Shown here one piece after another: positions 1 to 64,000 of a DNA stretch of 64,000 nucleotides. The stretch covers positions 1,075 to 65,074 of the forward strand of contig CABMHR010000004.1 in assembly GCA_902386025.1 (NCBI GenBank), read 5' to 3'. Within the stretch, counting starts at the first letter, position 1. The number at the start of each line of letters is the position of its first letter. The notes beneath the pieces are model-generated. The model was given only the letters and a program-made list of their open reading frames with translations, searched no databases and was not told the DNA's origin. This stretch comes from an uncultured archaeon. Lineage in GTDB: Archaea > Nanobdellota > Nanobdellia > Pacearchaeales > GW2011-AR1. The translations under genes were made by a program, and so were the position numbers.

Positions 1-408
1 ATCATTGAGCCAAATAAGGAATTAACATTTGGGGAGCTTAAAATTTCAACTGTGCCTGCGTATAATCTTGATAATCCTGCTCATCCAAAAGAAGAGGGCT
101 GGGTTGGCTATATTATAAAGATGAATGATGTTTCTGTTTATCACGCTGGAGATACTGACTTTATTCCTGAAATGCAGAAACTTACTGGACACAGACAGCC
201 AGACAAAAAATTCATTGCCCTGCTACCAATAGGGGGGAGATTTACAATGAATGCAGAGGAAGCTGTTGAAGCAGCGAAACTGATTAAACCTTTTCTTGCA
301 ATTCCAATGCACTATGGGAGCATAATAGGAAGCAATGAAGATGCAGAAGAATTTGCAAGATTATGTAAAAAAGAAGGAATTGATGCAATGATTCTGGAGA
401 AATCATAA
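1..408 (+). CDS. MBL-fold metal-dependent hydrolase, C-terminal part (5' end upstream of window)
   Basis: Frame is open from nt 1. Contains YHAGDTDF, LLPIGGRFTMN and AIPMHYG, typical of UPF0173-type metallo-beta-lactamase-fold hydrolases. Confidence 0.65.
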   Translation: MIEPNKELTFGELKISTVPAYNLDNPAHPKEEGWVGYIIKMNDVSVYHAGDTDFIPEMQKLTGHRQPDKKFIALLPIGGRFTMNAEEAVEAAKLIKPFLAIPMHYGSIIGSNEDAEEFARLCKKEGIDAMILEKS

Positions 409-1445
409 TGGCTGGCAGATATATTTTTGGAAACAGCAATGATTTTAGCGAATTTATTGATTCAATATCCCCCAAAGAAAAAATAGGAATTGTGACTCAT
501 ATTGACTTGGACGGAATTGCTTCTGGAATTTTTCTGCAGAAAATAATTGAGTCAAAAGGATTAAAAACTGATTTTATAGAATTTTTTGACTACAATCTAA
601 AATCAATAAATAAAATATTGGAAAAATCTTTTCATGTGCTGTTTTTTACAGATTGGAATATAGACAATTTTCCAAATGAACTTGATATTTTAAGAGAAGA
701 AGGAAGAGTTTTTGTAATTGACCATCATCCCCCAAATCCGAGCTTGGCAAACAAGCAGGGGATTATCAAAACAGAATCAAATTACTGCTCTTCCCAATGC
801 CTGTTTGACATAGCAAAAGAAAGAAATTATTTTGATGCAAAAGAACTTGAATGGCTTGTCTGCTCTTCAATGATAATGGATTATACTTTTAATTCTGAAG
901 AAAATATTAAATTCTTAAAATCAATTTATCCAAAGCTGTCTGAAAAAGACATCTGGGCTTCAGAACCAGCAATAATAGGAAACAAGATAGCAAATGCACT
1001 TCTTTATTACAAGCCAGACTGCAAAAAAGTTTATGAACTTGTCCTTAAGAAAGATTTAATTTCTCTCGACGGAATAAGTGATGAAATTGAAAAAGAAATT
1101 GAAGACGGGGAGAAAAGATACTTGAAAGAAGCAGAATATTTTCCTTCCCAAAACCTTTACTTCGGCTATCTTACCACAAAACACAAGATGGCTTCTCCAA
1201 TAGTCACCCGACTCTCTGGAAGATTTGACAAAACTTTGATTATGGTTTCAGACAGCGAAGAAAAAGGAATTGTTAAATTTTCCGCGCGAAATCAGACAGG
1301 AAAAGTTGATTTAAATCAGGTTTTAAAAAAATGCATCAAGGGATTCAAGGATGCAACTGCAGGCGGGCATATTAGGGCATCAGGAGGAAGTTTTCCAAAA
1401 AATTACATTAATGAATTTAAAGAAAGACTTCTGAAAGAATTATAA
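408..1445 (+). CDS. DHH-family phosphoesterase (RecJ/NrnA-like)
   Basis: HIDLDGIASG (DxD), VIDHHP (DHH) and C-terminal GGHIRASGG (DHHA1-like). The ATG overlaps the upstream stop (TAATG). Confidence 0.7.
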   Translation: MAGRYIFGNSNDFSEFIDSISPKEKIGIVTHIDLDGIASGIFLQKIIESKGLKTDFIEFFDYNLKSINKILEKSFHVLFFTDWNIDNFPNELDILREEGRVFVIDHHPPNPSLANKQGIIKTESNYCSSQCLFDIAKERNYFDAKELEWLVCSSMIMDYTFNSEENIKFLKSIYPKLSEKDIWASEPAIIGNKIANALLYYKPDCKKVYELVLKKDLISLDGISDEIEKEIEDGEKRYLKEAEYFPSQNLYFGYLTTKHKMASPIVTRLSGRFDKTLIMVSDSEEKGIVKFSARNQTGKVDLNQVLKKCIKGFKDATAGGHIRASGGSFPKNYINEFKERLLKEL

Positions 1446-1446
1446 T

Positions 1447-2010
1447 ATGACAGACAGCTTTTTGCAAAGGAAACAAGATGTTCTCTCAAAAATTGACAAG
1501 TCTTCAATAGGAAAATGGGACGAGAAAATAAAAAAACTCTGCGATAAAATAAATTCAACAGAAAACTATTATACAACTTCTTCCTGTTCTGGAAGAATCT
1601 TGCTTATGATTGAACAGGACAAAAAAGGCAGAGATTTGTTTCTTTTTGTTTCCCACAATAAAATATCTTTCGGACAATTAAAAAAAGAACTGGCTAAATT
1701 AGTAAAGAAAAATAAAAATATCAAGTTTAAGATTGAACCATGCATAATTCATATTGCATGCAGAACGCTTGAAGATGCTGAAAAGCTTTTTGAAAAAGGG
1801 AAAATTGCAGGATGGAAAAGGCTTGGAATAATCGGAACAAGCCATGGCTTTACATTTGAACTGAACAGCACAGAAAAGCTTGAATTTCCTGCAATTCAGA
1901 ACAAAAAAATTCTCGTTGATGACAATTTTCTGAAAATAATCTTAAAAGATACAAACAAAAAGCTGGAAAAAAGCTGGATGAAGATAAAGAAGCTGGAAAA
2001 GGAATTTTAA
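1447..2010 (+). CDS. taw3: tRNA wyosine-derivative methyltransferase Taw3/TYW3
   Basis: YYTTSSCSGRI signature of the TYW3 family. Size is about 190 aa. Starts 2 nt after the upstream stop (operon). Confidence 0.7.
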   Translation: MTDSFLQRKQDVLSKIDKSSIGKWDEKIKKLCDKINSTENYYTTSSCSGRILLMIEQDKKGRDLFLFVSHNKISFGQLKKELAKLVKKNKNIKFKIEPCIIHIACRTLEDAEKLFEKGKIAGWKRLGIIGTSHGFTFELNSTEKLEFPAIQNKKILVDDNFLKIILKDTNKKLEKSWMKIKKLEKEF

Positions 2011-2164
2011 TTTCCTTACGATTTTGAATTAATTACTCATCCATTCATTAAATATTTCCTCTATTAAATGAACTTCTTCTAATTTCGAGTTGAATCTTTC
2101 ACGTATTTTTTTACAATTCACTCCATGAAAAAAAGGTGTTTCTATAGGTTTTATTTTTAATTCA

Positions 2165-2647
2165 TCACACTTTTTTTTTAATTAAATTAAAAGGTAAATT
2201 AAACTCTTCTTTATCAACTCCTGACAAGATTGCTATCTTTACTCTTTTAATTATCTCTTTTGAGAATATATTCTCTATATGTTCATTAATTTCTTCTTCT
2301 AAATTTTCTTGCCTTATTTCTTTTTTATTGTTTTTCTTATTCGGTATTGATTTTGGCATACTATCGGCATAAATTATTATAGAACTCCCTTTCTTTTTAC
2401 ATATTTTTTTTAATTCTTTTCCTTTCATTTTATTAATCTCTCCAATAAATTTATAAGAAATATTCCAAAAAGCGGTACTGGATGCTTTTTTTCCTCCATA
2501 ATTTATTCCCTCAAAATCATATAAATCTACTTTATTTTCTACTCTATTTGGATTATTTGCTTCTCTTCCAATAATTAATATCAAAGGAAAATTTTCTTTT
2601 TCAGTGTTTTTATATACACAAATTAAAGGATGTGAATTATCATGCAT
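2165..2647 (-). CDS. hypothetical protein
   Basis: 160-aa ORF with no motif I can name; Lys-rich C-terminal half. Confidence 0.4.
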   Translation of the reverse strand: MHDNSHPLICVYKNTEKENFPLILIIGREANNPNRVENKVDLYDFEGINYGGKKASSTAFWNISYKFIGEINKMKGKELKKICKKKGSSIIIYADSMPKSIPNKKNNKKEIRQENLEEEINEHIENIFSKEIIKRVKIAILSGVDKEEFNLPFNLIKKKV

Positions 2648-2909
2648 ATTCTAATATTAGAGAGATTAGTTCTTAAATTATTTTAATTTCACTCTTTTCA
2701 AGAGATAATAACTATTTAAAAATAAGAAGTGCCTCATTTTCTTAATATTAATTTAAACATCAAGTAGATTAAATTAATATTCGTTGATGAAGCACTCTTT
2801 CTTAATAATAAATGGAAATGTATGAAATATTTAAACATTTCGTTAAATTAGCATACACTTCCGAAATCCTGAATACAGGATTATATAACATTGAAAGGAG
2901 GTTAAAAAA

Positions 2910-4004
2910 ATGGTATTAGATTTTGCAAAAGAAGCGATTGATAACGCAAGCACCCATAGCATTAACTTTGACGAATTGAAAGCTGGAAAAGCTAACATCA
3001 AGGTTGTTGGAGTTGGAGGAATGGGTTGTAACGCGATAACTTGGCTTTTCAACAAAGGAATTAGCGGGGCTACTGTTTATGCAACAAATACAGATGCACT
3101 TCACCTTAGTGTTTCTAAATCTGACGAGAAAATTCTTATAGGGAAAGAATTGACAAGAGGATTAGGAGCAGGAGGACGCCCTCAAACAGGAAGAGAGGCA
3201 GCAAAAGAAGCTTTGGCTGAACTTAAGAAAGCTGTTGGAGGAGCAGATATGGTATTTGTAGTTGCAGGAATGGGCGGTGGAACTGGAACAGGCGCAGCAC
3301 CAGTAATATCTCAAATTGCCAAAGAATCTGGAGCAGTTGTAATAGGGGTTGTCACAATGCCTTTTGAATCAGAAAGAGCAAGAATTGACAAGGCTGAATT
3401 TGGATTGCAGGAATTGAGAGAAGTTACTGATACAACAATTGTTCTTGACAACAACCGATTAGTAGACATTGCAGGACAATTGCCTATTGAACAGGCATTT
3501 GCTGTTGCCAATGAATTAGTTAGCACAATGGTTAAGGGTATTGTTGAAACAATTACACTGCCAAGCTTAATCAATCTGGACTATGCAGATGTTTCAGCGA
3601 TAATGAAAGACGGCGGAGTTGCAGTTATCGGAATTGGAGAAGCAGACACACAGAACAAAGTTATGGAAGCAGTGCAGCAAGCTCTTACACATCCTCTACT
3701 TGACGTGGATTATAAGGGAGCTACAGGCGCTTTGATACACGTAACCTGCGGGCCTGACTTGAAATTGGAAGAATTTGATTTGATAGGAAGAGCTGTCTCT
3801 GAAAATCTTAATCCAGAAGCAAATGTTATTATTGGGGCTAGAATCAGCAAAGAATTCACTGGAAAAGTAAGAGTGATAACAATAATGACTGGTGTTAAGT
3901 CACCATATGTTTTAGGAAAAGATTTGGAAGAGTTTTCTTCTTCATCATCAGGAAGAGCTCCAACAAAAGAAATGTCTGATTTAGGAATAGAAGTCTGGAG
4001 ATAA
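2910..4004 (+). CDS. ftsZ: cell division GTPase FtsZ
   Basis: Tubulin signature GGGTGTGAAPVI and NTDALHL, with full-length FtsZ-like layout. AGGAGG lies 8 nt upstream of the ATG. Confidence 0.95.
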   Translation: MVLDFAKEAIDNASTHSINFDELKAGKANIKVVGVGGMGCNAITWLFNKGISGATVYATNTDALHLSVSKSDEKILIGKELTRGLGAGGRPQTGREAAKEALAELKKAVGGADMVFVVAGMGGGTGTGAAPVISQIAKESGAVVIGVVTMPFESERARIDKAEFGLQELREVTDTTIVLDNNRLVDIAGQLPIEQAFAVANELVSTMVKGIVETITLPSLINLDYADVSAIMKDGGVAVIGIGEADTQNKVMEAVQQALTHPLLDVDYKGATGALIHVTCGPDLKLEEFDLIGRAVSENLNPEANVIIGARISKEFTGKVRVITIMTGVKSPYVLGKDLEEFSSSSSGRAPTKEMSDLGIEVWR

Positions 4005-4047
4005 ATAAACAGGAATTTTTATTTTTATTTTTTTTATTTTTTAAGAA

Positions 4048-4602
4048 TTAATCAGCACTCTTTGGGCTTTTCATTTTTACATTCCCATACTTGTTGAAGT
4101 AAAGAATTCTGTCCAAGTCAATCTTTAACCTTCTTGTTTTTGGCTTTTCAAACTCAAATCCAATCGGGAAAACTGCTTCAACATTTATTTCTTTTGGGAT
4201 ATCAAGAACTTTTTTTATATGCTCTTCAACAAAATATCCTATCCAGCAGGTTGATAATCCCGATTCAACTATTTTGAGAATAAAATTCTGAATTGCAGCA
4301 CCTGCCTGCTGTCTTGTCCAAGCTTCTCCGGATTTTCCATACTCATTTACTGTTCTTGAAGGATTAGAACAGGCAACTACTAAAAATTTTGCCTTAGAAA
4401 TAAACGGCTGCTGACAGGCTTCTGATATCTTGTTTATTTTTTCTTCATCATCAATCATAATAAATTTTAAAGTGTAATTATTGCCCGCCATTGAAGCATA
4501 TCTTGCAGCGTCAATGCATTCAATAATTTTTCTCCAATTCGGCTTTTTATCGCTGAATTTCCTGACGCTGTGCCTTTCTTTTATTGCTTTGTCAAGTTCC
4601 AT
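4048..4602 (-). CDS. nitroreductase family protein
   Basis: N-terminal KERHSVRKFSDKKP motif and about 180 aa, as in FMN nitroreductases. Confidence 0.7.
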   Translation of the reverse strand: MELDKAIKERHSVRKFSDKKPNWRKIIECIDAARYASMAGNNYTLKFIMIDDEEKINKISEACQQPFISKAKFLVVACSNPSRTVNEYGKSGEAWTRQQAGAAIQNFILKIVESGLSTCWIGYFVEEHIKKVLDIPKEINVEAVFPIGFEFEKPKTRRLKIDLDRILYFNKYGNVKMKSPKSAD

Positions 4603-4638
4603 GATATAATCAGCAAAGAGAATTATAAAAAGGTTTCT

Positions 4639-5676
4639 TTATGTTTTTTTGCAGATTATTGCCTCTTTCTGCTTTTCATTAATAAACAAGCTTACTTCTT
4701 TTTTTCCGTTTAATCTTGATTCATAAAATTTCCTTACATTCCAGTAATCTTCAGGAGGAATATTATATCTTAATGTGACTTTTCCTGCTCCAATCTCTTT
4801 TAATTCTTTTAAAATTTCTTCCTGCCTGCTGCTGCAGATTTTTATTATTTCATAAGGAATCAAGAAATAAGATTTAAACAGACTGTTTGAGAGAAGAACA
4901 GGCTTGTTTAATTCAAGAATAGAAGCATTAAATTTTTCTGCAAGTTCATTTGTCAAATCTGAAACTACGACTGCAGGGTCTATTGAATAAAGATATCTGA
5001 AATTTTTGAAATTCTCTGCAGAGATAACCCTCTTAGATTTTATTGCTTTTTCTGAATTTGTCAGCTTCTCTTTTGATGGCAGGGCAACAACTGATTTCCC
5101 GCAGGTTTTTAATTCATTAAAATATAATGTAAGCCTGTTTAATTGGCTGTTTAAGGAAAGAAATTCGCTTTCAAAATTATAATCTTTTTTCAGGGTTTCA
5201 ATATCCTGCGTGAAAGGAGGAATTTCTATTGCTATCTTTTTTGTCAATGGCGAATAAAATTCTATTATCTTATCAACTGGAGGCTGGATTTGGCTTAATG
5301 TCCTGTCTGTTTCTTCTGGACGTTCTGTATCAAAAAATACAATATCAACTTTTTCTTTTGAAATTTTTTGGATTATGCTTTTGTTTAATGCATCCCCGTT
5401 TATTACTTCAACATTTTTAATTCTCAATTTCTTTAAGTTTTGATTTAAGATTCTTGCTCTATTCTTGTCTTTTTCTACTGCTATCACTTTTTTGCATCTC
5501 CTTGAAAAAGCAATTGTCTGCCCGCCTATTCCTGCTCCAAGTTCAACTAAAACACTGCACTTCAGCTTTTCTGCTCTGTAATTTGCAACATCTTTTGGGG
5601 TTGCAAATCTGATAAATTCTTTTGGAATATTCAATTTTTCCTGAAATATTATTTGCTGTTTTGGCGCGCGGGACAT
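4639..5676 (-). CDS. class I SAM-dependent methyltransferase (Tgs1/RNA-methylase-like)
   Basis: SAM motif I VLVELGAGIGGQT and post-I IAVEKD. Start set at the first ATG (5676), 21 nt from the TATA box; the longer ORF would need TTG at 5691. Confidence 0.6.
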   Translation of the reverse strand: MSRAPKQQIIFQEKLNIPKEFIRFATPKDVANYRAEKLKCSVLVELGAGIGGQTIAFSRRCKKVIAVEKDKNRARILNQNLKKLRIKNVEVINGDALNKSIIQKISKEKVDIVFFDTERPEETDRTLSQIQPPVDKIIEFYSPLTKKIAIEIPPFTQDIETLKKDYNFESEFLSLNSQLNRLTLYFNELKTCGKSVVALPSKEKLTNSEKAIKSKRVISAENFKNFRYLYSIDPAVVVSDLTNELAEKFNASILELNKPVLLSNSLFKSYFLIPYEIIKICSSRQEEILKELKEIGAGKVTLRYNIPPEDYWNVRKFYESRLNGKKEVSLFINEKQKEAIICKKT

Positions 5677-5697
5677 AATTAAACAAGCCAAGTTAAA

Positions 5698-5705
5698 TTT
5701 ATAAA
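5698..5705. promoter_or_regulatory. shared palindromic TATA box (TTTATAAA) for divergent leaderless genes
   Basis: Exactly 21 nt from ATG 5676 (minus strand) and 21 nt from ATG 5727 (plus strand). Confidence 0.6.
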
Positions 5706-5726
5706 TTAAATTCTTCTTAATATTTT

Positions 5727-5888
5727 ATGGCGACATATCCACCAGACCCAAGAAAAAGAAAGCTTGACTATAACATAGCACAGAATATCTATGATGATTT
5801 TGCAAAGCTTTGCAGCAGAAAAGGCTTTGCTCCGCAAGTTATTCTTGAAAAATTAATGGCTAAGTTTAATCAGACAGGGCAAGTTTAA
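5727..5888 (+). CDS. small hypothetical protein (53 aa), not in ORF track
   Basis: ATG lies 21 nt downstream of TTTATAAA. Translation: MATYPPDPRKRKLDYNIAQNIYDDFAKLCSRKGFAPQVILEKLMAKFNQTGQV. Confidence 0.45.
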   Translation: MATYPPDPRKRKLDYNIAQNIYDDFAKLCSRKGFAPQVILEKLMAKFNQTGQV

Positions 5889-5956
5889 GTAACGAATTAA
5901 TTCTATAAATATTGTAAAGAATAACTTTAAATATCAAAAAAAATTTGGTTGAATAT

Positions 5957-6029
5957 GTCTCGGTAGCTCAGTTGGTAGAGCATCTGACTGTTAATCAGAG
6001 GGTCATAGGTTCGAGTCCTATCCGAGACG
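5957..6029 (+). tRNA. tRNA-Asn (GUU)
   Basis: Manual cloverleaf. Acceptor GTCTCGG/CCGAGAC, D arm GCTC..GAGC, anticodon stem TCTGA/TCAGA with loop CTGTTAA, T arm ATAGG TTCGAGT CCTAT. No CCA is encoded. Confidence 0.9.
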
Positions 6030-6548
6030 CTTGCCTGTTTTCCTTTTCCCTTTCTGCTCTTTTAATCCGAAATCCAGAACTGGCTGAACTTGATGTTTTT
6101 CAAGAAAAGCATATACATTTGCCTGCTTTGAACCGTGTATTATTGCAATAATTGCATCCTCCCCGTTTTTTATTGCTTCTGGAGCCCCTATAATCCCCAC
6201 TTCATTGTCTTTTATTTCAAAATTGCATTCTGTCAGCATACTCAATGTTCTGAATGTTTTTCCCTCTTTTCCTATAATTCTTGCTCTTATCACTTCTAAA
6301 TCTTTCCTATGTGTATAATTTTTAATGTTCAGGACTTCAAAAATATAATCCTCTTTTTTAATCAGCAATGCAGCAGACAAGGGGAAGCCAAAATTCACTG
6401 CTTCAATTACTTTCTCTGCTGTAAATTCATCTTCTGGATTTCCTTCAACTGACACTTCTTTTTCTCTTATTTTTATCTTAACATTTAAAGCTGATTCAAG
6501 CTCTTTTTTGTTTTTTATTATTTTTTTGTTTTCAGAAATTATAATCAT
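6018..6548 (-). CDS. KH-domain RNA-binding protein (Dim2/Pno1-like)
   Basis: IIGKEGKTFRTL (GxxG KH loop) and a second KH-like half. Sits downstream of aIF1A, as in many archaea. The last 12 nt overlap tRNA-Asn antisense. Confidence 0.6.
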   Translation of the reverse strand: MIIISENKKIIKNKKELESALNVKIKIREKEVSVEGNPEDEFTAEKVIEAVNFGFPLSAALLIKKEDYIFEVLNIKNYTHRKDLEVIRARIIGKEGKTFRTLSMLTECNFEIKDNEVGIIGAPEAIKNGEDAIIAIIHGSKQANVYAFLEKHQVQPVLDFGLKEQKGKRKTGKRLG

Positions 6549-6580
6549 CTTTGTATAAAAGAAACAAGGTTTTTATTTTT

Positions 6581-6907
6581 TTAGAATTCAGATTTTTCTG
6601 TCTCAAGATATCCCTGCCTTTTAAGCCATTCAACCTGATTTGGCTTGTATTTTAGTATTATATCTCCCTTGTCCTTGTCCAGCTCCCAAAGTTCAACTAT
6701 AACAACGTCTTTTGGGCGAAGCCAGAGCTTTCTTTTCAATCTTCCAGGAACACGGCAGTTTCTTGTTTTTCCATCAAGGCATTTAACCATCATCTTGTTG
6801 CCCCCAAATCTTTGTTCAACTATTCCAAGAACTTCCCTGTCTCCTCTCGGCAGAGGAGCACGTGTTACTATCTGGTTTTCTTCTTCATTTTCTTCTTCCT
6901 TTTTCAT
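6581..6907 (-). CDS. eif1a: translation initiation factor aIF1A
   Basis: S1-like core VLGIVEQRFGGNKMMVKCLDGKTRNCRVPGRLKRKLWLRPKDVVIV. Start chosen at the ATG 21 nt from TTTATAAA (6929-6936). Confidence 0.9.
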   Translation of the reverse strand: MKKEEENEEENQIVTRAPLPRGDREVLGIVEQRFGGNKMMVKCLDGKTRNCRVPGRLKRKLWLRPKDVVIVELWELDKDKGDIILKYKPNQVEWLKRQGYLETEKSEF

Positions 6908-6945
6908 ATTCATTCTGATGAACAGGTGTTTATAAAAATATTGAA

Positions 6946-7245
6946 TTATAAAAGAATAAGCGTGTAGGGAATGTTTTGAATTTTCTTTATAGAATCTTTT
7001 TCTATTATTCCTGCCTTTAATGCTGCATTTATAGAATCTTTTCCTGCAATGTAAAAAGTTGCATCTTCTCTTGACATCCTATTCATAACCAAAATAGCTT
7101 CTTCCTCGTTCATTTCTTCTCCAAGAAAAAAGCTTTCTTTTACATCAAGCTGAAATTTTCCCTCTTCAAATTTCTTTCCTAAAAGTTCAGAATCGCAGAC
7201 AGCTACAACATATCTTGCTGATTTTATAACTCTAACAATAATCAT
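6946..7245 (-). CDS. DUF424-like archaeal protein
   Basis: About 100 aa. VAVCDSELLGKKFEEGKFQLDV resembles the DUF424 family; assignment is from memory only. Confidence 0.45.
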   Translation of the reverse strand: MIIVRVIKSARYVVAVCDSELLGKKFEEGKFQLDVKESFFLGEEMNEEEAILVMNRMSREDATFYIAGKDSINAALKAGIIEKDSIKKIQNIPYTLILL

Positions 7246-7275
7246 AAAAAAATAAAAATAAGATAATTAATAAAT

Positions 7276-7422
7276 TTATTTCTTTCCTAACATGCAGCAG
7301 ACAGTTGTCCCGCACTTAGGGCATTTTCCTTTTGCCATTGTAGTCCCTCTTGAAGTTTTTGACTCCTTTGGGTCTTTCATCTCAACTTTGCCTTTGCACT
7401 TAACACAATAACCTTGTACCAT
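7276..7422 (-). CDS. small zinc-ribbon protein (DUF5679-like)
   Basis: MVQGYCVKCKGK...GKCPKCGT (two CxxC pairs). GGAGG lies 5 nt upstream of ATG 7422; the longer ORF has only a TTG start. Confidence 0.45.
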   Translation of the reverse strand: MVQGYCVKCKGKVEMKDPKESKTSRGTTMAKGKCPKCGTTVCCMLGKK

Positions 7423-7548
7423 TTTTCCTCCTTGTTTATAATTGTTATATAAAAACAAATTCTATGAATCTGTATGAGATTTAGAAAGGAATATTACTTT
7501 TAAATGTTTAGATAATGATTTTCCCTTGAAAAAGGCTGTTTTTGAGAA

Positions 7549-7956
7549 TTAAATCTTGCTTCTTACACTATGTTTTGCCCCGCAGGCAAGACATTTTACA
7601 AATGTAAACCTGTCTTCCTTGACTAATTCTGTGTCTGGCTTTCCGCATTCGCTGCATAAAACAAATTCTTTGACATACTGCTCAACTTTTTCATTTATTT
7701 TTGCACTTGGAACATTTTGATTCAGAACTAACCTGTCTCCGTCTTTCTGTCCGGATACAGACAGGGCTTTTAGAATGAATTTCTGGAAATGTTCAGGATT
7801 TCTTCTTAAATAAGATGCAATCTGAAAGAAATTTGTCATTATTGTTTTCTTCCCTTCAAAGTGCCCCTCTATCTTTGGGATTTCAAACCTGTCTTTGCTT
7901 TCTGTTCGCTTAATTTTTGTATAAGCTTCATTAAGCAACTGTTCATAATCTGTCAT
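7549..7956 (-). CDS. eif2b: translation initiation factor aIF2 beta subunit
   Basis: RFEIPK, FILKAL and a C-terminal Zn ribbon CSECGKPDT...CLACGA. Start at ATG 7956, 21 nt from the TATA (CTTATAAA). Confidence 0.85.
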   Translation of the reverse strand: MTDYEQLLNEAYTKIKRTESKDRFEIPKIEGHFEGKKTIMTNFFQIASYLRRNPEHFQKFILKALSVSGQKDGDRLVLNQNVPSAKINEKVEQYVKEFVLCSECGKPDTELVKEDRFTFVKCLACGAKHSVRSKI

Positions 7957-8005
7957 AAAAATTAGAAATGAAGAGGATTTATAAGGGTTTTGAAAGAAGA
8001 ATAAA

Positions 8006-8386
8006 TTAGTTTCCGAATCCCGCAACTTGCTGATGATTGCACCAAGGGCATTTTGTATCATCAGGAGTTTCCATACTTCCATTTCCAACAGTATGTTCAT
8101 AAAAAACTGCATCAAGGCAACCCAAACAAATATGCCAAAAATTGTCGTGGTAATCGGAAGTTACACCATTTTCAATATAACCACAATAGACTTCTTTTTC
8201 TCCGCATTTTTTGCAGGATTCTTCCAGTTTTCTATTGTGCTTCATGATTTGTTTAGAATCAACTTTTCTTAGAATATCTTTCACTCTGCTTAATGCGCTT
8301 ACTCCTTCAAGGGAGTTGGAGTATGAATTTTTTGTCTCACCAAATTTTTCCCTTAAATCAAGTTTTAGAAATTGTTCAAAGTCCAT
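8006..8386 (-). CDS. hypothetical zinc-finger protein
   Basis: CKKCG...CLGC...CPWC cysteine pairs. ATG 8386 lies 21 nt from CTTATAAA (8408-8415). Confidence 0.45.
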   Translation of the reverse strand: MDFEQFLKLDLREKFGETKNSYSNSLEGVSALSRVKDILRKVDSKQIMKHNRKLEESCKKCGEKEVYCGYIENGVTSDYHDNFWHICLGCLDAVFYEHTVGNGSMETPDDTKCPWCNHQQVAGFGN

Positions 8387-8430
8387 AAATATATGCGCTT
8401 TTTTGCATTTATAAGAATTATGTATTATTC

Positions 8431-9054
8431 TTATCCAAGCCACCTGATTTTTCCAGGGCGAGGCTCAAATATAATTCCTTCTTCAAGCAATCTCTTTATC
8501 TCCTGATTTATCACATCTGGAGAAACCTCTCTCAAGTCCATTATTATTGTATCCATTTCAATTCCTCCGTCTTTTTCTGCGCCTTTTATTATATCAAGAA
8601 TTTTATCTTTTACTGCAATTATCTGCTCTTTTGCCAATGGCTGAACATTTCTGCTTTTTACTTTTTCAATTTCTAATTTTCTCAGCAAAAGATATTTTGC
8701 ATCCTGCTCTTTCATTATTTCGGGGGAAATGTATGTTTCATTATTAAAATTTCTCAAAACCCCTATGATAAGAACTGTCTGCCCCTGTGAAATATTCTTA
8801 AATCTTCCGACTTCATCGCTGAAGCATTTTATTTTTATCTGCCCGCTCCCGTCGTCTAATGTGAAGAATATATATTTTCTCTCACCATCGCTTTCATACT
8901 TGTCTGTTATATTGCCGATTATATTCACTCTTATTATTTTCTTATCTCCCAATTCCAAAAAAGAAAATCTTTCTCCATCCATTATCGGCTTTCCCAACAA
9001 AACATCACCAATTCTAAACTTATATGCAACATTTCTCTTGAATTGTTCAGCCAT
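8431..9054 (-). CDS. OB-fold plus C-terminal winged-helix protein (RPA32/COG3390-like ssDNA-binding subunit)
   Basis: OB-like core VNIIGNITDKY...FTLDDGSGQIKIKCF...VLIIGVLRNF followed by a wHTH-like tail. Immediately downstream of mcm. Confidence 0.5.
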   Translation of the reverse strand: MAEQFKRNVAYKFRIGDVLLGKPIMDGERFSFLELGDKKIIRVNIIGNITDKYESDGERKYIFFTLDDGSGQIKIKCFSDEVGRFKNISQGQTVLIIGVLRNFNNETYISPEIMKEQDAKYLLLRKLEIEKVKSRNVQPLAKEQIIAVKDKILDIIKGAEKDGGIEMDTIIMDLREVSPDVINQEIKRLLEEGIIFEPRPGKIRWLG

Positions 9055-9209
9055 AAACTAGAAAAATAAAAGATGTTTTTAAAGATTTATGTGAGATTTT
9101 TATGGAATAATGGAATAGTTATCACCTCTTTTTATTAAATATAGTTATCAGCATCTCACATTCGTTAGGTTTTATTATTAACTAAACGCCCTCTTTATGA
9201 ATAAATCTT

Positions 9210-12200
9210 TTAGCCTGTTCTGCTTATGTATCCTTTTCTTGGACTGAATATATCTCCTGAATTGCTTAATTTTGCAAGAGCTTCATCAATTTCCTCTTTG
9301 CTCATCTTCCCTTCAAGTTCATTTTCTATTTCTTCAAGAGGAATCATTTTCCCCAATTTATTCTCCAAATCTATAATTATATCTCTTACATTCAATATTT
9401 TTCCTCTTTGTGATGCAGAGAATCTTCCTGAAATCCTGTCAATATCAAAAGTTTTTGATTCATAATCATAGCCCACTTGCATAAGATAATATTTCATCAG
9501 TTCAATTGATTTTTTTGCATCTTCTCTTGTAACTTTCTTGCTTAATCTCATTTTTGCACAAGCTTCTGACATTCTTATCAATGCCTGAAGCTGTCTTGCT
9601 GAAATTGGGATAGGACGCAAGCCACCTTCTGAAGCAATAGGCTGGTTTCTCAAATCAACATAAAATTCTTTTATTTCTTTTATTGCTTCGTCTGACAATT
9701 CCGGCTTTATTCTCTGCTTTGCATATGCAACATATTTTCTGAACAAATCTCTTGGAACAAACATTCCTTCTCCTTCCATTTTATGTTCATTCAAAACATG
9801 TTCTGCAATCATTTCATCTTTTCTCCTGTCTGGAATATCTCTCAATGTAAAAATAATATCAAATCTGTTAATCAGTGTTGGGGGCAAATCAATCTGCTGG
9901 GCTATTGGCTGCGAAGGGTCAAATCTTCCAAATTTCGGATTTGCTGCTGCGAGAACAGATGTTTCTGCACGAAGTGTTGCCTGAACATTTGCTTTTGAAA
10001 TTGTAATTGTGTTGTGAAGAATCATCCCATTTGAAACAAAAGTGTGATAAGGTTCTACTGTAACATCATACACCCATCTTATATTTTCATTTTTTATTAT
10101 TGAAATATCTTTAATCTTTACCCAGCGTGCATAGCCAAAAGCTAATCTTTCAAGCTCTTTTAATTCTTTTATTATTTCTTGGCTTTCTTTTGAATCCGAC
10201 TGCACTGCTTTTTTCATTGCTATATTAACTAATTTTTGAAGGAACAGCCTTTGTTTTTCAACTCCCAAATCAATTTGATGTCCTATTTCTTTTTTTGCAG
10301 AAATATTCAGTTTTTTGAAAATTTCGCTTATTTTATCTGTGCAATTAGGAATAACATCTCTTATTGTCTTGTATGTTTTTTCTTTTTCCGCATATTCCCT
10401 TAGTTTTTGTTTTTTATGGGAAGATAAAAAATTTATGTTTAATAAGAACTTGCTTAAATTTTCCTGCCCTGAAATATCCAATCTCCAGACTTTTGAATGA
10501 TTGTCTTTAAATATAGAAGATTGTATACCAAATCTTAATAATAAACAAGTCATCTGTTCTTCAAGTTCTCTATTCTCTGATACAAATGAAATTCTGCAGC
10601 CATTTCTTTGTTGGTTAGAAACAGAGCCGTCTCCGTCGTAGAGAGCCATTAAAAGATATTTTATACTCTCTTCAGGCATTTGCATCAGCGCTTCTGGTAT
10701 TTTTCTTATCTTTCCTTTCTCAAGCAGGCTTGAATCAAGCCTTAACATTTCTTCTGCGACTTTTTTTGAGATTACTCTTACGGAGAAGAGATTTCCTCTT
10801 TTTGTGATAATCGGTTTAACCTTAAAATACTGCTCAACTGCTAATTTATAATCCTGAATCAATCTTTCATTGTTATTGCAGAACTGAATTCCTGTTTTCC
10901 TGCCCCTGTTCAATTCATAACATCCATCGCTTAGATGATAGCCAATTATTTTGCAAAGCAAGTCATTTTCTTTTTTGTAATTTAAGGTATTTATCTTTAT
11001 CTCTGAAGGGATTGGAAAAAACACCCCTTGTTTTAATTTTTCAGCAGGTATTGTTGTTATTTTTCCGTCTTTTACTACCCAGCATGGATGTTCTGGAGTT
11101 ACTGTTATCTCTCTGCCATTTGCCAGAATAATTTTAATAAATTCCTTTGGCGCAATATGCCTGCTTACCCTATCTGCTTTGAGCGGAAATTGATTTTGAA
11201 AGTTTGTGGATATTAATTCCACATTATCAACTGGAAGAATCTCGCAGTTTTTTCCAGAATAAACTTTTTCTTCATTTTTTTCAATTAAAGAATCAACAAA
11301 TTTTCCTATCTCAACTTCTTTCCCATTTGATAGCATTAGTTTAAAGTCCGGCATCATGCATTGCTGTTCCATCGCTTCGTGCATCGCACTCCTGTCATTT
11401 GGATCCATTTTTTCCAGTTCATCAACGCAGACAAGCCCCTTGTTTGCTAATACCATTGCTCCTGCTTCCAAACTCCATCCTCTTAAATATTCATCACGGA
11501 CAACAGTTGCTGTAAGTCCTGCTCCTGATGCTGATTTTCCGACGACATATCTTCCTTTTGGAGAAATGTTAGCCATAAATCCCAATGTAACTGATTTTGC
11601 AACTCCTGGGTCTCCTATCAATAAAATATGAATATCCCCTCTGCTCTTTTGCCCGTCTTTATGAACTTTCTGAACTCCGCTGAATAACTGAAGAACTAAA
11701 GATTTTTTTATTTCTTCATAACCCCAAATGCTGGGAGTAATGCTTCTTGCTAAATTTTCAAAAACCATTGGGTCTTCTGACAATTCAAGAATCTGCCTTT
11801 CATCTTCTTCTGATATATCCAATTCTTCAAAGGTTTCTTCAAGAGGAATTACATTATTTGCTTCAATTGCCAATTCAAATCTTGTAGAAAGCCCTCCTGT
11901 CTGCAGGGGAATAGGAACTTCTTTTAGTATCCCTATTACTTTTATTCTGCTTCCAGGAGTTGTTTTCTCTTCCATTTTTGGCTCAACCAAATCTTCTTTC
12001 ACAAAAACATTTATTCTCTTTGGCTGTTCTCCTCCTGAAAGAGATTCTGGAGCTTCTTCCACAACCAATCTTTGAGTATCAACCATTTCTTTGCTTAATA
12101 GTTTGAATCCCCCTCTTCTTCCGCATGAGCATCTTGGAGGTTCGCGGAATTTTTTTTCTATCTGCAGGACAGACATAACTGTTCCGCAGCTTGGACATTC

Positions 12201-12734
12201 AAATTTAGCATTTACAACCTGCGGGCGGACATCTGATGCCTGCCTTATTATTCCTTCAATTACAATCATCTCATTCAGGTTTTTGGAGCGGATATTTCTT
12301 ACTTTTATCTCCTGACTTTTTGGAATATTAACCAGTCTTATTCTTACATTTTTTATCAGCCCTGATTCTTCTATTGCTACTTCAATCAGGCGGAGAGTAT
12401 CTTCTGGATTTGAAAGGATTCCTTCTGGAAGATTGTTTGAGAACTCTGTAAGCTTAATAAAATCAAGATAGACAACATTAGAACCCTTTCTGATTGACTT
12501 TCCCAGTTCTTTCTTGTAAAAGTCAAAGAACTTTTTTGCTTCAATCATCAAGTCCTCTGACTTTAATTTGTCTATTCCTGATTCTTTTCCCATCCCTGAA
12601 ATTTCATTAAAAGATTCTTTCCCTTTTGAAGAATAAGAAGACTTTGAGGCAGGAGTTGATTCTGGGCTTTCTGATTCAGAATCTTCTCCAATTTCAGAAG
12701 CAAAATCATCAAATTCTTTTTCTTCAAAGCTCAT
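9210..12734 (-). CDS. mcm: replicative helicase MCM, interrupted by one intein
   Basis: Zn finger CPSCG..CSCG, Walker A GDPGVAKS, Walker B CVDELEKM, EAMEQQ|intein|TITISKAN and LINRFDIIF. Length is 724 aa without the intein. GGAGG lies upstream of the ATG. Confidence 0.95.
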   Translation of the reverse strand: MSFEEKEFDDFASEIGEDSESESPESTPASKSSYSSKGKESFNEISGMGKESGIDKLKSEDLMIEAKKFFDFYKKELGKSIRKGSNVVYLDFIKLTEFSNNLPEGILSNPEDTLRLIEVAIEESGLIKNVRIRLVNIPKSQEIKVRNIRSKNLNEMIVIEGIIRQASDVRPQVVNAKFECPSCGTVMSVLQIEKKFREPPRCSCGRRGGFKLLSKEMVDTQRLVVEEAPESLSGGEQPKRINVFVKEDLVEPKMEEKTTPGSRIKVIGILKEVPIPLQTGGLSTRFELAIEANNVIPLEETFEELDISEEDERQILELSEDPMVFENLARSITPSIWGYEEIKKSLVLQLFSGVQKVHKDGQKSRGDIHILLIGDPGVAKSVTLGFMANISPKGRYVVGKSASGAGLTATVVRDEYLRGWSLEAGAMVLANKGLVCVDELEKMDPNDRSAMHEAMEQQCMMPDFKLMLSNGKEVEIGKFVDSLIEKNEEKVYSGKNCEILPVDNVELISTNFQNQFPLKADRVSRHIAPKEFIKIILANGREITVTPEHPCWVVKDGKITTIPAEKLKQGVFFPIPSEIKINTLNYKKENDLLCKIIGYHLSDGCYELNRGRKTGIQFCNNNERLIQDYKLAVEQYFKVKPIITKRGNLFSVRVISKKVAEEMLRLDSSLLEKGKIRKIPEALMQMPEESIKYLLMALYDGDGSVSNQQRNGCRISFVSENRELEEQMTCLLLRFGIQSSIFKDNHSKVWRLDISGQENLSKFLLNINFLSSHKKQKLREYAEKEKTYKTIRDVIPNCTDKISEIFKKLNISAKKEIGHQIDLGVEKQRLFLQKLVNIAMKKAVQSDSKESQEIIKELKELERLAFGYARWVKIKDISIIKNENIRWVYDVTVEPYHTFVSNGMILHNTITISKANVQATLRAETSVLAAANPKFGRFDPSQPIAQQIDLPPTLINRFDIIFTLRDIPDRRKDEMIAEHVLNEHKMEGEGMFVPRDLFRKYVAYAKQRIKPELSDEAIKEIKEFYVDLRNQPIASEGGLRPIPISARQLQALIRMSEACAKMRLSKKVTREDAKKSIELMKYYLMQVGYDYESKTFDIDRISGRFSASQRGKILNVRDIIIDLENKLGKMIPLEEIENELEGKMSKEEIDEALAKLSNSGDIFSPRKGYISRTG
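10011..11360 (-). mobile_element. MCM intein (450 aa) with LAGLIDADG homing-endonuclease domain
   Basis: Cys1 at 11358-11360, block B TVTPEHP, LAGLIDADG motifs IIGYHLSDGC and LLMALYDGDGS, and C-terminal VSNGMILHN followed by Thr+1. Confidence 0.9.
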
Positions 12735-12887
12735 TGAATGACGCCTCCGCTTTCTTTACACCTGTTTTCTTTCTAAAATAATGCATCACCATTCAGGTTG
12801 GAAAAAGAGATTATTTATATGGATTTCTATACAAAAAAGTGTTTTTAAATAGATTAAAATAAAAAGAATAAATCAGGCAAATTAAAT

Positions 12888-13646
12888 TTAAACAAGATAA
12901 CCTACAAAATGGCAATCAAAATCATAAGTAATATAAGGTGATGTTCCAAATGGATTTGAACATTGTCCTGTTGGTGCCTGCATACAAGCAATTGTTATTG
13001 CATCACCGCTTCCGCATCTGTAAGATGTTAAATATGAATAATATCCAGATGGGCAAGTAGTTATAGGGGTTGATTCAACAACATTATATGAGCAGTACTG
13101 TTGTGGAGAATCTAAATTTGGATTACCATTACAATCAAAATATTTTATAATTTTAGAACAATCTGGCTGTTGAGTTGTTAATGTAATCCCATCTTCTTTA
13201 GTATATATAGCTGTTCTTCCACTTCCACCGAGTATTTTTCCTTTTGTTGTTAAATCTTCGGTAACATTAACAGAACCAAATTGTGCTCGATGATTAACTC
13301 CTAAATTTCCCCATATGTTTACTTGATAGTTTCCAACATAACCTCTGTATCCCGGAGTAGAATTGCCCATATTTAACTGATTAGTTGAATAATAAAGTTG
13401 TGCTGAACTTAAAGAATTTCCGCTTGCATTAGCACAAGTCCAAGCAGTTCCGCCTGTATTCATTTGTAGGATTTGTCCTGCTCCACAAGTTGAAATTTCA
13501 GTATAAGGATGTCCTGCCCCTGATGCAGTGTATGAAGCAGCATAAACTCCAACAGCAGTTATTGCCAATATTCCTAATGTTATAAGAAAATACATCCAGC
13601 GATTTGAAAGATTAAATCTTCTTGTCATCCCTTTCCTCTTTTTCAT
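12888..13646 (-). CDS. secreted or membrane-anchored Cys-rich hypothetical protein
   Basis: Basic N-terminus plus one TM or signal anchor (WMYFLITLGILAITAVGVYA), then many Cys/Gly/Tyr. ATG lies 21 nt from TTTAAAAA. Confidence 0.5.
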   Translation of the reverse strand: MKKRKGMTRRFNLSNRWMYFLITLGILAITAVGVYAASYTASGAGHPYTEISTCGAGQILQMNTGGTAWTCANASGNSLSSAQLYYSTNQLNMGNSTPGYRGYVGNYQVNIWGNLGVNHRAQFGSVNVTEDLTTKGKILGGSGRTAIYTKEDGITLTTQQPDCSKIIKYFDCNGNPNLDSPQQYCSYNVVESTPITTCPSGYYSYLTSYRCGSGDAITIACMQAPTGQCSNPFGTSPYITYDFDCHFVGYLV

Positions 13647-13708
13647 ATCAGTTATAATAATATTAGGTTTTTAAATATTTTTGTTCTTGTATGAACAAAC
13701 AAATTGTT

Positions 13709-14707
13709 TTAAAGGAAAATGCTCCAATAAAAATTTATCATTTCATCTGCACTAAACTGCACAAGTTCAGAGTAATCTCTGACTCCTGAATTTGTCAACT
13801 CGCTCTTGTCTGCTTTTCTCATTGCTTCTAAATACTCTGCTCTTGTCTTTTTGTGTATAATCATAGGCGGATAATTCTTATCCATTAGAATATAGTTAAG
13901 AATCATTCTTCCTGTTCTCCCATTCCCGTCCATAAAAGGATGAATTTTCTCAAATTTATGATGAAAAATAACGGCTAGAACAAAAGGATGGAGCTTATTT
14001 TGATTTTCATTATACCATTTTAACAGCAGATTCATATCTGTTTTTACATAAGGGGCAGGAGTTGCTTCAAAATTGCTTCTTATAACTTTCACATCCATTA
14101 TTCTATATCCTTTTCTCCCATCAATATTGTTCATTAATTTATCATGAATTGCTATTATTAATTCATTGTTTAATCTTCCCTTGGAATTAACAATTTCAAA
14201 AAAAACTTTTTCAGTATTTTGCAAATCATATATCTCTCTTAAAGTTTTGTCTTTAGGACTAAGCCCTTCCTGAAGCAGATTTTTAGCTTCAGCTAAATTT
14301 ATAGTATTCCCTTCTATTGAAGTTGTGTTAAATGCAAATTCTATCAAAAAATTCTTTAAAATTTCTTTTTTTGTTAATTCATCTCTCTTATGAAATGTTT
14401 GATTATAATGCAACCTGCAGGATTCTATCTCCTCAAGTTTTTCTTTAAGAAATTCATCTTTTTTTAATCTTAAAGATTTAATTTTTTCAAGATAATAATT
14501 TGATTCAAGAAAAGAATTGAGAGTCTTATATGCTTTTCTTATTTCATCTTTGTAATCAGACAGATTATCCAAGGATTTTTTAACTTCTTCTATGGAATTT
14601 CCCAAATAAGCTATATCTTTAGTCACTCCCCTGCCGTCTTTTCTTTTAGAGATTCTCAAGTAATAATAAGGTTTTCCGTTTATTATCTTCTTGTAAATAT
14701 AAACCAT
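13709..14707 (-). CDS. fic: Fic family protein (putative AMPylase)
   Basis: Fic motif HPFMDGNGRTGR. Upstream TTSIEGN fits the (S/T)xxxE(G/N) inhibitory helix. ATG lies 21 nt from TTTATAAA (14729-14736). Confidence 0.85.
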   Translation of the reverse strand: MVYIYKKIINGKPYYYLRISKRKDGRGVTKDIAYLGNSIEEVKKSLDNLSDYKDEIRKAYKTLNSFLESNYYLEKIKSLRLKKDEFLKEKLEEIESCRLHYNQTFHKRDELTKKEILKNFLIEFAFNTTSIEGNTINLAEAKNLLQEGLSPKDKTLREIYDLQNTEKVFFEIVNSKGRLNNELIIAIHDKLMNNIDGRKGYRIMDVKVIRSNFEATPAPYVKTDMNLLLKWYNENQNKLHPFVLAVIFHHKFEKIHPFMDGNGRTGRMILNYILMDKNYPPMIIHKKTRAEYLEAMRKADKSELTNSGVRDYSELVQFSADEMINFYWSIFL

Positions 14708-14937
14708 AACTTATCTAAGAAAAAGAGATTTATAAATCTTACCCTTTACAAATGATAAATCTTATTGTAAGGGGTAATAGTTTTTATTTACTAATGTTAA
14801 TTCCATTCCCAATCTATTTCTGCATCAACAGCTTCCCACCATTTATTTATTCTTAACATATCCTCACTCATTTTTTTGTATAGTTCAATTAATAATTTTT
14901 TGTTCTCTATTAATCATTTTATATAAAAAAGAATTTT

Positions 14938-15492
14938 TTATTTGTAATTTTTCAGGGCTTCCTTGACATTCTTGAACAGCTGAGTTATGCTGTCTTCAAG
15001 CTGCTGCTTGTTTTTTGTTCCTGTGCACACAAGCTTTCCGTTGCTGAAAAGAAGAAATGTTGCATTCGGCTCAACTAACTTGTAAACTAATCCGGGGAAT
15101 TGCTCTGGTTCATATTCTGTATTTTCCATTTCCAAGGCGAGAAAATTAAGATTTAATTTCAAATTGATTGTTCCTGAAGCCACAATATTCTGGACAGTTA
15201 TTTTTGGCTTTGCTGTAATCTTAACATTTATTTTTTTCAACTGCTTGATAACTGCATCTATAACCTGCCTTACCTGCGCTGTTGATTTTGTCCCTGTGCA
15301 TACGAGATTTCCAGAGGAGAAAACAAGAACTGCTGACTTAGGCTCCTTGACTCTCAAAACTAATCCTGGAAAAGTTTCCGGATTGTATTCTGTATTTGGC
15401 TGTGTTCTTGCCAGTTTTGTTAGTGGAACAGGCTTTCCCAAAGAAGCAGTAGCGACAATATTTTGAATTTTATAGTTGCTTCCTAAAATCAT
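14938..15492 (-). CDS. tbp: TATA-box binding protein
   Basis: Two TBP repeats (QNIVATASLG..LVCTGTK and QNIVASGTIN..LVCTGTK). ATG 15492 lies 21 nt from TTTATAAA (15514-15521); a second box is at 15524-15531. Confidence 0.92.
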   Translation of the reverse strand: MILGSNYKIQNIVATASLGKPVPLTKLARTQPNTEYNPETFPGLVLRVKEPKSAVLVFSSGNLVCTGTKSTAQVRQVIDAVIKQLKKINVKITAKPKITVQNIVASGTINLKLNLNFLALEMENTEYEPEQFPGLVYKLVEPNATFLLFSNGKLVCTGTKNKQQLEDSITQLFKNVKEALKNYK

Positions 15493-15585
15493 AATTATAA
15501 TTGGAAAAAATCCTTTATAAAGGTTTATAAAGGAAAAACAAGGCAACCAGATTTAAATAATCACAGCTTCAAAATGTTTAAATAC

Positions 15586-15604
15586 TACTTAGTATTACTT
15601 AGTA
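15586..15604 (+). promoter_or_regulatory. direct repeat TACTTAGTA x2 (10-nt period) between TATA and ATG of the RHH gene; candidate operator
   Basis: Copies at 15586-15594 and 15596-15604, downstream of TTTAAATA (15577-15584). Confidence 0.35.
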
Positions 15605-15609
15605 ATACT

Positions 15610-15837
15610 ATGGAAAGTGTAAGCCTGAAATTAGAGCCAAATTTTCTTAATGCAATAGAAAAAATTATGAAAAAACATAATTATATGACAAAAGCAGAAT
15701 TTATCCGCGAGTCAATAAGAGACAAAATAAGAAGACTTGAAGAAAAAGAAATACTTGACGACAAAGAATTAATTTCTCAAATCAAGATTAGCGAAAAAAA
15801 TGCTAAAAAAGGCAGAATTAAAGAATTTAAGTATTAG
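15610..15837 (+). CDS. ribbon-helix-helix (CopG/RelB-like) antitoxin-type protein
   Basis: N-terminal beta strand VSLKLEP followed by two helices (FLNAIEKIMKK..TKAEFIRESIRDKI). Adjacent to a RelE-like gene. Confidence 0.6.
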   Translation: MESVSLKLEPNFLNAIEKIMKKHNYMTKAEFIRESIRDKIRRLEEKEILDDKELISQIKISEKNAKKGRIKEFKY

Positions 15838-16091
15838 TATATCTTATGAGTTCCAACAGCTTCTATGATTATTAGTTTTTCTTTTTCATTGATTGTATAA
15901 ATAGCCCTTATGTTTGCTCCGAGCCAGCACGTCCATTTTCCTTTTAATTCTCCGTGAAGAGTATGAGCATTATTTGCTTTGTATGGGTTTTCTTTTAATT
16001 TATCCAGCTTATTTTTTATTTCTTGTTTAAATTCAATATTTTTTCTTAAAATCTTTTCTGTCTTGGGATTTGCAGTAAATATTTGATACAT
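15834..16091 (-). CDS. relE: RelE/StbE-family type II toxin (mRNA interferase)
   Basis: 85 aa. ...LHGELKGKWTCWLGANIRAIYTINEKEKLIIIEAVGTHKIY matches the RelE/ParE-superfamily C-terminal pattern. Confidence 0.7.
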   Translation of the reverse strand: MYQIFTANPKTEKILRKNIEFKQEIKNKLDKLKENPYKANNAHTLHGELKGKWTCWLGANIRAIYTINEKEKLIIIEAVGTHKIY

Positions 16092-16094
16092 ATT

Positions 16095-17801
16095 TTATCC
16101 GTATTTCCAATTCCTTTTCTGGTTTTCAAAATCCTTTTCTATCTCCTTTAGGGAATTTGTTTCAGACAACGGCTTGTCTGGACGCAGAGCAGTAAACCTT
16201 GGAAATCTAAGGGCAAAACCAGATGAATAAGTCGGGGATTTTTGTATTTCCTGATATGTAACAGAAACAATAATTTTTGGCTTTATCTTCACGCTTTTTC
16301 CTTTCTCTTCTGTAATTAATGGTTTGATTTTTTCTGTAAGCTCTTCAAATGAAATCCCTTCCTCTTTTTTCTCCTTGAATCCTGTCCCGACTTTTCCAAT
16401 CTCCAAAAATTTGTCTCCGTCTCTGCAGGATAAAATAAAGCTTGAAATCCAGCCAGAGCGCTTTCCTGTCCCGTATTCTCCTCCCGTGATAATCAAATCC
16501 AAATCTTTTTCTTCTGGTTTTATCTTCACCATATTTCCGACTCTTCTGCCTGGAGAATATGGGGCTTCAAGATTTTTCATCATCACTCCTTCCTGATTAT
16601 CTTTCAATGCACTTCTATAAAATGCTTCTGCTTTTTTTTCATCATCGGTAATTATCTGCTTTGAATGAATTATCCTGTAAGGATGACTTTCAATTATTTT
16701 TTTTACTAACTCTGTTCTTTTTTTGAACGGCTCATCAAGCATTGATTTTCCATTGTAATATAAAATATCAAAGATATTGACTTCCACAGGAAGTTCATTT
16801 TGAAGTTTTTCAATGTCATATTTTCTTTTTATTCTCTGGGAGATTGATTGGAATGGCTTGTATTCTTTTGTTTTCTTGTCAAAACCAACTGCTTCTGAAT
16901 CAAGAATAAAAGAATCCCCCTTCACATATTTTTTAATGCAGTCGGCAACTTCCGGAAACTGCCTTGAAACATTTTCAAGCGTTCTTGTGAACAATAAAAT
17001 TTCATTTCCTCTCTTGTGAATTATCAGCCTGAATCCGTCGTATTTATACTCAATCGCGCAGGGTTTTCCTACTGCTTCAAATCCTTCTTTTATTGTTTTT
17101 GATTTTTGCGCAAGCATCGCCTTTATTGGTTTTCCAACTTCAATTTTAATTTTTCCCAAATCTTTTTCCTTCCCTGTTCTTGCAGTATCAAAAACTTCTG
17201 CTAAATCATTTGACTTGTTAATTGCATCTTGAACTTTTAATGCAGATTCTTTTTCTCCCTTAAAAAATGCACTCGCCATTGCTTCTCTTACTGTGCTTTC
17301 CTGAATTCCAATTCTCAAATCTCCAATCAGTGTCCTTACAAGATAAAGAGCTTCAACAGGAGAAGCAGAAGTCAGCAGTTCTGTAATCAGGGAAATTTTT
17401 TTGTCAACTGCACCCTTCCCTTCAAGTTCAGGAAGCTTTCTTAAATTTTCCAAAACTTTTTCAGTGGTTAAATTTTTACTTCCTGTGAGTGTTGCCTGTT
17501 TTTTATTTTTTGTCAGCTTCTCTGCAACTTTTCCCAAGTCCCCAATAGATTTCCATTCTTTCACAACTTTTCCCTTTTCTGTTCCTGTTGCTTTTGAGAT
17601 TGCTTTTATTGCTAACTGGCTTGATATGCCTATTTTCTTCTCATTATATTCAGGATAAATATCCCCCATCAATAAATATAAAACATCCCTGTCAGATTCA
17701 GAAAGCTCCTTCAAAAATTCCGACAGGATTTCTGTTTTTTCCAATCTTTTTGCGGTTTCAGAAAGAGATTCATACAATTCTGCTAATTTCAAATACCTCA
17801 T
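16095..17801 (-). CDS. lig: ATP-dependent DNA ligase
   Basis: Adenylation motif I EYKYDGFR, full N-terminal DNA-binding domain and OB domain, 568 aa. ATG lies 21 nt from CTTAAAAA. Confidence 0.93.
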   Translation of the reverse strand: MRYLKLAELYESLSETAKRLEKTEILSEFLKELSESDRDVLYLLMGDIYPEYNEKKIGISSQLAIKAISKATGTEKGKVVKEWKSIGDLGKVAEKLTKNKKQATLTGSKNLTTEKVLENLRKLPELEGKGAVDKKISLITELLTSASPVEALYLVRTLIGDLRIGIQESTVREAMASAFFKGEKESALKVQDAINKSNDLAEVFDTARTGKEKDLGKIKIEVGKPIKAMLAQKSKTIKEGFEAVGKPCAIEYKYDGFRLIIHKRGNEILLFTRTLENVSRQFPEVADCIKKYVKGDSFILDSEAVGFDKKTKEYKPFQSISQRIKRKYDIEKLQNELPVEVNIFDILYYNGKSMLDEPFKKRTELVKKIIESHPYRIIHSKQIITDDEKKAEAFYRSALKDNQEGVMMKNLEAPYSPGRRVGNMVKIKPEEKDLDLIITGGEYGTGKRSGWISSFILSCRDGDKFLEIGKVGTGFKEKKEEGISFEELTEKIKPLITEEKGKSVKIKPKIIVSVTYQEIQKSPTYSSGFALRFPRFTALRPDKPLSETNSLKEIEKDFENQKRNWKYG

Positions 17802-17835
17802 AATAAAACATAGTTAGAGAAGTTTTTAAGTTTAG

Positions 17836-18417
17836 CTAATAAGTTTCTTCAAATAATTCATAATATGCCTGCGGATGCTTGCAGGCAGGGCATTTCTTCG
17901 GAGCTTCCTTGCCGTAATGAATATAACCGCAGTTTCTGCATTTCCACGCAACAACCTTGTCCCTCTTGAAAACTTTTCCTTCTTTGATATTTCTCAAAAG
18001 TTTTCTGTATCTCCTCTCGTGCTTCTCTTCAACTTCTGCAATCTGCTTGAATGAATCTGCAATTTCTTTAAAACCCTCTTTCCTTGCTGTTTTTTCAAAC
18101 TCTGGATAAATTGTTCCCCATTCTGCCTTTTCGCCTTCTGCTGCAGCGAGAAGATTTTCTTTTGTCTTTCCAATTTTTCCTGCAGGGTATTTCGCGCTTA
18201 TTTCCAATGCTCTTCCTCCTGAATTCTTCAAATGCTGAAAAAATATTTTTGCGTGCTCTTTTTCATTGTCTGCTGTCTCCTGAAAAATTCCAGATATCTG
18301 TTCAAATCCTTCTTTTCTTGCTACACTTGAAAAATAAGTATATCTGTTTCTTGCCTGACTTTCACCAGCAAATGCTTTTAGAAGATTTTTCTCTGTTTCA
18401 CTGCCTCTTAAATTCAT
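17836..18417 (-). CDS. rbr: rubrerythrin
   Basis: Ferritin-like diiron ExxH motifs (EKEH, EEKH) plus a C-terminal rubredoxin CRNCG...CPAC. Confidence 0.9.
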   Translation of the reverse strand: MNLRGSETEKNLLKAFAGESQARNRYTYFSSVARKEGFEQISGIFQETADNEKEHAKIFFQHLKNSGGRALEISAKYPAGKIGKTKENLLAAAEGEKAEWGTIYPEFEKTARKEGFKEIADSFKQIAEVEEKHERRYRKLLRNIKEGKVFKRDKVVAWKCRNCGYIHYGKEAPKKCPACKHPQAYYELFEETY

Positions 18418-18451
18418 AATATATACTGGAGAATATAGTTAATAAATTTTA

Positions 18452-18742
18452 TCAAAACCTTTCTGCTAATATTTTATCCACACTTTTTTGATTAATAATG
18501 CAGTACTTTCCGATGCATCCGTATATTTTTTCTTCTCCTGCTTCATTATCCTGAATCGCCAGCACTTTTTCTTTTTTGACAAATTCGCTTAAATGCCTTC
18601 CATTATAACCAAAAGATACTGAAAATTCTTCCCCCCAAACTTTTTCTATGCAGCTGACAATTATTTCATTGGGCTTTCCGCCATTGTAGTTAAATCCAAA
18701 TGCAATATAATCCCCCCTTTTCAATTCATCAAGGGTTTTCAT
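18452..18742 (-). CDS. hypothetical protein
   Basis: 96-aa ORF starting 2 nt after the L15e stop (co-transcribed). No recognisable motif. Confidence 0.4.
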   Translation of the reverse strand: MKTLDELKRGDYIAFGFNYNGGKPNEIIVSCIEKVWGEEFSVSFGYNGRHLSEFVKKEKVLAIQDNEAGEEKIYGCIGKYCIINQKSVDKILAERF

Positions 18743-18743
18743 C

Positions 18744-19256
18744 TTATCTCAATCCGCGTGATTTTTTTGCTGAAGAAGTCAATCCTCTTAATGCTCTGTT
18801 TTTATTTTTTGGACTGCAAATCCAGCTGATATTTTTATCTGATTTTATCTCCTGTCTCTGCGGGTCTACCAATATGACTTCGTAAAAATAATTCATTCCA
18901 TCTTTTCCAATCTGATAAGAATTCAAAACTTCCATGTTAATGAATTTTCTTGCTGTTCTCTGCTCTGCAATTCCCTTGTAGTTCATAATAAGATTCTTGT
19001 TTGTATGCATTCTTGCGCTTCTTCTTCCTTTGTTTGGACGAGGACGCTTATGCCCGCCTCTCTTGATTCTTACTCTTACTACTATAAATCCTGTCTTGTC
19101 TTTGTAGCCTAAAGCTCTTGCCCTGTCTAATCTCAATGGTTTGTCAACTTTTACGAAAACATCACTGTGACGCCATTCTATCATTCGTTTTCTTAAGGTT
19201 TCTTTGTCTGGTTTTTTCCAAGCTTCTTTTATATAATGGTAAAGTCCTTGAGCCAT
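18744..19256 (-). CDS. rpl15e: 50S ribosomal protein L15e
   Basis: MAQGLYHYIKEAWKKP and a basic core, typical of L15e. Confidence 0.9.
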   Translation of the reverse strand: MAQGLYHYIKEAWKKPDKETLRKRMIEWRHSDVFVKVDKPLRLDRARALGYKDKTGFIVVRVRIKRGGHKRPRPNKGRRSARMHTNKNLIMNYKGIAEQRTARKFINMEVLNSYQIGKDGMNYFYEVILVDPQRQEIKSDKNISWICSPKNKNRALRGLTSSAKKSRGLR

Positions 19257-19337
19257 ATGTTTCCTAAATAAAATTGGTTTAAAAATCTTCTCTTGAAAAG
19301 ATTTTTAAATATCCATTAATTTTTCCTGTAAAGAGAG

Positions 19338-19706
19338 ATGATAAAAGAATTTTTTGCTACAGATTTATGGAAATACCTGCTTGGAGCTATTCTTGGAACC
19401 TGCCTGCCAAGTCCTGTGGATCCAATCCATTTTTACATAGAAAATTGGCTTTACAAGCATAAAATTAAAAGGTGGAAATTTGAGGCATTGCAGCTTTTTG
19501 ATTGGTATCTTCTTGATGCATTATGGTATGTTTTACTTGCAATAGTAGCAATGCTTTTATTGCTGGATGACACAACGCAGATACAGGGAGCAACCACTAT
19601 AATGACTGTGATGGGAGTTGGAATGATAATCAGCATAGTTTGGAGATTCTGTAGCAAAAAAAGACACAAGGACATAAAGAGAAGAACTTTATGTTTGACG
19701 CAATAA
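19338..19706 (+). CDS. hypothetical membrane protein
   Basis: Three to four hydrophobic segments; no known motif. Confidence 0.4.
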   Translation: MIKEFFATDLWKYLLGAILGTCLPSPVDPIHFYIENWLYKHKIKRWKFEALQLFDWYLLDALWYVLLAIVAMLLLLDDTTQIQGATTIMTVMGVGMIISIVWRFCSKKRHKDIKRRTLCLTQ

Positions 19707-19744
19707 TAACTTTTAAATAACTTCTTTTTATGTAAATATAAGAT

Positions 19745-19821
19745 GAGCCTGTAGCTCAGCCTGGTTTTAGAGCACTACTCTGATACGGTAGGGGTCCACG
19801 GTTCAAATCCGTGCAGGCTCA
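19745..19821 (+). tRNA. tRNA-Ile (GAU)
   Basis: Acceptor GAGCCTG/CAGGCTC, D arm GCTC..GAGC, anticodon loop CTGATAC, T arm CACGG TTCAAAT CCGTG, discriminator A. Confidence 0.88.
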
Positions 19822-19891
19822 TTGACTGCACCAAATAAAAGGAAGATTAAGCGAAGGAAACCTTTGGTGTCCTCGCCAGTGCAGGCTCATT
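19811..19891 (+). repeat. 13-nt direct repeat GTGCAGGCTCATT (tRNA-Ile 3' end plus 2 flanking nt) at 19811-19823 and 19879-19891
   Basis: Exact duplicate read from the sequence. The 55-nt spacer contains the hairpin CACCAAA..TTTGGTG. Confidence 0.8.
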
Positions 19892-19908
19892 TTGTCCTAT
19901 TTCAATAA

Positions 19909-20589
19909 CTAATTTTTTACACCAAGCTCAAGAATTAATTTTCCTTCAGAAAGATTATAATCTCTTATAGGAAGATTTATCGGGATTCTTTTTGAATATG
20001 CTTTTTTGCTTCCAATTGCTTTTATTTCTATGCTGTTCTCAAGTTTTATTATTGATACATCATCTATGGATTCAACTTCAGGCATTTCAATTTCGTAAAC
20101 TACCTTGTCGGATAATCTTCTTATATTTGTCTTTGGCTCTTCTTTTTTTAAGCTTGAGAATTTTTTTATTCTTTCTTGTGTGAAAGTATCTTTTTTCAAT
20201 TTTTCAACTATTTTTTCTTCTGTTTTTTTATTGCTTCCTGCATTATTTATCCTTATTTTTGGTGGGCCGTTTCCAAATGTGGAAATGCTTATGCTTATTC
20301 CATCTTTTTTAACTTTCTTTGCTTTGCTTTCATCTGCAAAATTTCCATTCATCTGCTCTTCAAATTCTCTGCTTAAATTTTTCATAAGCGAATTAAAAAG
20401 TGTGTTAAATCCAAGAGGAAGCTTTATTGCATTTTCTATCGGAGTAAAGTCATTTTTTCCAAGAAGCCCGTTTTCTCCAATATCTTCTTCAAAGTCCACT
20501 CTGTTCCCGCAATAAGGGCAAAAGCCAAATTTTTCTTCTATTTTTCCCCTGCATTTTGGACATTTTTTTTTGTTAAACATATTAATCAT
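19909..20589 (-). CDS. zinc-ribbon protein with C-terminal Hsp20/alpha-crystallin-like domain
   Basis: N-terminal CPKCRG..CPYCG. The C-terminus YEIEMPEVESIDDVSIIKLENSIEIKA..YSKRIPINLP..GKLILEL follows the ACD pattern. Confidence 0.5.
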   Translation of the reverse strand: MINMFNKKKCPKCRGKIEEKFGFCPYCGNRVDFEEDIGENGLLGKNDFTPIENAIKLPLGFNTLFNSLMKNLSREFEEQMNGNFADESKAKKVKKDGISISISTFGNGPPKIRINNAGSNKKTEEKIVEKLKKDTFTQERIKKFSSLKKEEPKTNIRRLSDKVVYEIEMPEVESIDDVSIIKLENSIEIKAIGSKKAYSKRIPINLPIRDYNLSEGKLILELGVKN

Positions 20590-20663
20590 TATTATCCAAT
20601 TTCATTTATATAATTTTGGTAGGTAAATTCCATTTGCAGAATATTCTCTGGACTTTGCATAAA

Positions 20664-20734
20664 TGCGCAGTCCGGGAATTGGACCCGGCCCACAAGATTG
20701 GGAATCTTGTATTCTACCGATAAACTAACCGCGC
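20664..20734 (-). tRNA. tRNA-Gly (CCC)
   Basis: Reverse strand GCGCGGT..ACTGCGC acceptor (one G-U pair), anticodon stem CAAGA/TCTTG with loop TTCCCAA, T arm CCGGG TCCAATT CCCGG, 4-nt variable loop. Confidence 0.8.
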
Positions 20735-20786
20735 CTGTGATTTTCAGTATAATAATTAATTTAAATATGTTTATGGTTAAAATCTT

Positions 20787-21140
20787 ATGCTAGAGAGACA
20801 GATTAGATATAATCGTTTTACTTCAACAGCAGAACAGGAATTTGAAAGGCATAAATGGATTTTTTTAGTAATTAATGAACCAAGAGAACTTTCAAGAATA
20901 AAAGAAAGAATCTTTAGTCAACTGAAACCTATAAGCTTCAAGAAATTAGGCTATTCTGCAATACCTCTTTCAGGAGGATTATATTACGATTACTTTTCCT
21001 TTACCAGCGAGAGGGGGGAAATTGAAGAACCAAACAAAATTTATCATTCTAAAAAGTTCAAGCAGGACAGAGATTTGACAGAAAAGCGGGAACTTGAACT
21101 TTTAAAATATTTGGAGCCTATTTTTGAAGGCAGAAAATAA
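20787..21140 (+). CDS. hypothetical protein
   Basis: 117-aa ORF with no recognisable motif. Confidence 0.4.
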   Translation: MLERQIRYNRFTSTAEQEFERHKWIFLVINEPRELSRIKERIFSQLKPISFKKLGYSAIPLSGGLYYDYFSFTSERGEIEEPNKIYHSKKFKQDRDLTEKRELELLKYLEPIFEGRK

Positions 21141-21167
21141 TAAAAACTTGATTCTGATTGTATCCTG

Positions 21168-22589
21168 ATGGCTAAAAAATTTTATGTCACAACGCCAATT
21201 TATTACCCAAATGACATACCTCATATCGGGCATGCATATACAACAATAGCAGCAGATGTGCTTTCGCGATGGCATAAACTGAATGGGGAAAAAACCAGAT
21301 TTCTTACTGGAACAGATGAACACGGAAAAAAAATCCAATCTGCTGCAGAGAAACAGGGAAAGACTCCAAAAGAATTTGCTGACGAATTAATTCCCAAATT
21401 CAAAGATGCCTGGAAAAAATTGAACATAAACTACGACAGGTTCATAAGAACAACAGACAAAGAGCACGAAAAAGTAGTTCAGGAAGTCCTGAAAAAAGTT
21501 TATGACAAGGGAGATATTTATCTCGGGAAATATGAAGGATATTACTGCACTGCCTGCGAAGCATATTATACAGAAAAAGATTTGGAAAATGACTGCTGTC
21601 CTATTCACAAGACAAAAATTGAAAAACTGAAAGAGCCGAGCTACTTTTTCAAATTAAGCAAATATCAAAAAAAACTTTTGGAATTTTACAAAAAAAATCC
21701 TGAATTTATTTCTCCTGATTACAGGCAGAAGGAAATTATAAACCGCGTTAAGGAAGGGCTGAACGATTTAAGCATTTCAAGAACAAGTTTTGACTGGGGG
21801 ATTAAACTTCCATTTGACAAGAAACATGTCTGCTATGTCTGGTTTGATGCCCTGCTCAATTATTATTCTGGAGCAGACGGATTCTGGCCTGCTGATGTCC
21901 ATTTAGTCGGAAAAGATATTTTATGGTTTCATTCTGTAATCTGGCCTGCAATGCTTTTGTCTGCAGGAATTGAACCTCCAAAAAAAGTTTTTGCACACGG
22001 CTGGTGGACTTTTAACGGGGAGAAAATTTCCAAATCAAGAGGAAATGCAATTAATGTTGATGAATTAATCAGTATTGCAGGGGTTGATGCATTGAGATAT
22101 TTCTTATTCAGAGAAACGCCTTTTGGAGAAGATGGGGATTTTTCAAAAAAAATGCTGATTGAAAGATATAACAATGAACTTGCCGACAAACTTGGAAATT
22201 TAATTTCAAGAGTTGCAGCTCTGGCTGAAAAATACGAGCTGGAAAAAACAGAGAATAAGCTTCTGAAAAAATTGAAATTAAAAGAAATTGAAAAGCATTT
22301 TGAAAAAATTGAAATTGACAGAGCACTGAACGAAATTTTTGCATTCATTGACAACTGCAATGAGTATGTTCAGGCAAAAAAGCCATGGGAAACTCATTAT
22401 AAGAAAGTTCTGTATGAACTTTCTGACAGCATAAAAGCAATCGCAATCCTGCTTTACCCTTTTATTCCTTCAAGTTCTGAAAAAATTGCAAAGCAGTTTG
22501 GATTTGAAATCGGATACAAGGAAATTGAGAAGCCATTGAAGGAGAATAAAATTAAAAGGGCAGAAATTTTATTTAATAAAATAAAATGA
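21168..22589 (+). CDS. metG: methionine--tRNA ligase (catalytic core)
   Basis: HIGH motif PHIGHAYT, KMSKS variant KISKSRGN, and a CxxC knuckle in the CP domain. Confidence 0.92.
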   Translation: MAKKFYVTTPIYYPNDIPHIGHAYTTIAADVLSRWHKLNGEKTRFLTGTDEHGKKIQSAAEKQGKTPKEFADELIPKFKDAWKKLNINYDRFIRTTDKEHEKVVQEVLKKVYDKGDIYLGKYEGYYCTACEAYYTEKDLENDCCPIHKTKIEKLKEPSYFFKLSKYQKKLLEFYKKNPEFISPDYRQKEIINRVKEGLNDLSISRTSFDWGIKLPFDKKHVCYVWFDALLNYYSGADGFWPADVHLVGKDILWFHSVIWPAMLLSAGIEPPKKVFAHGWWTFNGEKISKSRGNAINVDELISIAGVDALRYFLFRETPFGEDGDFSKKMLIERYNNELADKLGNLISRVAALAEKYELEKTENKLLKKLKLKEIEKHFEKIEIDRALNEIFAFIDNCNEYVQAKKPWETHYKKVLYELSDSIKAIAILLYPFIPSSSEKIAKQFGFEIGYKEIEKPLKENKIKRAEILFNKIK

Positions 22590-22930
22590 CAGAAGAAACA
22601 ATTAACTTTTCATACTGGGAAAAAATCAATTTAAGAGTTGGGCAGATTGCTGAAGTTGAAGATATAGAAGGAGCAGACAAACTTTACAAATTGACTGTTG
22701 ATTTGGGAAAAGAAATAGGAAAAAGAACAGTATGCGCAGGATTAAAGAAACACTATTCCAAAAAAGAACTGAAAGGAAAAAAAATTATTCTTTTTGTAAA
22801 TCTTGCTCCAAGAAAATTAAAAGGAATTGAATCACAAGGGATGGTTTTAGCAGCAGTAAATGAAAAAGAGGACAAAGTTATTCTTCTTGCTCCTGAAAAA
22901 GATATGGAAATAGGGAGCAAAGTAAGATAA
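22586..22930 (+). CDS. tRNA-binding domain protein (MetRS beta/Trbp111/CsaA-like)
   Basis: OB-type tRNA-binding domain pattern (LRVGQIAEVEDIEGADKLYKLTVDLG...ESQGMVLAA). The ATG overlaps the metG stop (ATGA). Confidence 0.8.
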   Translation: MTEETINFSYWEKINLRVGQIAEVEDIEGADKLYKLTVDLGKEIGKRTVCAGLKKHYSKKELKGKKIILFVNLAPRKLKGIESQGMVLAAVNEKEDKVILLAPEKDMEIGSKVR

Positions 22931-22933
22931 TTT

Positions 22934-23185
22934 TTATTTAATTACATAATCAGGGATATACCTTAATTGACAAACAATTTCTGAATATTCTTCTTTAGAT
23001 ACGGATTTTGGCAGATGATACATTACTTCATATCCCAAAATAACGCTTATACTCCCAAGAAATTTGTCTTTAGCAGGTTTAATTGTTATTTTTTCTGCTC
23101 CAAAATGTTTGGCTTCTTCTTTAAATCGTTCTAAAGTCTCTTCGGAGATAGAATCTCCTTTTTTCAATTTAATTTCCAATTCCAT
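22934..23185 (-). CDS. hypothetical protein
   Basis: 83-aa ORF. ATG lies 21 nt from TTTAAAAA. Confidence 0.4.
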   Translation of the reverse strand: MELEIKLKKGDSISEETLERFKEEAKHFGAEKITIKPAKDKFLGSISVILGYEVMYHLPKSVSKEEYSEIVCQLRYIPDYVIK

Positions 23186-23223
23186 AAATCTTAATTATCC
23201 CCCTTATTTTTAAAGATTTATGT

Positions 23224-24003
23224 TTAATCTTTTTTTAATTTCATCTTCATCAAAATTCTTTTCAGCAATTTTTCCCTGTCTTTGTCAGAGTCATATGGAA
23301 CTTTTAAAAGTCTTGCAGCAATTTCCTTGTATGCTCTTGATGCATTGCTTTTTGGATGCGTGTGAATAACTGCATCTTTCATATTCAATGATTTTTGCAC
23401 ATTTATGTCTTCTGGAATCATTCCAAGAATAGGAATCTCAAGAATTTCTTTTACTGTCTCTGGAGTCATTTCAATATCGTTCTTTTTAACTCTCGTAACT
23501 ATAACTCCCAAAATTGTTTTTCTCATCTGTTCTGCTATCTTTATTGTTTTTAATGCGTCTGTCAATGCAGGCATCTCTGGGTTTGTCACCACAATCAATT
23601 CATCTGCTATCTGAATAGTTGAGAGAGCTTCATTTCCAAGTCCGGCAGAGCTGTCTACAATAATATAATCAGATATTTTCTTGAAATCTTCCTTAAAATC
23701 TTTCATTTTTTCTGGCTTTATTCTGCTTAATTCTTTTATAGACAATGATGAAGGCATTATTTTGATTCCTGATTCGTGTTCATAAACTGCTTCAAATGCA
23801 TCTGCTTTTCCAGACAAAACATGGTTTAAATTTATCGGAACTTCTGGAGAATTAAGATGAATCCCCACATTTGGGGTTGTTAAATTTCCATCAATTATAA
23901 GAATATCTCTTCCGAAATAATTCATTGCGGCTCCGAGATTTATTGCAGTTGTTGTTTTTCCAACACCGCCTTTTCCTGAAGTTATTACTATTATTTTTTT
24001 CAT
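23224..24003 (-). CDS. minD: MinD/ParA-family P-loop ATPase (archaeal MinD)
   Basis: Deviant Walker A SGKGGVGKTT, and DSSAGL. Confidence 0.85.
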   Translation of the reverse strand: MKKIIVITSGKGGVGKTTTAINLGAAMNYFGRDILIIDGNLTTPNVGIHLNSPEVPINLNHVLSGKADAFEAVYEHESGIKIMPSSLSIKELSRIKPEKMKDFKEDFKKISDYIIVDSSAGLGNEALSTIQIADELIVVTNPEMPALTDALKTIKIAEQMRKTILGVIVTRVKKNDIEMTPETVKEILEIPILGMIPEDINVQKSLNMKDAVIHTHPKSNASRAYKEIAARLLKVPYDSDKDREKLLKRILMKMKLKKD

Positions 24004-24024
24004 TTTAAAACGCAGAATATTATT

Positions 24025-24465
24025 CTACGATGAGAGAAATTGCTTTACTTTGCTTATAAATTTTTCTAACAACTCTGCATATTCCTTAAGTTTTTCAAGG
24101 TTGACATCTATCTCCTTCCCCTGATAAAAAATCTTTAAAGAAACATTTTTTCTGAACTCGCCTATCCTTTCTGTCCTCAGCTCTTTTATTTTTTTGAACA
24201 TTTCATACAAGTCAATAACCTGCAAAAATTCCTTGTCTTTCTTGAATAGCTCCCTTATTTCCTTAATCTGCCCGACAGGATTTGTAGGGATTGAAGAAAT
24301 CTTTTTCCTTTTTTTTGCGTGTTCAAGCATTTTTTCAATGCTTGTCTCAATCATTTTTTTCCATCTTAGAATCAGATTCATAATTACGTCGCACGTCTTG
24401 GTATACTTTAAGCTGACATAGAGCAGATGGTCTGCACTAATTTTTTCCTGAATTATTTCTTCCAT
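24025..24465 (-). CDS. hypothetical protein (alternative start 24498)
   Basis: ORF upstream of minD in the same operon. ATG 24465 lies 19-20 nt from TTTAAAAA; the start choice is uncertain. Confidence 0.4.
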   Translation of the reverse strand: MEEIIQEKISADHLLYVSLKYTKTCDVIMNLILRWKKMIETSIEKMLEHAKKRKKISSIPTNPVGQIKEIRELFKKDKEFLQVIDLYEMFKKIKELRTERIGEFRKNVSLKIFYQGKEIDVNLEKLKEYAELLEKFISKVKQFLSS

Positions 24466-24537
24466 ACAACCCCTCAGAAGTGTATTTTTAAAGGGCATTA
24501 TAGTATTTATATATTTCGGGAAATTAATGCCTAAAGA

Positions 24538-24864
24538 TTAACTTAATTCAAGAATTGCTTCTGCCAAATCGCTTGTTTTTTCCAATGCATTTCTGGCTTC
24601 TTTTTGGGAAGCTCCTGTCTTTTCCATAACAACTTTCACATCCTCTTCAGAAAAACCTTCGCCGCTTTCGTCAGAAACATCTCCTGTTATTTGGAAAGAT
24701 TCCTGCCCAGCCATTTTTATTTTTATTACAGAAGGATTGCTTATTACAAGTTTATTTCCATCTTCCTTTTCTATTATAACTCTTGAAGAAGGAATGTCGC
24801 TTTGATTAATTCCCATTTGCTTCATCATTGCCTGCATTTTTTTTGGGTCTAATCCTGGAATCAT
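24538..24864 (-). CDS. nac: nascent polypeptide-associated complex protein (NAC)
   Basis: NAC domain (VIIEKEDGNKLVISNPSVIKIKMAGQESFQITG) plus a C-terminal UBA-like EEDVKVVMEKTGASQKEARNALEK. Confidence 0.88.
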   Translation of the reverse strand: MIPGLDPKKMQAMMKQMGINQSDIPSSRVIIEKEDGNKLVISNPSVIKIKMAGQESFQITGDVSDESGEGFSEEDVKVVMEKTGASQKEARNALEKTSDLAEAILELS

Positions 24865-24865
24865 T

Positions 24866-25024
24866 TTATTTTACAAACATTCCCAGTGCAATTCTAAATA
24901 GAATTATAAGAATTATAAAAACTACAATATGGGTTGGTTTTAAATTGAATTTACTGGGATATTCTTCTTTAAATTTCACTAATCCACCGAATCCAGAAGG
25001 AACATTTACTCCGCTGTCTGCCAT
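24866..25024 (-). CDS. secG: preprotein translocase Sec61-beta subunit (52 aa), not in ORF track
   Basis: MADSGVNVPSGFGGLVKFKEEYPSKFNLKPTHIVVFIILIILFRIALGMFVK is tail-anchored with the GL-x-K/R-F/Y pattern. ATG lies 21 nt from the TATA. The stop is 2 nt before the nac start. Confidence 0.6.
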   Translation of the reverse strand: MADSGVNVPSGFGGLVKFKEEYPSKFNLKPTHIVVFIILIILFRIALGMFVK

Positions 25025-25045
25025 AGGTAAATTAGAAAGATAAGG

Positions 25046-25053
25046 TATTTAAA
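25046..25053. promoter_or_regulatory. shared TATA box (TATTTAAA) for divergent Sec61-beta/nac and valS
   Basis: 21 nt from ATG 25024 (minus strand) and 21 nt from ATG 25075 (plus strand). Confidence 0.6.
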
Positions 25054-25074
25054 AGTTTCTTGATATATTAATAA

Positions 25075-27450
25075 ATGGCTGAAAATATGACGGATATTAA
25101 ATCTGTTGAGGAAAAATGCAAAAAATTATGGGAAAAAGAAGGTGTATACAGATTTAATCCTAAAACTAAAAAGAAGATTTATTCAATTGATACTCCGCCC
25201 CCAACTGTTTCTGGGAGAATGCATATAGGGCACGCTTTTTCTTATTCGCAAAGCGATTTTATTGCAAGATTTATGAGAATGAATGGGAATGAAGTATTTT
25301 ATCCATTTGGGACAGATGACAACGGGCTTCCTACAGAAAGATTAGTTGAAAAAAGCAAAGGGGTAAAATCAAAAGATATGCCCAGAGAAGAATTCATCAA
25401 AATGTGCATGAATTTTTTGAAAGAGGAACTGCCTGTTTTTGTGCAGGACTGGAAAAATATCGGAATAAGCTGCGATTGGAATTTAAGATATTCAACTATT
25501 GATGATGAATCAAGAAAAATCTCCCAGTGGTCTTTTTTGGATTTATACAAAAAGAAAAGAGTGTATAGAAAAGATGCTCCTGCAATGTGGTGCCCAGAAT
25601 GCAGAACGGGGGTTGCACAGGTTGAAGTTCAGGATAAAGAAATTAATTCTTTTTTTAATGATATAATTTTCAAGATAGGAAAAGAAAATGTAAAAGTTGC
25701 CACCACGCGCCCTGAATTGCTGCCTGCCTGCGTTGCTGTCTTTTATCATCCAGAAGATGAGAGATATAAAAAATACAAAGGGAAAAATGCAAGAGTTCCA
25801 TTATTTAATTTTGAAGTTCCTGTTAAAGAAGATAAAAGAGTAGACAGAAAAAAAGGAACAGGAATTGTAATGTGCTGCACTTTTGGAGACCAGACAGATA
25901 TGGAATGGCAGAAAGCTTACAATCTTCCTATTAAAATGGCTATATCAGCAAACGGGAAAATGACTTCTATTGCAGGAAAATATTCTGATAAAAATATCAA
26001 AGAAGCAAGAAAGGAGATTATTGAAGACTTGAAAAATGCAGGGCTCTTGACAAGCTCTGTTCCAATAAAACATTTTGTAAATGTCCATGAAAGATGCGGA
26101 ACAGAAATAGAATTTGTAAAAAGCAAGCAGTGGTTTGTGAAATATCTTGATTTAAAATCTGATTTGCTGAAATGGGGAAAAGAACTTAACTGGCATCCTG
26201 AATTTATGAAACACAGATATGACAACTGGGTTAAAGGACTGCAGTGGGACTGGCTCATCTCAAATCAAAGATATTTTGGAGTTCCATTTCCTATTTGGTA
26301 CTGCAAAGACTGCGATGAAGTTATTTTGGCAAAAGAAAATCAGCTTCCTGTTGAACCCACTATGGACAAGCTTCCTGTAAGCAAATGCCCCAAATGCAAT
26401 TCAAAAAATATTATTCCAGAGACAGATGTGCTTAACACTTGGTTTACTTCTTCAATGTCGCCCCAGCTTGCGACACGCTCTGTGAAAGATGAATCCCTGA
26501 AAAAAAAATTATTCCCTATGAGTCTGCGCCCCCAAGCGCACGAAATAATCTCCTTCTGGCTTTTTAATACAATGGTAAAATCACGGCTTCATTTTGGAAA
26601 AAATCCATGGAAAGATGTTGCTATTTCAGGATTTGTTACATTGAAGGGGGAAAAAATGTCAAAGAGCAAAGGAAACGTCATATCTCCGCAGGAAGTTTTG
26701 GAAAAATACGGAGCAGATGCTTTAAGATATTGGGCAGCATCTTCAAAACTTGGCGAAGATTTTGATTATCAGGAAAAAGATTTGGTAACAGGAAAAAAAC
26801 TTGTAACAAAACTTCTCAATGCTTCAAGATTTATTTTTATGAACCTTGACGGATATAAGGGAGAAAAGCCAAAAAAACTTGAACCTCTAGACGATTTATT
26901 TTTAAAGAGATTAAATTCAATAGTTAAAAGTTCAACCGAAAACTTTTCCAGCTATGAATATTCAAAAGCCAAATCAGACATAGAAAACTTCTTCTGGAAA
27001 GATTTCTGCGATAATTATTTGGAGCTGATAAAAAAAAGAATATACAAAGGGGAGAAAGACAAGAAATTATCTGCCCAATACACTCTTCACAAGTCTCTTT
27101 TAATCATATTAAAATTATTCGCTCCTATAATTCCCTTTATCACCGAAGAAATCTATCAGGAACATTACAGAAAAAATGAAAAGATAAATTCAATTCATCT
27201 GACTGAATGGCCTGAATTTGAAAAAGAAAAAGATTCTTCTGATTTTGATTTGCTGATAAACAATCTTTCTTTCATAAGGCAGGAAAAGAGCAAAAGGCAT
27301 ATTCCCCTCAATGCTCCAATAAAACAATTTACAACTCCTGATTCAAAGATAATACTAAAGAATTACAAAGAAGATTTTGAATCAGCTTCAGGGGCAGAAT
27401 CAATCAATCAGGGAAATTTTCATACGCAATTTGCTGAAGATAATGCGTAA
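25075..27450 (+). CDS. valS: valine--tRNA ligase
   Basis: TPPPTVSGRMHIGH (HIGH region) and KMSKSKGN. The class Ia editing and anticodon-binding layout and the 791-aa length fit archaeal ValRS better than Ile/LeuRS. Confidence 0.8.
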   Translation: MAENMTDIKSVEEKCKKLWEKEGVYRFNPKTKKKIYSIDTPPPTVSGRMHIGHAFSYSQSDFIARFMRMNGNEVFYPFGTDDNGLPTERLVEKSKGVKSKDMPREEFIKMCMNFLKEELPVFVQDWKNIGISCDWNLRYSTIDDESRKISQWSFLDLYKKKRVYRKDAPAMWCPECRTGVAQVEVQDKEINSFFNDIIFKIGKENVKVATTRPELLPACVAVFYHPEDERYKKYKGKNARVPLFNFEVPVKEDKRVDRKKGTGIVMCCTFGDQTDMEWQKAYNLPIKMAISANGKMTSIAGKYSDKNIKEARKEIIEDLKNAGLLTSSVPIKHFVNVHERCGTEIEFVKSKQWFVKYLDLKSDLLKWGKELNWHPEFMKHRYDNWVKGLQWDWLISNQRYFGVPFPIWYCKDCDEVILAKENQLPVEPTMDKLPVSKCPKCNSKNIIPETDVLNTWFTSSMSPQLATRSVKDESLKKKLFPMSLRPQAHEIISFWLFNTMVKSRLHFGKNPWKDVAISGFVTLKGEKMSKSKGNVISPQEVLEKYGADALRYWAASSKLGEDFDYQEKDLVTGKKLVTKLLNASRFIFMNLDGYKGEKPKKLEPLDDLFLKRLNSIVKSSTENFSSYEYSKAKSDIENFFWKDFCDNYLELIKKRIYKGEKDKKLSAQYTLHKSLLIILKLFAPIIPFITEEIYQEHYRKNEKINSIHLTEWPEFEKEKDSSDFDLLINNLSFIRQEKSKRHIPLNAPIKQFTTPDSKIILKNYKEDFESASGAESINQGNFHTQFAEDNA

Positions 27451-27480
27451 TTTTATAAATTACATTCATCCTTTTATCAT

Positions 27481-28572
27481 ATGGCGATTATAACTAAAGA
27501 CGAACTTGCTGAGAAAATAGAAGAAATTGAATCTCATAAGGGCAGGCATACTGAATTTATTTCTGTTTATATTCCTGCAGATTATGATGTGAATGCAGTT
27601 CAAAGGCAGCTTGAAGCAGAAAAATCAACTGCAAAAAATATCAAATCAACTACCACACGAAATAATGTGAATGATGCTCTTGATAAAATAATAAGGCATT
27701 TGAAAACTCTGAAAAAAACCCCTGAGAACGGACTTGCTTTATTTGCAGGGAATGTCTCAAAAATAGAAGGGCAGGTTGATTTGCAACTATGGGTAATAGA
27801 GCCTCTTCTCCCGCTTAAAATAAGAATGTACAGATGCGACAAGGATTTTGTTCTTGAACCATTAAAGACTATGCTTGAAGTATCTGAAGTTTTCGGACTT
27901 CTTGTGATGGACAGAAAAGAAGCAACAATAGGAATGCTTGAAGGAAAAAGAATAGAGGTTTTGCAAAAAATGACTTCTGGAGTTCCAAGCAAGATAAGGG
28001 CAGGGGGGCAATCAAGCCAGAGGTTTCACAGAATTACAGAAGGACTGACAAAAGATTTCTACAAAAGAATTGCAGAAGAAATGAAAAAATTATTTTTTGA
28101 TATGCTGAAATTAAAGGGGATAATAATCGGCGGGCCTATTCCCACAAAAGATGAATTTATTGACGGGGAATTTATGGTTACAAAATTAAGGGAAAAAATA
28201 ATCGGAAGAATTGACATTGGGGGAAGCGATGAATCAGGACTGAAAGAGCTTGTTGAAAAATCAAGAGACATCTTAGCTGGACAGGAGATTGTAAAAGAAA
28301 AGAAAATTTTGGAAAAATTCTTTGAGACTCTTGGAGAAAAGCCTGATTTGGCGTATTACAAAGAAAAAGATGTCAGAAAGGCTCTTGAATATGGGGCAGT
28401 TGAACTGCTTATTATATCAAAAGATACTGACAAGAAAACAACAAAAGAACTTATTGAACTGGCAGATGCTATTGATTCAAAAGTTGAAATAGTTTCAACA
28501 GAAACAACAGAAGGAGAGCAATTCAACAACCTTTCAGGAATTGGGGCTATCCTTAGATTTAAGATACAATAA
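27481..28572 (+). CDS. prf1: peptide chain release factor aRF1
   Basis: NIKS motif (TAKNIKS) and GGQ motif (RAGGQSSQRF). TTTATAAA lies 21 nt upstream. Confidence 0.92.
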   Translation: MAIITKDELAEKIEEIESHKGRHTEFISVYIPADYDVNAVQRQLEAEKSTAKNIKSTTTRNNVNDALDKIIRHLKTLKKTPENGLALFAGNVSKIEGQVDLQLWVIEPLLPLKIRMYRCDKDFVLEPLKTMLEVSEVFGLLVMDRKEATIGMLEGKRIEVLQKMTSGVPSKIRAGGQSSQRFHRITEGLTKDFYKRIAEEMKKLFFDMLKLKGIIIGGPIPTKDEFIDGEFMVTKLREKIIGRIDIGGSDESGLKELVEKSRDILAGQEIVKEKKILEKFFETLGEKPDLAYYKEKDVRKALEYGAVELLIISKDTDKKTTKELIELADAIDSKVEIVSTETTEGEQFNNLSGIGAILRFKIQ

Positions 28573-28612
28573 TTAAAAATAATTTTATAAACTTCTTATT
28601 GTTTTAGTTATT

Positions 28613-29158
28613 ATGACAAGCAGCAAAACTTTGGGGGAGATTGATGAAGCACGGGAAAAAGAAGATATCAAAAAGCTTGAAGCTGTTTTTTTTGTCAGTG
28701 CCCGTTTTTTGAATATGCAGGAATTAATTTCCTTAACTGATTTAAATCCAATTATTTTGCAGGAGCTTATTGAAAAACTGCAGGAGAAATATGACAAAAA
28801 TGATTCTGCTATTGAAATTATTGAAAAAAACGGAATGTGGAAGATGGATGTCCGTTCGCAGTATCACAATATAATAAACAAACTTGCAGGAGGAAAATCA
28901 GAATTTTCAAAAGCAGAGCAGGAAACCTTGGGAATAATTGCATTCAAGCAGCCGATAAAACAATCTGTTATAATTAAGATAAGGGGAAACAAGGCATATG
29001 AACATATCAAAAAATTTCTTGATATTGGACTTTTAAAAAAGAAAAAAATAGGACATACAAATGAATTGTCTCTTTCAGATGATTTTTATGATTACTTTAC
29101 ATTTCAGGGGGAAAATTTACCACAAGAATCTTTAAAAATATCCAATTCTGCAGAGTGA
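28613..29158 (+). CDS. scpB: segregation and condensation protein B (ScpB)
   Basis: LEAVFFVS...SKAEQETLGIIAFKQPIKQSVIIKIRG matches the double-wHTH ScpB pattern. Confidence 0.75.
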   Translation: MTSSKTLGEIDEAREKEDIKKLEAVFFVSARFLNMQELISLTDLNPIILQELIEKLQEKYDKNDSAIEIIEKNGMWKMDVRSQYHNIINKLAGGKSEFSKAEQETLGIIAFKQPIKQSVIIKIRGNKAYEHIKKFLDIGLLKKKKIGHTNELSLSDDFYDYFTFQGENLPQESLKISNSAE

Positions 29159-29159
29159 A

Positions 29160-30392
29160 ATGAAGCTTTTGCCGATTATTTATCTTGGTTACATGTTTGT
29201 ATCCATTTATTTCCTGTCTTTCTTCCTTCTTTTATATTTTAAAAACAAAAAACAACTTTTTGAATCTCCCCCTCTCAAGAAAAAATACAGCGTTTCTTTT
29301 ATAGTCCCTGCTTATAACGAAGGAGATACAATTAAAGACACAATTGAACACATTTTTGATATTGATTATCCAAATATTATTCAAGTGATAGTTGTAAATG
29401 ACTGCTCCACTGACAACACAAAAGAAATTGTTGAGAATCTGCAAAAAAAATATTCTAAACTTATTTTAATCAACAATGAAAAAAATTTGGGAAATGCTGC
29501 AGGAACAAAAAATGTCGGGCTGAAATATGCAAAAGGAGAAGTGGTTGTTATGGTTGATGCAGACAGCTATCCTGCAAGAGATTCCTTGAACAAAATGCTT
29601 GGATTTTTTGAAGACAAGAAGGTTGGAGCAGTTACCTGCCCTGTTTTTGTCAGAAATACAAAAACTTTTATCGGAAAACTTCAAGCTATTGAATACAAGA
29701 CAATTGCATTTATGAGAAAACTTTTGGGATATGTTGATGCTATTTATGTAACTCCCGGCCCTCTTGCTGTTTATAGGAGAGCCACTCTTGATGATGTTGG
29801 GGGGTTTGATGAAAAGAATATGACAGAAGATATTGAAATAACTTGGCGTCTTACTGCTAAAGGATGGGATAGGAAGATGGCTTTATCAACGCAGGTTTCA
29901 AGCACTGCTCCTGAAAAAATCTGGGTTTGGTACAGACAGAGAAGGAGATGGAACATTGGGGGGCTGCAGTGCATTGCAAAATACAAGAGTTATTTTCTAA
30001 AAAAAGGAATGGTTGGGATGTGCATACTTCCGTTTTTTATCTTTCAATTTTTTCTGGGAATTGTAGGAGTAGGAGTATTTACTTATATTCTGATTACAAA
30101 ACTAATTTCAAACTATTTTTTTGTTAATTTCTCAATGCAGGCTGATGTTCCCCTACTTACACTGGAAAATCTTTCCATAACCCCCAGTTTCTTGAATTAC
30201 TTGGGAGTTATCCTATTTGTTACAGGAACTGCATTTACATTAATTATTCTTTCTAAACTAAAAGATGATGCACTTAAGAAACAGAACTTTTTCGTTATTC
30301 TTTTCTATTCTGTAATCTACTTGACTGTTTATCCTTTTATAGCAATAATTTCAATATACAAATATTTTAAAGGAGATAATAAGTGGTGGTGA
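29160..30392 (+). CDS. family 2 glycosyltransferase, membrane-integrated (processive synthase-like)
   Basis: PAYNE, DADS (MVDADS), TEDIE and QRRRW motifs, plus N- and C-terminal TM segments. Confidence 0.78.
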   Translation: MKLLPIIYLGYMFVSIYFLSFFLLLYFKNKKQLFESPPLKKKYSVSFIVPAYNEGDTIKDTIEHIFDIDYPNIIQVIVVNDCSTDNTKEIVENLQKKYSKLILINNEKNLGNAAGTKNVGLKYAKGEVVVMVDADSYPARDSLNKMLGFFEDKKVGAVTCPVFVRNTKTFIGKLQAIEYKTIAFMRKLLGYVDAIYVTPGPLAVYRRATLDDVGGFDEKNMTEDIEITWRLTAKGWDRKMALSTQVSSTAPEKIWVWYRQRRRWNIGGLQCIAKYKSYFLKKGMVGMCILPFFIFQFFLGIVGVGVFTYILITKLISNYFFVNFSMQADVPLLTLENLSITPSFLNYLGVILFVTGTAFTLIILSKLKDDALKKQNFFVILFYSVIYLTVYPFIAIISIYKYFKGDNKWW

Positions 30393-30393
30393 T

Positions 30394-31050
30394 ATGGTGA
30401 AGAATCAGAAATATATCTTTTTGTATGCTTTGATTTTGACTCTTATAGTATTTAACTTGGGGATTTTTATGGGTTATCTGCTTGAGAGTTCAAGGGTGAA
30501 TAAAATAAACTCAATGTCTTTTGATGCAGAACTTGAAATCCTTGACCAGATGGCGCAAAAAGAAGCTCTAAACGCTTTAAACCTTGACTGCAACTCACTT
30601 ATTGAAGAAAATATAAAATTCGGAGACAAAATATTTCAGGAAGCTCTGCAGATACAAAAATATGAAGACGCAAATCAAATCAGCAGCAGCATTCTCTTCC
30701 AGCACAAGAGATTTGATTTGCTTAGGACTCTATTCTGGATGAATAGCGTTGAAATCAAGCAGAAATGCAATTCCACTTATCATAATGTTATTTATCTCTA
30801 TAAATATAACAACCCTTCACTTGAGCAAAAATCTGAACAAAAAGTTTTCTCCAATCTGCTGTCAGAATTAAAGCAGAAAGAAGGAGATAAAATAATGCTG
30901 ATTCCTATGTCTGCAGACAATAATATCTCTTCAATTGATTTGCTTATTAAAGAGTATAAAATAACAGAACTCCCTGCAATTCTGATTGACGAGAAAATAA
31001 AGATAACTTCCCTTAACAGCACAGCAGAAATAGAAAAATATCTGGATTAA
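30394..31050 (+). CDS. hypothetical membrane-anchored protein
   Basis: Single N-terminal TM. Starts 2 nt after the GT2 stop. Confidence 0.4.
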   Translation: MVKNQKYIFLYALILTLIVFNLGIFMGYLLESSRVNKINSMSFDAELEILDQMAQKEALNALNLDCNSLIEENIKFGDKIFQEALQIQKYEDANQISSSILFQHKRFDLLRTLFWMNSVEIKQKCNSTYHNVIYLYKYNNPSLEQKSEQKVFSNLLSELKQKEGDKIMLIPMSADNNISSIDLLIKEYKITELPAILIDEKIKITSLNSTAEIEKYLD

Positions 31051-31100
31051 TATCATTTCATCACAGAAATATTAAAAAAGAGATATAACTGCCATTTTAT

Positions 31101-31856
31101 ATGGTGATTAATGAATGCATTAAATGCGGTGTTTCAGGCGACAGGATAAAGTTGTATCACGCTGTATCTGACAGAGGAATTGTAAAAATATGCGGAGACT
31201 GCAACAGGAGAGAGAATCTCCCTATTATGAAACAGCCAACAGACGAACAAATTCTTGAGTCAAAGAGTCCCGGTTCAAAATCTGTGAGAGACAGATTAAA
31301 AAGCATGCAGAGAAATACTTTTTTTGGAAAAGAGCCAACATTAAGAGAAATGGTTGACAGGAATTTAAAAAGCAGGATGGTTCAGCCGCCTTCTGATTTG
31401 GTTACTAATTTTCACTGGACTATTCAGCAAATAAGAAGAACGAGAAAAATAACAAGAGAGCAGTTTGCAAAAGGAATAGGAGAATCAGAAGCAACAGTAA
31501 GAATGATTGAACAGGGGCTTATACCGAATGGAGATTATAAAATCATAAATAAAATTGAAGCATATCTTGGAATCAGCCTTAGAAAATCAGAAAAATCAGG
31601 ATTTCCAAGTGCAGAACCTCAAAGAAAATTCACTTTGGATAATTCCTTAATTTCAAAGGAAGAAAAAGAAATGGCTCAAAAAAGTTTAAGTTTTGATGCA
31701 GATGCAACAAAAAATCTCAAAATTTCGGATTTAAAAGAAATGAAAAAAAAGCAGGGAGAGAATTTTGAAGAGGACATCTGGAATGAAGAATACAGCGAAG
31801 ATGACGAAAAATACCTTGATAAACAGGAAGAATTTGATGAAGAAGAAGACAAATAA
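31101..31856 (+). CDS. MBF1-like transcription factor (Zn ribbon plus XRE-type HTH) with acidic tail
   Basis: CIKCG...CGDC, then IRRTRKITREQFAKGIGESEATVRMIEQG (HTH_3). The C-terminus is Glu/Asp-rich. Confidence 0.6.
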   Translation: MVINECIKCGVSGDRIKLYHAVSDRGIVKICGDCNRRENLPIMKQPTDEQILESKSPGSKSVRDRLKSMQRNTFFGKEPTLREMVDRNLKSRMVQPPSDLVTNFHWTIQQIRRTRKITREQFAKGIGESEATVRMIEQGLIPNGDYKIINKIEAYLGISLRKSEKSGFPSAEPQRKFTLDNSLISKEEKEMAQKSLSFDADATKNLKISDLKEMKKKQGENFEEDIWNEEYSEDDEKYLDKQEEFDEEEDK

Positions 31857-31898
31857 GGCAAACGCAACTTTTATAAATCTAGTTTAAGATTTCTTTCT

Positions 31899-32162
31899 AT
31901 GGAAATTAATGTTCTGAAAAGCAGCAAAGAAGAAATGGAAATTGAACTTGAAAGCCTTACAATTGCAGAGATTTTGAGAGTTTATCTTAACAAGGATTCT
32001 GATGTTACATTTGCTGCGTGGAAAAGAGAACATCCGACAAAGAAGCCTGTTCTTTTAGTCAAAACAAAGGGCAAGATTGCAAAGAAAGCAATTGATGATG
32101 CTGTCGGAGAAATAGTGAAAGATTTGGAAGAGATTGAAGGCGAGTTCAAAAAGCTTAAATAA
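31899..32162 (+). CDS. rpoL: DNA-directed RNA polymerase subunit L (Rpo11)
   Basis: About 87 aa. LTIAEILRVYL..FAAWKREHPTKKPVLLVKT matches the Rpo11/RpoL pattern. Confidence 0.8.
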   Translation: MEINVLKSSKEEMEIELESLTIAEILRVYLNKDSDVTFAAWKREHPTKKPVLLVKTKGKIAKKAIDDAVGEIVKDLEEIEGEFKKLK

Positions 32163-32215
32163 TTCCTAATTTTTATTACAACAATTCTTATTAATGAATT
32201 ATCTCCAATTTTTAT

Positions 32216-32953
32216 ATGGGAATTGATAAAATTGAAAAAATTTCCACTGGGAGCTATGATTTGAATACTTGGCTCTATGGGGGATATGAAAAAGGGATTA
32301 TTACTATGATTGCAGGCCCGCCTGGCTCTGGAAAAACAAATATGGCAATTCTGGCTGCATGCAGCCAAGCAAAAAAAGGGAATAAAATAATTTTTGTTGA
32401 TACAGAAGGAGGTTTTTCTTCTGACAGAGTAAAACAAATTGTTGGAGAAGGATTTGAAGACATTTTAAAGAATATATTTTTGATAGAACCTATGAATTTT
32501 CTTGAACAGAAGAAATTTTTTCTTACCTTGAACTCTCAACTGAAAAAAGAGCAAATCAGCTTGATTGTTGTAGACGGAATGGCGATGCTTTACAGGCTTG
32601 AGCTTGGAGATGCAAGAAAAGGAGGAGATGATGAAATCAGGGAAATTAACAGGGAAGTTGCAAGACAGATGAAACTTCTTGCAGAAATTTCCAAAAAGCA
32701 AAATATTCCAATAATTATTACAAATCAGGTTTATCAGGGATTCCAGTCTGAAGAGGACTGGAAAAAAGGACTTGAAAGAGAAATGAATATTGTGGGAGGA
32801 GACTTATTCCAATACTGGAGCAAATGTATCATACAGCTGAGAAATGAAAAAGGCAGAAGAAGAGCAATACTTCTCAAACACAGAAGCCTTCCACAAAGAG
32901 AGATTAGCTTTGAAATAAAAAATGACGGGATTTTCAGAAGAAGAATCTTTTGA
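32216..32953 (+). CDS. radB: RadB recombinase paralog
   Basis: RecA-fold with Walker A GPPGSGKTN and Walker B LIVVDG. No N-terminal HhH domain, 245 aa. Confidence 0.8.
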   Translation: MGIDKIEKISTGSYDLNTWLYGGYEKGIITMIAGPPGSGKTNMAILAACSQAKKGNKIIFVDTEGGFSSDRVKQIVGEGFEDILKNIFLIEPMNFLEQKKFFLTLNSQLKKEQISLIVVDGMAMLYRLELGDARKGGDDEIREINREVARQMKLLAEISKKQNIPIIITNQVYQGFQSEEDWKKGLEREMNIVGGDLFQYWSKCIIQLRNEKGRRRAILLKHRSLPQREISFEIKNDGIFRRRIF

Positions 32954-33002
32954 TAAAAATAAAATAAAAAATAAAATTTAGGTATTAATTAAGGCAAACA
33001 CC

Positions 33003-33032
33003 TTACTTTTTTTTCTTTTTTTTCTTAGCCAT
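33003..33032 (-). CDS. micro-ORF MAKKKKKKK (9 codons), copy A
   Basis: Own TATA (33077-33084), SD AAGGAGGG (33041-33048) 9 nt from the ATG, and a TAA stop followed by a short hairpin. Coding status is unproven. Confidence 0.35.
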   Translation of the reverse strand: MAKKKKKKK

Positions 33033-33200
33033 ATTTAATACCCTCCTTAATTAATAAAGAAAATAATTCATTTAAGTATTTAAATTTTCTCTTTTTGGAA
33101 CAGATAAAATGAAAATAGAAAAAGGATTGTGGGAATTTTTTTAATTCCCATATGTTAAAAATAAAAAATAAAAGTTAGCAAGATTTTAAATTAAAAAATC

Positions 33201-33239
33201 TTACTTTTTCTTTTTTTTCTTTGCCTTCTTTTTAGCCAT
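33201..33239 (-). CDS. micro-ORF MAKKKAKKKKKK (12 codons), copy B
   Basis: Paralogous to copy A. TATA at 33285-33292, SD AAGGAGG at 33050-33056, and TAA followed by an 8-bp hairpin AAGATTTT/AAAATCTT. Confidence 0.35.
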   Translation of the reverse strand: MAKKKAKKKKKK

Positions 33240-33367
33240 TATAAACACACCTCCTTAATTAATATAAAAAATAATTTACTAAAGTATTTAAATTTATTCT
33301 TTTTTTTGAAAAATATTTTTTTTGCAGAAAAAATTGCCGTCGACAAAAAGAAAATTAAAATAAATAA

Positions 33368-34123
33368 TTAAATTAATTTGTAAATTGCAGTAACATATGC
33401 ACTAACTTCTTGATTTGAAGGAGTCATACTTGACATTGTGCTTTTTGCTTTTGCATTTGATTCTGCAACTCCAACTCCTGCATCTGCAGAAGCTGTATAA
33501 ACAGGCCAGGGATTGTAATTAAACTGGTCAAGTGAAACAGAAACTAATCTTCCCAATCTTTTGTTAAATCCCTGAGCAAGTGCTTCTGCTTTCACTTTTG
33601 CATCTGCAGAAGCTGTTTTTATTGCATCTGCTTTTGCATTCTGTTGAAGAGAGGGGGTTAATTCAAAATTAATATAACTTATCCCTGCTCCCGCATTTGT
33701 TCCTGCATCAATTATGTCGCTTATCTTGTCTTTTTGCTGAATAGACAGCTCTATCTTCAATGAAGTTGATGCTCTGTAATCAATTAATCTCTGGCTTTTG
33801 CTGTAATCATATTCGGGATAAATGTTAAAACTTTGAGTTTTTAATTCTTCTTTGGAGAAACCTAATGCTACAATATTATCTGTCAGCTTATCTGTTATTG
33901 CAGAATTTGCATCTTCTGCTTCTTTTGAAGTAGCTCCAGATGTGTCAATGCTGAAATAAACAGTAATCAAATCAGGAGCGACTTTTGATGTTGCCTGTCC
34001 GTTTACATTGAATGTGTTTGACACAGAATTTGATTTGAATACAATTATTCCTATAACTGCAAGTGCAATTACTGTTGCAACAATAATGAGAGTTATCTGA
34101 ACTGATTTATCCAGCTTATGCAT
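33368..34123 (-). CDS. SIMPL/DUF541-domain protein, N-terminally anchored
   Basis: N-terminal TM, then ITVYFSIDTSGATSKEAEDANS... resembling the 26-kDa periplasmic immunogenic protein family. Confidence 0.6.
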   Translation of the reverse strand: MHKLDKSVQITLIIVATVIALAVIGIIVFKSNSVSNTFNVNGQATSKVAPDLITVYFSIDTSGATSKEAEDANSAITDKLTDNIVALGFSKEELKTQSFNIYPEYDYSKSQRLIDYRASTSLKIELSIQQKDKISDIIDAGTNAGAGISYINFELTPSLQQNAKADAIKTASADAKVKAEALAQGFNKRLGRLVSVSLDQFNYNPWPVYTASADAGVGVAESNAKAKSTMSSMTPSNQEVSAYVTAIYKLI

Positions 34124-34154
34124 CTTTTATAAAATAAAGCTTGATTTATAAAAT

Positions 34155-36509
34155 TTATTGATTGGAATTTTCTTCCTCTGCTTTCTCTTTTTCTTTCCTC
34201 TCCTTGTATTCTTCAAGCCTTTTTTTATTTGACTCGCATTCTGAATTAAAGCAGAATATCCACGGCTTTTTTCCTTTTCTTAAACTCATCAGCATTGGAA
34301 ACCCGCAAAGTTCGCAGATTTTTTCTGTTTTCTTGATTAATCCATTCGGGGGAAGAGAATATGTCTTCTTGCATTCGGGGTAGGAATTGCACGCAATAAA
34401 ATATCTTCTTGTCTTTCTTGAATAAGTTATTGCAAGAGTTCCTTTTTTGCACAATGGACAGATATTCAACTTGTTCTCTTCTTTCTGCTTTTCCCACTGC
34501 TTTGATTCAGCAGATACCAGCTCCTGCCCTATTTCTTTCTTGTTCTTTTCAAAATCTTTTGATATTTCTGTTATTGTCTGCTTTGCTTCATCAACAATCT
34601 TTTTTTCTTTTGCTTCAAAATTACTTTTTGATTCAAGAATAGCATCAGTCTCTTTTTCAAATTTCCTTGTCAATTCTTCATCTATTATTACAGAAGAATA
34701 TTTTTCCAATGTATTTATCAGGGATATTCCCAAAGGAGTTGCTTCAATGCTTTTTTCTTTTATATATCCCCTGTCATAAAGCGTCTCAATTATTGCTGCT
34801 CTTGTTGCTTTTGTCCCCAAATTTCTTTTTTCTAATTCTGAAACTATTGAAGCAGGAGAATATCTTTTTGGAGGCTGGGTTTCTTTTTCTTCTGTTTTTG
34901 AATCAGTTATTTTCACTTCCCCATTCATATCAGGAAGTTCATTTTCTTTTATTTTGTATGGGTAAATTTCAAGCCACGCTTTTTTTCTTACTTCTGCTCC
35001 TTTGACAGAGAAAATTGAATCATTTAATTTTGCACTTATTGTTTTATTGTCAATTACAGCATCATCGCAGAACAGGCACAAAAATCTTTTTGCAATAAGA
35101 TTGTAAATTTTTTCCTCTTCTTCTGACAGCTGCTGAAATTCCCCTGTTGGATAAATTGAAGGATGAGCAGGGTCTGTATTTTTTCCTTCTATCGGCTTGC
35201 TTCTTGCAATTAATTTTTCAACTTTGTATTGTCTTGCAAGTTTTTCCAAAATTTCTGCATAACTTATTGAATCAGGAAGCTTTTGGCTTGAAGTTCTTGG
35301 ATAAGAAATCAATCCAGCGAGATACAATGACTGCGCTATTTGAAGAGCTCTTGCAGGAGTTATTCCATAAAGACGATACGCTTCCATCTGGAGAACAGTA
35401 AGATTAAACGGGGGATTTGGGGGAAGAATCTCCTCTTTCTTTATTGTGTTTGCTATTGCTGTCTTTCCTATAATGTTTTCAAACTTTCCCAGTTCTTTTT
35501 TGTCAAAAATATCTTTGTTGTATTTTAATTCAACTTCATTTTTTTTATCATTGACTTTTATAAAAACCTGCCAATATTTTTGGGAAACAAAATCCTGAAT
35601 TTTTCTCTCTCTTTCAACAATCAGGTTTAATGTCGGGCCCTGAACCCTTCCTATTGACATTATTTTGAATCTTCCTGTTTCTTTGATTGAATTCATCAAA
35701 GCTCTTGAGAGATTAATTCCGTAAAACCAATCAAGATAATGCCTTGTTTCCCCTGCTATTGCCTGCCCCCAATTTATGCTTGAATTTTTTGATTCATAAG
35801 CAGTGTTTAATTCCTGCTTTGTAAGAGTTGAGAATTTCATTCTGTTTGCATCTTTTTGATTGCAGATAAATCTTACAACATTCAGCCCTATGACTTCTCC
35901 TTCAATATCATAGTCTGTTGCTACTGTTATTTTCCCTGCATTCTTAGCCAAGCTTAATAATGTGTCATAATATTTTTTTGTAAAATCTGCTTTTCTTATT
36001 GTATAATTCGGAACCCATGCGATGTTGAAAACAGGAAAGCCAGAACCCTTTTCTATCTGTGTTAATGTAAATAAATGTCCGACTGCACACGCAACAATTA
36101 TTTTTTCTCCGTTTCTGCTTAATTCATAATAAGGAATTCCGTGAAGATTCTGCTTTTTTGAATTTCCTAAAGCATCTGCAATTTTCATTGCTGCCTGCGG
36201 TTTTTCTGTTACAATTAGTTCATAGCCGTCTTTTTTTAATGTAATATTGGGAATAACATATTCTTTTGTCTGATTAGAGAATGATTTTGAGAATTTTTTA
36301 GCTGGTTTTTTTTGGAAACTCTTTTTTTTTGGCTTGAATGTTTTTGCCGGCTTTTTTGAAAATCTCTTTGTGGGTTTTGAAATTGTTGTTATTTCCACCT
36401 GCATTGGCTTATTCTCTTTTTCCACCGCGTATTTTACATCTCTTTCATCTACAGGGAAATAATTTTCTGCCAGCACTTGCCCTTTTGACTTTACTGCCCT
36501 TTTCTTCAT
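34155..36509 (-). CDS. topA: type IA DNA topoisomerase with Lys-rich N-terminal extension
   Basis: Toprim ELIVTEKP and DYDIEGE, active-site ISYPRTSSQ, C-terminal Zn ribbons CPLC..CNSYPEC and CELCG. ATG 36509 lies 22 nt from CTATAAAT. Confidence 0.9.
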   Translation of the reverse strand: MKKRAVKSKGQVLAENYFPVDERDVKYAVEKENKPMQVEITTISKPTKRFSKKPAKTFKPKKKSFQKKPAKKFSKSFSNQTKEYVIPNITLKKDGYELIVTEKPQAAMKIADALGNSKKQNLHGIPYYELSRNGEKIIVACAVGHLFTLTQIEKGSGFPVFNIAWVPNYTIRKADFTKKYYDTLLSLAKNAGKITVATDYDIEGEVIGLNVVRFICNQKDANRMKFSTLTKQELNTAYESKNSSINWGQAIAGETRHYLDWFYGINLSRALMNSIKETGRFKIMSIGRVQGPTLNLIVERERKIQDFVSQKYWQVFIKVNDKKNEVELKYNKDIFDKKELGKFENIIGKTAIANTIKKEEILPPNPPFNLTVLQMEAYRLYGITPARALQIAQSLYLAGLISYPRTSSQKLPDSISYAEILEKLARQYKVEKLIARSKPIEGKNTDPAHPSIYPTGEFQQLSEEEEKIYNLIAKRFLCLFCDDAVIDNKTISAKLNDSIFSVKGAEVRKKAWLEIYPYKIKENELPDMNGEVKITDSKTEEKETQPPKRYSPASIVSELEKRNLGTKATRAAIIETLYDRGYIKEKSIEATPLGISLINTLEKYSSVIIDEELTRKFEKETDAILESKSNFEAKEKKIVDEAKQTITEISKDFEKNKKEIGQELVSAESKQWEKQKEENKLNICPLCKKGTLAITYSRKTRRYFIACNSYPECKKTYSLPPNGLIKKTEKICELCGFPMLMSLRKGKKPWIFCFNSECESNKKRLEEYKERKEKEKAEEENSNQ

Positions 36510-36554
36510 CTTTAAGCATATCTTAAGAAGTATTTATAGGTTTTTTGGTTGAAG

Positions 36555-37166
36555 TTAAATCTCAAAGATTTTCTCCTTTCTTGAAACGTTGATTACTTTT
36601 GTATTTCCCATCTGCTCTTCCATGCCTGATGCTTCGTGAATGTGCGCTGTTATCAAAACATCAGGATGAAATTCTTTTATTGCTTTCTTTACTGCCTTGC
36701 TTCCTGGGAATCCTGAAAATTCTGCCTTGCTTCCTTCTGGATGCATATGAGTTACCATAATTTTTTTTTCTGAATCTTTCACATTTTCGTGCCCTTTTTT
36801 CAGCAAATTAAAAATTTCTGAATCTTTGATATAATTTATTCCAACATCTCCTGCACCTGCCCCAAAAATCCCTACATTATCTTTTTTGAACGAATAGCCG
36901 TGAATATTCTTTGTATTTGGATACATTTCTGCAAGAAAATCGGCTGTTGCTGTTGATTCGTGATTTCCAGGAATAAGAAGAACCTGCTTCTTCGCTTTTA
37001 TGAAAGGACCAATCAGATTTTTTGTTGACTGGTCCAGAAAAGTGAAATCGCCTGCTAAAATAACTAAATCAACATTTTCCTTTACTGCTTTTTCAGCCAG
37101 TCTTTTGACTAATCCAGTATCCCCATGAATATCTCCTATTGCAAGAATTTTTGTTTTCTTTTCCAT
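36555..37166 (-). CDS. metallophosphoesterase
   Basis: GDIHGD, GDF, GNHE and HMHP motifs. ATG 37166 lies 21 nt from TTTATAAC. Confidence 0.8.
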   Translation of the reverse strand: MEKKTKILAIGDIHGDTGLVKRLAEKAVKENVDLVILAGDFTFLDQSTKNLIGPFIKAKKQVLLIPGNHESTATADFLAEMYPNTKNIHGYSFKKDNVGIFGAGAGDVGINYIKDSEIFNLLKKGHENVKDSEKKIMVTHMHPEGSKAEFSGFPGSKAVKKAIKEFHPDVLITAHIHEASGMEEQMGNTKVINVSRKEKIFEI

Positions 37167-37291
37167 AATTTGTCTAATATGCATTAAGTTATAAAGATTT
37201 TTAATTGATTATATTGCAATATATCTATACTCCAAAAGGTTTAAAAGTGCAATACTATCTGAATATATACATTCAAACATACTAAATAAAG

Positions 37292-37558
37292 ATGAAAGAC
37301 AATTTTGACATCTTTTTCAGAAGAAAGCCTGCTTTAATGCTGGTTTCTTTGAAGAAGAATACAAGAATAAGATACGGTAGTGTACTGGCTAAAGAAGTGG
37401 ATTGCACTTACAGCCACGCAGTAAAGATTCTGCAGACATTGGAAGAGCTTAAGTTAGTTTCTTTCGAGAAAAAGGGGCGAATAAAGGTGATACAACTAAC
37501 TAAGAAAGGCAGATTGGTTGCAGATGCAATAGAAAATATACAGCAGCTTGTGAAATAG
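37292..37558 (+). CDS. winged-helix transcriptional regulator
   Basis: 88 aa. GSVLAKEVDCTYSHAVKILQTLEELKLVSFEKKGR is a wHTH pattern. Confidence 0.55.
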   Translation: MKDNFDIFFRRKPALMLVSLKKNTRIRYGSVLAKEVDCTYSHAVKILQTLEELKLVSFEKKGRIKVIQLTKKGRLVADAIENIQQLVK

Positions 37559-37644
37559 TTCTTTATACTATCGCCCCAGAATTGAAATAGAACTGATAGA
37601 TGGAAATAGCTTTAATTTAAATATTTCCTTTATTATTCTAATAG

Positions 37645-37839
37645 ATGGTTTTGCAGTACAAGCTGAAAAGCGAAACGAGATGGAAAAAATATCCTGGAAA
37701 AAACAAATTGAAGTTTTCTGTTTCAAAATATGATTTCAGGCTGTTAAATGAAGCAAAAACAAAAATTCTTGCAGATAAGGCAAGCTATTCAAAAGTTATG
37801 AAACGATTCAGACAGATTGAATTTTTCAAGAGAAGATAA
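37645..37839 (+). CDS. small basic hypothetical protein
   Basis: 64 aa. TTTAAATA lies 21 nt upstream of the ATG. Confidence 0.4.
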   Translation: MVLQYKLKSETRWKKYPGKNKLKFSVSKYDFRLLNEAKTKILADKASYSKVMKRFRQIEFFKRR

Positions 37840-38124
37840 TTAAAATCTTCCTGATTTTTTTCTCTCAAAGCTCTTCCATTTTGAAGCAACTGCTTTTGCT
37901 CTTCTTTCAAGCCTTCTGACAATTGATTTTCTTATATCAACTGCTTTGACAACTTTTTTCTTTCCGAAAAAGCTAATTACTCCGTTTCCAACATCTTCAA
38001 TAAGCTCTTGTGTCTTTGCAGAAGAAAGTCCTGCATCTTTCGCAGCGCTTTTTATAGCACCTTTTATTTTTGAAGAGCTGAAAGCCTGTCTTTTCTTCCC
38101 GCCTCTCTTTATGACTTGTGTCAT
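37840..38124 (-). CDS. stand-alone ATP-cone domain protein
   Basis: VIKRGGKKRQAFSSSKIKGAIKSAAKDAG follows the ATP-cone consensus (VIKRDGRxExFdxxKI). TTTATATA lies 21 nt upstream. Confidence 0.55.
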   Translation of the reverse strand: MTQVIKRGGKKRQAFSSSKIKGAIKSAAKDAGLSSAKTQELIEDVGNGVISFFGKKKVVKAVDIRKSIVRRLERRAKAVASKWKSFERKKSGRF

Positions 38125-38232
38125 GATTGAATATAGATACAGGAATATATAAATTTATTGAGAATAGGAAAATGACTTATGACCCCGAAATCAAAATAGT
38201 AAATTTCTCATTCGGGTTCATTCAATCCTTTA

Positions 38233-38307
38233 TGACCCCGAGGGGATTTGAACCCCCGACACCCAGATTAAGAGTCTGGTGCTCTAACCAGGCTGAGCTA
38301 CGGAGTC
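38233..38307 (-). tRNA. tRNA-Lys (CUU)
   Basis: Reverse strand GACTCCG/CGGGGTC acceptor, D arm GCTC..GAGC, anticodon stem CCAGA/TCTGG with loop CTCTTAA, T loop TTCAAAT. Confidence 0.88.
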
Positions 38308-38397
38308 ATTATAATGAAAGTAGCGAATTAATGCATTTTAAGCATTTCTACCATTGTAGTTTCTTTGTTAAAGAAACCCAGTGAGCTACGGAGTCAT
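38294..38397 (-). repeat. 16-nt direct repeat (plus strand TGAGCTACGGAGTCAT) = tRNA-Lys 5' end plus 2 flanking nt, at 38294-38309 and 38382-38397
   Basis: Exact duplicate. The 72-nt spacer contains the hairpin GTTTCTTT/AAAGAAAC and the tRNA promoter-like CTTAAAAT. Confidence 0.8.
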
Positions 38398-38491
38398 GTC
38401 ATTATTATAGTTTTATAGAATTATCCTTTTAAAAGATTACCGATACTCTCTACTCGAGCATCACTAATTAAATATTAATTGTTTCTGTTAA

Positions 38492-38800
38492 TTAGCGATA
38501 CTCTCGCCATGTAAACTCGCACTTTGTGCATTTGAAGAATTTGGTTTCTGCTTCATCTCCAGAACGCGTCTGAACTGTCCAGAAATATGCCTTGTCATTT
38601 TTGCACTTTTTGCACTTTTCAACAATAATAGGAAAAGCTTCCATATCTTTTTTAACAACTTCAATCGCTTCCTTTGCATCTTCTATTTTTTCACTGGAAA
38701 CTATTTTCATTTTTCCTTTTGAAGAATAATTGCATCTAGGACATCCTGATTTCTTTTTCTTTTCCACGAGCACTGCGCCGCATTTTGGACAGAATTCCAT
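38492..38800 (-). CDS. tfs: transcription factor S (TFS/RpoM-type)
   Basis: N-terminal Zn ribbon CPKCG..CPRC and C-terminal TFIIS-type ribbon CKKC...QTRSGDEAET..CTKC. Confidence 0.9.
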   Translation of the reverse strand: MEFCPKCGAVLVEKKKKSGCPRCNYSSKGKMKIVSSEKIEDAKEAIEVVKKDMEAFPIIVEKCKKCKNDKAYFWTVQTRSGDEAETKFFKCTKCEFTWREYR

Positions 38801-38859
38801 ATTATTTTTGCTTCTTCTTATATTTCCTAACTTTAATTTGTTTCATTTAAAAATCTTTC

Positions 38860-39519
38860 TTAGTTCTCTCGGCAGAATCCTCTTTCTGATTCCGGCTTTG
38901 AGCCCTCAAAAAATATTAATTTTATCCAGCCTGCAAATGGAGCTATCCTAAAAACTGCTCTTCCTACCAATTGGCTTGATTTGATTTCTCTTTCATCAAC
39001 TCCACCGAGATTATTTCCAGGAACTAATACTTTGGCGTTGTTATCTCCCATTGTGGTAAAAATCTTTTCTCCATTTACTTCCTTTATGCTGATTATTCTG
39101 TGTATAACAGGAGTTCCTCCTGCTCCTGAAACAAATGCGATTATATTTCCCACTTTTAATTTATCAGGATTTGCCTTTACTATAAATAAAATATCTCCTT
39201 TGCTGAATCCACTCTTGAATCCAAAACTTTGAAATTCTGCTTTTGTTATATTAACTGCTTCATATTTTTCTTCATGCCTGCTAATCCAGTCATTAAAATT
39301 AGAAAAGAGATTTCCCTGATGATACATACTGCAGGATTCAACAATTGCAAGCGGGAGAGCTGTTCCTGTTGCAAAATTTAGAAAAGGAAAGAAAATAAAT
39401 TTTATGAACACAAACAGGAATATAAGAGAGAATATCCATCCTTTAAAACTATTATCTTTCCACAGCAAAAACCAGAATTTTTTGAACCCCTTTTTTACTT
39501 TTTCTTTTGTTACCTTCAT
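38860..39519 (-). CDS. signal peptidase I (S26/Sec11-type)
   Basis: N-terminal TM, catalytic-Ser region ESCSMYH, GDILFI, VIHRII and TMGDNN. Confidence 0.75.
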   Translation of the reverse strand: MKVTKEKVKKGFKKFWFLLWKDNSFKGWIFSLIFLFVFIKFIFFPFLNFATGTALPLAIVESCSMYHQGNLFSNFNDWISRHEEKYEAVNITKAEFQSFGFKSGFSKGDILFIVKANPDKLKVGNIIAFVSGAGGTPVIHRIISIKEVNGEKIFTTMGDNNAKVLVPGNNLGGVDEREIKSSQLVGRAVFRIAPFAGWIKLIFFEGSKPESERGFCREN

Positions 39520-39600
39520 AAGTTTAGTTGGGAAGATGTATTTTTAAAATGTATGATAAACTTTAAGCATATTTATAAAGAAATTTTGAAGTAACTTTAT

Positions 39601-39879
39601 ATGGGATTAATAAAATTTGTTAAGGATTTGATAACAAGCAGACAGATTGAAGGAAAAATACATTCTTGTTTTAAAAAAATTGGAGCCCCTTGTCCAGAAA
39701 ATGATTCTCTCAATTCATCAGTTAGGAAGGTTTATTCTGCTATTGAATCGGCTGAAGAATTTAACAAGACAAACCCCTATGCTATAAGTTTTATTCCTGT
39801 AAAAAAATTTTATAGAAAAATATATCTTTTTGAAGAAGAAATGGAAAGCCAGTGTTTTAATTCTAAATATTCAAAGTAA
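39601..39879 (+). CDS. hypothetical protein
   Basis: 92 aa. TTTATAAA (39572-39579) lies 21 nt upstream of the ATG. Confidence 0.4.
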   Translation: MGLIKFVKDLITSRQIEGKIHSCFKKIGAPCPENDSLNSSVRKVYSAIESAEEFNKTNPYAISFIPVKKFYRKIYLFEEEMESQCFNSKYSK

Positions 39880-39951
39880 ATTATTATTTCTTTTAGGTTT
39901 ATATTTTAGATAGTTTCATCACCAAAATATTTAAATAGTGTATATATCTAA

Positions 39952-39972
39952 TGTATACAAGATGTGTATACA
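39952..39972 (+). promoter_or_regulatory. two copies of the palindrome TGTATACA (39952-39959, 39965-39972) at the predicted TSS; candidate operator
   Basis: Located 14-35 nt downstream of TTTAAATA (39930-39937), with 13-nt centre-to-centre spacing. Confidence 0.4.
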
Positions 39973-39990
39973 CATAACCTCTCTTCAACC

Positions 39991-40012
39991 AGCCACATCT
40001 TCTGATGTGGCT
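39991..40012 (+). promoter_or_regulatory. perfect 9-bp hairpin AGCCACATC-TTCT-GATGTGGCT in the 5' leader
   Basis: Read directly from the sequence, 45 nt upstream of ATG 40058. Confidence 0.5.
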
Positions 40013-40057
40013 CTTATAATCATCAATCAAAAAAGCAACCAAAATAATCAATAAAAA

Positions 40058-40417
40058 ATGACTGACATATTTGACAATACAATCTTATGCAACAAATGCA
40101 ACACGAAAATGCAGAAAGCAAAAATATTGAAAAATAACTTTTTATTCAGGGCAATGGTTTGCCCGAAATGCAATGAAAAAATAATTCATCCTGCAGACGA
40201 GCAGGAGTATCACAGATTCGTAAACTTGAAAAACAAGGAATTTCATGTTAAAATGAGATTGGTGGGAAACAGCTATGCTGTTTCAATTCCAAAAGAAATC
40301 GTTTCATTTATGAGAGAGCAGGAAAAAATTATGAATGATATGGTAAGATTATGCTTTGAAGATATGGGGAAATTAAGCTTGAATTTTGCCGAAGAAAAAA
40401 TAAAAGAAAACAAATAA
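40058..40417 (+). CDS. zinc-ribbon plus AbrB/SpoVT-like DNA-binding protein
   Basis: CNKCN..CPKCN, then VGNSYAVSIPKEIVSFM (swapped-hairpin AbrB pattern). The stop is 4 nt before cdc48. Confidence 0.5.
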   Translation: MTDIFDNTILCNKCNTKMQKAKILKNNFLFRAMVCPKCNEKIIHPADEQEYHRFVNLKNKEFHVKMRLVGNSYAVSIPKEIVSFMREQEKIMNDMVRLCFEDMGKLSLNFAEEKIKENK

Positions 40418-40421
40418 TGAA

Positions 40422-42755
40422 ATGCCTAAAGAAAAACAAATTCAACTAAAGGTAGTAGAAGCATTGCAGGATGATGCATACAAAGGCATCGCGAGAATTG
40501 ATTCTGAAATTATGAGAGAACTTGGAATCAAAAGAGGAGATGTAATTCTTATTAAAGGAAACAGAGAAACAGTTGCAATTGCAGACAGGGCTTATCCGGC
40601 AGATGTAGGAGAAGGAATAATAAGAATTGATGGAATTTTAAGAAAGAATGCAAAAACAGGAATTGGGGATGTTGTTACAGTAAACAAAGCAGATGTTAAA
40701 GAAGCAAAGAAGATTACAATTGCTCCTGCACAGAAAAATATTATGGTTCAGGCAAATTCTGACGGATTGAGACAGGGGCTTTTAGGGAGAGCAATTGTCA
40801 AGGGAGATGTTGTTGTTCTTGGGGGAGTTCAGAGAAGAAGAGATATTATGTCTGAAGAATTTGGAGACTTGGATGACATATTCGGAAATTTGGGGGATAT
40901 TTTAGGGGGAATGGGTTTCGGAGGAATGGGCGGAGGAGTTACCCAGATTAAATTTATGATTGTTTCCACAAATCCCAACCAGCCTGTTATAATCACAGAA
41001 AATACAGAAGTTACACTTAGTCCAAAAGCAGTTGAACTTTCTGATGAGAAAATTCCAGAAATTCATTACGAAGACATTGGCGGATTGACAGATGAAATAA
41101 AAAAAATAAGAGAGCTTGTTGAAATTCCTATGAAGCATCCTGAAATTTTTGAAAGATTAGGAATAGAGCCTCCAAAAGGAATTTTATTGCACGGGCCTCC
41201 AGGAACAGGAAAAACACTTTTAGCAAAAGCAGTTGCAAGCGAATCAGATGCTAATTTCATTCTGCTTAATGGGCCTGAAATAATGTCAAAATTCTACGGG
41301 GAAAGCGAAAAGAAAATCAGGGATATTTTTGAGGAAGCAGAAAAGACAGCCCCAACAATTATTTTCATTGATGAAATTGATGCAATTGCTCCAAAGAGAG
41401 AAGATGTTCAAGGAGAAGTTGAGAGAAGAGTTGTTTCCCAACTTCTTACAATGATGGACGGATTGAATAGCAGAGGAAAAGTGATTGTTATCGGAGCAAC
41501 TAACCGCCCTAATGCAATTGATTCTGCGCTTAGAAGGCCTGGAAGATTTGACAGGGAATTGGAAATTAGCGTTCCTGGAAAAGAAGGAAGACTGCAAATT
41601 CTGAAAATTCATACAAGAAATATGCCTATGGAAAAGAAAGTAAACCTTGACGAAATTGCTTCTATCACCCACGGATTTGTGGGAGCTGACTTGGAATCCT
41701 TGACAAAAGAAGCTGCGATGTGCGTTCTTAGAAAACTTCTTCCGCAAATGAGATTAGACGCTGAAGAAAAAATTCCTGCTGAAATTCTTGAAAAATTAAT
41801 TGTGAAACAGGAAGATTTTACTGATGCTTTAAAGACAGTCCGTCCTTCTGCTATGAGGGAAGTTCTTGTTGAAACTCCAAATGTTGACTGGAATTCTGTA
41901 GGGGGAGTTGACAGCGTGAAGCAGGAATTAAGAGAAGCAGTTGAATGGCCTATGGAGCATCCTGAAAGTTTTGAAAGAATGGGAATAAAGCCGTCAAAAG
42001 GAGTTCTTCTTTACGGCCCTCCAGGAACAGGAAAAACACTTTTAGCAAAAGCAGTTGCAAAAGAAACAGAAGCGAACTTCATACAAGTCAAAGGGCCGAG
42101 TTTGTTAAGCATGTGGGTTGGAAAATCTGAAGAAGGAATGAGAAAAATATTTGAAAGAGCCAGACAGGTTGCTCCCTGTGTTGTTTTCTTTGATGAGATT
42201 GATTCACTTGCAGGAAGAAGGGGAGTTGAACAGGGAACAAAAGTTACAGAAAGAGTTTTGAATCAGCTTCTTGCAGAAATGGACGGCTTGGAAGATTTGA
42301 AAAGCGTTATTGTTATCGGAGCAACTAACCGCCCTGATATGCTTGATACTGCATTATTGCGTCCAGGCAGATTTGACAAAATACTTCTTGTAAATGCACC
42401 TGATGAAGCGGGAAGACTGCAAATTATGAAAATCCATACAAAAAATATGCCTATTGGAGACAGCAAAAAACTTTTGAATGAAAAAGAAAAAGAAGAATTG
42501 CTGAAAGAACTTGCAAAGCAGACAGACGGATATACGGGAGCTGATTTGGAAGCTGTTGCAAGAGAAGCAGCTTATTTTTCATTAAGAGAATCCATTGATG
42601 CAAAGCAAGTAACAAAAAAGCATTTTACAGAAACACTAAAGAAAATAAAACCAAGCGTGAATAAAATGACAATTGAGTTATACAAAAAAATGGAAGCTGA
42701 ATATTTAAAATCTGCAAAAGCAGCAATACCTATGGAAGGAACTTATTTGGGATAA
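40422..42755 (+). CDS. cdc48: CDC48/VCP-type AAA+ ATPase
   Basis: CDC48 N-domain followed by two AAA modules (GPPGTGKT twice, [16 protein letters not shown]). The N domain carries a Gly/Met-rich insertion ([11 protein letters not shown]). Confidence 0.93.
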
Positions 42756-42805
42756 TTATTTCTTAAAACCTAAATTCTTATAAACGAATTATAGTTTTTT
42801 CTTTT

Positions 42806-43096
42806 ATGATGAAAAAAGAGTTTGAAGAGCCAATTATAAAAGAAGTGTATAAATACTGCGATAATAATATTGGGGAGACAATCTTATTCACAGGATTTGT
42901 ATTTGCGGGATTTGACGGGTTAAACCGAGGAGAAGCAAACTCCCAAGACTTAACTAATCTCGTAAGTAATATTCTTCTTAATCTAACTGAAAAAGGCATA
43001 TTAACTGAAGTTAGACAAAAAGAAAATGAATTCATTTACCCTTTTTATAAAGTGTTATATCATGAGAAATTAATCCCAGAAAGCAAGAGAAGATAA
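42806..43096 (+). CDS. hypothetical protein
   Basis: 96-aa ORF with a TATA about 20 nt upstream. Confidence 0.4.
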   Translation: MMKKEFEEPIIKEVYKYCDNNIGETILFTGFVFAGFDGLNRGEANSQDLTNLVSNILLNLTEKGILTEVRQKENEFIYPFYKVLYHEKLIPESKRR

Positions 43097-43217
43097 TTCT
43101 AATAACCCTTACTCTAAAAGAAAATCAGCTAATGATAAAACTGAACATAGATTTTGATAGGTTGCTGGATAAAAATAGAGCGTAAAAAAGAGGTGATGTC
43201 TTGTTACATCAACAATC

Positions 43218-44102
43218 CTATTCTGAAGTTACAATAATTTTGTCATCAACAAGAAATGTGTCCTCGCTTTGAGCAACTTTTCCTTTTGAAATTTCAATTA
43301 ACTGCGGATACTGATGCAAATTCCCATTCTCTTCAAGCTGTTTTAATGCAAATAAGGATTTAATTCCGAATTTTTTTACAATCCATCTTGAACAGAAAGG
43401 CAGAGTTTTATATTCTTCTGCTATAAAATCAAGAACATTTCTTGCATCATTGCTTCTGATATTTTTGTCATCTGCGAGAGCATAAATTCCAGAAGGTTTT
43501 CCTTCGTAAATTTTTCCGTTTCCGTTTGTTGCGAATGGCTCTATTGCATAAAGCCCTTCTTTCAGCTTTTCAGGATTGTCATTTTCAGTATTTAGAATTG
43601 TCAAGCCAGAATGAAGTTCATACTCGTTCATTTCGTGTCCTGTCAAATTAACAATGGGCGAAAATTTGCAAGATTCAATCGTTTCCTGAATTGTTCTGCC
43701 TATTTCTCCAAGAGAGTTTTTTTGCTTTATCTTTTCAAGTGCATTCTTCAGTGCTTTTTCGCTTGCTTCTATAAGTTTTTTATTTTCTGCACTATTTTCT
43801 AAATCAACAGAAAATGTGAAGTCTGCAATCCAGCCATTGATATGAACTCCCATATCCACTTTCAATAAGCCAGAGGCAAGTGTTTCATCGTTATAAGAAG
43901 GAGTGTAATGCGCTGCTATTTCATTTATTGAAAGATTTGTTGGGAATGCAGGTTTTCCTCCAAGCTCAACAATTTTCTTTTCAATCTTTTCTGCTATTTC
44001 TAAAAGGGGAATGTCTTTTTTTACTATAGTTCTTGCATATTCCTTCACTTTCTTTGCAATTTCTCCTGCCTTCAATGCATTCTGTTTTTCTTTTGGTGTC
44101 AT
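43218..44102 (-). CDS. map: type II methionine aminopeptidase
   Basis: Pita-bread fold pattern (AAHYTP, DMGVHINGWIAD, GHEM, E..F). The 294-aa length is typical of archaeal MAP2. Confidence 0.88.
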   Translation of the reverse strand: MTPKEKQNALKAGEIAKKVKEYARTIVKKDIPLLEIAEKIEKKIVELGGKPAFPTNLSINEIAAHYTPSYNDETLASGLLKVDMGVHINGWIADFTFSVDLENSAENKKLIEASEKALKNALEKIKQKNSLGEIGRTIQETIESCKFSPIVNLTGHEMNEYELHSGLTILNTENDNPEKLKEGLYAIEPFATNGNGKIYEGKPSGIYALADDKNIRSNDARNVLDFIAEEYKTLPFCSRWIVKKFGIKSLFALKQLEENGNLHQYPQLIEISKGKVAQSEDTFLVDDKIIVTSE

Positions 44103-44106
44103 TGTC

Positions 44107-44367
44107 TTAATCCTTTCCTAAAAAATCAAAAATTTCTTTTTGTTTATGGCTATTTAATCCAACATGAATTTCTCCTGTTGATGGTTTAACATTCAAAAAT
44201 CCTTTGTTTATTAATTCTTTTATTGCTTTTTTATATTCTTTTGCCCCCCTTGCATAAGGAGGAAGTCCTTTTTGCAGGTTTTTTATTTCTGTATGGCGTC
44301 CGCCCCATATATTCAAGTTAATTAATTTTCTAAGAGTTCTTTTCATTATTGCAATTTTTAAGTCCAT
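44107..44367 (-). CDS. hypothetical protein
   Basis: 86 aa, co-transcribed with map (5-nt gap). Confidence 0.4.
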   Translation of the reverse strand: MDLKIAIMKRTLRKLINLNIWGGRHTEIKNLQKGLPPYARGAKEYKKAIKELINKGFLNVKPSTGEIHVGLNSHKQKEIFDFLGKD

Positions 44368-44460
44368 AGGTTGTTTAATCTGCTCATCTATTAAAATATA
44401 TCTGGAACGTTAATGTTCTATTTTAGGAACATTTAAAAAGAAAAGATTTTTAGTTTAATT

Positions 44461-44757
44461 ATGAAAACATTATTTACAAGAGCATTAGGAGACACTCCAA
44501 AAATAAGAGTGCTTGAATTTTTAATAGAAGGAAGAGAATTAGATTATAGCCTTTCAGACATAGCTGAAGGAGCTGGAATTGGAAGAACAACTTTATTTAG
44601 GATTATTAATGATTTGATAAAAACAGAGATAATTGTTCCAACAAGAGAAATAGGAAATGCAAAACTTTTCAAGCTTAATTTAAAAAATGCTTTTGTCAAA
44701 AAAATTGTAGAGATTTTTGACGAGATTATTTATTCAAGAAAGAAAATTGCTATTTAG
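44461..44757 (+). CDS. winged-helix transcriptional regulator
   Basis: RVLEFLIEGRELDYSLSDIAEGAGIGRTTLFRIINDL is a wHTH pattern. Confidence 0.55.
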   Translation: MKTLFTRALGDTPKIRVLEFLIEGRELDYSLSDIAEGAGIGRTTLFRIINDLIKTEIIVPTREIGNAKLFKLNLKNAFVKKIVEIFDEIIYSRKKIAI

Positions 44758-44783
44758 AACTGATTTAATAACTTAAAAATTTA

Positions 44784-45269
44784 TTATTCTATCCTGCTTT
44801 CCTTGTATTTTAATCTTCTGCTTTTTGGAATAAAGTTTGATATCTTGTTTTCAGATATCTTTCCTGTCCCAAAAAAATCATCCTGAAACTTCATAATAAA
44901 AAACCCCTTTTTCCCTGTTGCAACATTCAGCTCCTGCCCCATCATCCATTTTTCTGCCTGTTCTTCATCAAGCTCAAAAATATTTTTTGTGATTTGGCTT
45001 CTTAATAATTGGGCTCCTTCAATGCTTAGCCGTATATCTTTTGTTTTTTCATCTATCTTTGCAAAATACAAGCCAATTCCTTCTATTCTTGAAAATTTGT
45101 CAAGATTAAATATCTCCTTGTCAGAAATATCCCCTGAAAATATTATTATCCTTTCTTTTCCAAATCTTGCAATTTTCCAAGGAATTTTTTTAATTCCAAA
45201 CTGCTCTTCTAGCTGTTTAACTAATTTTTCTTTTTCACTTTCATTTAAAAATTTTAATGGTATTGGCAT
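44784..45269 (-). CDS. NIP7-like pre-PUA/PUA protein (putative)
   Basis: About 160 aa, immediately downstream (2 nt) of a Nop2/Sun methyltransferase. The layout resembles archaeal NIP7 homologues; sequence support is weak. Confidence 0.4.
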   Translation of the reverse strand: MPIPLKFLNESEKEKLVKQLEEQFGIKKIPWKIARFGKERIIIFSGDISDKEIFNLDKFSRIEGIGLYFAKIDEKTKDIRLSIEGAQLLRSQITKNIFELDEEQAEKWMMGQELNVATGKKGFFIMKFQDDFFGTGKISENKISNFIPKSRRLKYKESRIE

Positions 45270-45270
45270 T

Positions 45271-46227
45271 TTATTTTAATTTCTTCAATTTTGCAATGAA
45301 AAATCCTTCTGTGTCTGCATCCTGCGGATAAACTCTGCAGGAATATTTAACATCTTCCAAATATTCTTTTTCCTGCCATTTTATAATTCCCTGCCTTGTT
45401 TTTAATGGAAGATTTATCTTTTCTGTTTTTATCTTAAAATTCTTCAAAGCAAAATCAACAACTTCTTCATCTTCTTCTGGCGCATGAGTGCAGGTGGAAT
45501 AAACAAGTTCGCCATTTGGCTTTAAAATTTCTACTGCACTTGCTATCAGGGATTTTTGAAGTTTAGAGAGATTTTCAATTGTCTTTATATTCCACATTTC
45601 CAATGTTCGCGGAGTGCTTCTTATTGTTCCTTCTCCTGAACAAGGAGCATCAAGCAGAATCTTGTCAAACAGAAAATTTTCCTCTTTGAATCGCCTGCAA
45701 AGAGCAATTCCATCTCTTCTTGTCATTATCATATCCATAACTCCGCATCTTTCTGTGTTCGCTGCGAGAATTTTTAATCTTCCGAACTTGACTTCGTTTG
45801 CAATAAGCAGCCCAGAATTCTCCATTCTTGCCGCAATCTGCGTTGTCTTGCTTCCTGGAGAAGCGCATAAATCCAAAACTCTTTCATCTTTCTTTGGGTT
45901 TAAAACAAGAACAGGGAGCATACTTGCAATTTCCTGAATGTAATAATATCCAAGCAAATGTTCAATAGCTCTCCCCAATTCTCCAGGGCTTAATTCAGAT
46001 TCAACAATCATAATTTCAGGGAAATTGCTAAAAGGGATTTTTATTCTCCAGCCCTTTTTCTCAAGACGCTCTTTCAATTTTTCAGGGGAAATTTTAAGAG
46101 TATTGCATCTAAAAGAGCGGACAGGTTCTTTTTTTAAAATTTCCATATAAGAGTCAAAATCTTTTCCAAGCAGTTTTTTCATTCTTTCTATGAACAAAGG
46201 TTTTGGCTCATAATTCTGCTTTCTCAT
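45271..46227 (-). CDS. NOL1/NOP2/Sun-family RNA m5C methyltransferase
   Basis: DLCASPGSKT, DAPCSGEGT (motif IV Cys) and YSTCT (motif VI Cys). Confidence 0.88.
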   Translation of the reverse strand: MRKQNYEPKPLFIERMKKLLGKDFDSYMEILKKEPVRSFRCNTLKISPEKLKERLEKKGWRIKIPFSNFPEIMIVESELSPGELGRAIEHLLGYYYIQEIASMLPVLVLNPKKDERVLDLCASPGSKTTQIAARMENSGLLIANEVKFGRLKILAANTERCGVMDMIMTRRDGIALCRRFKEENFLFDKILLDAPCSGEGTIRSTPRTLEMWNIKTIENLSKLQKSLIASAVEILKPNGELVYSTCTHAPEEDEEVVDFALKNFKIKTEKINLPLKTRQGIIKWQEKEYLEDVKYSCRVYPQDADTEGFFIAKLKKLK

Positions 46228-46347
46228 TAATTAGGGAAAGAATAATGATTTTTAGAGTTATTGATAACATTTAAAAATATCAATATGTAACCCCTATATA
46301 ATTACACAAACAATAAATTTAAATAGTGAAATAAGAGAAATTATCTT

Positions 46348-46794
46348 ATGGAATCAATGGTTTATGTCCAAAGAATAGGGGCGCAAGAAAGCTGCGTTTA
46401 TAATAGATTGAGAACTATTCAAAAGATAATTTGTGATTCGCCTTTAGTTGAAAGAATAATCTTCAATGCAGGAGAAATTGAATTAAAAGCTTCTGAAACT
46501 GAATTAAATATTTTTTCTAAGGTATATCTTCCTAACGGGGAAAGCAAGACAACTTACATTCTCAACAAAAAATTAATTCCCGGATACAATCCTCAGCAGG
46601 CATTGAAAAATGCAAAAAATGGGATAATTCAAAGAGTGAGCGATTTAGAAATTCAAGGGCGCGAGACAAATTTCGGAAGAGATTTAATGCTATATTTGTC
46701 AAGAGTAAAGAAAAAACAAGGACAGGCATCAAATTTTGACAGCCAAAGAATTGCAAGCGATTTTATCAATAACAAATCTGCAAGGGCAGCGTGA
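46348..46794 (+). CDS. hypothetical protein
   Basis: 148 aa. TTTAAATA lies 22 nt upstream of the ATG. Confidence 0.4.
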   Translation: MESMVYVQRIGAQESCVYNRLRTIQKIICDSPLVERIIFNAGEIELKASETELNIFSKVYLPNGESKTTYILNKKLIPGYNPQQALKNAKNGIIQRVSDLEIQGRETNFGRDLMLYLSRVKKKQGQASNFDSQRIASDFINNKSARAA

Positions 46795-49245
46795 TTAAAA
46801 TTCTCCAAGCGTTGTCTGCTTTTTTTTCTCAACGAGAATATTTGCATCAACATTAAAAACCTGCAGTATATTCTCCACAGCAGGAAGAAGCTGATGTTTT
46901 AGGTAATAATCCACATCATATTCCCCTTCTTCATCAATAAGTTTTACTTTGTCTCTTATTAATTTTGACTTGTTTTCCTGCTTTGCTTCTGCAATATAAT
47001 ATTCTATAAGCCCGCCTGCATCAACAGGAATTTCTTTTTCAGCCATTCTTTTTGCAGCAATTACGTGGGGAGTTATTGCTTTATATTCATCAAGAGGCTT
47101 TGTCAATTGAGTCCTTATTGTCATTTTCTTCAAATCAATTTTTCTTTCTCTTACTTCTTTGACAATTCCTTTGAGATATTCCATTGCTTTTTTTTCATTG
47201 CCGTCTTCTAAAATCAATTTCAACACCTTGTTCTGAACCTCTCTTGCAAGAGTGCACCAGTTTCTTCTTACTGTTTCAAAACCGCGGATTTTTAATTTGT
47301 CTTCATAGTTTATCAAAGCATATTTTTTCTTTGCCCCAAGTTCGCCTGTTCTTTTTGTAACCCAGATTCCTCTTTTGTAAAAATCTTCAAGTTCAAGCTC
47401 CATTATTCCCGGAAGCTGTGAATTTAATTTTTTCAGAAACTGCTTTGCCTGTTCTCTTGTTTTTCCATTTAGAAGGAATGCAATTGAATCTGTATCTGAA
47501 TAAATTGTTTTGTATTTTTCTTTGTCTATTTTTTCAATTATTTCTTTTATTGCATTTCTTGCAAATGCTGCTGTTGCTGCAGCAGCTTCTTCGCAGTAAT
47601 ATCTTGCTCCGAAAAATCCCAAGTATCCATATGAAGCATTCGCCAAAAGCTTGAATGCATTGCTTCTTGCTTTTTTTATTGCATCAGGCTTGTCTTTTAA
47701 TTCTCCTTTATACTGCCTTCTTTTTTCTATAATATCTTTCAGCATCTCTGGAAAAAATCCCTGTTCCTTGCTGAAATAAACTTTTCTGCCTGTTATATCT
47801 ATGCTGTAAGCATTTTTTTCAGGCTTCTCAAGAAGAGTTGATTTTGACAAATTGTATGTTACAATAACGCTTCCATAACTGCTTGTGAAATCAAAGATTC
47901 CCAAATTTTCATAAATTCCTGGAGACGGCTGAAAAACAAATGCTCCTTCATATTTCCCCCTTCTTTTTCTTTCCCCAATCTCGTCATATGTTGGACGCTT
48001 TTCGGGGATTTCATTAAACTTGCTTAAATTATGAACAATATAATCTTCAACATTTGCAGACATTCCGTTTCTTGAAACATTAAATACTGGCTCCTGCGTT
48101 ATTCTTGTAAATTCAAGCAAATCAGCCCAGATTTTATTAAAAAGATTGAATGTGAGAATAGAATCCTGCAGATTATATTCAAAATAATTTTCCCATTCAT
48201 CTGCTTCTATCTTTGATGAATGCTTAAATTCAAATTTCTTTTTTGATTCTCCAAGAAATTCATTTGAAACTTCATTAAGAGACATTGTTTCTGACTGCAT
48301 GTATTGGGAATAAGCTGTCTGAATAAATCGAAGCAAATCCACATGAACAATCCCGTCTATTTTTGCTGTTGTCATTATCCCCCTTGAAAATTTGGGCTGG
48401 CTTCCATCAAGTCCAAGATTTAATCTCACTCCGTTTTTTTCTGCTCTCGCTTTAAGATAAGGCAAATCAAATCCATCTGAAAAATAGCCTGTAAGAAAAT
48501 CAGGAGAAATTTGCTTTATAATCTCTGAGAATTTTTCCAGCAATTCTGCCTCATCCTTCACATATTCAACATAAGGAAATTCTTTGTTTTTTTTCCAAGT
48601 TATTACTTTCTTGAAATTTTCAGAAACCAGAGAAATCATTAATATTTCCCCTTCTCCTATTTTGAACTCATCTGTTTCAATATCAAAAGCAAGAACTTTT
48701 GGAGAAAAAATTTCTTTTTTTATGGGATTTATTGAATTTACCTTAATGCAAAAATCAACATTAATATCTGCTATGCCTCCAAACTCTCCTGCATTTAAAA
48801 TTTCTCCCGAAACTTCATACCAGTATAATGGGGCAAATTTTTTCTCAATTATATAATGACTTATGAATCCGATATCATAGCCTCTTCTCTTTTCTATTTC
48901 AGGCATTCCCAATTTATCTGCGACATCGTGCAAGTCCTTGTAATTTGTTGCAAATATTTTCAGGGCTTTCACATCTTTTCCAAGAAATTTTTTATTGTGC
49001 AGTTCTGTTTTTTCTACTTTTGTTTTTCTTCCTTTCACATCAACTTTTATCTTTTCTATCTTTTCCTGCAGTTTTTGTATCTGCTTCTGGCTTAATTTGT
49101 CTTTCAAAATTGCCCAAAAATACACATCGCAGGAATCAATTAGGCATACTCTTTTTCCCTTTGCATCTCTGCCTATAATCTTGGCATAATTTCTTCCTTC
49201 AAAGTCAAAATAGCCATAATCTATTGGAATAAAGTCTATTTTCAT
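46795..49245 (-). CDS. polB: family B DNA polymerase
   Basis: Exo I FDIETD, Pol motifs SYGSV/YGYLGF and YSDTDS. Start set at ATG 49245, 21 nt from TTTAAATA (49267-49274). Confidence 0.93.
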   Translation of the reverse strand: MKIDFIPIDYGYFDFEGRNYAKIIGRDAKGKRVCLIDSCDVYFWAILKDKLSQKQIQKLQEKIEKIKVDVKGRKTKVEKTELHNKKFLGKDVKALKIFATNYKDLHDVADKLGMPEIEKRRGYDIGFISHYIIEKKFAPLYWYEVSGEILNAGEFGGIADINVDFCIKVNSINPIKKEIFSPKVLAFDIETDEFKIGEGEILMISLVSENFKKVITWKKNKEFPYVEYVKDEAELLEKFSEIIKQISPDFLTGYFSDGFDLPYLKARAEKNGVRLNLGLDGSQPKFSRGIMTTAKIDGIVHVDLLRFIQTAYSQYMQSETMSLNEVSNEFLGESKKKFEFKHSSKIEADEWENYFEYNLQDSILTFNLFNKIWADLLEFTRITQEPVFNVSRNGMSANVEDYIVHNLSKFNEIPEKRPTYDEIGERKRRGKYEGAFVFQPSPGIYENLGIFDFTSSYGSVIVTYNLSKSTLLEKPEKNAYSIDITGRKVYFSKEQGFFPEMLKDIIEKRRQYKGELKDKPDAIKKARSNAFKLLANASYGYLGFFGARYYCEEAAAATAAFARNAIKEIIEKIDKEKYKTIYSDTDSIAFLLNGKTREQAKQFLKKLNSQLPGIMELELEDFYKRGIWVTKRTGELGAKKKYALINYEDKLKIRGFETVRRNWCTLAREVQNKVLKLILEDGNEKKAMEYLKGIVKEVRERKIDLKKMTIRTQLTKPLDEYKAITPHVIAAKRMAEKEIPVDAGGLIEYYIAEAKQENKSKLIRDKVKLIDEEGEYDVDYYLKHQLLPAVENILQVFNVDANILVEKKKQTTLGEF

Positions 49246-49323
49246 TCTATAAACTGACATTTTAATTATTTAAAATTAAGCATAAGTAACAAACCTTAAA
49301 TACTCATTTTTAGTGGTTTTTTT

Positions 49324-49548
49324 ATGAAATATAACGACTATAATGAAGGTTATAATTTGCAGATGGAGCATAAAGAAGCAGAAGCTTTATACAAAAAATA
49401 CGGGGATAAAGCATTCACTCCAAGAATACAGATGGAACTGCCTCAAAATACAGCAATTATTATAGATGAAGCACCCGAAGAAATTAGTCCAGAAAAAGAA
49501 AAACTTCTTGACAGAATTCGCAAATTAGCACTTGTTTCTTCACAATAA
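49324..49548 (+). CDS. hypothetical protein
   Basis: 74 aa. CTTAAATA lies 21 nt upstream of the ATG. Confidence 0.4.
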   Translation: MKYNDYNEGYNLQMEHKEAEALYKKYGDKAFTPRIQMELPQNTAIIIDEAPEEISPEKEKLLDRIRKLALVSSQ

Positions 49549-49579
49549 ACTATTTATATTTCTCCCTCATTGAATTCTT

Positions 49580-50620
49580 ATGGGTTTAAACATACGCGAA
49601 ATTATTCCGAGAAATGAAATTGAAATATCTTCTCTAAAGGGAAGAACAATCTGCATTGATGCATTTAATACTTTGTATCAATTTTTGTCAAGCATAAGAC
49701 AGGCAGACGGAACTCCGCTTATGGATAACAAGCAGAGAATAACAAGCCATCTTTCTGGAATTTTTTACAGGAATATTGCCCTTCTTGAACACGGAATAAA
49801 ATTAATTTATGTTTTTGACGGAATCCCCCCTGAAGAAAAATTTGGAACGCATAAGATAAGAAAAGAAGGGAGAGAACTTGCAAGAGAAAAATATGAACAG
49901 GCAAAAGACGAAGAGAATATTGAAGAAATGAAAAGATACAGCAGCCAGCTTGTCAGGATTAATGCGGAAATAATCAAAGAGAGCAAGGAGCTTTTGGAAG
50001 CAATGGGAATTGCAGTTGTTCAGGCGCCAGGAGAAGGAGAAGCACAAGCTGCTCATATGGCGAGAACAATGAGGGATATTTATGCAAGTGCAAGCCAAGA
50101 TTATGACAGCCTGCTTTTCGGAGCTCCTAAACTTGTTAGAAATTTAACTCTTGCAAAAAAAAGAAAAACAATAAGCGGGTGGGTTGAAGTAAAGCCAGAA
50201 ATGATTGAACTTGAAAAAGTTTTGAATTATCTTGAAATAAATCTGGATCAATTAATCTGCCTTGGAATTTTGGTGGGAACAGATTACAATCCAAAAGGGA
50301 TTCCAGGAATAGGGCAGAAAAAAGCCCTGCAGATTGTCAAAAGATACAAACAGCCGATACTAATCTTTGACAGCGTTAAAGAACAGATAAAAAATCTTTC
50401 TGATGAAGACAAGTTTGAATGGAGGGAAATATTTGAATTGTTCCACAAGCCGAATGTTCTTAACACTTTTTTTAAGTTTGGAAAAATTAATGAAAAGAAA
50501 ATAAGGGAAATACTTGTTGAAGAACATAATTTTTCTGATGACAGGGTTCAGAAGCAGCTGGAAAGATTAAGAGAAATTACAGAAAAGAACAAACAAAAAA
50601 ACTTAGAACGTTGGTTTTAA
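49580..50620 (+). CDS. fen: flap endonuclease FEN1
   Basis: XPG-N (MGLNIREI...IDAFNTLYQF), XPG-I (GEGEAQAA), H3TH (LVGTDYNP.GIPGIG) and a C-terminal PIP-like tail. Confidence 0.93.
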   Translation: MGLNIREIIPRNEIEISSLKGRTICIDAFNTLYQFLSSIRQADGTPLMDNKQRITSHLSGIFYRNIALLEHGIKLIYVFDGIPPEEKFGTHKIRKEGRELAREKYEQAKDEENIEEMKRYSSQLVRINAEIIKESKELLEAMGIAVVQAPGEGEAQAAHMARTMRDIYASASQDYDSLLFGAPKLVRNLTLAKKRKTISGWVEVKPEMIELEKVLNYLEINLDQLICLGILVGTDYNPKGIPGIGQKKALQIVKRYKQPILIFDSVKEQIKNLSDEDKFEWREIFELFHKPNVLNTFFKFGKINEKKIREILVEEHNFSDDRVQKQLERLREITEKNKQKNLERWF

Positions 50621-50621
50621 T

Positions 50622-51125
50622 TTATTTTTTCTTATCGCCTTTGCCTTTTTTCATAAACAGCCTTATACCAATTAAAATAACTCCGACTACTATAAGAAGA
50701 GTTTTTGCATAAACAAAAAAACTTGCAACTATAAACAAACCGCCAAGAACAAACAAAGAATCTTTTTTCAGGTTTACAATCATAAATATAACTCCTGCAA
50801 TTACCACAAGAGCAATAATCAGATTAAGCGTCTCTCCTGATATTCCCAGATTGGAAAATAAATTACTAACATCAAAATTGCTTTTGTTTAATCCATAAAC
50901 TATCAAAAAAGACAAGGTTACTGCAATTATTCCTGCAAATGATTTGTTTTCCTTGAAAAGTGTTTTGCTAAGAGAAAAGAATAAAATAACAAAAGAAATT
51001 ATGAATACTGAAAAAAATACCACTGTTGACTGCTCTATGCTGTTTAGCAAGTCATCCAATCCGTTCTGGGCGCTTGCAAAGTTTATTATAAATATAAAAA
51101 GAAAAAGGGAAATTATTTTTTTCAT
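50622..51125 (-). CDS. hypothetical multi-pass membrane protein
   Basis: Signal peptide plus about 4 TM segments. ATG 51125 lies 21 nt from CTTATAAA (51147-51154). Confidence 0.45.
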   Translation of the reverse strand: MKKIISLFLFIFIINFASAQNGLDDLLNSIEQSTVVFFSVFIISFVILFFSLSKTLFKENKSFAGIIAVTLSFLIVYGLNKSNFDVSNLFSNLGISGETLNLIIALVVIAGVIFMIVNLKKDSLFVLGGLFIVASFFVYAKTLLIVVGVILIGIRLFMKKGKGDKKK

Positions 51126-51216
51126 ATAAACTGCAGGGAAATGGTTTTTATAAGTTTTTTGCAATTTGCCCTCTTCTCATAAAAAAGTTTATAAATAGGA
51201 AAGTGCTTTTTTAGGG

Positions 51217-52065
51217 ATGAAGAAAACAAGAGGCAGCAGAAAAAAGATTTCTCATTCCAAACACAGAAGAAGATTATTCAGCGACAAGGCGCTTACTGCA
51301 TTTAACAGCAAGATGATTGTAGTCCTTGTGGTTCTTGTGTTTTTGGCTTCTGCACTTGTGTTAAGTTCCTTTCATAATTCAACTGCTCCTGCTTCAACAG
51401 GATATGCAATTACTGGAAATGCAGAGACAAATTTTATTGCTGATTTATTTACAAAATGGCAGGGAGGACAGCTGGATGTTAACATTGCTAAATATTTGTT
51501 CTGGCTTATGCTTACAGGAGTTATTTGGGCAGCATTAAGTTTTGCCAAATTTCCTGAAAATGGAGCGCTTCAGGCATTAATTGCAATTCCTGTAGGATTT
51601 TTAGCAACTGCGTATATCACCCCTGCTGAAGTGTTCACTGTGCTTACAAGCTATACTGCATTGGGAATAACATTGACTTTTCTTATACCTTTTATCATAA
51701 TGATTTTTGTTTCTGCAATGCTTGCAGGAAATGAGAAAATATCTAAAATGAGTGTTCCAAAAGTGCTAATCGAAATGTTGCTGTGGATATTCTTCTTGGT
51801 TATTCAAGTTTATAAAATGATAGAAGGATGGGCTACAGGGCAGATTGTTTTTGGATTAAGCCTGCCTGTAATAATAATGGTTCTAACCTTTTTCGTTACT
51901 ATTTTAATTGTTATCTTCCCCTCTAAGTTTAGAAAAATGATGTGGAACATACAAAATGACATAAGAAGAGCACAAAATGAAGTTGCAGCAACAGAAGCAG
52001 TCAGCGCCACAAAACTTGCAAAACAAATGGAAGAAGCAAGGAAAGGAAGAGGTTATTTTGATTAA
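51217..52065 (+). CDS. hypothetical multi-pass membrane protein
   Basis: Basic N-terminus and 5-6 TM segments. TTTATAAA (51188-51195) lies 21 nt upstream. Confidence 0.45.
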   Translation: MKKTRGSRKKISHSKHRRRLFSDKALTAFNSKMIVVLVVLVFLASALVLSSFHNSTAPASTGYAITGNAETNFIADLFTKWQGGQLDVNIAKYLFWLMLTGVIWAALSFAKFPENGALQALIAIPVGFLATAYITPAEVFTVLTSYTALGITLTFLIPFIIMIFVSAMLAGNEKISKMSVPKVLIEMLLWIFFLVIQVYKMIEGWATGQIVFGLSLPVIIMVLTFFVTILIVIFPSKFRKMMWNIQNDIRRAQNEVAATEAVSATKLAKQMEEARKGRGYFD

Positions 52066-52114
52066 TAAAATTTAGACAGATAAGATTTAATAATTCTTCT
52101 TATTTATTCTTGAT

Positions 52115-52897
52115 ATGGCTTTGAATATGCGTTCTTATGATGTTCTTGGAAATATTGCATTTGTTAAATTTCCAGAGAAATTCAAAATAAAAGACAAGAA
52201 AAAATTTGCAGAAAAGATTTTGAAAGAGCAGAAGGGAATAAGAACTATTTTAGAAAAGAAAGAAAATATTAAGGGAAGATTGAGAAAACTTTCAACCAAC
52301 TATATTGCAGGAGAAAAAACAAAAGAAGTTTTGTATAAAGAGAATGGATGCGTTTTCAGGTTTAACATAGACAAGACATATTTCTCTCCAAGATTGAGCA
52401 ACGAGAGAATGGAGATTGCTTCAATGATAAAAAAAGGAGATTTGGTTTTAGTAATGTTTGCAGGTGTTGCCCCCTTTTCAATTGTTATTGCAAAAAATTC
52501 GCAGGCAAAAAAAGTTTATTCAAATGAACTGAACAGGGAAGCAAACAAATATGCTGAACTTAACATAAAACTCAACAAGCTGAAAGACAAAGTTGAACTT
52601 GTTAATGGGGACATAAAAAAAGTTGCTCCCAAAATAAAGCAGAAGTTTGATGTTATTGTTATGCCCCGCCCGCAGTTAAAAGACTCTTTTCTCAAGGAAG
52701 CATTTAAATTAAGCAAGAAGGGAACAAGAATTTATTATTATGACTTCTGCAGGGTTGAAGAAATAAATTTAATTGCTGACAAAATCAGGGAAGAAGCAAA
52801 GAAAGCAGGAAAGAAAATAGAAATTCTGAATGTAAAAAGGGCAGGAGAGATTGCCCCTTACAAGACAAGACTGCGCATTGATTTTAAAGTGGTTTAA
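52115..52897 (+). CDS. trm5: tRNA (guanine37-N1)-methyltransferase Trm5/Taw22 (Met-10+ family)
   Basis: YDVLGNIAFVKF start, FSPRLSNER, SAM-binding VLVMFAGVAPFS, and a PRP motif. Confidence 0.8.
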   Translation: MALNMRSYDVLGNIAFVKFPEKFKIKDKKKFAEKILKEQKGIRTILEKKENIKGRLRKLSTNYIAGEKTKEVLYKENGCVFRFNIDKTYFSPRLSNERMEIASMIKKGDLVLVMFAGVAPFSIVIAKNSQAKKVYSNELNREANKYAELNIKLNKLKDKVELVNGDIKKVAPKIKQKFDVIVMPRPQLKDSFLKEAFKLSKKGTRIYYYDFCRVEEINLIADKIREEAKKAGKKIEILNVKRAGEIAPYKTRLRIDFKVV

Positions 52898-52960
52898 TGT
52901 ATTACTATTTAATGGTAACAAATAGAAAGATTTATAAATAATGGATATTCTTTCTTATTT

Positions 52961-53401
52961 ATGACAGACAATAAATCCTTAATTGAAGAAATCTATGAAG
53001 GTATGAGAAAGCTCCCTTACAAGTCAGATGAATTAGAGCTTCTTAACTCAAAAGTCACTCCAAGGAAAAGCGGGAATTTCTTTTATAATCTGTTTACCAC
53101 AACCAAGAAATATTTTAATGGAATTCCAGGAAGAGTAAAATTATGGAGAGAAAGAATACTTCCTTATTTTTTCAATCTTCCAGCAGTAAAAATGGCTCAA
53201 GAAGGCGGATTGGAGATGAAGGCGAAAAATGATTTTTTTGGAAGCAGAATTACTATACGCGACAAGGAAACAAAATCCAGCTTAAGAATAAAAGCTCCGT
53301 GGTTTTCTTCTATACTTAGCTATCTATTTGGAAACCTCACTAAATCAAGATTATATGTTCCTTCTGATTTTTCTGATGTAAGCTATAAAATAATTAATTA
53401 G
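52961..53401 (+). CDS. hypothetical protein
   Basis: 146 aa. TTTATAAA (52931-52938) lies 22 nt upstream. Confidence 0.4.
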   Translation: MTDNKSLIEEIYEGMRKLPYKSDELELLNSKVTPRKSGNFFYNLFTTTKKYFNGIPGRVKLWRERILPYFFNLPAVKMAQEGGLEMKAKNDFFGSRITIRDKETKSSLRIKAPWFSSILSYLFGNLTKSRLYVPSDFSDVSYKIIN

Positions 53402-53469
53402 AACTGTTTAATGCAGAATATATTTTAATCCTACATTAAATTTATATATAGAATATTTTTTTGTTAAAT

Positions 53470-54663
53470 ATGAGAAGTGATTATACAATTTCTGCTGAAT
53501 CTGTTACAGAAGGGCATCCCGATAAAATATGCGACCAGATTTCTGATGCTGTTCTTGATGATTTATTAAGGCAGGATTCAAATTCAAGAGTTGCCTGCGA
53601 ATCTGCAATAAAAGATTCTGGCGTTTGGGTTTTAGGAGAAGTAACAACAGAAAAATATTGCGATGTTCCAACTATTGCACGTTCTGTTATGAAATCTATT
53701 GGATATGACAGTCCGGAATTGGGATTGGATTATAATTCTTGCTCTATTCATACTTCTTTAGAAAGACAATCGCCTGAAATTTCACAGGGAGTTTCAAAAT
53801 CAATTGAAGAGCAGGGAGCAGGAGATCAGGGGATGATGTTTGGCTATGCCTGCAGAGACACTGCAGAATTAATGCCTATGCCTATTTATTTTGCCCATAG
53901 ATTAACAGAAAAACTTGCAGAAACGAGAAAAACAGGAAAATTATTATTTTTGCGTCCTGACGGAAAAAGCCAAGTTACAGTAAGATACGAAAACAACAAA
54001 CCTGTTGCTGTTCAAAATGTTACTATTGCTGCACAGCACGATGAAGATGTTTCTGCTGAAGATTTAAAAGAAGGAATTATTGAAGAAGTTGTAAAAAAAG
54101 CAATCTCTTTGAAATATTTGACAAATATTGATTTTAATAATTCAAGACAATTTATAATTAACGGAACAGGCAGATTTACTATCGGAGGTCCAAAGGGAGA
54201 TGCAGGATTGACAGGAAGAAAAATAATTGTTGATACTTATGGCGGATTTGCAAGACACGGGGGAGGAGCATTTTCAGGAAAAGACCCAAGCAAAGTTGAC
54301 AGAAGCGCTGCATATATGGCGAGGTACATCGCAAAAAACCTTGTTGCTTCTGGACTTGCAAATAGATGCGAAGTTCAATTAGCTTATACTATTGGAGTTG
54401 CAGAGCCAAATAATCTTATGATTGACACTTTTGGGACAGGAAAAATAAACGATTCTGAATTAGAAAAAATTGTTAAATATAAATTCCCCTTAAAACCTGG
54501 ATTAATCATTGAACATTTAAAATTAAAAAATCCAATATTTCTTCCAACAGCATCATACGGGCATTTTGGAAGAAAACCTTATTCTGAAAACGGACTTGAC
54601 TTTTTTACTTGGGAAAAGGCAGACAAGGCAGAAGAATTAAGAGAACTTGCAAGAACGTTATAA
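53470..54663 (+). CDS. metK: S-adenosylmethionine synthetase, bacterial/eukaryal MetK type
   Basis: ESVTEGHPDKICDQISD, GAGDQGMMFGYA and GGGAFSGKDPSKVDRSAAY. ATG 53470 lies 21 nt from TTTATATA. Confidence 0.93.
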   Translation: MRSDYTISAESVTEGHPDKICDQISDAVLDDLLRQDSNSRVACESAIKDSGVWVLGEVTTEKYCDVPTIARSVMKSIGYDSPELGLDYNSCSIHTSLERQSPEISQGVSKSIEEQGAGDQGMMFGYACRDTAELMPMPIYFAHRLTEKLAETRKTGKLLFLRPDGKSQVTVRYENNKPVAVQNVTIAAQHDEDVSAEDLKEGIIEEVVKKAISLKYLTNIDFNNSRQFIINGTGRFTIGGPKGDAGLTGRKIIVDTYGGFARHGGGAFSGKDPSKVDRSAAYMARYIAKNLVASGLANRCEVQLAYTIGVAEPNNLMIDTFGTGKINDSELEKIVKYKFPLKPGLIIEHLKLKNPIFLPTASYGHFGRKPYSENGLDFFTWEKADKAEELRELARTL

Positions 54664-54681
54664 TTTATCTTTTGGAATTAT

Positions 54682-54699
54682 TTATCACTTCTTTTTTAA
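54682..54699. repeat. intergenic element copy 1 (TTATCACTTCTTTTTTAA; extended similarity 54674-54722)
   Basis: 18/18 identity with 57836-57853, plus TGAACAAA 15 nt further on in both copies. Confidence 0.7.
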
Positions 54700-54751
54700 C
54701 AAGATAGCCTTTATTGAACAAAGCTGAATGTTTTGATTGTCAATTTTTTAT

Positions 54752-55921
54752 TTATAATTGTGCATATTCTATTTCTTCTTCGTCTAACTTCAATTCTTTT
54801 TGTATATTTGGATTTGATTTGATAATCTGCTTTATTATGGGAAACTCATTCATAGCCCGCTTTTGGCTTACGTGAACATACTGCGAATATTTTTCGCATA
54901 TTGATTTTTTTTGTATTGTCTTTTGATTATTCATCCATATCTGAAGAATTCTTGACGGCTTTTTGTAGCTTGTAAATCCTGTTTTGGAATTTTTTTTGGC
55001 AGAAGCAATTCCATAGCTTAAGAAAATATTTTCATAAACTAAAAATCTCCAATACTGCTGCTTGTATATTCTTCCCTTGAAAATATCTGCCTTGCTAAGC
55101 AAATCATATGCTCTTGCGAGCTCTTCTCCTTTGTATTCTGCAGGTATATTTTCTTCAAACCAGAGCATTATATCATCTATAGACATATTTACAGAATCAA
55201 AAATTCCCATAATTTCATTTGTCGGCTTTTCCTTGAAAACTTTTCTCAATGAATTAAATATATCTGTCTCTTTATTTCTCTCATCAAGTATTATGGAAAA
55301 ATAATCCTTCAGTCTGGAAAGCGTCTGCAAATCATTTATCGCAGCCCTCAAATCTCCTTTTGCTTTTATTGAAAGTTCTGTTATAAAATCGCTGTCAATT
55401 GAAAGCCCTTCTATTGCAGAAATTTCGGAGATTATTGTTTTTATTATATTATAGCTTATTTCTTTAAGTTGCAAAAGCTCGCATTTTTTTCTAAGCAGAT
55501 TAAATTTTTTGTCCCATATATCATTTGCAGTAATTATCATTGGATAAGGAGTTAAATCAATTATTCTGATTAATTCAGGAAGCCCCCCATAGTCCAGCTC
55601 TGAAATGCCGTCAACTTCATCAACCAAAATAAGCTTGTTCTTTTTTTCAAGAGATTTTTGCTCTACTGCAGGTTTTAGAATCGTGCTTAATTTTTCCTTG
55701 TTTCTGAAATCAGAAGCATTCAGCTCAAATATTTCCAAATCATTTTCTTTTGCTGCTGCACAGGCAATGCTCGTCTTCCCTGTTCCAGGAGGGCCGTAAA
55801 GAATTATAGCTCTTTTGCCTTTTCCAAAATTTTTAATAAAATATTTTATTTTAACTACTGCTTCATCCTGCCCTTTTATTTCTCCAAGATTTTTAGGACG
55901 ATATTTTTCTGTCAAAGTCAT
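54752..55921 (-). CDS. rfcL: replication factor C large subunit
   Basis: [19 protein letters not shown] and RFC box layout. Starts 2 nt after the rfcS stop, with AGGAG upstream. Confidence 0.88.
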   Translation of the reverse strand: MTLTEKYRPKNLGEIKGQDEAVVKIKYFIKNFGKGKRAIILYGPPGTGKTSIACAAAKENDLEIFELNASDFRNKEKLSTILKPAVEQKSLEKKNKLILVDEVDGISELDYGGLPELIRIIDLTPYPMIITANDIWDKKFNLLRKKCELLQLKEISYNIIKTIISEISAIEGLSIDSDFITELSIKAKGDLRAAINDLQTLSRLKDYFSIILDERNKETDIFNSLRKVFKEKPTNEIMGIFDSVNMSIDDIMLWFEENIPAEYKGEELARAYDLLSKADIFKGRIYKQQYWRFLVYENIFLSYGIASAKKNSKTGFTSYKKPSRILQIWMNNQKTIQKKSICEKYSQYVHVSQKRAMNEFPIIKQIIKSNPNIQKELKLDEEEIEYAQL

Positions 55922-55922
55922 T

Positions 55923-56885
55923 TTACTCCTTTCCTAGTCCAGCAAGAACAAAACTTGCCAGCAAAGACTGCAATTGAATAAATGGGTCGCTTCCCTCAAC
56001 AATTCTAAATTCTGTTTCTCCTGTCTTCTCTGTTAATTTTACTTTAATTGTTGGCTCAACAGGGAGATTCCATATTTCTTTTTGGATTGCTTTTATAACG
56101 TCCTGTCCTGAAATGCTTTCTTTCAGCATTATATCAAGCAGTTTTTCTTTTGCACTTTGAAAGTCACCCGAGAGGGCATAATCAAGAACCACTTTTATGT
56201 CTCTTGGTTTTGTGTTTGAGATAATTGTTGCAACGAGCTCTGCACTTATCAAAGGAGAAATTGAAGCTGTTGACTGAAGAATATTTATGCATCTTCTGCA
56301 GTCTCCTTCGCATCCTTCATAAAGTATCTCAACTGCATCTGGTTTTATGTCCAGTTTTTCTTTTTCTGCTATTTTCACAATTACTTTTTCAACATCTTTC
56401 TTTTCCAAAAGCTTGAATTTGAAGATTGCACAACGCGACTGGATTGGGTCAATAATCTTGCTTGAATAGTTGCAGGACAGGATAAAACGGCAGGTTGTTG
56501 AATAATTTTCCATTGTTCTTCTCAATGCCTGCTGAGCTTCTGGGGTTAAGGCATCTGCTTCATCAAGGAAGATTATTTTGAAAGGAATGTTTCCTATTGA
56601 TTTTGTCCTTGCGAAATTCTTGACTTTTTCCCTCACTACATTTATCCCTCGTTCATCAGAAGCATTCAGTTCCAGATAATTTTCCTTCCAATTTTCCTTG
56701 TATAATTCTTTTACCACAATAAGCGCAAGAGTTGATTTTCCTGTTCCTGCTGGGCCTGCAAAAAGCATATGTGGAATATTCATAGAATTTGTAAGGGATT
56801 CAACTCTCTTTACAGAGTTATCCTGCCCGACAATTTCTGAAAAAGTAGAAGGACGATATCTTTCTGTCCATATACTGCTCACCAT
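55923..56885 (-). CDS. rfcS: replication factor C small subunit
   Basis: WTERYRP, GPAGTGKST, IIFLDEADALT and SRC motif (QSRCAIF). No intein. Confidence 0.93.
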   Translation of the reverse strand: MVSSIWTERYRPSTFSEIVGQDNSVKRVESLTNSMNIPHMLFAGPAGTGKSTLALIVVKELYKENWKENYLELNASDERGINVVREKVKNFARTKSIGNIPFKIIFLDEADALTPEAQQALRRTMENYSTTCRFILSCNYSSKIIDPIQSRCAIFKFKLLEKKDVEKVIVKIAEKEKLDIKPDAVEILYEGCEGDCRRCINILQSTASISPLISAELVATIISNTKPRDIKVVLDYALSGDFQSAKEKLLDIMLKESISGQDVIKAIQKEIWNLPVEPTIKVKLTEKTGETEFRIVEGSDPFIQLQSLLASFVLAGLGKE

Positions 56886-56950
56886 GCTATACTATCCTAA
56901 ATTTAACTTATAAAGATTTGTATGGTTTTTTGAAGTTTATAGAATTATTT

Positions 56951-57067
56951 TTACTTGGCTTTTTCTTTTCTCAATTTTCTCTTATGTTTTTCCTTTCTAA
57001 GTCTTTTTCTCTGCCACTTCCATCTCATCTGCTGCTTTTTCTTCCATCTTCTTGAGCTTCTTTTCAT
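56951..57067 (-). CDS. rpl41e: 50S ribosomal protein L41e (38 aa)
   Basis: MKRSSRRWKKKQQMRWKWQRKRLRKEKHKRKLRKEKAK shows the archaeal L41e RRWKKK..MRWKW pattern. ATG 57067 lies 21 nt from TTTTTAAA. Confidence 0.65.
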   Translation of the reverse strand: MKRSSRRWKKKQQMRWKWQRKRLRKEKHKRKLRKEKAK

Positions 57068-57104
57068 ATTTAGAATAGAAAAATTTGGTTTAAAAAGATT
57101 TGGT

Positions 57105-57758
57105 TTACCTTCTTTTCTTAACTCCAATTTTTGAGCAATATTCATTTATCGGACATATTGAGCATTTTGGAGAAATTGGAACGCAGATTTCTTTTCCAAA
57201 CTGCACAAATATTGCGTTAAAATCCTTCCAATATTTTTTTGGAAGTATTTTTCCCAATTCAAGCTCTGTGCTTTCTGGAGTTTTTGTTTTAACCCAGCCG
57301 AGCCTATTTGGAATCCTGTGACAATGCGTGTCTATTGGAAGGACATTTTTTCCGTAAGCAAATGCAAGGACTATGTTTGCTGTCTTTGGGCCAATGCCTT
57401 TTATAGACATTAACTCTTCTCTTGTATCTGGAACCTTTCCATTGTAATCTTTTAGGATTATTTCAGAAACGTGCTTTAATGTTCTTGCTTTCTTTTTATA
57501 ATGTCCAGAAGAAAAAATCAGCTTTTCTAGTTTTTTTACAGGAAGTTTCAGAATTTCTTCTGGGGTGTCTGCAACTTCAAATAATCTTCTTGAAGCAATT
57601 TCTGTATTCTTGTCCTGCGTTCTAAGAGAAAGAAGGCAGGAAATTAATATCTTAAATGCATCTGGATTTTTCCGCATTCTGTTTAATGTTGTTTTATCTG
57701 TGCTTGAATAATGAGATTTGAGAATCTTCATTATTTTAAGAATATTTTTATTAGGCAT
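57105..57758 (-). CDS. nth: endonuclease III (Nth)
   Basis: HhH-GPD (IKGIGPKTANIVL..D) and a 4Fe-4S cluster CVPISPKCSICPINEYC. Confidence 0.9.
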   Translation of the reverse strand: MPNKNILKIMKILKSHYSSTDKTTLNRMRKNPDAFKILISCLLSLRTQDKNTEIASRRLFEVADTPEEILKLPVKKLEKLIFSSGHYKKKARTLKHVSEIILKDYNGKVPDTREELMSIKGIGPKTANIVLAFAYGKNVLPIDTHCHRIPNRLGWVKTKTPESTELELGKILPKKYWKDFNAIFVQFGKEICVPISPKCSICPINEYCSKIGVKKRR

Positions 57759-57835
57759 TTTATGAATTAAGATGGAAATTATATAAAGATTACCAAGAGG
57801 GATTAAGAAACTTTTTTATTTATTCTGGGAAATTA

Positions 57836-57853
57836 TTATCACTTCTTTTTTAA
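57836..57853. repeat. intergenic element copy 2 (extended 57827-57875)
   Basis: Identical 18-mer to 54682-54699. Lies 23-70 nt 3' of the pduL stop. Confidence 0.7.
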
Positions 57854-57897
57854 TTATCTGTATCAACTGAACAAAACTCTTGGTTCTATTATATTGA

Positions 57898-58470
57898 CTA
57901 TCCTTTCCTTGCGAGCTCTCCGAATGTTTTTCCTGCTATCCCTGCTGCGTTTCCCTCATCTGTATCAAGATGAAGAGCCAGCTTAAAATCTTCAGAAACC
58001 CTGACAATTATATTATGAAAAGTAACTTCTCTTATCCCGCCTATTTTAATTGAAATATTCTGGTTGTTTTTTAATTTTAATTTTTTAGCTTCTTTTGCTG
58101 AAGCGTGGAGATGCCTTCTTGCTATTATGCAGGGTGCTTTTATTGAGTTGTTTTTATTTCTTACGAGAATATTTGCTGTGTTTGCTACGTCTCCTGAAAC
58201 TTTTATCTGCGGAAAAGGGCTTAGCTTTAGATTATATGCATCTGTCATTGAAATTTCCACCTGCGAGTTTTTTCTGAATGGGCCTAAAATTCTGACATCT
58301 TCTATCTTTTTGCTTTTGTTAATAATTTCAACTACTTTATCTGATGCAAATTCCCCTGGTTGCGACAGATTTTTTATACTATTCAGGGTTTGATTTTTTC
58401 CAAATAATTTTTCAAAATCTTCTTTTGAAAGATGCATATGCCTTGCAGATATCTCTATCGGGATTTTCAT
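57898..58470 (-). CDS. pduL: phosphate acyltransferase PduL
   Basis: Two PduL repeats: IEISARHMHLS and IIARRHLHAS, plus HLDTDEGNAAGI. Confidence 0.85.
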   Translation of the reverse strand: MKIPIEISARHMHLSKEDFEKLFGKNQTLNSIKNLSQPGEFASDKVVEIINKSKKIEDVRILGPFRKNSQVEISMTDAYNLKLSPFPQIKVSGDVANTANILVRNKNNSIKAPCIIARRHLHASAKEAKKLKLKNNQNISIKIGGIREVTFHNIIVRVSEDFKLALHLDTDEGNAAGIAGKTFGELARKG

Positions 58471-58471
58471 T

Positions 58472-59527
58472 TTATTCAGATGTTCTTAAAATTTTTAAAA
58501 CTTCCTCAACAGCAGTTCTTTCTTCATCTGTTTTTTTAACCCAAACTTTTGCTTTTGAGCTCTTTGAAGATATCATCTTTGAATTTTTTTCATTTTCTTC
58601 TTTGTTTAATCTGATTCCCAGATAAGAAAAATGACTGCATACATCTCTTCTCAACATAGGAACATTTTCTCCTATTGCGGCTGTAAAAACAAGATTATCA
58701 ATTCCATTCATTGCTGCGATATAAGAGCCGATTGCTTTTACTATGGAATATACAAACATTTCATAGGCTAATTTGCAATTTTTATCTTTGTTCATTTTTG
58801 AACGAACATCTCTAAAATCATTATATCCTGAAACTCCTTTTAATCCTGATTTCTCAGACAGCATTTCTTCTGCATCATATCCTTTTTTTTCAAGAAAGAA
58901 AATTATTCCTGGGTCAATTGTCCCAGAGCGCGTTCCCATAATTAATCCTTCAAGAGGAGTCAAGCCCATGCTTGTGTCTGCGGGTTTTCCGTTGATAATA
59001 GCAGATATGCTTGAACCAGCACCAAGATGGCAGGTTATTGTTTTTCCCTTCATATTTCTGGAGACATATTCGTGGGACAATCCGTGAAATCCATATCTTC
59101 TTATCCCATATTTTTTTGTTATTTCTTTTGGAATAGCATAAGTTCTTGCAATTTCCGGAATTTCTGAAAAAAACATTGTATCAAAAACAGCATACTGCGG
59201 TTTTTTGTATTTCTCGCATAGTTCAATTACTCTAATCTGCTTTGGATTGTGAAGAGAGGCAAATTCAGAAAATTCTTTTATTCTTTTTTTTATTTTTTCT
59301 GTGATTCTTGATGGTTTTTTTAAATCCCCTCCGTGGACAACGCGGTGGATTATTATGTCAATTTCTGAATTTATTTTCTCAAATATTTTTTTTACAGAAT
59401 CTTCATAATCTTCTTTTGTCTTTAATCTTTCATAATTTCCTGATTTTAGCAGTTCATAATTTTTGAACAAGCTGTATTTTATGCTTGAACTTCCAACATT
59501 AAATACAAGAATTACCCTCTCTTTCAT
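58472..59527 (-). CDS. ackA: acetate/propionate kinase
   Basis: VFNVGSSSIKYSLF, HRVVHGG, GFHGLSHEY, DTSMGLTPLEGLIMGTRSGTIDPG and FTAAIGEN. The stop is 2 nt before the pduL ATG. Confidence 0.9.
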   Translation of the reverse strand: MKERVILVFNVGSSSIKYSLFKNYELLKSGNYERLKTKEDYEDSVKKIFEKINSEIDIIIHRVVHGGDLKKPSRITEKIKKRIKEFSEFASLHNPKQIRVIELCEKYKKPQYAVFDTMFFSEIPEIARTYAIPKEITKKYGIRRYGFHGLSHEYVSRNMKGKTITCHLGAGSSISAIINGKPADTSMGLTPLEGLIMGTRSGTIDPGIIFFLEKKGYDAEEMLSEKSGLKGVSGYNDFRDVRSKMNKDKNCKLAYEMFVYSIVKAIGSYIAAMNGIDNLVFTAAIGENVPMLRRDVCSHFSYLGIRLNKEENEKNSKMISSKSSKAKVWVKKTDEERTAVEEVLKILRTSE

Positions 59528-59567
59528 AAATGTTTAAACCAAACATTCTTTTTAAGTTTGGCGATTT

Positions 59568-60038
59568 TTAGTGACTATATCTGTATTTTTTCCTGTGCTC
59601 TGCAACTGCGAGAATTAATACAAATAATATATCTGCTATCAGGAAAATCAAGAAAAAAGGATGCTGATACATCTTTATAGATAATTTTGCAATTGGTTCA
59701 TATAAGATTATGAAGCTGACTATTACTGCCATTCCAAAAGTCAGCAAAACAACTCCTGACATAGCATCTTTTACTTTTCCAAATTCTTTATTGTATTCCG
59801 GAGAGATTAAATCAATGAGCTTTTCAAATCCTCTGTTAAACAATTCAAGAATTATCACCAAAAAGCAGACTATTATTATTGTTATGAGGTAAATTTTTGA
59901 AACCTGAAGCAAAATTGCTGTGGAGATTATAATCGCAACTATCATAAGCTGGATTTTTATGTTTCTTTCGCTGGATATTCCCCTAAACAATCCTCTTGTT
60001 GCACAGAGAGCACTATCAATAAAGCTCACTCTTGTCAT
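59568..60038 (-). CDS. dgkA: DgkA-type (prokaryotic) diacylglycerol/undecaprenol kinase family protein
   Basis: ERNIKIQ, ELFNRGFEKLIDLISPE and KVKDAMSGVVL match DgkA motifs. Three to four TM segments. Confidence 0.7.
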   Translation of the reverse strand: MTRVSFIDSALCATRGLFRGISSERNIKIQLMIVAIIISTAILLQVSKIYLITIIIVCFLVIILELFNRGFEKLIDLISPEYNKEFGKVKDAMSGVVLLTFGMAVIVSFIILYEPIAKLSIKMYQHPFFLIFLIADILFVLILAVAEHRKKYRYSH

Positions 60039-60091
60039 TTCTCAAACTTGAGTTTTGGATTTATATAATTAATGTAGGAGAAATTAGGAAA

Positions 60092-60164
60092 TAGCCCCAC
60101 CAGGATTCGAACCTGGGTCACCGGCTCCAGAGGCCGATATACTTGACCGCTGTACTATGGGGCT
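60092..60164 (-). tRNA. tRNA-Gln (CUG)
   Basis: Reverse strand AGCCCCA/TGGGGCT acceptor (A1-U72), anticodon loop CTCTGGA, T arm CCAGG TTCGAAT CCTGG. Confidence 0.85.
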
Positions 60165-60332
60165 ATTAATCTAAATATATTTAATTATAGGATATTAAAA
60201 CCTTGCTAAATGAGATTTGACGGCTTCTGGCTTAATAACAACTCTTTTAAATCAAGGCAGATTGTAAAATTAAGAATAAGCTCCGTAGTCTAAAAAGCCA
60301 TACAGCTTAATACTTCGGAGGCAGGAGATAAG

Positions 60333-60625
60333 GCCCCCGTAGTCTAGAGGCCAAGGATACCACCCTCTCAAATGGATGCGAAGCAGACGTTTGACTAAGA
60401 AGTTCTTCGGAATTTCTGACTCAAAACGAACGTAGTGAGGTTTGATGAAGAATTGAAAAGTTCAGATTCAAACGGATACGAAATAATTTAGAGAAAGAGA
60501 GGTGATTTAATCTCGGTGAGAGCATGAATCTAGCATCTCAATGCAATCTCTCTTGAGAAAATCCAGGCGGATAAATCCGCTTTTGGAGAACGGTGGCGAC
60601 CCGAGTTCAAATCTCGGCGGGGGCA
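60333..60625 (+). tRNA. tRNA-Glu (CUC) with a 220-nt intron at position 37/38
   Basis: Acceptor GCCCCCG/CGGGGGC. Anticodon stem CCACC (60360-64) pairs with GGTGG (60592-96); loop CTCTCA|intron|C. T arm CCGAG TTCAAAT CTCGG. Mature length 73 nt. Confidence 0.8.
60371..60590 (+). other. tRNA-Glu intron (BHB-bounded)
   Basis: 4-bp helix C65-G88, U66-A87, C67-G86, U68-G85 (coordinates 603xx/605xx) flanked by 3-nt bulges CAA and AAC. Confidence 0.65.
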
Positions 60626-60706
60626 TAAATTATTTGAACGGGGGGAACCAGATTCAAATCAGATAATATTAGAAATGTTTTTATACATCTTTTTATTTTA
60701 TTAATT

Positions 60707-61006
60707 ATGGCTGGGGGTGTGACTATTTTAATAATTGTTGCTTTGATAGTGTTAGTGTTAGTTTTAGTCAGATTTAAAAAATTAAAGCATGAATTTACTG
60801 CTTTTGTTTTAATAGCATTAATCCTGCTTGCTTTTTTCAGCTTTAATTTAGCATTTAAAGGAAAAGATATTTCTGTCAATAATGTCTCTGATATTGAAAA
60901 TGTAATCAAAACTTATTTTCTTTGGTTTGGAAATGCATTTAGCAACGTGAAAGATATTACTGCTCAAGCAGTTAAAATGGATTGGCAGAGCAATAAAACA
61001 ACATAA
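60707..61006 (+). CDS. hypothetical membrane protein
   Basis: Two TM segments, 99 aa. Confidence 0.4.
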   Translation: MAGGVTILIIVALIVLVLVLVRFKKLKHEFTAFVLIALILLAFFSFNLAFKGKDISVNNVSDIENVIKTYFLWFGNAFSNVKDITAQAVKMDWQSNKTT

Positions 61007-61043
61007 TATTTATAAACTATAGTTCATAATACATACTATTACG

Positions 61044-61319
61044 ATGGTACGCAAAAAAAGAGCGAGAAAAACTGCAAGAAGAGCAAAAAGAGCAAGAATT
61101 TCAAGTTCAAAATATTCAAATAACTTTAAATTAGTTCTTCATAATTTATTCCTGTTCATTGCATTATCTTTTGTTTCATGGATTTTCTTCAAGCTTGTAA
61201 CTAATGATATTTTAGACAATTTATTTCAAGTTATGGCAATGGTTTTTGGATTTATTGCTGTTGGGTTGTTTATAGCTCTTTTAGTTTTGATTATTTCAAA
61301 AGCAATCAAGAAGAAATAA
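61044..61319 (+). CDS. hypothetical membrane protein with Arg/Lys-rich N-terminus
   Basis: MVRKKRARKTARRAKRAR followed by two TM segments. Confidence 0.4.
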   Translation: MVRKKRARKTARRAKRARISSSKYSNNFKLVLHNLFLFIALSFVSWIFFKLVTNDILDNLFQVMAMVFGFIAVGLFIALLVLIISKAIKKK

Positions 61320-61380
61320 ATATTTTTATAAACTAATTCTTGAATAATTTAATATGCATTTGCTACTTTAATTAAATGGT

Positions 61381-61488
61381 GCCTGCGTAGCTCAGTTGGT
61401 AGAGTACCACATTGGTAATGAAAATATCTTTCAGTTATAATTCATACTAAAAATGTGGGGGTCCTGAGTTCAATCCTCAGCACAGGCT
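61381..61488 (+). tRNA. tRNA-Thr (GGU) with a 35-nt intron (61418-61452) at position 37/38
   Basis: Anticodon stem CCACA/TGTGG, loop TTGGTA|intron|A. BHB: helix T12-A50, T13-A49, G14-T48, G15-C47 with bulges TAA and AAA. One C-A mismatch at 6:67 of the acceptor stem. Confidence 0.8.
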
Positions 61489-61494
61489 TGAAAA

Positions 61495-61950
61495 TTAATG
61501 CTTTAGAAAATGGATGACTTTTCCCTTTATTTTTGCAAGAACTTTTCCCATATGTTCCTCACTGGTATAATTTATTTTTTTATCCAGCTTTTCCTCAATC
61601 AATCCAAGAACCCCGTAAATAGTCTGTTTTAATGTCTGTTCTGTTGCAATATTTTCTGTTATTATTTTTTTTGGAAATTTTTTTGTTTTCTGTGCTTTTT
61701 TTATCAAATCTTTATATTCTAAATAATGCAGGGGGAAAGTTACAATTCCAATTCTTATTTTTTTCTTTCCCTTTAGTTTTTTTCCAAGATAGAGAATATC
61801 TTCTTCGCTGTCACATCCATTAAGAATAAAAATATTTTTTACCTCTCTGTTTTCTAATTCTTTAATAGTTCGTTTTTTTCTTTGTCTTCCCCAGCCTGTA
61901 GGAATCAATAAGTAATCTAATGGAACAAGTTTCCTCTTTTTTGATTTCAT
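61495..61950 (-). CDS. hypothetical protein (possibly DUF218/YdcF-like)
   Basis: 151 aa. TATA TTTTATAT lies 21 nt upstream. Family assignment is weak. Confidence 0.35.
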   Translation of the reverse strand: MKSKKRKLVPLDYLLIPTGWGRQRKKRTIKELENREVKNIFILNGCDSEEDILYLGKKLKGKKKIRIGIVTFPLHYLEYKDLIKKAQKTKKFPKKIITENIATEQTLKQTIYGVLGLIEEKLDKKINYTSEEHMGKVLAKIKGKVIHFLKH

Positions 61951-62024
61951 GTATTATTAAAAGAAATGAGAATATAAAAAGAATACTACGGAAAGTTTAA
62001 AAATTGAATATCCCCCATATTTGT

Positions 62025-62813
62025 ATGACTGAATATCATCCATTAGTAGTTCATTTTCAATTTATGAATGATAATGGAGAATTAGCAAGGAAATTATTTA
62101 ATTCTGGAAATTATTTTATTGCTTCAATTGTTCCGAACCTTCTGGATTCAGAAATGAAAACTGAAGAAGGAGAATCTATTTATGGGAGGATACACCCAGA
62201 AAATAATTTTTATCCCGATTGGGCAAAAGAAATATTTGGGGAAAATGGTAAGAGAACAGATATTGGGTGGGCACAGGAAGGATATAGACATTGTTGTGGA
62301 AGATGTTTTAATAAGGGAAGAGCATTGGGGAAAAAATCTCCGGATCCTCATCATGAACATGTATGTCTCGATGGAGTTGCACAATCTTTAGAGAAACAAA
62401 TTGAAGTTATTGCAAAAGGAAAAGATTTAATCAAAAGACAATTGGGAATATCTCCTCAATTTTATTGTCCTCCAAATCACCTTTATAACAAAGATACTTT
62501 AATTGCCGCGAAGGAAAATGGTTTTGATTTTTTTCTCTCAAGAAATGGTTTTGATTATTTTCTGCTGGGTTTAATCAATACTCCAGTTTATGAAAAAGGA
62601 GAATTAATCATGTTAACTGAATCAAAATATGGAAGTGCTCCATTAAGGATGACTTACTATGACCAACTTTGTGAAGACCCTGAAAATTTTGACGCTTTGC
62701 TTAAAAATTCTTCTTCTCTAACTTGTTTGAATATAGAAAATAAAAAACCTACTAAAGCAAGGGTTAGTGAAAAATTAATTACTGCTTATAAAAAATTAAG
62801 AGACCTGAAATAA
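62025..62813 (+). CDS. hypothetical protein (possibly polysaccharide-deacetylase-like fold)
   Basis: His/Cys-rich centre (QEGYRHCCGRCF..DPHHEHVC). ATG 62025 lies 21 nt from TTTAAAAA (61996-62003); the longer ORF needs a TTG start. Confidence 0.35.
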   Translation: MTEYHPLVVHFQFMNDNGELARKLFNSGNYFIASIVPNLLDSEMKTEEGESIYGRIHPENNFYPDWAKEIFGENGKRTDIGWAQEGYRHCCGRCFNKGRALGKKSPDPHHEHVCLDGVAQSLEKQIEVIAKGKDLIKRQLGISPQFYCPPNHLYNKDTLIAAKENGFDFFLSRNGFDYFLLGLINTPVYEKGELIMLTESKYGSAPLRMTYYDQLCEDPENFDALLKNSSSLTCLNIENKKPTKARVSEKLITAYKKLRDLK

Positions 62814-62883
62814 TTTTTATACATCCTTTTATTTCTTAATTTATGATTGAAAGAATTAAAAAGGTTCTTATCTTTATTTGTTG

Positions 62884-64000
62884 ATGAAGTTATTCGAAAA
62901 AGGGGAATTAAAACTACTTTGGCCTTTTTATTTCCAAGCTTTATTCGGTTCTATTTTTTATATTTATACTGCTTTTTCTATTCCTTATTTTTTGAAATTG
63001 GGATTTAATCTTACTCAAATTGGGATAATTGCTGCTGTTCTTGCTATTTCTCTTTTTATTTTTCAGATTCCCACGGGAATTATTGCAGATTTGATTGGAA
63101 GAAAAAAAATGCTACGATTCGGATATCTCTTTACCGGAATTCTTTTTTCTCTACTCTTCTTTTTTAAAGATTTTTATATAATTCTTCTACTATTTGTTCT
63201 TCTTGGATTTACCCAGTCTTTAATTTCGGGAAAAGATGAATCATGGGTAGTTGATTTGTTGTTGCATGAAAAAAGAAAAGATTTAATTAAAGATTATTAT
63301 AACAAACTAAATTCTATACTTTACTTAGGAGCTATTTGTTCTGGAATTATTGGAGCAATACTTGTCAAATCATTCGGATTGCCTATCTTTTTGTTATCTA
63401 CTGGTTTTGCTTACCTTTCTGGTTTTTTTGTTTTCTCATTCGGGAAGGAATCTTTTATTAATAATAAAAAGAAAATCCACAAATATTTTTTTAATCACAC
63501 AAAGAAATCTTTTCGATATATTTTACATAATAAAAATCTTTTATTATTAATCTTGATTGCTGCATTTGTAAGTATCTGTTCTTCTTTTTCAGGTTCTAAT
63601 ATGTGGAATGCTTTGTTTACAAAAATAGGATTAAAAGACTATTGGTTTGGGTATCTTTTTTCTGCAGTAAGTTTTTTCGGGTTTGTTATTCCTTTATTAA
63701 ATAAAAAAATAGTTAAGAAAACTGGGGGAGAGAAGAAATTTTTCATCTTTATTCTTTCTTTTATTTCTCTTATTTCCATAATGGTTATTTTGTTTAATTC
63801 TATCTTCGTTTTGATTTTATTGTTCTTACTTTATTCTTCATTATTCTTTTCTTATAATCCAGTTCGAGGATACTTTTTTCAGAATTTAATTTCAGGGAAG
63901 ATGAGAACAACGATTTTAGGAATTAATAATACTTTCATTCAATTAGTTTCAGCTCTTAGTCTTCCATTAGCAGGATTTGCGGCAGATAAACTCGGAATTA
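62884..64000 (+). CDS. MFS-type transporter, 3' end beyond the window (not in ORF track)
   Basis: Open frame from ATG 62884 to the window end with no stop. Multiple TM segments and an MFS motif-A-like PTGIIADLIGRKK. Confidence 0.6.
   Translation, partial: MKLFEKGELKLLWPFYFQALFGSIFYIYTAFSIPYFLKLGFNLTQIGIIAAVLAISLFIFQIPTGIIADLIGRKKMLRFGYLFTGILFSLLFFFKDFYIILLLFVLLGFTQSLISGKDESWVVDLLLHEKRKDLIKDYYNKLNSILYLGAICSGIIGAILVKSFGLPIFLLSTGFAYLSGFFVFSFGKESFINNKKKIHKYFFNHTKKSFRYILHNKNLLLLILIAAFVSICSSFSGSNMWNALFTKIGLKDYWFGYLFSAVSFFGFVIPLLNKKIVKKTGGEKKFFIFILSFISLISIMVILFNSIFVLILLFLLYSSLFFSYNPVRGYFFQNLISGKMRTTILGINNTFIQLVSALSLPLAGFAADKLGI

Follow-up and report, generated by a model that had tools for sequence, protein, structure and literature searches.

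Very small and very basic peptides with genes of their own are exemplified in archaea and eukaryotes by the Arg/Lys-rich eL41 (= eS32), which has 25 aa and sits in an rRNA pocket. Thx, bS22 and bL37 (24-33 aa) are Arg-rich, carry specific motifs and occur in one or few phyla each. Basic clusters are also found in protamines and in the Lys/Ala/Pro-rich tails of histone H1 and bacterial H1-like proteins (Hc1, AlgP and the mycobacterial HupB tail), which have 30 to >200 residues or are tied to a folded domain. At the level of gene layout, the leader peptides hisL, pheL, thrL and trpL are led by a Shine-Dalgarno (SD) sequence, comprise 14-30 codons with single-codon runs and are directly followed by a hairpin and a T-tract; we know of no lysine leader of this kind. 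Coding poly(A) tracks, which act as attenuators within long genes, and iterated Lys codons make ribosomes stall or slide (PMC4363877, PMC4552401).

In the window analysed here, that is, the whole 64,000-nt stretch of archaeal DNA, the minus strand carries two paralogous micro-gene units (A and B), flanked by a SIMPL gene (PF04402) and a gene for a Rad51/RadB-type ATPase (radB). A preliminary description had reported two near-pure poly-lysine micro-genes at this place, and their anatomy was reproduced from the sequence base for base. They are tandem paralogues as claimed (73% identity, ungapped, over 95 nt), and the units are spaced by 208 nt instead of the about 207 nt first given. Both units follow the same order of parts, namely TATA box (TTTAAATA), TTAATTAAGGAGG, an ATG 9-10 nt on, the micro-ORF, TAA, a hairpin and a T-tract:

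33338..33344, minus strand: conserved motif GTCGACG, part of TTGTCGACGR, which precedes the unit B promoter block by about 30-57 nt
33283..33307, minus strand: unit B promoter block AAAAAAAGAATAAATTTAAATACT, containing the TATA box TTTAAATA at 33292..33285
33262..33250, minus strand: TTAATTAAGGAGG of unit B
33250..33256, minus strand: unit B SD, AAGGAGG (AAGGAGGTG as extended match), with the ATG 10 nt further on
33201..33239, minus strand: unit B micro-ORF, 12 codons plus TAA, encoding MAKKKAKKKKKK
33178..33204, minus strand: unit B stem-loop GUAAGAUUUU...AAAAUCUUGC, overlapping the stop codon
33156..33173, minus strand: unit B T-rich tract TTTTATTTTTTATTTTT, kept in all relatives
33130..33150, minus strand: 8-bp hairpin TGGGAATT-AAAAA-AATTCCCA between the units
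33075..33096, minus strand: unit A promoter block AAAAAGAGAAAATTTAAATACT, containing the TATA box at 33084..33077
33054..33042, minus strand: TTAATTAAGGAGG of unit A
33041..33048, minus strand: unit A SD, AAGGAGGG, its GGAGG 9 nt ahead of the ATG
33003..33032, minus strand: unit A micro-ORF, 9 codons plus TAA, encoding MAKKKKKKK
32990..33005, minus strand: unit A stem-loop TAAGG-tgtttg-CCTTA, overlapping the stop codon
32954..32976, minus strand: unit A T-rich tract, abutting the stop of the convergent radB

Unit A reads ATG GCT AAG AAA AAA AAG AAA AAA AAG TAA and unit B reads ATG GCT AAA AAG AAG GCA AAG AAA AAA AAG AAA AAG TAA. These are short SD-led ORFs rich in one codon (Lys codons are 7 of 9 in A and 9 of 12 in B), and the peptides, of 9 and 12 aa, consist of M, A and K only. 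The ORF pattern matches twice in the window against 0.01 matches expected by chance, and TTAATTAAGGAGG is confined there to the two units (chance expectation 0.26). In AT-rich alleles, both window copies included, there are 12-nt stretches in which 11 nt are A. Extension of the ORFs by frameshifting or slippage was rejected, given that the extensions offered by the other frames after the A-runs are short and not common to A and B.

The micro-genes resemble eL41 in being separately encoded, extremely small and extremely basic, and by analogy its rRNA pocket offers a plausible model for oligolysine action. eL41 differs by its defined Arg/Trp/Met-containing sequence and about twofold length, and it has no sequence similarity to the micro-peptides; membership in Pfam Ribosomal_L41 was rejected because the latter, at 9 and 12 aa of M/A/K only, are without the about-25-aa Arg/Lys/Trp/Met pattern. 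The window has a separate L41e-like ORF, Arg/Trp-rich and located at 56951-57145 on the minus strand, which agrees with the distinction drawn in the preliminary description and argues that the micro-genes are not an eL41 replacement. Thx, bS22 and bL37 differ from the oligolysine family, whose peptides are Lys/Ala-only, measure 8-18 aa and occur across many phyla in the two domains. Protamines and H1-like proteins match it in composition and in the layout of basic clusters, and some alleles resemble one or two H1-tail repeats (MATKKAAKKPAKKAAKKK in L035), but each micro-gene product would correspond to a single cluster pair. Unlike hisL, pheL, thrL and trpL, the micro-genes have their own promoter, no co-directional operon and phylum-specific neighbours, and no conserved antiterminator pairing was found for them. 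Unlike coding poly(A) tracks, they are almost entirely Lys run, and their high-GC members avoid AAA.

The promoter blocks of both units contain an identical AAGTATTTAAATT. Among the 58 window ORFs of at least 100 aa, GGAGG occurs within 20 nt upstream of only two and a TTTAWATA box within 70 nt upstream of only six, in agreement with the claim that the micro-genes are leadered, unlike most genes here. Their SDs, previously called the strongest in the window, are indeed exceptional for the genome, but the ORF starting at 2909 has one of comparable strength. The GTCGACG motif is found in unit B and in related alleles sharing the unit B context (CTCGACG in L147), within AT-rich surroundings that vary, and is absent from unit A; it may be a regulator site.

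Downstream of the ORFs, the unit B stem is solid (-10.2 kcal/mol, z = -4.1) and the 8-bp hairpin between the units is likewise real, but the TAAGG/CCTTA stem of unit A is weak (z = -1.3). In most alleles a hairpin stands at or just past the stop, with stem sequences that differ. This stop-codon hairpin is single and no conserved alternative pairing was found. The downstream CCTTAATTAATACC of unit A can pair with its 5′ UTR, and the possible 5′-3′ pairings of this unit are absent from relatives; a closing stem between its 5′ and 3′ UTRs, perfect over 12 bp, has no counterpart in the related sequences inspected and lies partly upstream of the predicted transcription start. The T-rich tract of unit B is likely an archaeal oligo-T terminator, and that of unit A is likewise a probable terminator.

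The window's SIMPL protein had no exact match on record, and relatives were reached via SIMPL homologues instead; L001, L002, L125 and L142 derive from Hainich groundwater wells. At about 70-74% SIMPL identity the unit is at the same place and encodes the same peptide with synonymous differences (GCT/GCA, AAG/AAA), unit B orthologues encoding MAAKKKAKKKKK, MAAKKKKKKK or MAAKKKAVKKKKK. L001, L004, L125, L137, L139 and L146-L148 have the unit B promoter block unchanged and keep the 8-bp hairpin as GGGAATT..AATTCCC, which in relatives comes after a single unit and faces a convergent Nre gene. Relatives have one unit at the position where the window has two; unit A is, on this comparison, a lineage-specific additional tandem copy. 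A metagenome scan anchored on promoter and SD alone, with the ORF left free, returned nine true homologues, all nine with ATG, poly-Lys and TAA and with ORFs of 33, 39 or 42 nt. Together with the window's own 30 and 39 nt, the lengths in window and relatives are 30, 33, 39 and 42 nt, all multiples of three; the preliminary description had pointed to related loci for just such a pattern, and in the nine metagenome homologues ATG, frame and stop are kept and every length change is a multiple of three. Reading up to 20 kb in each of the further-removed relatives with SIMPL synteny (L005-L015) revealed no unit, so that the gene is patchy; in L012 and L014, SIMPL is followed by unrelated small ORFs with acidic products.

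The family is not restricted to DPANN archaea but rather spans many bacterial and archaeal phyla. A genome scan whose pattern required GGAGG, ATGGC and a KKKK tail found the micro-ORF M-A-(A/T)-K3-4-(A/T..)-K4-6*, among the matches listed, in Rokubacteria (GC about 0.70), Acidobacteria, Verrucomicrobia, Nitrospirota, CPR and Omnitrophota as well as in one cultured actinomycete (Dactylosporangium sp. NPDC048998, L124) and several DPANN groups, with at least 75 distinct alleles of 8-18 aa. The ORF part left free by the search pattern is 62% K, 26% A and 5% T among these listed matches. The earlier term 'near-pure poly-lysine' needs qualifying: the peptide is not pure poly-Lys, having M-A conserved at its start and in most cases an Ala/Thr break within the Lys run. 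Clostridia, AT-rich and expected to give the commonest chance matches, contributed listed matches that are all out-of-frame within ordinary long genes. A viral-contig scan did not return the Lys/Ala family, but a different one (M-A-C-...-G-G-K-K-K-K). Tandem copies number two in the window, three in L035, two in L046 and two in one MAG (L085 and L096), which from the sequences is a repeated and independent multiplication. Synteny of the unit holds within lineages only, with no neighbour common to different phyla, and the unit frequently faces a convergent gene downstream (radB in the window, Nre in relatives). These features and the repeated tandem copies argue for a stand-alone gene rather than a leader peptide. 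One acidobacterial locus has an intrinsic terminator 8 nt past the ORF.

The general marks of protein-coding sequence (start, frame and stop, indels in multiples of three, position-3 substitutions and SD distance) are all found. Across 47 close allele pairs, among the matches listed, there are 69, 15 and 0 differences at codon positions 3, 1 and 2, respectively, and identity falls from 0.93 in the ORF to about 0.4-0.5 in the flanking sequence. Every allele listed has an intact ATG, frame and stop, and the SD is kept 6-11 nt from the ATG in family members. The AAG share of Lys codons rises from 0.49 at GC <0.35 to 0.94 at GC >0.62, again among the matches listed; because it tracks genome GC, what is conserved is the peptide and not the RNA sequence. 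Comparison thus shows selection on the ORF at both codon and peptide level, and this comparative evidence indicates that the ORFs are translated. The earlier claim of translated, independently promoted micro-genes is strengthened by the kept frame, the period-3 substitutions and a peptide maintained while its codons follow GC. Ribosome sliding along A-runs, which it mentions, cannot be what the family conserves, given that high-GC members use almost exclusively AAG.

As to function, we tentatively favour stand-alone tandem micro-genes that would make an abundant, nucleic-acid-binding polycation, abundance and binding both being inferred. Each unit would combine a strong archaeal promoter with an SD unusual in a mostly leaderless genome, and from promoter, ORF and the stop-proximal hairpin/oligo-T terminator a mini-mRNA of about 80-100 nt is expected. 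Its translation would yield a Lys/Ala oligocation, probably without Met-1 (AKKKKKKK and AKKKAKKKKKK), that may bind and neutralise nucleic acid as a gene-encoded polycation. The peptide could act on rRNA or the ribosome in the manner of the very small basic peptides found in ribosomes (eL41, Thx, bL37 and bS22), or alternatively on DNA in the manner of protamines and of H1-like proteins with their AKKA/PAKK tails; both the ribosomal and the nucleoid role are proposed by analogy only. The consensus TATA box, the exceptional SD and the tandem copies point to high expression. Lys clusters of 3-6 are set apart by Ala, Thr or Pro, as in L035, and such clusters resemble protamine and H1-tail composition. 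Many carriers among the matches listed belong to very-small-cell lineages such as CPR and DPANN, a link that may reflect sampling bias because many MAGs come from groundwater filtrates. Free peptides of 8-15 residues are normally degraded fast, which counts against a polycation of this kind. Rokubacteria have a cell diameter of 0.3-0.4 μm (PMC5712423). With somewhat more reserve, we regard it as possible that oligolysine serves as a bulk polycation, either as a polyamine/protamine counterpart by which very small cells compact their DNA or RNA or as a new ribosomal micro-component of universal type, and that its genes, of 8-18 codons, are among the shortest conserved coding genes known.

The main rival, which we consider unlikely, places the function in the act of translation. 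The mini-mRNA would report in trans on Lys-tRNA(Lys) supply or ribosome status, for instance through stalling that leads to rescue or stringent pathways, or it would park ribosomes. Single-codon runs in a tiny SD-led ORF are a hallmark of sensory leader peptides. The conservation of Lys would also be expected if the function lay in a cationic nascent chain being translated slowly and not in a released product, and a terminating ribosome would melt the Pacearchaeota hairpin because this includes the stop codon. The extended SD GGAGGTG(A), of a type that holds ribosomes, is enriched: GGAGGTG precedes 40 of 77 micro-ORFs as against 15 of 54 long-ORF controls among the matches listed. Cationic nascent chains and AAA runs are also described to slow or derail ribosomes (PMC4363877, PMC4552401, PMC9207662). 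Sliding on A-runs is nevertheless not a conserved trait, with high-GC members nearly all AAG, and the limit of 8 on A-runs in AT-rich members looks like avoidance of slippage and not its use. There is no target in cis, the neighbours varying between phyla and often being convergent. A Lys sensor needs neither a conserved M-A start nor internal Ala/Thr, and tandem amplification is more readily explained by product dosage than by a sensor.

It is very improbable that the peptide is a toxic or antimicrobial polycation, whether as toxin of a small toxin-antitoxin-like module or in secreted form. Oligolysines are antimicrobial and condense nucleic acids, and in Rokubacteria the unit comes immediately after the gene of a 349-aa protein whose antitoxin-like match, to AbiEi_2, is borderline (E = 3.6e-4). 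However, the peptide has no signal peptide and no hydrophobic segment, no partner gene is conserved across phyla, and the synteny is chromosomal, stable and not mobile. A constitutive-looking strong promoter, a strong SD and copies amplified in tandem are the reverse of the toxin-gene pattern.

We give similarly little credence to a non-coding element in which the ORF is incidental, be it an abundant small RNA rich in A and G or a homopurine tract of DNA working as bidirectional terminator or H-DNA. Read on the plus strand, the ORFs are T-rich tracts right after radB, and (GAA)n tracts are able to form triplexes. Such an element would account neither for period-3 substitutions with none at codon position 2 and an intact ATG, frame and stop in all alleles listed, nor for a constant peptide under a nucleotide composition that tracks genome GC and an SD held at 6-11 nt. 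An Rfam 15 search of the window region with E up to 10 gave chance-level matches only, far below gathering scores, and Rfam on 18 related loci returned no family on the unit, only a tRNA and a c-di-GMP riboswitch elsewhere in the loci.

The least credible reading is a cis-acting leader peptide or attenuator for the adjacent gene (in the archaeon SIMPL, radB or Nre): a tiny ORF with single-codon run, hairpin and T-tract does recall the his, phe and thr leaders, and in Rokubacteria and CPR the unit is close behind a co-directional gene, but the gene that follows is oriented towards the unit both in the window (radB) and in relatives (Nre), a separate promoter and terminator serve each unit, no conserved alternative pairing that could act as antiterminator was found and the adjacent gene is different in every phylum. 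An amino-acid leader peptide was rejected for having no co-directional cognate operon downstream and neighbours unrelated between phyla; to our knowledge, hairpin attenuation is not established as an archaeal mechanism.

The family is apparently undescribed: no description of such genes was found in the full-text literature searched, which covers few subscription journals and where absence is not proof. This literature and the absence of an Rfam match agree with the earlier statement that no archaeal family like this is described. The genes would have been missed because they fall below the length cut-offs of gene callers, are low-complexity and hence masked in similarity searches, and have a product that trypsin destroys. 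The finding offers a simple regular-expression pattern for a full census of the family. If these ORFs are translated, annotation has overlooked a gene class that occurs in numerous phyla across both prokaryotic domains and the lower size limit of conserved genes extends to about 9 codons. It would then have to be asked why an oligolysine is given strong promoters, very strong ribosome-binding sites and repeated duplications, and the possible answers are of general interest: a peptide that neutralises the charge of nucleic acids in very small cells, a new ribosome-bound peptide, or a reporter of Lys-tRNA or ribosome status.

Re-reading of the minus strand over 32700-33600 found every element claimed for the two units in the preliminary description (TATA box, SD, ATG, Lys codons, stop, hairpin, two copies). 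Tandem units A and B lie between a SIMPL-domain gene and a convergent Rad51/RadB-type ATPase gene, with the following layout:

33368-34123, minus strand: SIMPL-domain gene (PF04402)
33292..33285, minus strand: TATA box of unit B, the upstream unit; promoter block AAAAAAAGAATAAATTTAAATACT
33262..33250, minus strand: SD-containing TTAATTAAGGAGG of unit B, then a 10-nt spacer to the ATG
33239..33201, minus strand: unit B ORF, ATG GCT AAA AAG AAG GCA AAG AAA AAA AAG AAA AAG TAA, encoding MAKKKAKKKKKK
3′ end of unit B, minus strand: stem-loop taking in the stop codon, then a T-rich tract
33084..33077, minus strand: TATA box of unit A; promoter block AAAAAGAGAAAATTTAAATACT
33054..33042, minus strand: SD-containing TTAATTAAGGAGG of unit A, then a 9-nt spacer to the ATG
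33032..33003, minus strand: unit A ORF, ATG GCT AAG AAA AAA AAG AAA AAA AAG TAA, encoding MAKKKKKKK
3′ end of unit A, minus strand: weak stem-loop, then a T-rich tract
32216-32953, plus strand: Rad51/RadB-type ATPase gene, convergent to the units

The units are spaced 208 nt apart and share 73% ungapped identity over 95 nt; within the window two matches to the micro-ORF pattern were found where 0.01 would be expected, and TTAATTAAGGAGG is confined to the two unit sites. Each micro-gene has both a consensus TATA box and an SD match of 7-9 nt. Among the 58 non-overlapping window ORFs of at least 100 aa used for comparison, GGAGG occurs ≤20 nt upstream in only two and the consensus TTTAWATA ≤70 nt upstream in only six, and in most an A/T box precedes the ATG by about 25-30 nt, which indicates leaderless transcripts and bears out the contention that the units are leadered unlike most genes here. 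AAG makes up 8 of the 16 Lys codons in the two micro-ORFs versus 24% in the window's long genes (P about 0.02), placed such that A-runs stay at ≤8. Only five 9-nt A- or T-runs, and none of 10 or more, occur in these 64 kb of 33% GC DNA, and this capping suggests that slippage-prone tracts are avoided genome-wide.

SIMPL protein homologues are numerous in DPANN archaea, the few named by the sources being Pacearchaeota or Nanoarchaeia. Contigs with a SIMPL about 70-74% identical carry a single unit in the corresponding position, flanked by SIMPL and a convergent Nre gene. This unit encodes MAAKKKAKKKKK, and in two such loci the ORF differences are limited to GCT/GCA and AAG/AAA; in syntenic relatives further off, with a SIMPL about 55-68% identical, no unit lies beside SIMPL or within ≤10 kb on each side. 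A metagenome scan with the promoter block and GGAGG only, so that no ORF was required, returned 17 matches, 8 of them unrelated and 9 true homologues, the latter told by an upstream GTCGACG motif and a downstream GGGAATT..AATTCCC hairpin. In all nine the ATG follows at 9-10 nt and opens a Lys-rich frame that ends in TAA; the peptides encoded are MAAKKKKKKK (3), MAAKKKAKKKKK (5) and MAAKKKAVKKKKK (1). Whether relatives vary in multiples of three had been raised in the preliminary description: ORF lengths in the window's clade are 30, 33, 39 and 42 nt, all differences being multiples of three despite slippage-prone A-runs, which supports translation. Folding places a hairpin at or beside the stop codon in most alleles, with differing stems (AGUAAAGG/CUUUACUU, GUAAGAUUUU/AAAAUCUUGC, GGUGAG/UUCACU, GGGAUUUUUAU/AAAAAUUUC).

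The GTCGACG motif (33338-33344, minus strand, in the window) belongs to TTGTCGACGR, with the SalI-type palindrome GTCGAC, and lies about 30-57 nt 5′ of the micro-gene promoter. TTGTCGACGR is invariant at the equivalent position in seven related loci, within a variable AT-rich spacer, and may be a regulator binding site; the related locus L147 has CTCGACG. The hairpin, GGGAATT-(5-8 nt)-AATTCCC and then a T-run, is found at 33130-33150 in the window and downstream of the unit in all eight of these loci, where it separates the unit from the convergent Nre; in the window there is no Nre, and a second micro-gene copy follows the hairpin. Unit A is an extra tandem copy; it lies beyond the hairpin that closes the relatives' single-copy arrangement and has no GTCGACG motif.

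The micro-gene family is far wider than DPANN. A scan of one genome per GTDB species with the pattern GGAGG-N6-11-ATGGC-N1-31-(AAR)4-TAR gave at least 120 matching stretches; the pattern demands GGAGG, ATGGC and a KKKK tail, so that MK... starts and longer or SD-less members fall outside it. The matches listed divide cleanly into in-frame tiny ORFs, all of 8-18 aa and of the form M-A-(A/T)-K3-4-(A, AA, AT, ..)-K4-6-stop, and out-of-frame matches in ordinary long genes, mostly from AT-rich Clostridia; to go by their N-terminal sequences, some of these genes probably encode ribosomal proteins. AT-rich Clostridia are where fortuitous matches should be most frequent, and the out-of-frame class provides an internal control. 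In-frame micro-ORFs come from:

Rokubacteria/Methylomirabilota: at least about 25 loci, GC 0.65-0.72, e.g. MAKKKKAAKKKKK
Acidobacteria/Terriglobia: MATKKKAAKKKKKK
Beta- and Gammaproteobacteria: MAKKRKAKKAAKKKKK
Verrucomicrobia, Nitrospirota, Brocadiales, Armatimonadetes, Eisenbacteria, Omnitrophota, Brevinema, CPR/Patescibacteria
Dactylosporangium sp. NPDC048998, a cultured actinomycete: MAKKSKKDKKKNKKKK
Archaea: Woesearchaeota, Pacearchaeota, Aenigmatarchaeota, Iainarchaeum, Methanomassiliicoccus, Methanomethylicia

A run of ten AAG codons at 70% GC (A frequency about 0.15) has a chance probability of about 1e-21 per site and cannot be fortuitous. One matching locus, L047, on the Nanoarchaeota-labelled MAG contig JAUYIO010000067.1, has a CPR/Patescibacteria context, with seryl-tRNA synthetase (serS) upstream and a CPR hairpin TTGGTAAG..CTTACCAA downstream, and for that reason may be mis-binned.

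Among the matches listed, the 516 residues outside the pattern-fixed part of the ORFs comprise 62% Lys, 26% Ala and 5% Thr. The proportion of AAG among Lys codons tracks genome GC (0.49, 0.62, 0.65 and 0.94 over four GC bins), and Ala codon usage varies freely. The encoded residues are conserved even as nucleotides drift with genome composition. In the unconstrained part of 47 same-length allele pairs differing by ≤4 nt, which are not independent of one another, the differences are one-sided: codon position 3 takes 69 of them, position 1 takes 15 and position 2 none, 62 being synonymous versus 22 not; ORF identity in close pairs is 0.93 versus about 0.4-0.5 in ungapped flanks. Decayed copies (start or stop lost, frame broken), named earlier as what would speak against the genes, were found neither in the ORF-unbiased set nor among the pattern matches listed. 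At the level of sequence, these comparisons show a conserved, SD-led, self-contained micro-ORF with codons under purifying selection, and we give a non-coding RNA or DNA reading hardly any credence.

Neighbour analysis showed that synteny is kept only within lineages, with no neighbour family common across phyla:

Pacearchaeota: SIMPL, unit, convergent Nre
CPR: seryl-tRNA synthetase, unit, then an ORF of about 900 aa in the same direction, from its sequence probably SecA
Rokubacteria: 349-aa protein (AbiEi_2 match, borderline), followed by one to three units
Acidobacteria: unit, followed by a 669-aa protein

With neighbours so bound to lineage and the gene downstream of the unit often convergent, a cis-acting leader peptide is ruled out as a general explanation, and we regard the cis-leader reading as very improbable. 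In ten Rokubacteria loci the micro-ORF(s) lie 28-150 nt downstream of, and in the same direction as, the conserved protein of about 350 aa. Its sole Pfam signal is the borderline match to AbiEi_2, an antitoxin-like family of type IV toxin-antitoxin systems (21.3 bits versus a cut-off of 21, E = 3.6e-4).

An intrinsic terminator stands 8 nt after the ORF at one acidobacterial locus, and elsewhere lineage-specific hairpins follow the ORF. Nine Rokubacteria loci share a GC-rich hairpin, GGTGGGGGGTGGCGGCCTCCCACC, 10-25 nt past the micro-ORF stop, whose 3′ arm holds CCTCC, complementary to the SD; at one of them (L054) a canonical terminator is seen further downstream. Among the matches listed in the same genome scan, the extended SD GGAGGTG accompanies 40 of 77 micro-ORFs versus 15 of 54 long-gene controls. 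Tandem multiplication arose independently, with two copies in the window, three in the matching locus L035, two in L046 and two in L085, whose MAG has a further copy on another contig (L096). On this sequence evidence the micro-gene is stand-alone and likely to be highly expressed.

The micro-genes have no downstream operon, as a leader-peptide attenuator would, and match no known RNA family; Rfam holds no family covering the window locus or 18 related loci. The eL41 sequence pattern is likewise absent from the peptides, and a separate small Arg/Lys/Trp-rich ORF (...MKRSSRRWKKKQQMRWKWQRKRLRKEKHKRKLRKEKAK; 56951-57145, minus strand) is consistent with the L41e previously described as different from them, a distinction that holds. 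No description of stand-alone prokaryotic oligolysine genes was found in the full-text literature, whose coverage leaves out most subscription journals; one published small-ORF catalogue has a minimum length of 30 nt and never mentions lysine in its main text (PMC11364881), and another has a minimum of 15 codons (PMC11188072). Given no attenuator, eL41 or RNA-family membership and no literature description, we rate the oligolysine family as categorically new, its biological role being putative. IMG/VR viral contigs hold a separate SD-led micro-ORF family, M-A-C-(K/G...)-G-G-K-K-K-K-stop, of 9-14 aa, with Cys-3 conserved and Gly-Gly often before the Lys tail (e.g. MACKKGGKKKK, MACGGKKKK, MACKKKCGGKKKK), in thirteen contigs (L155/L210 counted once) with genome GC of 0.28 to 0.59.

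As to function, we tentatively favour a product-level role of the micro-ORF: a product required in large amounts would be in keeping with the strong promoter and SD, the tandem copies, and the conservation of both the Met-Ala start and the Ala/Thr breaks. A Met-Ala start favours Met removal. The main rival, which we hold to be rather unlikely, places the function in the act of translation: the mini-mRNA with its over-strong SD could report Lys-tRNA or ribosome status or sequester ribosomes. AAA runs and cationic nascent chains slow ribosomes (PMC4363877, PMC4552401, PMC9207662). Against this reading, no target in cis exists, AAA runs are missing from the high-GC members, and in the AT-rich ones codon choice limits A-runs to 8. 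A toxin seems far less probable still.

For a peptide product, a charge of +7 to +12 in 8-17 residues would leave hardly any action other than polyanion binding, and it might serve as a tiny basic ribosomal component or as a protamine/H1-tail-like DNA condenser. Its nearest working analogues are small basic peptides of the ribosome (eL41, Thx, bS22 and bL37) together with protamine and H1-tail-like condensers, some alleles looking like a single or paired H1-tail repeat (MATKKAAKKPAKKAAKKK). Many of the carriers belong to lineages of very small cells (CPR, DPANN, Rokubacteria), the cell diameter of Rokubacteria being 0.3-0.4 µm (PMC5712423). Although this may reflect sampling bias, such carriers would fit a role of the peptides in compaction or charge neutralisation.
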